Shown here: positions 1-24,000 of the stretch, in pieces
Layout of the letters: every line of letters begins with the position of its first letter
Numbering within the stretch: position 1 is the stretch's first letter
NCBI RefSeq assembly: GCF_001443605.1
Contig: NZ_CP013118.1
Location: 418,225-442,224 of the forward strand
Reading direction: 5' to 3'
Source: Salinivirga cyanobacteriivorans
GTDB taxonomy: Bacteria; Bacteroidota; Bacteroidia; Bacteroidales; Salinivirgaceae
DNA: 24,000 nt
Notes under the pieces: generated by a model
Databases searched by the model: none
Seen by the model: the letters and a program-made list of their open reading frames with translations, nothing else
What the model was told of the DNA's origin: nothing
Position numbers and translations under genes: made by a program

Positions 1-896
1 AATATACCAAAAACCCAGTATATCAAAAGTATGTAAATGATCTGGGTATAGACCAAAAGCGCATACGTACCACTTCTGATATTCCATTTTTGCCTGTAGA
101 AGTTTTTAAAGAAAAGGCGGTTAAAACATCAAAGGAGACGGAGATCATATTCACTTCCAGCGGCACTACCGGATTTCAGACTTCTCGGCATTATGTGCAT
201 GATTTAAATCTTTATGAGCAAAGTTTCATGAAATGTTTTGAGCTTTTTTACGGGCCGGTGGACAACTATTGTGTGCTTGCATTATTGCCGGGCTACCTGG
301 AACGCCAGGGGTCATCGCTCATATACATGGCTGATTATTTTATAAAACAAAGCAAATACAAACAAAGTGGATTTTACCTGTACGAACATGATGACCTCGA
401 AAAGGTATTAAAGCACAATGAGCAACAAAATATTCCAACCCTGCTGCTTGGGGTCACCTTTGCACTGCTGGATTTTGCCGAAACGAATCAGCTCAACTTA
501 AAAAATACCATAGTAATGGAAACTGGTGGAATGAAAGGGCGCCGAAAAGAAATCATCAGAGAAGAAGTACATGAGATATTAAAAAGCGGATTTGGAGTGC
601 AAAAAATTCACTCAGAATATGGCATGACAGAACTATTATCACAAGCCTACAGTCAGGGTGAAGGGCTCTATTCTACACCTCCATGGATGAAAGTTTTTGT
701 CTACGATTTTTATAACCCACTGAATACTGAAACAGTTGGAAAAGGAGGAATCAACATCATTGATCTTGCCAACGCCCATTCCTGCCCTTTTATTCAGACC
801 CGTGATATTGGAGAACTTTTTCCAGATGGTACTTTTCAGGTGCTGGGCCGGTTCGATCAAAGCGATATCCGGGGATGCAACCTGATGGTGATTTAA
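1..896 (+). CDS. LuxE-like acyl-protein synthetase / adenylate-forming acyltransferase (5' end lies outside the window)
   Basis: The frame stays open back to nt 3 (YTKNPVYQKYVNDLGIDQKRIRTTSDIPFLPVEVFK...), so the 'M' at nt 90 in the ORF track is an internal TTG. The adenylate-forming motif 'FTSSGTTG', then 'METGGMKGRRKE' and 'SEYGMTELLSQAY', fit the LuxE/PaaK-like family as annotated in Bacteroidota. Stop codon at 894-896. Confidence 0.7.
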   Translation, partial: YTKNPVYQKYVNDLGIDQKRIRTTSDIPFLPVEVFKEKAVKTSKETEIIFTSSGTTGFQTSRHYVHDLNLYEQSFMKCFELFYGPVDNYCVLALLPGYLERQGSSLIYMADYFIKQSKYKQSGFYLYEHDDLEKVLKHNEQQNIPTLLLGVTFALLDFAETNQLNLKNTIVMETGGMKGRRKEIIREEVHEILKSGFGVQKIHSEYGMTELLSQAYSQGEGLYSTPPWMKVFVYDFYNPLNTETVGKGGINIIDLANAHSCPFIQTRDIGELFPDGTFQVLGRFDQSDIRGCNLMVI

Positions 897-958
897 AAAG
901 GGGCACCCACAGGCACCCCACTCTTATAAAATCACTCAAAAAATCAATTAACAGGCCT

Positions 959-2842
959 TTAAAGCTTTTTAAGTTCTTTTTCCAACTCATTTACATAGTA
1001 ATCCATTTGAGCAACTACGGCCTCGAAGGGTTTTGTTGATGTAAGATCGACCCCGGCTTTTTTAAGCTGATTTACAGGAAAATCGTTGCCACCTGATTTG
1101 AGCAGAGTCTTATATTTTTCGATGGTCGTTTGCTGCTCTTTTTTACTACCATTTTTATATCGTGAAAATAACTCAGACGAAGCTGAAAATGAGGTAGCAT
1201 ATTGATAAACGTAATAAGGCATACCGTAAAAATGAGGGACGCGACTCCATTTTACGCTTGTTAATTCATCAGGCGTAACAGCTTCACCATAGTAGTGATT
1301 ATAGAGGTCGCCCATAATTTTATTGAGTACACCAGCAGTAACTGGCTGACCGTTTTCTACGCGTTTGTGCACCTGATACTCATAATCGGCATAAAGCGAC
1401 TGAATATAAAAAGTCCCCCAGATATTTTCAATGGCCTGTTGAAGTAAAGCAATGCGTTCTTCAGGCTTTTCAGCTTGTTCAATTAAATTATCAAGTAATA
1501 AATGCTCATTAAATGTAGACGCCACCTCAGCAACAAAAATGGTATAGCTATGCGTAGCATAAGGTTGATTATTATTGGAATAGATAGAATGCATAGAATG
1601 CCCTAATTCATGCGCAAGTGTAAAAACATGGTTTAGACTTTTGTTCCAGTTTAAAAGAATGTAGGGGTGCACTCCGTATACATTTGCAGAAAAAGCACCG
1701 GAGGTTTTATTAGGTTTTTCATAAACATCAATCCAGCCGCCTTTTGTAGCTTCATTTAAATATGCAAGATAATCTTCTCCAAGCGGCTTAACCGCCTCTT
1801 TTACCATACCAACAGCTTCAGTAAAATCATATTCACGATTATAATCTGTAAATTTTGTACTTAAATCATAGGTGTGCAGCTCATCAAGCTCCATAACCTG
1901 TTTGCGGAGCTCCATGTATTTATGTAAGGGCCCAACGTTGTCATAGGCGGTTTTAATCAAAGATTCATAAACCGCAGTGGGGATATTATTCCCCTCCAGT
2001 TTGGCTTCCAACGTACCTTTATAACCTCTTGCTTTGGCATAAGCATTATCTTTTTCACAAATACCTTTATAAATTGCTGCATAGGTATTTTCATGATCTT
2101 TGTAAATTTTATAATACGATTCAAATACCAGCTTGCGATCTTCCTGTGAAGACAATGTTTCCAGAAGTTTTGTGTAGTTGGCATGTGAAAGTTTTACTTT
2201 CTTCCCGGTTGACAATGTAATTTCAGGGAACTGAATATCAGAAACATACAATTCATCATAAACACTGGAAGCTGTACCCATCGGACGCGAAAAATGACTC
2301 ATAAGCTTCTCTTTATCGGCTGTCAAGACATGTTCCTGCAACCGGTAACTATTCATCAGGTTAAAAGCATAAGGTTCGAGTTCCGCATGTGTTTCAATCC
2401 ATTTTTCCATTGTACCCCTGGGAATATCAAGTATTTCGGGCGAAATCCAGCTTGTAGCAGTGGCATATTCAGCATACATAGCTCTTATTTCCTGCATTTT
2501 TGCAGATGTTTCCTGATCGAGACTGTTCAGCTGGCGCATAAAATATGGATAGCGAAATACCCGGCCAAATTTCTTACTAAGCTGCTCTTCCTTTTGCATT
2601 AACTCAATAAAAACTTTAGGGTTAGTATTCAATCGCCCCTGATACGTTTTAATATCCTCCATCAATTGCTTTACCTCAGTGAGATCGGCATTCCATTGAT
2701 CCCAGTTGGCATAAATATCCGAAAGGTTCCAGGAAGTGTTTGTAACATTTTTTTCAGGACTTTCTTTGCCGGAAATATCATTATCAGCAAAAACAATGTG
2801 ACTTTGCATGAATACAATCATGCACAAAAAAATAATTCTCAT
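959..2842 (-). CDS. pepF: M3-family oligoendopeptidase F with N-terminal signal peptide
   Basis: 627-aa ORF. The zinc motif HELGH ('FTLAHELGHSMHS') sits in the usual M3B context, followed by a downstream 'FNEHLL' glutamate ligand region. The hydrophobic N-terminus MRIIFLCMIVFMQSHIVFA|DN looks like a cleavable signal peptide. Confidence 0.9.
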   Translation of the reverse strand: MRIIFLCMIVFMQSHIVFADNDISGKESPEKNVTNTSWNLSDIYANWDQWNADLTEVKQLMEDIKTYQGRLNTNPKVFIELMQKEEQLSKKFGRVFRYPYFMRQLNSLDQETSAKMQEIRAMYAEYATATSWISPEILDIPRGTMEKWIETHAELEPYAFNLMNSYRLQEHVLTADKEKLMSHFSRPMGTASSVYDELYVSDIQFPEITLSTGKKVKLSHANYTKLLETLSSQEDRKLVFESYYKIYKDHENTYAAIYKGICEKDNAYAKARGYKGTLEAKLEGNNIPTAVYESLIKTAYDNVGPLHKYMELRKQVMELDELHTYDLSTKFTDYNREYDFTEAVGMVKEAVKPLGEDYLAYLNEATKGGWIDVYEKPNKTSGAFSANVYGVHPYILLNWNKSLNHVFTLAHELGHSMHSIYSNNNQPYATHSYTIFVAEVASTFNEHLLLDNLIEQAEKPEERIALLQQAIENIWGTFYIQSLYADYEYQVHKRVENGQPVTAGVLNKIMGDLYNHYYGEAVTPDELTSVKWSRVPHFYGMPYYVYQYATSFSASSELFSRYKNGSKKEQQTTIEKYKTLLKSGGNDFPVNQLKKAGVDLTSTKPFEAVVAQMDYYVNELEKELKKL

Positions 2843-3052
2843 AATTTCATGGTTTTAGGTTAATTTGCTTTTTAAGCACATAACGTACCATTTGTCACAA
2901 GATGCTCTTTAACAAAAATTTATAATGAGTTTACTTCTTCCAAAATTGTACAAAATCAAGCAATTATGTCCGTAAACGAACGAAAAAACGCACATTAGAA
3001 ATTATAAATTATTTTTTAATTATTTCGTAGTTATAAATTTATCTATTCTATT

Positions 3053-4264
3053 ATGAAAAAAACCTATATCGTTATAATTGTACTATTAATCAGCACATTG
3101 GGCTGCAATCAGGAAACCTTTCAGGAAAAGGTAAAACGAATTCACACCAAAGCATTAACCCTTGATTCACATACTGACACACCCTTGCGGTTTACACGTG
3201 ATGACTTTAGCATTGCTGAAAAACACGATGCACAAAAAACTTACTCCCGCGTAGATTTACCGCGGATGAATGAAGGAGGTCTGGATGCCATGTTTATTGC
3301 TGCTTTTATTAGTCAACGGGCAAGAACACCTGAAGGACATGAAAAAGCAAACAAAGAGACCCATAGAATTATTGATTCGATATATTCGCAAGTTTCTAAA
3401 AATAAGGATAAAGTTACTATTGGTACAACACCGCAAGATGCTTACGGAAATGAAGAAAAAGGCAAGCACACATTTTTTATAGGTATTGAAAATGGCTATG
3501 CCTTAGGCAAAGATATAGATGAAATACAACATTTCTATAATCGCGGTGTACGCTATATAACCCTCTCCCACACGAAAAATAACGATATTTGCGACAGCTC
3601 TACCGACTCAGTGGAACATAACGGGCTCACTGATTTTGGTAAAAGTGTAGTCAAAAAGATGAATGAACTGGGAGTAATAGTTGACGTTTCGCACATCTCT
3701 GATAAAAGCTTTTATGATGTAATAGAACTTACAAAAGCCCCGATTATAGCATCGCACTCCAATGCCCGCGCTGTTTGCGACAATCCTCGTAATTTAACAG
3801 ACGACATGCTGCAAAAGGTGGCTAAAAATGGCGGCGTTGTGCAGGTTTGTTTGCTAAGCGACTATGTAAAACCACCTGTAGCACAACCCAAAAGAGACAG
3901 TGCTTTTAAAGCACTCAGAAAAAAATGGCGGGGTTACAACGATTTAACAGATGAAGAACGAGCGCAGGCAGTAAGAGAATGGCACGCCACACAAAGAGAT
4001 TATCCGCAAAAACTTGCAACAGTCTCCGACCTTGTAGATCATATCGACCATATTGTGAAAGTGGCCGGGATTGATCATGTTGGAATAGGCAGCGACTTTG
4101 ACGGAGGTGGCGGTTTAAAAGATTGTTTCGATGTCAGCGAAATGCAAAACATTACAAAAGAATTATTAAAGCGCGGCTACTCTGAGCAGGAAATTATTAA
4201 AATATGGGGTGGCAATTTTATGCGGGTATTCAATGAAGTGGAGCAAAATAAAATAAAAGCCTGA
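3053..4264 (+). CDS. M19 membrane (renal-type) dipeptidase, lipoprotein
   Basis: 403 aa. Lipobox 'LISTLGC'. M19 hallmarks present: 'DSHTDTP', 'GIENGYALG', 'GVRYITLSHTKNN', 'VDVSHISDKSF', 'PIIASHSNARAVCDNPRNLTD', 'HVGIGSDFDG'. Confidence 0.9.
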   Translation: MKKTYIVIIVLLISTLGCNQETFQEKVKRIHTKALTLDSHTDTPLRFTRDDFSIAEKHDAQKTYSRVDLPRMNEGGLDAMFIAAFISQRARTPEGHEKANKETHRIIDSIYSQVSKNKDKVTIGTTPQDAYGNEEKGKHTFFIGIENGYALGKDIDEIQHFYNRGVRYITLSHTKNNDICDSSTDSVEHNGLTDFGKSVVKKMNELGVIVDVSHISDKSFYDVIELTKAPIIASHSNARAVCDNPRNLTDDMLQKVAKNGGVVQVCLLSDYVKPPVAQPKRDSAFKALRKKWRGYNDLTDEERAQAVREWHATQRDYPQKLATVSDLVDHIDHIVKVAGIDHVGIGSDFDGGGGLKDCFDVSEMQNITKELLKRGYSEQEIIKIWGGNFMRVFNEVEQNKIKA

Positions 4265-4323
4265 CAAATCTTTATTTAGGCGCGTTATTTGATGTGGGTT
4301 TGCCTTTAGAAATTATTTAACGA

Positions 4324-5724
4324 GTGAGAAAAAAGCAAACCGAACAACTTGAACATATGCCCGTAGGAAAACTAATCCTACGGTATTACTGGCCAGCTTT
4401 TGTGGGCGTTATTGCCAATTCCCTTTACAACATCATCGATAGGATTTTCATTGGTCAGGGTGTTGGTGCTGCAGCACTCAGTGGTATTACCGCTGTTTTC
4501 CCTGTAATGATTATCATCATGGCTTTCGGGATGCTAATAGGTATGGGTGGAAGCGTTAAGCTCTCTATATTTTTAGGTGAAAAAAAATACGATAAAGCCG
4601 AAAAAGTGCTTGGCAATGTCGTTTTATTAATCTTCATCGTATCATTTTTTGTTGCCGGACTCGGCTTTATAATAAAGCAACCAATGCTTGAGCTTTTCGG
4701 AGCAACTCAAACCACCATGAGTTATGCTAATGATTATCTCAACATTATTCTTTTTGGCATTATATTTCAGATGATGGGTTTTTCGCTCAACAGCTTAATC
4801 CGTTCAGAAGGTAATGCGAGGCTGGCCATGATTAGCATGTTACTTGCAGCCGGAATCAACATCCCGCTTGACTGGCTCTTTATTATAAAATTCGGTTGGG
4901 GTGTAAAAGGAGCAGCATGGGCCACCATTATTTCAATGAGTGTTTTATCGCTCTGGGTGCTGATCCATTTCCGGAGTAAACGCTCAGTGGTACCACTCAA
5001 ATGGCACCGTATAAAATACGATCATTTTATTGTAAAAAGCATGGTAGCAATAGGCCTCGCGCCATTTTTCATGCAAGTTGCAAATAGTTTTGTACAGGGA
5101 ATATATAACTCACAGCTTATAAAATATGGCGGAGACCTTGCAGTTGGAGCATTTGGTATTATTATGAGCGTGGTGATTTTAATTATAATGAGCATAATAG
5201 CACTCAACATGGCCTCACAACCTATTATTGGTTATAATTATGGTGCTCGAAACATCAGTAGAGTGCGACAAACACTTCGCTTTGGAATGATTGCAGCCAC
5301 GGTTTTAAGTGTAATCAGTTGGGCCTTACTTGAGTTATTTCCAGAGCCCATTGTGCGACTGTTTAATAACGAAAGTAAGCAGTTACAGGAATATGGCATT
5401 CAAGGCTTAAGGATTTTTGTAATTATGCTACCCCTGGTAGGCTTTCAGATTGTAATCAGCAACTATTTCCAGTCTGTGGGAAAAGCAAAAGTAGCTGCTT
5501 TCCTGAGCCTGTTGAGGCAAGTCATAGTTTTGTCACCTTTGCTTTTTATTTTCCCAAATATATGGGGACTTAAAGGTATTTGGATGGCATCTCCCACCGC
5601 TGATACTATTGCTGCCATAATAGCGGGTACCATGATGATCAGGGAGTGGAAGAAAAACCTTGCACCAAGAAAAGACTCTGTGCTGAAATCAAAAAACACA
5701 AAAGCACAGGCTGCCACACAGTAA
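4324..5724 (+). CDS. MATE family efflux transporter
   Basis: 466-aa polytopic membrane protein with about 12 hydrophobic segments. The N-terminal 'PVGKLILRYYWPAFVGVIANSLYNIIDRIFIGQGVG' and the duplicated-half architecture are typical of NorM/MATE. The start is GTG at 4324; an alternative ATG lies at 4357. Confidence 0.85.
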   Translation: MRKKQTEQLEHMPVGKLILRYYWPAFVGVIANSLYNIIDRIFIGQGVGAAALSGITAVFPVMIIIMAFGMLIGMGGSVKLSIFLGEKKYDKAEKVLGNVVLLIFIVSFFVAGLGFIIKQPMLELFGATQTTMSYANDYLNIILFGIIFQMMGFSLNSLIRSEGNARLAMISMLLAAGINIPLDWLFIIKFGWGVKGAAWATIISMSVLSLWVLIHFRSKRSVVPLKWHRIKYDHFIVKSMVAIGLAPFFMQVANSFVQGIYNSQLIKYGGDLAVGAFGIIMSVVILIIMSIIALNMASQPIIGYNYGARNISRVRQTLRFGMIAATVLSVISWALLELFPEPIVRLFNNESKQLQEYGIQGLRIFVIMLPLVGFQIVISNYFQSVGKAKVAAFLSLLRQVIVLSPLLFIFPNIWGLKGIWMASPTADTIAAIIAGTMMIREWKKNLAPRKDSVLKSKNTKAQAATQ

Positions 5725-5840
5725 ATCAGTTATTTAAACTCAAATTATAATCTAAAATAATGGGATTCGCTGTGTAGTATGAAAAATTTATAATAATTTC
5801 GGACGCTAAAACGTTTTAACCGCGATAAAATAATCATACA

Positions 5841-6539
5841 ATGACGGGAATATTCTTACAGGTAAACCAGGTAGCCGATACGGCTCAAAATGCAGCACAA
5901 GCTGGAAAAGGAGAGTTAACACTTTCGTTTTTTGATTTAGCCATGAAAGGTGGCATCATCATGATTCCAATTGTGGTCTTGCTCATACTATCAATTTACA
6001 TCTTTTTCGAGCGCTATTTCGCTTTAAAAGATGCCTCGAAAGAAGATCCCACATTCATGAACCGCATCAAAGACTATATTCACGATGGCAAAATCGATGC
6101 TGCACACAGTCTTTGCCAGTCGACCAACACCATTACAGCCAGAATGCTTGAAACAGGCATTAGCAGAATTGGTCGTCCACTAAATGATATTAATACGGCT
6201 ATAGAAAACATTGCCAATCTTGAAACAGCCAGACTTGAAAAAGGACTCCCTACGCTTGCTACCACTGCAGGTGGAGCCCCGATGATTGGTTTTCTGGGCA
6301 CAGTAATGGGTATGATTAAAGCTTTTTATGACATGGCCAATGCAGGAAACAATATTGATATTACATTACTATCAAACGGAATCTACACAGCAATGGTAAC
6401 CACTGTGGCAGGTCTTATTGTTGGTATTCTTGCATATTTTGCCTACAATATCCTGGTAGCTCGCGTAGAAAAAGTAATTTTCAGGCTCGAAGCCCGTACC
6501 ACTGAGTTTATGGATCTTTTAAATGAACCGGCAAACTAA
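5841..6539 (+). CDS. exbB: MotA/TolQ/ExbB proton-channel protein
   Basis: 232 aa with three TM segments. The conserved C-terminal core is 'LATTAGGAPMIGFLGTVMGMIKAF ... GIYTAMVTTVAGLIVGILAYFAYN'. It is followed directly by exbD and tonB. Confidence 0.85.
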   Translation: MTGIFLQVNQVADTAQNAAQAGKGELTLSFFDLAMKGGIIMIPIVVLLILSIYIFFERYFALKDASKEDPTFMNRIKDYIHDGKIDAAHSLCQSTNTITARMLETGISRIGRPLNDINTAIENIANLETARLEKGLPTLATTAGGAPMIGFLGTVMGMIKAFYDMANAGNNIDITLLSNGIYTAMVTTVAGLIVGILAYFAYNILVARVEKVIFRLEARTTEFMDLLNEPAN

Positions 6540-6545
6540 AACAGT

Positions 6546-6953
6546 ATGGCTATAAAGCGAAGAAGTAAAATAAATGCCAGTTTCAGCATGTCGTCAATGA
6601 CCGACATTGTTTTCCTGCTGCTGATATTCTTCATGGTAACAAGTACACTTATATCTCCCAACGCTTTAAAGTTGCTGTTGCCACAAAGCAAAAACCAAAC
6701 CCGTGCCAACAAACCCCTTGTATCGGTAAGCATTACACATGACCTTCGATATGCTGTTGGTACACAGCAGGTACCTTTTAGCATGCTGGAACGTAAACTA
6801 AAACAGGAACTGGGCCCGGCAGATGCCTTTGAACAACCACCAACAATTTCATTGCATGCCGATAAACGCGTACCTGTAGACAATGTGGTGAAAGTTATGA
6901 ACATTGCCAAAAGAAATAAGTATAAACTAATACTGGCAACAACAGGACAATAA
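6546..6953 (+). CDS. exbD: ExbD/TolR biopolymer transport protein
   Basis: 135 aa. The N-terminal 'INASFSMSSMTDIVFLLLIFFMVTST' is a single TM carrying the conserved Asp. It lies 6 nt after the exbB stop. Confidence 0.85.
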   Translation: MAIKRRSKINASFSMSSMTDIVFLLLIFFMVTSTLISPNALKLLLPQSKNQTRANKPLVSVSITHDLRYAVGTQQVPFSMLERKLKQELGPADAFEQPPTISLHADKRVPVDNVVKVMNIAKRNKYKLILATTGQ

Positions 6954-6971
6954 ATAACCAACCGTAAACCA

Positions 6972-7835
6972 ATGTTTGAAAACCGAAAAAAAAATAAACG
7001 AATAGCTTTTTGGGCTACTTTCTCATTTATGGGAACAGTACTCATATTGCTCATATTTTTCGGTTTTTCAACACCCTTGCCTTTGCCCGAAGAGGAAGGC
7101 ATACTCGTAAACTTCGGCTATGAAGAATCCGGATCAGGGCCTGTGGAAACAGGTGGTGAAGCTATTCCCGAACCTGTTACGCAACCAGAAGCTGTAACAC
7201 CTCCACCAACAGAGAGTGCCTCAGAAGAAGAAGTCATGACCCAGGATTTTGAGGAAGCCGCTGCCATGGAGGCTAAAAAAGAAGAAGCAAGAAAAAAACG
7301 TGAAGAAGAGCTACGAAAACAGCGTGAACGCGAAGAAGAATTAAGACGACAACGAGAGCTGGAAGAAAAACGCAGAAAAGAGCAGGAAGAGAAAGAAAAA
7401 ATAAACGAAATAACGAAAAATGCCTTCTCCCAGGGCAGTAATAACAATTCCAATGCCGAGTCAGACGGCAATAAAACCGGATCAGGGAACCAGGGTGATC
7501 CCGAAGGTGACCCTAACGCCAAAAATTATGGTGAAGGCAAAGGGCTTGGCGACAAAGGAATTGGCTACAGCTTACAAGGCAGGTCGCCTCAGGGCGGAAG
7601 ATTACCTAAACCAGCTTACACGGCCAATGAAGAAGGTATTGTAGTTGTTCGTGTAACTGTAGACCGAAATGGAAACGTTACAAGTGCAAGTTACCAGGCC
7701 AAAGGTTCCACAACCACAAGTCAAAAATTGATTAATGCCGCTGTGAAAGCTGCACGCAAAGCGCGATTTAATCAGGACAATGAAGCTGATGCTTTTCAGG
7801 TTGGAACCATTACTTACCGGTTTGTGCTTCAATAA
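6972..7835 (+). CDS. tonB: TonB family energy transducer
   Basis: 287 aa. The layout is an N-terminal TM anchor, a Pro-rich stretch 'IPEPVTQPEAVTPPPTE', a long E/K/R block, then a C-terminal TonB domain 'GIVVVRVTVDRNGNVTSASYQAKGSTTTSQKLINAAVKAARKARFN'. It is third in the exbB-exbD operon. Confidence 0.8.
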   Translation: MFENRKKNKRIAFWATFSFMGTVLILLIFFGFSTPLPLPEEEGILVNFGYEESGSGPVETGGEAIPEPVTQPEAVTPPPTESASEEEVMTQDFEEAAAMEAKKEEARKKREEELRKQREREEELRRQRELEEKRRKEQEEKEKINEITKNAFSQGSNNNSNAESDGNKTGSGNQGDPEGDPNAKNYGEGKGLGDKGIGYSLQGRSPQGGRLPKPAYTANEEGIVVVRVTVDRNGNVTSASYQAKGSTTTSQKLINAAVKAARKARFNQDNEADAFQVGTITYRFVLQ

Positions 7836-7969
7836 AACTTAATATTTTGCCGGCAAGCGGTACTCCATCAAAAAAATTTGATTTATATGTCATTTTGCAG
7901 TAATTTGCTATGAGCAAAAATATTACAGCGCATAATTACGACAGGTGAAATAAATCAAAAACCCCCATC

Positions 7970-8458
7970 ATGAAACAATTATTAATTATAATTCTGCTCG
8001 CATTTATGGCAGTTGCGGGTTACGGCCAAACCAATTCTCTGGTCCTCGAAAAAAAACGTAACGGAAAACAAAAAATCCTGCCAGCTGCCACAAAAATAAA
8101 GGTTGTAACCTATGACGGAAACAAATACAAAGGCGAATTTCGTATAGCAAACAAAAGCACTCTGCTAATGGGCAGTGACAGCATAAAGCTTCATGACATA
8201 AAAAAAATTCGTTTTAAATCAAAGCTTGGCATGTACACAGGCACCGGAGTTGGTATATTAGGAGGAATAATTACAGTAAGCGGCACAGTGCTCATCATTC
8301 AATCGCTGGCGGAAGGTGGACTTGCAGGGATAATAGGTATTGTATTTGGAGTTCCGGTAGTAGGCGCGGGTGGTGTAATTGTAACAGCAGGGGTATTGGT
8401 AGCCACTATTGGCCGGCAGTACAAGCCTAAAAAATGGACATACAAACTTGCTCCCTGA
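7970..8458 (+). CDS. hypothetical membrane protein with signal peptide and C-terminal glycine-zipper segment
   Basis: 162 aa. Signal peptide MKQLLIIILLAFMAVAGYGQ, then a small Lys-rich domain, then a Gly/Val/Ile-rich hydrophobic tail 'GTGVGILGGIITVSGTVLIIQSLAEGGLAGIIGIVFGVPVVGAGGVIVTAGVLVATIG'. I recognise no family. Confidence 0.55.
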   Translation: MKQLLIIILLAFMAVAGYGQTNSLVLEKKRNGKQKILPAATKIKVVTYDGNKYKGEFRIANKSTLLMGSDSIKLHDIKKIRFKSKLGMYTGTGVGILGGIITVSGTVLIIQSLAEGGLAGIIGIVFGVPVVGAGGVIVTAGVLVATIGRQYKPKKWTYKLAP

Positions 8459-8536
8459 TATTGAAAATAAGCAATTTATAACTTAAAACCTATTATATAA
8501 CATCTGCAAACATACCGCCGCTATAACCTACTTTAC

Positions 8537-8544
8537 TAATTTTG
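8537..8544 (+). promoter_or_regulatory. candidate Bacteroidota sigma-A -7 box (TAATTTTG)
   Basis: Exact match to the TAnnTTTG -7 consensus described for Bacteroides/Flavobacterium promoters, 27 nt upstream of the ATG at 8572. No clear -33 TTTG partner is visible. Confidence 0.35.
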
Positions 8545-8571
8545 CATGCGTTAAGTTAAAATACCGATGTC

Positions 8572-9906
8572 ATGCAAAAAACATACACACCTGTATCTGC
8601 ACAAGAAGCAGTAAAAGCGGTTAAATCAGGCGATCGCATACATGTTCACAGTGTAGCCTGCACTCCTACAATATTACTTGAAGCACTCATGGAGCGTTCA
8701 GGTGAATTAAGCGATGTAACCATTCAACACATACACACCGAAGGCCCTGCACCTTATGCAGAGGAAAACGGCAAATATATGGGTACATTTGAACTGGAAT
8801 CCTTCTTTGTAGGCGGAAATGTTCGCAAAGCTACTCAAGCTGGCTATGCCGATTACATTCCGGTTTTCCTTAGCGAAACACAACGTTTAATCAGAGATGA
8901 AGTTCTGCCAATAGATGTTGCCATGGTACAAATCTCCCTGCCCGATCAACATGGCTGGGTTTCAATCGGAACATCTGTAGATTGCAGCAAAGCAGCCATA
9001 GAAAAAGCAAAAACGGTTATTGCAGTAGTAAACAAACATATGCCACGAGCCTGGGGCGATGCTATGATGCCGTTAAGTGATTTTGATATTTTTGTGGAAC
9101 ACGACAGTCCGCTTATTGAGGCACACATGCCCGAATTGTCGGATCAGGATATTGCCATAGGCAAAAATGTGGCCAATTTAATTGAAGATGGCGCCACATT
9201 GCAAATGGGCATTGGGGCTATACCCAATGCAGTGCTTTCGCAGCTGGGTAACCACAAAAACCTTGGCGTGCACACAGAGATGTTTTCAGATGGTCTATTG
9301 CCACTTGTAGAGCAGGGAATTGTTAACGGAGCCAACAAAACACTTGACCAGGGTAAAATTGTAGCCTCATTTTTAATGGGTTCAAAAGACCTCTACAACT
9401 TTGTGGATGATAATCCGGGTGTACTCATGCAGGACGTGCATTATACAAACTCAGTACACATCATTAAACAAAACCCAAAGGTAACTGCTATTAATTCAGC
9501 TATTCAGGTAGATATCACGGGCCAGGTATGCGCCGATTCCATTGGCACTAAATTTTATAGTGGCGTTGGTGGGCAAATTGACTTCATGCGCGGAGCTTCG
9601 TTCAGTGAGGGCGGAAAACCCATACTTGCCATTCCATCGGTAACAAAAAAAGGAATGAGTAAAATAGCACCAATGCTTTGTGAGGGCGGTGGCGTAGTAA
9701 CCACAAGAGCTAACATGCACTGGCTGGTCACTGAATTTGGTGCAGTCAACCTATATGGTAAAACACTACAAAAAAGGGCACGCGACATCATTAGCATAGC
9801 CCACCCCGATCATCAGGAATCGTTGGACAAAGCTGCATTTGACAGGTTTGGATCACATTACCACTTTATTAAAAGTAAAAAAGAGTTGGAAATCAGAAAG
9901 AACTAA
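8572..9906 (+). CDS. acetyl-CoA hydrolase/transferase family protein (4-hydroxybutyrate CoA-transferase-like)
   Basis: 444 aa, collinear with Cat2/AbfT-type CoA-transferases. Motifs: 'GDRIHVHS', 'LQMGIGAIPNAVL', 'HTEMFSDG', 'NSAIQVDITGQVCADSIGTKFYSGVGGQIDFMRGA'. Confidence 0.88.
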   Translation: MQKTYTPVSAQEAVKAVKSGDRIHVHSVACTPTILLEALMERSGELSDVTIQHIHTEGPAPYAEENGKYMGTFELESFFVGGNVRKATQAGYADYIPVFLSETQRLIRDEVLPIDVAMVQISLPDQHGWVSIGTSVDCSKAAIEKAKTVIAVVNKHMPRAWGDAMMPLSDFDIFVEHDSPLIEAHMPELSDQDIAIGKNVANLIEDGATLQMGIGAIPNAVLSQLGNHKNLGVHTEMFSDGLLPLVEQGIVNGANKTLDQGKIVASFLMGSKDLYNFVDDNPGVLMQDVHYTNSVHIIKQNPKVTAINSAIQVDITGQVCADSIGTKFYSGVGGQIDFMRGASFSEGGKPILAIPSVTKKGMSKIAPMLCEGGGVVTTRANMHWLVTEFGAVNLYGKTLQKRARDIISIAHPDHQESLDKAAFDRFGSHYHFIKSKKELEIRKN

Positions 9907-9923
9907 ATTATAGTGCGAAAAGG

Positions 9924-9949
9924 GGCTGTCTAAAAAGGCAGCCTTTTTT
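9924..9949. terminator. bidirectional rho-independent terminator between convergent genes
   Basis: The hairpin GGCTGTC (9924-9930) / loop TAAAAA / GGCAGCC (9937-9943) forms 7 bp including one G-U pair. It is flanked by an A-run on the left and T6 (9944-9949) on the right. It overlaps the folC stop codon at 9948-9950. Confidence 0.6.
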
Positions 9950-11240
9950 ATGTAAGCGCCTCTGCCACCACAAATGTACTTCCTCCAATATAAATCAAAT
10001 CGTTTTCACCTGCTGATGCACGTGCAGCATGCAAAGCATCGGCCACATTCTCATAACTTTCACCATGTAAGCCCGATGCGTAAGCCTTATCTCTGAGTAC
10101 TCGTTCGTTGAGCGCTCTGGGTATTTTAGAACGTGTAAAATAATAGGCCGCCGATTGTGGTAATAATTTAAAAATATTGTAAAGGTTTTTATCATCGACC
10201 ACTCCGATTACCATATGTAGTTTTTTAAATTCAACCTGGTTAAGCTGCTCCATCACTATTGTAAGTCCTTCGGTATTGTGGGCAGTATCGGCAACTGTTA
10301 GTGGGTGCGTATCCAGAATATCCCAACGTCCTCTAAAACCTGTCTTATCTCTAACTTTTCTCAATGCCAAGTCCCTGTCTTTATCGCTAACCGGAAACTT
10401 ATCGCGAATTGCATCTAATGTTGCCAATACGGTTACCAGGTTTTTAGCCTGGTAATGGCCGGTCAGATCTATTTTCCATGTAAACTCTTCGCCTATAAAC
10501 CGATCGTACAGTGTGACTTTCTGAGTAGCAAAAGGAGCTGATGAAGTAATTGATAAAATTTCGAAACGATCAGAAGCGTTCGTTACCGGTGCTGCAAGCT
10601 CTAGCGACTTTTCAGCAAAAACCTCCATTGTTTCTGCTTGTTTTTCTCCAACAATAACCGGCGTTTCTTTTTTTATGATACCGGCCTTCTCTCTGGCAAC
10701 AGCATCCAGTGTATTACCTAAAAAATGTGTATGATCAAGTCCAATATTTGTTATTACCGAAACAATTGGATTTATGATGTTTGTTGAGTCCAGGCGACCG
10801 CCCATACCAGTTTCTATTACTGCTACATCGACTCTTTCGCGGGCAAAATAATCAAAGGCCATGGCTGCAGTTATTTCAAAAAAACTTGGCTTAAGCTCCT
10901 TAATTATTCGTTGATTATCTTCAACAAAATTGGTTACATATTTTTCAGTAATCATTTCACCATCAATCCTGATTCGCTCTCTGAAATCCAGTAAGTGCGG
11001 TGAAGTATACAAGCCTGTTCGAAATCCGGCCTGTTGCAAAGCCGCAGCAATCATGTGACTAACGGAACCCTTACCATTAGTTCCTGCAACATGTATGGTT
11101 GGATAAAACTGGTGTGGATGCCTGAAGTGCTCATCAAGTTTAATTGTTACATCCAAATTGGCCTTATAAGCTGCCTTCCCCTCTCGCTGATACATAGGCA
11201 ACTGTGCATATAAAAATTCTAATGTTTCAGAATAGTTCAT
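9948..11240 (-). CDS. folC: bifunctional folylpolyglutamate synthase / dihydrofolate synthase
   Basis: Mur-ligase-type motifs: 'HVAGTNGKGSV' P-loop, 'AVIETGMGGRLDSTN', 'ITNIGLDHTHFLG'. I place the start at the ATG at 11240 (MNYSETLEFLYAQLP..., 430 aa). The 44 upstream codons in the ORF track are low-complexity read-through into the promoter region. Confidence 0.9.
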   Translation of the reverse strand: MNYSETLEFLYAQLPMYQREGKAAYKANLDVTIKLDEHFRHPHQFYPTIHVAGTNGKGSVSHMIAAALQQAGFRTGLYTSPHLLDFRERIRIDGEMITEKYVTNFVEDNQRIIKELKPSFFEITAAMAFDYFARERVDVAVIETGMGGRLDSTNIINPIVSVITNIGLDHTHFLGNTLDAVAREKAGIIKKETPVIVGEKQAETMEVFAEKSLELAAPVTNASDRFEILSITSSAPFATQKVTLYDRFIGEEFTWKIDLTGHYQAKNLVTVLATLDAIRDKFPVSDKDRDLALRKVRDKTGFRGRWDILDTHPLTVADTAHNTEGLTIVMEQLNQVEFKKLHMVIGVVDDKNLYNIFKLLPQSAAYYFTRSKIPRALNERVLRDKAYASGLHGESYENVADALHAARASAGENDLIYIGGSTFVVAEALT

Positions 11241-11262
11241 AATCGGTTGATAAAATTCTATA

Positions 11263-11270
11263 CAAAAATA
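11263..11270 (-). promoter_or_regulatory. candidate -7 box (TATTTTTG on the minus strand) for folC
   Basis: The reverse complement of 11263-11270 is TATTTTTG, an exact TAnnTTTG match, 22 nt upstream of the folC ATG. Confidence 0.35.
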
Positions 11271-11328
11271 ATAATAGCCTTTTATTTTTTGTAATTTTCG
11301 TAAGAATACAATAAAACAAGATTGCCTT

Positions 11329-12660
11329 ATGCCCACTTCGAAAACTAAAAAAATTTTTGTGCTTGACACCAATGTGCTGCTACACGATTTTCAATGCCTT
11401 GATCATTTTGAAGAACATGATATAGTACTGCCCATAACCGTTTTGGAGGAATTAGACAGATTCAAAAAGGGCCATGACCAAATTAACTATAATGCCCGTG
11501 AAATAGCCAGAAAACTAGGAAAACTCTCTGACGATAAAATATTTAAAACCGGAATAAGCCTTGGTCCTAAAAAAGGAAAACTTTTTATTGAAACAGGTAA
11601 ACCATACAGCCAGGAGTTTCGAGAATCATTTCCGGCCGACACGCCCGACCACCGCATTCTATCCATTGCTTTGCAAGTAAAAGCTGCGAAGCGTAAGCCT
11701 GTAATTTTTGTATCGAAAGACATTAACCTGAGGCTTAAAGCCAAAGCCATGGGCATGCCTACAGAAGATTACGAAACAGATAAGGTAGAAAAAATTGAAA
11801 ATATTTTTGAAGAAGTACAAACAGTAACTAATATCAGCGATGAGTTAATATCCAAACTATATAACGGGACTCCCGAAATACCAGTTGAAGAATTTAATTT
11901 TGACTTTAAGCCTATTCCGAACCAGTTTTTAATTTTGCAGGGAAATCACAGTTCAGCCATTGGTTTTTTTGATCCTTATCTGCAAATCATCAGACGCGTA
12001 GAAAAACATAAAACCTATGGCATTGAGCCCCGCAATGCAGAACAAACCTTCTCACTTGATGCTTTAACCAACAAAAACCTTCCCCTGGTATCAATAACCG
12101 GTAAAGCCGGAACTGGAAAAACACTGCTGGCATTGGCTGCAGCACTTGCACAGGAAAAAAACTACAACCAAATTTTACTGGCCAGACCAATAGTACCTTT
12201 ATCGAATCGCGACCTTGGTTACCTGCCTGGCGACGTAGGTGAAAAAATAGGTCCCTATATGCAACCGCTCTATGACAACCTGGGTGTAATTAAACAGCAA
12301 TTCAAAAGTAACAGCAGCAACTATATGCGTATTGAAGAAATGTTGAAGGACGAAAAACTTAAAATTACACCTCTGGCCTATATCAGAGGCAGAAGCCTTT
12401 CCAATGTTTTCTTTATTATTGACGAGGCTCAAAATCTTACTCCGCATGAGGTTAAAACCATTATAACACGGGCTGGTGACAATACTAAAATTGTTTTTAC
12501 TGGAGATATACAACAAATTGACTCCCCATATCTGGATGTGCGTTCAAACGGACTTTCATATTTGACAGACAGAATGCGCTCCCAGGAGCTCTTTGGGCAC
12601 ATCCACCTCGTAAAAGGCGAAAGAAGCGTATTGGCTGAATTGGCAAGCGATTTGCTGTAA
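11329..12660 (+). CDS. PIN-domain / PhoH-like ATPase fusion (PhoH2 / YlaK type)
   Basis: 443 aa. The N-terminal PIN signature is 'IFVLDTNVLLHD ... TVLEELD ... DHRILS ... VSKDINLRLKA'. The C-terminal PhoH domain has Walker A 'GKAGTGKT', Walker B 'FFIIDEAQN' and 'VFTGDIQQID'. Confidence 0.9.
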   Translation: MPTSKTKKIFVLDTNVLLHDFQCLDHFEEHDIVLPITVLEELDRFKKGHDQINYNAREIARKLGKLSDDKIFKTGISLGPKKGKLFIETGKPYSQEFRESFPADTPDHRILSIALQVKAAKRKPVIFVSKDINLRLKAKAMGMPTEDYETDKVEKIENIFEEVQTVTNISDELISKLYNGTPEIPVEEFNFDFKPIPNQFLILQGNHSSAIGFFDPYLQIIRRVEKHKTYGIEPRNAEQTFSLDALTNKNLPLVSITGKAGTGKTLLALAAALAQEKNYNQILLARPIVPLSNRDLGYLPGDVGEKIGPYMQPLYDNLGVIKQQFKSNSSNYMRIEEMLKDEKLKITPLAYIRGRSLSNVFFIIDEAQNLTPHEVKTIITRAGDNTKIVFTGDIQQIDSPYLDVRSNGLSYLTDRMRSQELFGHIHLVKGERSVLAELASDLL

Positions 12661-12840
12661 ATACAATCATTTGAAAAACAAAAACTTATGTCCACCACAT
12701 AGCAAATTCCAGTATTTTTAACTATTTTTATGCGCACCATTTTCATGGAGGTAGTATAATCAACACCTTTTTTATTCTTTAGGCAGAAAATTTATCTGTA
12801 AAACAAAAAAAAATCAAAATAATGTTCCGCGACATCAAAT

Positions 12841-12868
12841 TTTGTCATGGAAATTACCCATAATTTTG
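12841..12868 (+). promoter_or_regulatory. candidate Bacteroidota promoter (-33 TTTG / -7 TAATTTTG)
   Basis: TTTG at 12841-12844 and an exact TAnnTTTG (TAATTTTG) at 12861-12868 are separated by 16 nt. The -7 box lies 32 nt upstream of the TTG start at 12901. Confidence 0.45.
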
Positions 12869-12900
12869 TATTTTTACCGTAAATTATGAAAGCTTAACTA

Positions 12901-13665
12901 TTGTTGAAGGATCTTATTTATAAATGGTTTTATAATTACACTGCATCATTTTTACAAAATGATGACTCCTCCCCTTACGCCCTAAAATATCAGCATACAT
13001 TAAGAGTTGCTCAAAATGCAAAAAAGATTGCTATAAAAAGTAACTTTCCTGAAGCGGATATCAACCTGGCCGAAACCATCGGATTGTTACACGACTGTGG
13101 AAGATTCCAGCAATTTGCTCAATACGGTACTTTTAATGACCGTTTGTCTGAAGACCATGCAGAATTATCGGCCCGACTTATTTCATCAGAAAAGCTTTTA
13201 AGCAAACTAAACAAAACGGACTCTGACATCATTATAAAAGCTGTTGCTTTCCATAATAAAAAAGCACTGCCAACCGCAGAATTGACAGACAGGGAACTAA
13301 AGTTCGTAAGAATTGTGCGCGATGCCGATAAGGTGGATATTTACCATGTAATGGCCAACCAACTTAAAAAACCTCAAATTGATCACAAAACACTGTTCTT
13401 GAACCAATCTGAAGAAGTTGCTTTTTCTGCTCCCATTCTTGATGCAATAAAAAACCAACATATTGCCAATATTGAAGATATGAAAACAGAAGTCGATTTC
13501 AGAATGATTCAACTCAGTTGGGTATTTGACATCAATTTTCCGGCAAGCCTTGAACTTATAAAAACGCAAGGCAATTTGAATTACTTAATCGACGTTTTGC
13601 CTGCAAAAGAATTGGTGAAAGACGAACTAAACATAATAAAAAAACAAATTGACTATGAAAAATAG
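12901..13665 (+). CDS. HD-domain metal-dependent phosphohydrolase (uncharacterised subfamily)
   Basis: 254 aa. The full ligand pattern is present: H32 ('QHTLRV'), H64-D65 ('LLHDCGRF'), H86 ('EDHAELSA'), H118 ('AFHNK'), D141/D143 ('RDADKVD'). An in-frame stop lies at 12895-12897 and there is no ATG before the HD motif, so translation must start at TTG 12901 or 12904. Confidence 0.75.
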   Translation: MLKDLIYKWFYNYTASFLQNDDSSPYALKYQHTLRVAQNAKKIAIKSNFPEADINLAETIGLLHDCGRFQQFAQYGTFNDRLSEDHAELSARLISSEKLLSKLNKTDSDIIIKAVAFHNKKALPTAELTDRELKFVRIVRDADKVDIYHVMANQLKKPQIDHKTLFLNQSEEVAFSAPILDAIKNQHIANIEDMKTEVDFRMIQLSWVFDINFPASLELIKTQGNLNYLIDVLPAKELVKDELNIIKKQIDYEK

Positions 13666-14536
13666 CGTATTCCAGATATTTTTTCTACCCATCTTGCTTT
13701 TGACCGGCTTTCTCATGAATAGCTGCGACAACCAATCCTCAAAAGTAAAATCTCTGAAGGAAGAAAACCGTCAACTCAAGCGAGAAAGGGCACAAACAGA
13801 AGAAAATTTATATGAACTGAGCAAAACAATAAATTTCATCCAATCGAACCTCGATACGATAAAGCAACAGGAACAAATAATAAGCACCATAGCCAACAGC
13901 GACATAGAAAACCAACCTTCGGCCAAAGAGCAAATTTCTAATGATATAACAAGTATTTATAATAAATTAATTGCCAATCGCAGACAATTATCCAAATTAC
14001 AGCAATCACTCAATAAAGACGCCTCTCAAAATAAAGACCTGAAAGCCATTATTGATAGGCTTAATGAGCAAATGGATGAAAAAATAATCCAGATAGAAAA
14101 CCTCAGGAGCCAGCTTGAGCAAATGCAGGGAAAAATAACCAACCTGGAAGGGTTAGTAGATACGCTGAATAGTCTGAGAAAACAGCAACAAGCCATAATA
14201 GCCTATCAGCAAAAGACAATGAACACCGTCTATTATGCATATGGAACAAGCAAAGAGTTAAAACAAAACAATGTAATCACCAAAGAAGGTGGTATATTAG
14301 GTATTGGCAAAGCCAGAAAACTGAAAGACAATCTTAATAAAGACTATTTTACAGAAGCCCAAAAATTTGAGCTAAAAAACATTACACTCAACGCTCGAAA
14401 AGCCCGCATTGTAACGCCACATCCCGAAGGTAGCTATAAATTACATGGAGATAAACCCGTTGACAGTATAGAAATCATCGATCCGACCAGGTTCTGGTCG
14501 AACACACAATATTTGGTAATAGAAATTAAACAATAG
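13655..14536 (+). CDS. coiled-coil lipoprotein, conserved hypothetical
   Basis: The start is taken at ATG 13655 (MKNSVFQIFFLPILLLTGFLMNSC, lipobox 'LMNSC'). About 170 aa of heptad-like Q/E/K/L-rich sequence follow, then a C-terminal globular part 'VYYAYGTSKELKQNNVITKEGGILGIGKARKL ... RFWSNTQYLVIEI'. It overlaps the HD gene stop by 11 nt. Confidence 0.65.
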   Translation: MKNSVFQIFFLPILLLTGFLMNSCDNQSSKVKSLKEENRQLKRERAQTEENLYELSKTINFIQSNLDTIKQQEQIISTIANSDIENQPSAKEQISNDITSIYNKLIANRRQLSKLQQSLNKDASQNKDLKAIIDRLNEQMDEKIIQIENLRSQLEQMQGKITNLEGLVDTLNSLRKQQQAIIAYQQKTMNTVYYAYGTSKELKQNNVITKEGGILGIGKARKLKDNLNKDYFTEAQKFELKNITLNARKARIVTPHPEGSYKLHGDKPVDSIEIIDPTRFWSNTQYLVIEIKQ

Positions 14537-14540
14537 CATC

Positions 14541-15860
14541 ATGAGCAAAAACACACCAATTAACTTTGATGTTGTCAAGTCCAAAATCGAATCACTTAAC
14601 ATTCCTGATCTCAGCAAAGCTACGATTCGCGAAATTGTGAAGGTTGTGGATATGATACAGGCAGAAACCGGTGACAAATACATCCGAATGGAAATGGGTG
14701 TTCCCGGCTTGCCACCCGAAAAAATCGGTACAGAAGCCGAAATTGCTGCTCTGAAAGCCGGTGTAGCAAACAATTATCCAAGCATTGAAGGTATTCCGGA
14801 GTTAAAAAATGAAACCGCCCGTTTCATTAAAAACTTTATGAATATCGACATAAGTCCTGAGGGATGCGTGGCCACAACAGGTTCAATGCAGGGCGGATAC
14901 GCCTCTTTCCAGGCTGTAAGCAGCATGGACAAAAAGAAAGATACGGCATTGTTTATCGATCCGGGCTTTCCGATCCAAAAACAGCAATTTAAAGTTATAG
15001 GCGCCAAATTTCAATCTTTCGATGCCTATGATTACCGTGGAGAAAAACTTAGAGACAAATTAGAAGAATTTCTCAGCAAAGGAAATATCAACAGCATTAT
15101 CTTTTCAAATCCTAATAATCCAAGCTGGATTTGCCTGACAGATGAAGAACTCAAAATAATTGGAGAACTTGCCAACAAATACGATGTAATCGTAATAGAG
15201 GATTTGGCTTATTTTGGAATGGATTTCCGCCAGGACTTCTCAACCCCTGGACAACCACCATTCCAACCTTCTGTTGCCAATTATACAGACAATTGGATTA
15301 TGTTGATATCCAGCTCTAAAGTATTCAGCTATGCAGGTCAACGAATGGCTGTAATGGCCATATCAGACAAGTTGTATAATCGGTCATATCCCGATTTACA
15401 AGAGCGATTTGGAGCTGACAAGTTTGGATATGCCATTGTTTATCGTCTTTTATATTCCCTCAGCTCAGGCGCTTCTCATTCAGGCCAACATGCCCTGGCA
15501 GCGATGTTTAAAGCTGCAAGCGATGGTAAATTCAATTTTGTTGAACCGGTAAAAGAGTATGGTGAAAGGGCTAAAATTATGAAAAAGCTCTTCACAAAAT
15601 ACGGTTTCGAGATTGTGTATAACAAAGACCTGGACCAGGATCTTGCTGATGGTTTTTACTTTACCATCGCCTATCCCGGCATGAATGGCGGAGAACTGAT
15701 TGAAAACTTATTGTATTATGGTATCAGTGCCATTTCACTTCGCGGGGCAGGAAGTACACATGTAGACGGATTACGCGCATGTGTTTCGCAAATTCAAAGG
15801 TCGCAGTTTGATGACCTTGAGTACAGGTTAAAACGTTTTCACGAAGACTTTCCAAATTAA
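14541..15860 (+). CDS. class I/II PLP-dependent aminotransferase
   Basis: 439 aa. Motifs: 'SNPNNPSW', 'VIEDLAYFGMDF', and the PLP-lysine motif 'SSSKVFSYAGQRM'. It starts 4 nt after the lipoprotein stop. Substrate cannot be assigned from sequence alone. Confidence 0.85.
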   Translation: MSKNTPINFDVVKSKIESLNIPDLSKATIREIVKVVDMIQAETGDKYIRMEMGVPGLPPEKIGTEAEIAALKAGVANNYPSIEGIPELKNETARFIKNFMNIDISPEGCVATTGSMQGGYASFQAVSSMDKKKDTALFIDPGFPIQKQQFKVIGAKFQSFDAYDYRGEKLRDKLEEFLSKGNINSIIFSNPNNPSWICLTDEELKIIGELANKYDVIVIEDLAYFGMDFRQDFSTPGQPPFQPSVANYTDNWIMLISSSKVFSYAGQRMAVMAISDKLYNRSYPDLQERFGADKFGYAIVYRLLYSLSSGASHSGQHALAAMFKAASDGKFNFVEPVKEYGERAKIMKKLFTKYGFEIVYNKDLDQDLADGFYFTIAYPGMNGGELIENLLYYGISAISLRGAGSTHVDGLRACVSQIQRSQFDDLEYRLKRFHEDFPN

Positions 15861-15937
15861 TTATTTGTAAAGATGATAAATTGGGAACTTCGAAGAAATA
15901 GGAAACCTTGAAATGTTAAAAATCAGTTAATTATAAG

Positions 15938-15945
15938 TAAATTTG
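15938..15945 (+). promoter_or_regulatory. candidate -7 box (TAAATTTG) for the oxidoreductase operon
   Basis: Exact TAnnTTTG match 32 nt upstream of the ATG at 15978. The -33 element is only partial (TTG at 15908-15910, with over-long spacing). Confidence 0.35.
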
Positions 15946-15977
15946 TGTAACTCAAAACTATATTAAACACTACTACT

Positions 15978-16211
15978 ATGGCAAAAGTAAAAGGAGCAGT
16001 CGTTGTAGATACCGAAAAGTGTAAAGGATGCAACCTTTGCGTTGTAGAGTGCCCGACCAATGTTTTGGCATTATCGCCAAATGTGAATGGAAAAGGGTAC
16101 AACTACGCTTACATGGAAAATCCTGATGCTTGTATCGGATGCGCCAACTGTGGGTTGGTTTGTCCTGATAATGTAATAACCGTATACAAGGTTAAATTAC
16201 AAGAAGCATAA
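15978..16211 (+). CDS. 2-oxoacid:ferredoxin oxidoreductase delta subunit (2x[4Fe-4S] ferredoxin)
   Basis: 77 aa with two CxxCxxCxxxCP clusters ('CKGCNLCVVECP' and 'CIGCANCGLVCP'). It is the first gene of a four-gene cluster. Confidence 0.85.
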   Translation: MAKVKGAVVVDTEKCKGCNLCVVECPTNVLALSPNVNGKGYNYAYMENPDACIGCANCGLVCPDNVITVYKVKLQEA

Positions 16212-16259
16212 TCACTGTATTTACAATCATCAATCACTAAACACTAAAACGCTTAAATA

Positions 16260-17345
16260 ATGGGAGAATTAAGATTAATGAAGGGTAATGAGGCCATCGC
16301 CGAAGCAGCGATTCGTTATGGCGTTGACGGATACTTCGGATACCCCATTACACCTCAATCGGAAGTTATAGAAACGCTTATGGCCCGTAAACCATGGGAA
16401 GAAACAGGCATGGTTGTTTTGCAGGCCGAAAGCGAATTAGCAGCTGCCAACATGCTTTATGGCGGAGCAGCCTGCGGTAAAAGGGTTATGACATCGTCGT
16501 CGAGCCCGGGTATCAGCCTTAAACTCGAGGCAATATCATATATGGCCGGAGCAGAACTACCTGCACTCGTTGTGAACGTTGTACGTGGTGGCCCCGGTTT
16601 AGGAACAATACAACCTGCACAGTCGGATTATTTTCAGGCTACAAAAGGTGGTGGACACGGAGACTATCAGTTAATCGTGCTTGCCCCTAACTCCGTTCAG
16701 GAAATGGCTGACTTTGTTGAAGATGGACTTGACCTGGCTTTTAAATACCGCAATCCTTCAATGATTCTGACCGATGGAATGATTGGACAGATGATGGAAA
16801 AGGTTGAATTAAAAGACTTCAAAACACGCCTTACCGAAGAAGAGATTATAGAAAAATACGGAGATTGGGCAACAACCGGAAAAACAAAAAACCGTGATAA
16901 AATTGTTGCCACATCACTAGAACTCCAGTCAGAGCTGCAAGAAAAATTCAATCATAAACTTCAAGACAAATACCGCGAAATAGAAGCCAATGAGGTACGC
17001 TATGAAACCACTATGGTAGATGACGCAGAGTACCTGCTTGTTGCATATGGTTCTTCATCAAGAATTTGTATGAAAGCTGTTGAAATGGCGCGCGATAAAG
17101 GTATAAAAGTTGGCTTGCTCAGACCCATTACGCTCTATCCATTCCCTAATAAAGAGCTAAATTCACTTGCCGATCAGGTAAAGGGAATGCTGAGTGTGGA
17201 GATGAGTGCCGGTCAAATGGTTCAGGACATTAAACTTGCAGTTAACGGTAAGATACCTGTTGAGCATTTCGGACGCTTTGGTGGTATAATACCCAGTCCT
17301 GAGGAAATTGTAAACGCACTTGAAGAAAAAATTATTAAAGGCTAA
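16260..17345 (+). CDS. 2-oxoacid:ferredoxin oxidoreductase alpha subunit (KorA/VorB-type)
   Basis: 361 aa. Motifs: 'LMKGNEAIAEAAIRYGVDGYFGYPITPQSE', 'QAESELAAANMLYGGAACGKRVMTSSSSPGISL'. Confidence 0.9.
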   Translation: MGELRLMKGNEAIAEAAIRYGVDGYFGYPITPQSEVIETLMARKPWEETGMVVLQAESELAAANMLYGGAACGKRVMTSSSSPGISLKLEAISYMAGAELPALVVNVVRGGPGLGTIQPAQSDYFQATKGGGHGDYQLIVLAPNSVQEMADFVEDGLDLAFKYRNPSMILTDGMIGQMMEKVELKDFKTRLTEEEIIEKYGDWATTGKTKNRDKIVATSLELQSELQEKFNHKLQDKYREIEANEVRYETTMVDDAEYLLVAYGSSSRICMKAVEMARDKGIKVGLLRPITLYPFPNKELNSLADQVKGMLSVEMSAGQMVQDIKLAVNGKIPVEHFGRFGGIIPSPEEIVNALEEKIIKG

Positions 17346-17351
17346 ACAATC

Positions 17352-18113
17352 ATGGATGTAAAAGATATTATCAAGGAAGAAAACCTTGTCTACAAAAAAT
17401 CTGAAGTTCTGACCGACAATGTAATGCACTATTGTCCGGGATGTACACATGGTGTTGTACATAAAGTTATAGCTGAAGTGATAGAAGAAAAAGACATTCA
17501 GGACAAAACCATTGGCGTATCGCCAGTAGGCTGTTCAGTATTGGCTTATAACTATATTGACATTGACTGGCACGAGGCTGCGCATGGTAGAGCCCCTGCA
17601 GTTGCAACAGCAGTATCGCGCCTAATGCCAGACAAGTATGTATTCACATATCAGGGCGATGGTGACCTGGCATCTATTGGATCAGCTGAGATTTTGCACG
17701 CCTGCAACCGTGGCGAAAATATTGTTGTGGTATTCATCAACAATGGTATTTACGGAATGACAGGTGGTCAAATGGCACCCACAACGCTTCCCGGCATGGC
17801 AACATCTACAAGCCCTTTCGGCCGTGATGTTAAACTTGCAGGAAATCCGTTAAAAATGACAGAAATTGTGGCCGGATTACCCGGAACATGCTTTGTAACC
17901 CGCCAGTCGGCTGAAACTGCCGGTGCTGTACGGAAACTCAAAAAAGCAATTCGTAAAGGTTTCGACAATGCCGGTGAGCACAAAGGTACTTCATTCATCG
18001 AAGTAGTTTCAACATGTGCGTCAGGCTGGAAAATGGCTCCTGATGCGGCAAATGAATGGATGAAAGACAACATGTTCCCTTATTACGAAAAAGGAACACT
18101 TAAAGACGAATAG
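17352..18113 (+). CDS. 2-oxoacid:ferredoxin oxidoreductase beta subunit (TPP-binding)
   Basis: 253 aa. The Cys motif is 'YCPGCTHG'. The TPP/Mg motif is 'YQGDGDLASIG ... VVVFINNGIYGMTGGQ'. Confidence 0.9.
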   Translation: MDVKDIIKEENLVYKKSEVLTDNVMHYCPGCTHGVVHKVIAEVIEEKDIQDKTIGVSPVGCSVLAYNYIDIDWHEAAHGRAPAVATAVSRLMPDKYVFTYQGDGDLASIGSAEILHACNRGENIVVVFINNGIYGMTGGQMAPTTLPGMATSTSPFGRDVKLAGNPLKMTEIVAGLPGTCFVTRQSAETAGAVRKLKKAIRKGFDNAGEHKGTSFIEVVSTCASGWKMAPDAANEWMKDNMFPYYEKGTLKDE

Positions 18114-18139
18114 TGTCTAATCACCAAAATTAAAAGAAA

Positions 18140-18691
18140 ATGAAAGAAGAAATCATTATAGCTGGATTTGGCGGTCAGGGCGTACTATCTATGGGTAAAA
18201 TTCTTGCTTATTCAGGAATTATGCAAGATCAGGAAGTAAGCTGGATGCCATCTTATGGCCCTGAAATGCGTGGCGGAACAGCGAATGTTACTGTTATCCT
18301 GAGCGATAACAAAATTAGTTCACCCATACTGAATACATTTGACACGGCCATTATCCTGAACCAGCAATCGCTCGACAAATTCGAAGATGCAGTTAAGCCC
18401 GGTGGATTGTTACTTTACGATCCAAATGGTATAGTGAACCCACCAAAGCGAAAAGATATCAATATCTTTAAAATCGAGGGTGCAGAGGAAGCTGCTAAAA
18501 TGGGTAACCCCAAAACATTTAACATGATTGTTCTGGGAGCTTTCTTAAAGGTAAAACCCATTGTGAAAACTGAAAATGTTAAGAAAGGATTGGAAAAATC
18601 ACTTCCTGAACGCTATCACAAACTTATTCCGCTCAATATTGAAGCAATTGAAAAAGGACAGGAAGTTGTACAGGAAATCCAAAAAGTATAA
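18140..18691 (+). CDS. 2-oxoacid:ferredoxin oxidoreductase gamma subunit
   Basis: 183 aa. 'IIIAGFGGQGVLSMGKILA ... SYGPEMRGGTANVTVILSD' is typical of the gamma/CoA-binding subunit. Confidence 0.9.
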   Translation: MKEEIIIAGFGGQGVLSMGKILAYSGIMQDQEVSWMPSYGPEMRGGTANVTVILSDNKISSPILNTFDTAIILNQQSLDKFEDAVKPGGLLLYDPNGIVNPPKRKDINIFKIEGAEEAAKMGNPKTFNMIVLGAFLKVKPIVKTENVKKGLEKSLPERYHKLIPLNIEAIEKGQEVVQEIQKV

Positions 18692-18709
18692 AAACTCAAC
18701 CATTTATGT

Positions 18710-18746
18710 AAAAGCGGATTTGATTTAAAATCCGCTTTTCATTTTT
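18710..18746 (+). terminator. rho-independent terminator after the oxidoreductase operon
   Basis: Perfect 12-bp stem AAAAGCGGATTT (18710-18721) / AAATCCGCTTTT (18728-18739), with a 6-nt loop and a downstream T-rich tail (cATTTTT). Confidence 0.7.
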
Positions 18747-18753
18747 AATTAAA

Positions 18754-19134
18754 ATGTTCATTAAAATAATTATTATAGGATTTGGAGGTTTTCTTGGTAC
18801 CATTAGCCGCTTCTTGTTGCAAAAAGTTATACAAGAACAGGCAACCTCCTCTTTTCCATGGGGAACACTTGCAGTAAACATTCTGGGAAGTTTTATTATC
18901 GGGGTGGTATTTGCACTCTCGGTGCGAAACAATTACTTATCACCCGTTTGGCGTAATTTTTTAGCTATAGGTTTTTGTGGCGGATTTACTACATTCTCCT
19001 CTTTTTCACTTGATAACTATCAACTTTTGGCGCATAACCAGATTTTATTTACAATTTTATATACTGCAATTTCTGTGATTTCTGGTTTATTATTCTTATA
19101 TTCAGGCATATTAGCAGTAAGGTTTTTTTCGTAA
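18754..19134 (+). CDS. crcB: fluoride ion channel CrcB/FluC
   Basis: 126 aa with four TM segments. Motifs: 'GFGGFLGTISRF', 'PWGTLAVNILGSFIIG', 'GFCGGFTTFSSF'. Confidence 0.9.
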   Translation: MFIKIIIIGFGGFLGTISRFLLQKVIQEQATSSFPWGTLAVNILGSFIIGVVFALSVRNNYLSPVWRNFLAIGFCGGFTTFSSFSLDNYQLLAHNQILFTILYTAISVISGLLFLYSGILAVRFFS

Positions 19135-19196
19135 TTGCCAGATGAGCTAGTACACTTATAAGCTTGCTTGTGCTGGCAGAACCAAATTTAGCTAAG

Positions 19197-19532
19197 ATGC
19201 AGTATAAATCTAAAAATAAATTACGGATAATTACTGGTGAAAATGCCATGTACAGGCATACACCACTGCATGAAGCAATTATTTATGCAGCAAAGAAGTC
19301 AGGTATGGCAGGCGCCACTGTATACAGAGGCATAATGTCGTATGGTGAAAAAAGTCAAATAAGAAGTTTTAGGTTTTTTGCCCTTTCTCAGGATCTGCCG
19401 GTTGTCACAGAAATTATTGATTCAGAGAAAAAAATCATCGAATTTCTGGAAATTTTGAAAAAAATGATGGAAAAATGCAACGAAAAGGGGCTAATTACAG
19501 TAGAAAGTACTAGTGTTATTCAATTTGAATAA
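19197..19532 (+). CDS. DUF190 domain protein (crcB-associated, PII-like fold family)
   Basis: The start is taken at ATG 19197 (MQYKSKNKLRIITGENAMYRHTPLHEAIIYAAKKSGMAGATVYRGIMSYGE..., 111 aa). 'GATV.RG..G.G' and 'LSQDLPVVTEIIDSEKKI' match my recollection of DUF190 proteins, which commonly sit beside crcB. Confidence 0.75.
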   Translation: MQYKSKNKLRIITGENAMYRHTPLHEAIIYAAKKSGMAGATVYRGIMSYGEKSQIRSFRFFALSQDLPVVTEIIDSEKKIIEFLEILKKMMEKCNEKGLITVESTSVIQFE

Positions 19533-19575
19533 TATATTTTAACGATTTATAATGTTAATAAATTGTTTTTTTAAT

Positions 19576-19583
19576 TATATTTG
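19576..19583 (+). promoter_or_regulatory. candidate -7 box (TATATTTG) for the yfiR-like gene
   Basis: Exact TAnnTTTG match 27 nt upstream of the ATG at 19611. No convincing -33 element. Confidence 0.35.
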
Positions 19584-19610
19584 CATTTACTAACCACAAA
19601 TATCCGCACA

Positions 19611-20117
19611 ATGAAGAAACTTGCAGTTGTCCTCATTACATTAATTCTGGCGTCTTCTATAAGCACAGCCCAAAATACTGCTAAACTTCAATCCATTTTT
19701 ATCTACAACTTCATTAAATTGATTGAATGGCCCGCTTCCTATAAATCAGGAACATTTAATATTACTGTACTCGGTAACGACCAAATATATACCGAGTTAA
19801 TGAACCTTGCCAAGGTTAAAAAAGCTGGTTCACAGACCATAAAAGTCAAAAAAATAAACAACCTCGGAGAACTTGCAAACCCACACATTTTGTATATTCC
19901 TAAAACCAAAGGGTCAAAAGTCAGTGATGCCAAAACCAGCATAGGATCAAAAGCCACATTATTGATATCAGACACGAATAATGGAACTGGCAAAGGTTCC
20001 GACATCAACTTCGTTGTGGTGGGAAATAAACCAAAATTTGAAATCAAAACATCATCTGCCCAGTCAAAAGGCCTTAAAATTAGTTCAAATCTTGTAAATC
20101 TGGGCATAAAGAAATAA
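19611..20117 (+). CDS. YfiR family (DUF4154) periplasmic protein
   Basis: The start is taken at ATG 19611 (MKKLAVVLITLILASSISTAQ signal peptide, 168 aa). Family signatures: 'IFIYNFIKLIEWP', 'ITVLGND', 'HILYIP', 'TLLISD', 'KPKFEIKTSSAQSKGLKISSNLVNLG'. Confidence 0.85.
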   Translation: MKKLAVVLITLILASSISTAQNTAKLQSIFIYNFIKLIEWPASYKSGTFNITVLGNDQIYTELMNLAKVKKAGSQTIKVKKINNLGELANPHILYIPKTKGSKVSDAKTSIGSKATLLISDTNNGTGKGSDINFVVVGNKPKFEIKTSSAQSKGLKISSNLVNLGIKK

Positions 20118-20222
20118 ACCGACATGTTACCAATACCAGACTTATAGACTGGTAATTGAAAACGTTGCTTTCTCAGAATAAGATTTCGATTGTAGTGCTG
20201 CACATTAATACACAAGTTTTTA

Positions 20223-20675
20223 ATGGGTAAAATTTATAGCCTCATAAAACAGCTAACTATGATTATGGTCTTGGGTATAACAAGTTTTAATGCCTTTGCC
20301 CAATATGATAATGATGTGTATAATTTAACCCTTGAAGAGTTATTAAGCATAAACGTTATTTCTGACTCAGCACAGGATATTGAGCCTTCTTATGAAATTT
20401 CTATTGAAGATTTAATGAATCTTGAGCTTGTCAGAGAACTAAGAGTTGAGCATTACCTTGATGTATCGTACGATATACCTATTGAAGATTTAATGCAGGT
20501 GAAAATAGATATAAAAAGAAAAGCAGGCATTGAGCCTACCTATGAAATGTCGCTTGAAGGTCTTACAACGCTTGAAATTAAAGAAAACGTAACTGTTTTG
20601 GAAAAAATCGGACTCACCTATGACCTTTCACTTGATGGTGTAATGAAGTTATCGCTCAAAAACGCCCCGGATTAG
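20223..20675 (+). CDS. secreted repeat protein (five Y-x-[LIM]-x-[LI]-[ED]-x-[LV] units), hypothetical
   Basis: 150 aa. The signal peptide ends 'SFNAFA|QY'. Five related units start at Y33, Y57, Y83, Y107 and Y133. I recognise no family. Coding status is supported by the in-frame periodicity and by same-strand placement 105 nt after the yfiR-like gene. Confidence 0.6.
   Translation: MGKIYSLIKQLTMIMVLGITSFNAFAQYDNDVYNLTLEELLSINVISDSAQDIEPSYEISIEDLMNLELVRELRVEHYLDVSYDIPIEDLMQVKIDIKRKAGIEPTYEMSLEGLTTLEIKENVTVLEKIGLTYDLSLDGVMKLSLKNAPD
20319..20663 (+). repeat. in-frame 72/78-nt (24/26-codon) tandem repeats inside the small secreted protein gene
   Basis: The units are YNLTLEELLSINVIS / YEISIEDLMNLELVR / YDIPIEDLMQVKIDI / YEMSLEGLTTLEIKE / YDLSLDGVMKLSLKN. 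At DNA level, 'ctattgaagatttaatg' is identical at 20401-20417 and 20479-20495. 'attgagcct.c.tatgaaat' recurs at 20379 and 20529, exactly 150 nt apart. Confidence 0.7.
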
Positions 20676-20685
20676 AGCTTTTAAT

Positions 20686-23600
20686 CTAAAACAATTTCAA
20701 TTGATTGCCATCTGCCTTTTGTTTTGTTGAAGATTTCTCCTTAAACTGCTCAGTAAGTGCTTTATTAATACGCCTTAAAAAAGGAGAAACTTTAAGTTTC
20801 TGTTGCTGATTAAATAAGAAACGTTGATTGGCATGCGACAACCATAAATTACCTTTTGCCCTTGTCATAGCTACATACAGCAAACGTTCCTCCTCTTCTG
20901 AGTCTACCTGCTCCCTAAACATGTGAAAAGGCATAATGCCATCTTCCAAACCCGGAATAAAGACAGTATCAAATTCCAGTCCTTTTGCTGCATGCATAGT
21001 AAGTAATTGTACAGCCTCAAGTTTATTGTCTATTGCATCTGCACCCCAACCAGTTTTTAATCGGGTGAGAAATGTTTTACAATCTAACCCATCAGCCATT
21101 GAGCAAATCATTTGATATTGCGTCTGGTCAAATTCATAGTCTGCCCTGAGTCTATTTGTAATAAATTTCAGCGTTTCTGCTGCAGGTTCGTTTTCAGGTA
21201 TTTCTTGCACCAGCGAAAAGGTTTCGGCTTTTAATTCCTTTTGCAAATGCGGCAACTGGTAGTACCTGAAGTTCAGTAAATTAACCACAATAGACCATGG
21301 TGTTTTGTTCCAGAAAGGCTCCTCTCCTGCTTCCTGGAAAGGAATATGATGATCCTTCAAAGCTTTTTTCAGTGCATCTGACTGGCGGCGCGTGCGCATT
21401 AATATAGCAATATCTGATAAACTGACTTCAGCGTCATCATTGCTTGCTACCACCTGGCTATCTTTTGAAAAGAAACCCATACCACCTGTTAAAACTTCAA
21501 TCTTACGGGCAATTCCTTCAGCCTCGGCAGCACCGGAAGCATAGGCCGATATTTTAATTTTCACTCCTTCATTTATACCTTTCAGCGCGCTGGTTTCTGA
21601 AGATAGCACATTGGCCGAAGATGCCAAAATACGCTGACTACATCTGTATGATTGCTGTAAGCGGTAAATAGTTGCCTGTGGAAAGTCTGCTACAAACCTG
21701 CGCATATATTTTACAGAAGCACCCCGAAATCCATAAATGGCCTGGTTGGGATCTCCGACCACATATAAATTAGAATTTTCTCCATCGATAAGTTGATTGA
21801 GTAATTCGTACTGAACCGGATTAGTATCCTGGTATTCATCTACTAAAATATGGCTGAACCTTTGCTGCCATTGTTTGCTTATTTCCCTGTTTTCTTTCAA
21901 TAACTTTACGGGACGATAAAGTAAGTCATCCAGGTCGAACAAATTATTGCTGATCAGATAATCTTCATATTGGTCCAGCAGTTGAATGTCTGCATCTGAT
22001 AGCGCTGACACAATATTTTGTTTATACAGACTAATTTGTACAGCACTTTGCTTTACCTCCCTTAGTTTTTTCCCGGTTATTTGTTGCAAAATTGACACTG
22101 TTTCATCGGGGTCGATGAGCATGAAACCAGGTTTACGCTGCAAATCCTCTGCATGTTCATTACAAATAATAAATCCTAGTCCATGAAAGGTATTGGTTGT
22201 CATTTGCAGAGCTTCCTCATCGGTTTGCAACATATCAGCCAGCCGTGCTTTTATCTCCCCTGCGGCCTTATTTGTAAATGTAATGGTAGCAATTTCCTTT
22301 TGCGGAACAAGCCTATTGTGTATAAGAGAATAGACATGGGCGGTTAAGGTTTTGGTTTTTCCAGTACCGGGACCAGCGAGCACCATTGCAGGGCCGGACT
22401 CATGCAGAGCTGCTTTTTCCTGCGAACTGTTCAGGGCTGAGAGCGGGCCTGTGGCATGCTGTTTTTCATATACAGGACTTTCCGGCTCTTGCACCACAGA
22501 TTGCCGTGTGAGATGAACAGAATGATGTAACCGCTGAAGTGCCTCAAGGTCGAAATTCAACAATGGCCTTTCTTCAGGTAAATCAATATTTTGGGCATCT
22601 TCGTTAAATAACGAATCACCGGATTGCATTTCTCTTATTTCGCCCGGTTTAAAAACGGTAATTTTTCCATATTCACCATCATACCCTTCCTGAATATAGA
22701 CTTTTCGGGCCCGCATACGCTCAATTGCCTCAGCCAGCAAAGGAAAGCCCTGCTGGCTGATATCATCAACCGGCTTTTCGAGCAAGATGTGCATCTCATT
22801 GCCGAGCGTTTTCAAAACCTCCTCGTAATATTGTCCTACTTTTTTTGAGTTTGGCCCTACGCCCTCGATTCCGGCAAGCATTTCCCGTAAAGGAATAATT
22901 GAATAAAATGGTTTTCGATTTTTACGTTCCCTGAGTTCTTTCCTGTCTGATAAATCGGCTACACGGTTCATCACACCTTCGGTCAATTTTTTACCGCAAA
23001 CCGGGCAAATTCCGCCGGCCTCAATAACCTCAACCGGATTCAGGCAAACATTACATTTCCTGTGTCCGGCATAATGATATTTGCCTTCCTGTGGAAACAT
23101 GTCAATGGTTCCTTTAAAGCCGGCATTACCCCCATTTTTCATAGCTTCCGTAATATCATCATAGCTCAGTCCGGTATCGAACCAATTGGCATTTCGTCCA
23201 AGCTTATCGGGTGAATGTGCATCGGAATTTGACAACAATGTAAACTGATCAAGTTCAGAAATCATCCAGTTCATTGCCGGATCTGTGGACAATCCTGTTT
23301 CGACGGCATGAATATACTTTGTCAGATCATCATAACACTCATGAATACTGTCGAAACCCGATTTAGCACCAAGTGCCGAAAACCATGGTGTCCAAATATG
23401 TGCAGGAATGAAAAAAATATGCTCATTTGCCTCAAGCGCTATCTCCAGTAAATCACGGGAATCGAGTCCAAGAATCGGGCGGCCGTCGCTTTTAAGGTTT
23501 CCGCCAATACTTTCCAGCTTATTATTAATTTCGTGAACAGTTCGGAAATCAGGAGCACAAATCACGTTATGCACTTTCCGTGTTTTATCGTACTTTTTAT

Positions 23601-23877
23601 AAATATTACTAATCTCTGAGGTTAGCATAAACCGAACCACTCCTTCCGGGGCATCTTCTTTCAAACGAAATTCCTCTTTTAGCTTAAACAAACCCTGTTC
23701 GGCAGGTTGTAATTTTTGCTGCAATTCATCGAGCCAACCGGGATGGGTAAAATCACCGGTTCCGATTAAATTGATACCTTTCTTCCTACCGAAGAACTCA
23801 AGGTATTCAGGTGTCAATTGTTTACTTGTTGCGCGTGAATAATGCGAATGAATATGAAAATCGGCCAAAAGCTTCAT
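20686..23877 (-). CDS. endonuclease-Q-like PHP/Zn-ribbon nuclease fused to UvrD/PcrA-type SF1 DNA helicase
   Basis: The start is taken at ATG 23877 (MKLLADFHIHSHYSRA..., 1063 aa). The N-terminal ~410 aa carry the PHP metal motifs 'DFHIHSHYS', 'GTGDFTHP', 'IPAHIWTPW' and 'LSNSDAHSP'. They also carry the zinc ribbon 'CNVC...CPVC' (nt 22996-23055) and 'EGYDGEYGKI'. The C-terminal ~570 aa carry helicase motifs 'AGPGTGKT' (GPGTGKT = nt 22354-22374), 'TFTNKAAGE', 'ILVDEYQDTN' and 'VVGDPNQAIYGFRGA'. Further helicase motifs are 'LQQSYRCSQ', 'LLTMHAAKGLEFDTVFI' and 'LLYVAMTRAKGNL'. The reading frame is uninterrupted across the junction. Confidence 0.9.
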   Translation of the reverse strand: MKLLADFHIHSHYSRATSKQLTPEYLEFFGRKKGINLIGTGDFTHPGWLDELQQKLQPAEQGLFKLKEEFRLKEDAPEGVVRFMLTSEISNIYKKYDKTRKVHNVICAPDFRTVHEINNKLESIGGNLKSDGRPILGLDSRDLLEIALEANEHIFFIPAHIWTPWFSALGAKSGFDSIHECYDDLTKYIHAVETGLSTDPAMNWMISELDQFTLLSNSDAHSPDKLGRNANWFDTGLSYDDITEAMKNGGNAGFKGTIDMFPQEGKYHYAGHRKCNVCLNPVEVIEAGGICPVCGKKLTEGVMNRVADLSDRKELRERKNRKPFYSIIPLREMLAGIEGVGPNSKKVGQYYEEVLKTLGNEMHILLEKPVDDISQQGFPLLAEAIERMRARKVYIQEGYDGEYGKITVFKPGEIREMQSGDSLFNEDAQNIDLPEERPLLNFDLEALQRLHHSVHLTRQSVVQEPESPVYEKQHATGPLSALNSSQEKAALHESGPAMVLAGPGTGKTKTLTAHVYSLIHNRLVPQKEIATITFTNKAAGEIKARLADMLQTDEEALQMTTNTFHGLGFIICNEHAEDLQRKPGFMLIDPDETVSILQQITGKKLREVKQSAVQISLYKQNIVSALSDADIQLLDQYEDYLISNNLFDLDDLLYRPVKLLKENREISKQWQQRFSHILVDEYQDTNPVQYELLNQLIDGENSNLYVVGDPNQAIYGFRGASVKYMRRFVADFPQATIYRLQQSYRCSQRILASSANVLSSETSALKGINEGVKIKISAYASGAAEAEGIARKIEVLTGGMGFFSKDSQVVASNDDAEVSLSDIAILMRTRRQSDALKKALKDHHIPFQEAGEEPFWNKTPWSIVVNLLNFRYYQLPHLQKELKAETFSLVQEIPENEPAAETLKFITNRLRADYEFDQTQYQMICSMADGLDCKTFLTRLKTGWGADAIDNKLEAVQLLTMHAAKGLEFDTVFIPGLEDGIMPFHMFREQVDSEEEERLLYVAMTRAKGNLWLSHANQRFLFNQQQKLKVSPFLRRINKALTEQFKEKSSTKQKADGNQLKLF

Positions 23878-24000
23878 AAACGTATTTTTTACGAATTTAG
23901 GGTAAGCCAGCCAGAATATGAGCAAATAGATTTAGAAGTTATTTACATTTTTTCAACTGACTTTAATGCTCAATGCGTCAAAAACTTATCAAAGCCGTAA

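Follow-up and report, generated by a model that had tools for sequence, protein, structure and literature searches.

The question raised by this locus is whether one gene of Salinivirga cyanobacteriivorans encodes both a lesion-specific nuclease and a DNA helicase, and what such a protein would do in the cell. The window, that is, the whole 24,000-nt stretch of contig NZ_CP013118.1 that was analyzed, carries on its minus strand a complete CDS (20686..23877; 1063 aa and a stop codon) in which an endonuclease Q (EndoQ) module is followed by a UvrD-like helicase. Both modules were identified and found complete, their catalytic residues are conserved, a clamp motif is present, the gene occurs in fused and separate forms, and its context is chromosomal and non-mobile. 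With a probability of roughly 55 %, we consider the product to be a chromosomal housekeeping repair enzyme that combines EndoQ with a UvrD-like 3'-5' helicase and is recruited by the beta clamp.

When the reading frame was followed on the minus strand, it ran uninterrupted from an ATG at 23877 to the stop codon at 20686-20688. The sequence-only reading of this DNA had reported a single open frame of 1063 aa, and sequence comparison showed the translation to be identical to the S. cyanobacteriivorans protein WP_057951625.1 (ALO14036.1). An in-frame TTG at 23925 is an alternative start that would add 16 aa; the ATG was taken as the start because M1 is invariant across 63 homologues and RefSeq gives the protein a length of 1063 aa. 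Overall the protein is strongly conserved (mean column identity 58 %).

The N-terminal half was compared with EndoQ of Pyrococcus furiosus (PfuEndoQ). Residues 5-413 align with residues 5-385 of PfuEndoQ (PDB 5zb8; E 2e-57, 36.5 % identity), and the AlphaFold model matches 5zb8 and 7k30 with a TM of 0.88-0.89 and an rmsd of about 3 Å (Foldseek), which bears out the earlier assignment to EndoQ. All three EndoQ domains are covered collinearly and at full length on the minus strand. [quoted passage not shown] The Pfu metal ligands H8, H10, E76, H84, H139 and D193 (plus H195) correspond here to H8, H10, E88, H103, H160 and D219 (plus H221). Pfu H139, G169, S171 and W144, which form the base pocket and wedge, correspond to H160, G195, S197 and W165, and both sets are invariant in the 63 homologues. 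By this mapping to the Pfu residues, whose roles have been described (PMC5961232, PMC8307549), W165 is the wedge and G195/S197 keep T and A out of the pocket.

The zinc ribbon had been read as CxxC-x15-CxxC, but the actual pattern is HxxCxxC-x12-CxxC (H272, C275, C278, C291 and C294). PfuEndoQ has a C4 site (C249, C252, C268 and C271), of which C249 aligns to the invariant H272. C275, C291 and C294 are invariant as well, and the extra C278 is found in only 45 of the 63 homologues. Compared with the C4 site of Pfu, this is probably an H-C3 variant, with H272, C275, C291 and C294 as the likely ligands. When NCBIfam TIGR00375 was applied, the model was covered from position 2 to 374 of 374 and scored 186.3 bits, below the curated cut-off of 326.6; this half is therefore an EndoQ-family homologue and not an archaeal-type equivalog.

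Residues 479-1038 (20764..22443, minus strand) form an SF1A helicase core of the UvrD/Rep/PcrA type, as determined from Pfam, structure matches and conservation. Pfam UvrD-helicase was matched over the full model (E 2.7e-66; 224.5 bits, gathering cut-off 23) and UvrD_C with an E-value of 2.2e-35 (123.1 bits, gathering cut-off 25.6). The same residues match the structures of Rep, UvrD and PcrA with E-values of about 1e-56 to 1e-62, and Foldseek comparison with UvrD, PcrA and Rep (E ~1e-32, TMt 0.6-0.67) recovered the 1A/1B/2A/2B fold. Motifs Q (Q486), I (GPGTGKT, 502-508), Ia (TFTNKAA), II (DEYQD, 680-684), III (GDPNQAIYGFRGA), IV (YR, 744-745), V (HxxKGLEF, 962-969) and VI (VxMTRA, 1002-1007) are all invariant in the 63 homologues, and the earlier statement that every SF1A motif from I through VI is intact was correct. 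The helicase module thus looks active.

The 2B subdomain (aa ~859-950; 21028..21303, minus strand; Rep alignment and model) is shortened to about 91 aa, or about half of the ~165 aa in E. coli Rep, and shows the lowest conservation anywhere in the protein. About 25 residues remain after the Rep alignment stops, and they close with the clamp motif. UvrD and PcrA bind RNAP through a Tudor-like C-terminal extension, and neither the Rep alignment nor the model revealed a C-terminal Tudor-like domain in the 1063-aa protein. Orthology to UvrD, PcrA or Rep was considered and rejected, both on this missing extension and on the NCBIfam equivalog cut-offs: 336 against 951 bits for Rep TIGR01074, 248 against 1168 for Rep NF008172, 316 against 911 for PcrA TIGR01073 and 290 against 1144 for UvrD TIGR01075. 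The current annotations, 'PcrA' (GenBank) and 'UvrD-helicase domain-containing', are a mislabel or generic.

Close relatives occur in many bacterial phyla, with at least 590 species genomes encoding one. Among the 80 best species-genome loci, again from many phyla, about 65 have the fused form, which is also retained in at least 150 clusters formed at 50 % identity. Two of the best 80 loci (one from Omnitrophota, one from Planctomycetales) have the halves as adjacent co-directional genes, and six have a stand-alone EndoQ, close to the fused ones, with no helicase nearby. Because the fusion is widely conserved and the halves are adjacent in the two split operons, we regard the two halves as functionally linked; since stand-alone relatives exist without a nearby helicase, the helicase is not obligatory for EndoQ function. 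Most of the best-matching relatives are fused, and the survey challenges the published view of EndoQ as essentially archaeal with 'a few' bacterial homologues.

The protein ends in the pentapeptide QLKLF (aa 1059-1063; 20689..20703, minus strand), which corresponds to the beta-clamp consensus QL[S/D]LF. Q1059, L1062 and F1063 are invariant in the homologue alignment. Of 62 fused genome orthologues, 52 have QLxLF within their final 12 aa, as against 0.16 % of interior 12-mers, an enrichment of about 500-fold. In the split operons, the EndoQ and the helicase proteins each finish in QLxLF. Archaeal EndoQ has a C-terminal PIP box that binds PCNA, and PCNA stimulates the enzyme (PMC4858679); QLKLF is the predicted bacterial counterpart of this box. 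Tethering of the fusion to the beta clamp is plausible because of the C-terminal enrichment, the QLxLF on both split proteins and the archaeal PIP-box/PCNA precedent.

A second, clamp-motif-like sequence, QSGDSLF (aa 418-424; 22606..22626, minus strand), was recognized from homologue conservation as an internal remnant, at the position where stand-alone bacterial EndoQ proteins terminate in QLxLF. F424 is invariant and L423 is kept in at least 90 % of homologues. The heptapeptide of the Salinivirga protein itself fits the clamp consensus weakly. It is followed by the inter-module linker (aa 425-478; 22444..22605, minus strand; conservation and model), which contains a conserved RxLINFDL-type motif (aa 437-444; nt 22546-22569; pLDDT ~80), a helix and a low-confidence stretch (456-470). 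The linker had been estimated at ~70 aa and measures ~55-65 aa, depending on whether it is counted from residue 414 or 425 to 478. How the two modules are placed relative to each other cannot be trusted in the model (pTM 0.57; pLDDT below 50 in the linker).

UvrD is a helicase that unwinds DNA starting at nicks made by repair endonucleases. From the two modules and the motifs we infer the substrate range, the clamp binding, the helicase strand and the coupling of the activities in the housekeeping enzyme as follows. The QLxLF tail, possibly together with the internal xSLF remnant, would tether the protein to DnaN, and the EndoQ module would flip a nucleotide that is deaminated or abasic (dU, dI or AP) out of the DNA and cut directly on its 5' side, so that a 3'-OH and a lesion-bearing 5'-phosphate remain. 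The helicase would then load at the nick and move 3'-5' along the undamaged strand, a strand choice that we purely infer, peeling off the lesion-bearing 5' end and also releasing EndoQ from the nicked product that it otherwise holds. Repair would be completed by a polymerase, a flap or 5' nuclease and a ligase. The half-size 2B and the absence of the Tudor-like domain from the helicase speak for this repair enzyme, as does the finding that PfuEndoQ remains attached to its own nicked product (PMC5961232).

Several points count against nicking followed by unwinding. The model, with its unreliable module orientation, offers no hand-off path; closely related stand-alone EndoQ genes occur without a nearby helicase in the six loci mentioned above; and QSGDSLF agrees poorly with the clamp consensus. 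In addition, Pol I nick translation can in principle finish repair after a 5' nick and could suffice without a helicase. An unlikely alternative is that the helicase excises no strand and works as a turnover or scanning motor, which frees bound EndoQ or moves the nuclease to lesions and leaves the gap to Pol I nick translation. The retention of PfuEndoQ on its product, the stand-alone relatives that work without a linked helicase and the long, partly disordered linker, which suits a loose tether over a fixed hand-off, would all fit such a motor. However, the conserved linker motif at aa 437-444 hints at a defined contact between the modules, and the clamp motif on each half in the split operons suggests two enzymes that act sequentially at one clamp-marked site.

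It is less probable that the protein surveys replication forks, riding the clamp at or behind the fork with its helicase on the single-stranded template while EndoQ cleaves ssDNA or nascent DNA at uracil or hypoxanthine. The clamp motif agrees with this, and EndoQ is active on ssDNA as well as duplex, its association with PCNA having led others to suggest a link to the replication complex (PMC8307549). However, cleaving the single-stranded template at a fork would leave a double-strand end, a high price for a housekeeping enzyme, and no fork-associated neighbours or partners were found in 85 loci.

Equally improbable is the restriction of foreign DNA, in which the protein would nick at dU or another non-canonical base of phage DNA and the helicase would expose the DNA for degradation. 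Nuclease-helicase pairings recur among defence systems. When the halves were compared with PADLOC, the helicase scored up to 265 bits on GajB models and also matched DRT-associated helicase models, scores that we ascribe to generic UvrD similarity; the EndoQ half gave a single weak match (PbeC, E 0.043). Gabija GajB shares the UvrD-like core with the fusion, but the likeness is confined to generic helicase motifs, with no adjacent GajA (OLD/TOPRIM nuclease). The neighbours are lineage-specific metabolic genes with synteny within Prolixibacteraceae. The sequence-only reading had seen no defence genes nearby, and this held in six sampled contexts, which contained no defence gene, GajA-like or other defence partner, defence island or mobile-element gene. 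No gene family adjoins the gene in more than 13 of 85 loci. Relatives of the EndoQ domain were found in none of 50,697 phage genomes and none of 2.9 million viral contigs, and the only match in a plasmid collection lies in a chromosome-like neighbourhood. High conservation and synteny within the family also argue against restriction, and a motif for the clamp of the host replisome better suits genome maintenance. The sequence-only reading had favoured housekeeping repair over a role in phage defence, and this choice is upheld by the lack of defence neighbours and of a conserved partner gene, the lack of a meaningful PADLOC match for the EndoQ half, the lack of phage and viral relatives, the chromosome-like setting of the single plasmid match and the clamp motif.

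That a frameshift or assembly error near nt 22440-22650 merged two separate genes is effectively refuted: frame breaks between the modules do exist in some assemblies (2 of the 80 genome loci), but the unbroken frame is also present in isolates and MAGs obtained independently (96, 75, 70 and 61 % identity) and in hundreds of genomes that are more distant, the collinear architecture is found in more than 120 full-length homologues (47-96 % identity) besides the ~65 fused loci, the conserved residues F424, R437, F442 and D443 sit in the junction region, and the sequence is identical to a protein of a finished 4.8-Mb genome.

Beyond the housekeeping repair enzyme itself, we tentatively propose, at somewhat less than even odds, that helicase-linked EndoQ, fused or as an adjacent pair, is the predominant natural form of EndoQ and supplies the downstream step that is still missing from EndoQ-initiated alternative excision repair in bacteria, with the nickase and a dedicated, UvrD-like, reduced-2B helicase held on one beta-clamp dimer through xSLF and QLxLF. 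If true, nickase and helicase would make a self-contained nick-and-unwind machine on the beta clamp. The repair literature still regards the step after the nick of a lesion-specific endonuclease, such as EndoQ or EndoV, as unclear; fusion, split operons and the clamp motif on both halves point to a UvrD-like helicase and the beta clamp as candidates for that step.

The sequence-only reading implied too high a novelty for the protein. Shiraishi et al. 2016 (Sci Rep, PMC4858679, Suppl. Fig. S1) had tabulated 34 long bacterial EndoQ homologues (945-1244 aa) with C-terminal QL[S/D]LF. They share with the fusion the length class, the N-terminal EndoQ and the QLxLF at the extreme C-terminus, and come from similar phyla (Desulfobacterota, Clostridia, Spirochaetes, Chloroflexi, Myxococcota and, with Proteiniphilum, Bacteroidota); Salinivirga is a different species. 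The present protein, with 1063 aa, EndoQ at 5-413 and QLKLF at 1059-1063, belongs to this long class. According to the citing statement in PMC5961232, a 2017 classification recognized three EndoQ families 'based on the domain organization'; the long homologues probably belong to bacterial family 2 or 3. The EndoQ literature searched does not name the extra 600 aa as a UvrD-type helicase, nor does it describe split operons, the short 2B or a remnant of the motif inside the chain. Biochemical work on the fused form was not found in the literature searched, in line with the earlier remark that no such characterisation was known for this architecture.

Compared with PfuEndoQ (PDB 5zb8, 7k30-33) and the EndoQ of Bacillus pumilus and Bacillus subtilis, the fusion has the same three-domain fold and the same catalytic and base-pocket residues. 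Those enzymes are stand-alone proteins of ~390-425 aa, whereas the fusion adds the linker and a 560-aa helicase. Its first Zn ligand is His in place of the Cys of PfuEndoQ. A C-terminal sliding-clamp motif is common to the fusion and archaeal EndoQ, but it is a PIP box in the latter and of the bacterial type in the fusion, where, unlike in stand-alone EndoQ, it has been shifted to the helicase end.

With UvrD, PcrA and Rep, which act in nucleotide-excision and mismatch repair, the fusion shares the 1A/1B/2A/2B architecture and every motif, at ~25 % identity in structural alignments with UvrD-DNA complexes (E ~1e-32). It has the clamp motif where UvrD and PcrA have the Tudor/RNAP-binding C-terminus, and a half-size 2B. 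The nicking enzyme is covalently joined in the fusion and not recruited. AddA, RecB and AdnB likewise combine an SF1A motor with a nuclease on a single chain; they gave weaker structure and profile matches. In these proteins the nuclease is a C-terminal PD-(D/E)xK domain, and they act on double-strand ends in multi-subunit complexes, whereas the fusion has no gene for a partner subunit and places a PHP-type, lesion-specific nickase at its N-terminus.

One open frame of 1063 codons, starting with an ATG, fills window 20686..23877 (minus strand) and encodes a fusion of endonuclease Q (EndoQ) and a UvrD-like helicase. An in-frame TTG is present upstream of the ATG, yet Met1 is invariant in the family alignment of 63 homologues. 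The product is identical to a 1063-aa protein of S. cyanobacteriivorans (ALO14036.1 / WP_057951625.1, from a 4.8-Mb genome), which is annotated as 'ATP-dependent DNA helicase PcrA' or 'UvrD-helicase domain-containing protein'. When residues 5-413 were aligned with residues 5-385 of Pyrococcus furiosus EndoQ (PfuEndoQ, 5zb8), 36.5 % identity and an E-value of 2e-57 were observed without large gaps. Residues 479-1038 cover the whole Pfam UvrD-helicase model (E 2.7e-66) in addition to UvrD_C, and crystal structures of Rep, UvrD and PcrA were hit as well (E 1e-56 to 1e-62). An AlphaFold2 model was built with the 63 homologues (mean pLDDT 78.6, pTM 0.57), and both folds were found with Foldseek (UvrD-DNA complexes, E ~1e-32; EndoQ, TM 0.88-0.89). 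Since the ORF, the alignments, the Pfam matches and the Foldseek folds all agree, the single-ORF fusion of EndoQ and UvrD proposed in the sequence-only reading is correct, far beyond chance. The NCBIfam Rep, PcrA and UvrD models scored 248-336 bits against equivalog cut-offs of 911-1168 (316 bits versus 911 for PcrA). Because these scores are far below the cut-offs, the GenBank name 'PcrA' is a misannotation, and it also overlooks the EndoQ half.

The functional residues of PfuEndoQ were mapped onto the fusion by alignment. The Zn ligands H8, H10, E76, H84, H139 and D193, plus H195 (PMC5961232), correspond to H8, H10, E88, H103, H160, D219 and H221, the wedge residue W144 (PMC5961232) to W165, and G169 and S171, which keep T and A out of the pocket (PMC8307549), to G195 and S197. 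The DNA-binding residues R201, K243, R251 and K320 (PMC5961232) are represented by K225, K266, K274 and K345. All mapped residues are invariant in the 63 fusion proteins except K225 (K or R) and K345 (60/63). A CxxC-x15-CxxC zinc ribbon had also been proposed from the sequence. A zinc site is probably there, with C275, C291 and C294 invariant in the 63 homologues, but its likely first ligand is the invariant His272 (window 23053-23064, aa 272-275), which aligns to Pfu C249; C278, the second Cys of the proposed first CxxC, is unconserved (kept in 45/63).

When the EndoQ domain alone was searched, profile-free, against 1.84 billion representative proteins, 1026 clusters matched at E <= 1e-30. 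Helicase sequence follows the EndoQ module in all of the best 150 of these clusters, members shorter than 950 aa being fragments. With one genome per GTDB species, at least 590 relatives were confirmed. According to the record titles, those listed include Bacteroidota, Desulfobacterota, Clostridia, Negativicutes, Chloroflexota, Spirochaetota, Planctomycetota, Myxococcota, Nitrospirota, Omnitrophota, KSB1, Binatia, Latescibacterota, Gastranaerophilales and others. The best 80 of these loci comprise 62 complete fusions, 8 more that are cut off by the contig end inside the helicase sequence, 2 split forms with the two genes side by side and co-directional, 2 with frame breaks between the modules, and 6 stand-alone EndoQ genes with no helicase in their flanks (4 of the 6 flanks reach just 1.4-2.8 kb downstream).

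The two split operons are found in an Omnitrophota-labelled genome (locus L029, 6001-8907) and a Planctomycetales-labelled genome (locus L063, 2249-5007). In both, the EndoQ gene (430 and 428 aa) is followed after 20-90 bp by the gene of a compact UvrD-like helicase (507 and 483 aa) in which 2B is almost absent. A clamp motif closes each of the four proteins (DQLTLF and FQMTLF in L029; QQMVLF and LQLKLF in L063). Modules that are fused in some genomes, encoded by adjacent genes in others and represented by EndoQ alone in still others are classic evidence for EndoQ and helicase activities working together. At the position of His272, the split-operon EndoQ has Cys in L029 and His in L063. The two loci with the modules in different frames (L059, 5518-8604; L080, 6001-9312) belong to Clostridia genomes, and each break may reflect a frameshift, a pseudogene or a sequencing error.

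The fusion protein ends in QLKLF, and every member of the family alignment keeps Q1059, L1062 and F1063. Of 248 full-length relatives, 50 finish in QLSLF, 18 in QLKLF, 9 in QLELF and 8 in QLRLF, the four commonest C-terminal pentapeptides. A strict Q[LMIVFY]xL[FM] was found within the final 12 residues of 52 of the 62 complete fusions taken from the species genomes, and in 0.16% of interior 12-residue windows. The C-terminal QLxLF agrees with the bacterial beta-clamp-binding consensus QL[S/D]LF (PMC4858679) and is thus a putative clamp motif. A second, weaker clamp-like motif, QSGDSLF (aa 418-424, window 22606-22626, minus strand), lies at the end of the EndoQ module. Its F424 is invariant, at least 90% of homologues share L423, and it reads Qx[S/x]LF in many lineages, such as GQQSLF or GQKSLF in Desulfobacterota. 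It looks like the kept C-terminus of an ancestral stand-alone EndoQ, because stand-alone relatives terminate at this position with a clamp motif (QLTLF, QMVLF, QLALF or QMGLF). After it, a conserved RxLINFDL-type linker element (aa 437-444, window 22546-22569, minus strand; pLDDT ~80) is present in Bacteroidota and several other phyla. Desulfobacterota fusions are without this element and have long Lys-rich linkers in its place.

Long EndoQ homologues have been reported previously. A table in the 2016 PCNA paper (PMC4858679) gives bacterial homologues of two size classes, 10 short ones of 405-464 aa and 34 long ones of 945-1244 aa, with a C-terminal QL[S/D]LF. The Bacteroidota genus Proteiniphilum is among them, and Desulfovibrio vulgaris, Geobacter metallireducens and Zymomonas mobilis also appear in that paper's Fig. 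S1. A 2017 study, as cited in PMC5961232, recognised three EndoQ families 'based on the domain organization'. Database labels of such proteins are 'TIGR00375 family' or 'UvrD-helicase domain-containing'. The architecture is therefore already on record, contrary to the novelty implied earlier, and the family is catalogued but uncharacterised. In the literature searched, the coverage of which was partial, we found no biochemical or genetic study of a fused EndoQ, in agreement with the sequence-only reading, and no statement naming the extra 600 residues as a UvrD-type helicase. The same literature yielded no account of the short 2B subdomain, the split operons, the internal xSLF remnant, the RxLINFDL element or the scale of the distribution. 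The fusion gene offers a direct way into the downstream stages of alternative excision repair initiated by an endonuclease.

The neighbours of the fusion gene in the window are 2-oxoacid:ferredoxin oxidoreductase genes, CrcB, DUF190 and a YfiR-like protein. The crcB fluoride-channel gene (18754-19134) and the DUF190 gene after it lie within window 18692-19532, with an upstream gap of just 62 bp; an Rfam scan of the whole window at the gathering threshold gave no family, hence no fluoride riboswitch near crcB. An unannotated 150-aa ORF (window 20223-20675, plus strand) is convergent with the fusion gene, their stops being 10 bp apart. It has a hydrophobic N-terminal segment, about four internal repeats of (I/L)EP(S/T)YE(I/M)S(I/L)E(D/G)L and no Pfam match.

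All-against-all ORF clustering of 85 loci revealed no conserved partner gene. The most recurrent neighbour family was found in 13 of the 85 loci and is lineage-specific. In Prolixibacteraceae the order response regulator, fusion gene, coaX and dxs is conserved, and the gene has other contexts in Armatimonadetes- and Omnitrophota-labelled contigs. The gene upstream of the fusion in a close relative (L001) was examined and set aside; it looks like a signal-peptide/beta-barrel protein, has no Pfam match and seems unrelated. In two Prolixibacteraceae genomes, Pur_DNA_glyco (3-methylpurine/hypoxanthine glycosylase family) is located ~3 kb upstream of the fusion (L002, 5273-5674; L003, 4080-4604), and in one contig (L005, 6737-7456) the fusion is preceded at 0.5 kb by an AlkD-like DNA_alkylation gene. 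These neighbours are weak hints of repair neighbourhoods and may simply be lineage synteny.

Relatives of the EndoQ domain were absent from 50,697 phage genomes and 2.9 million viral contigs. The sole match among 72,556 plasmids, labelled 'endonuclease Q family protein', is stand-alone and comes from a Brevibacillus replicon of 733 kb, where it lies between nudF-like and spoIIM/fur/xerD genes in a chromosomal-type context. An association with mobile elements was thus rejected. Overall, the fusion gene is self-contained, chromosomal and vertically maintained, and therefore genome maintenance is favoured over phage defence, as the sequence-only reading had preferred.

SF1A helicases move 3'-5' and, as UvrD does, start unwinding at nicks. 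EndoQ cuts 5' of dU, dI, dX and AP sites, so that the nick has a 3'-OH and a 5'-phosphate end (PMC4357722), and in archaea PCNA stimulates the enzyme by way of the PIP box at the EndoQ C-terminus (PMC4858679). When this background is combined with the anatomy of the fusion, a clamp-tethered nick-and-unwind cycle is the most likely mechanism (probability about 0.55). From polarity we infer that the helicase would track the undamaged strand and displace the lesion-bearing 5'-phosphate end, because removal of the lesion needs that end displaced. PfuEndoQ stays on its nicked product (PMC5961232), and the helicase might instead be a product-release or scanning motor, which we regard as unlikely. 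Fork-associated surveillance is a more doubtful role. Restriction of dU-DNA or modified phage DNA is just as doubtful: the PADLOC matches of the helicase half are generic GajB/UvrD, and none was significant for the EndoQ half, so phage defence was rejected as the main reading. An assembly or frameshift artefact between the modules, also raised in the sequence-only reading, was checked and rejected as extremely improbable.

In the helicase half, the 63 homologues show no variation in motifs Q, I, Ia, II, III, IV, V and VI, in line with the intact motifs claimed earlier, and on this basis an active ATPase is expected. The 2B-equivalent segment is the least conserved region of the protein. The 2B subdomain is auto-inhibitory in Rep, and by analogy its reduction may let the fusion helicase work as a monomer. 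UvrD, PcrA and Rep differ from the fusion in their longer 2B (~165 aa in Rep versus ~91 aa) and their Tudor-like C-terminal extension, nothing resembling which follows motif VI of the fusion.
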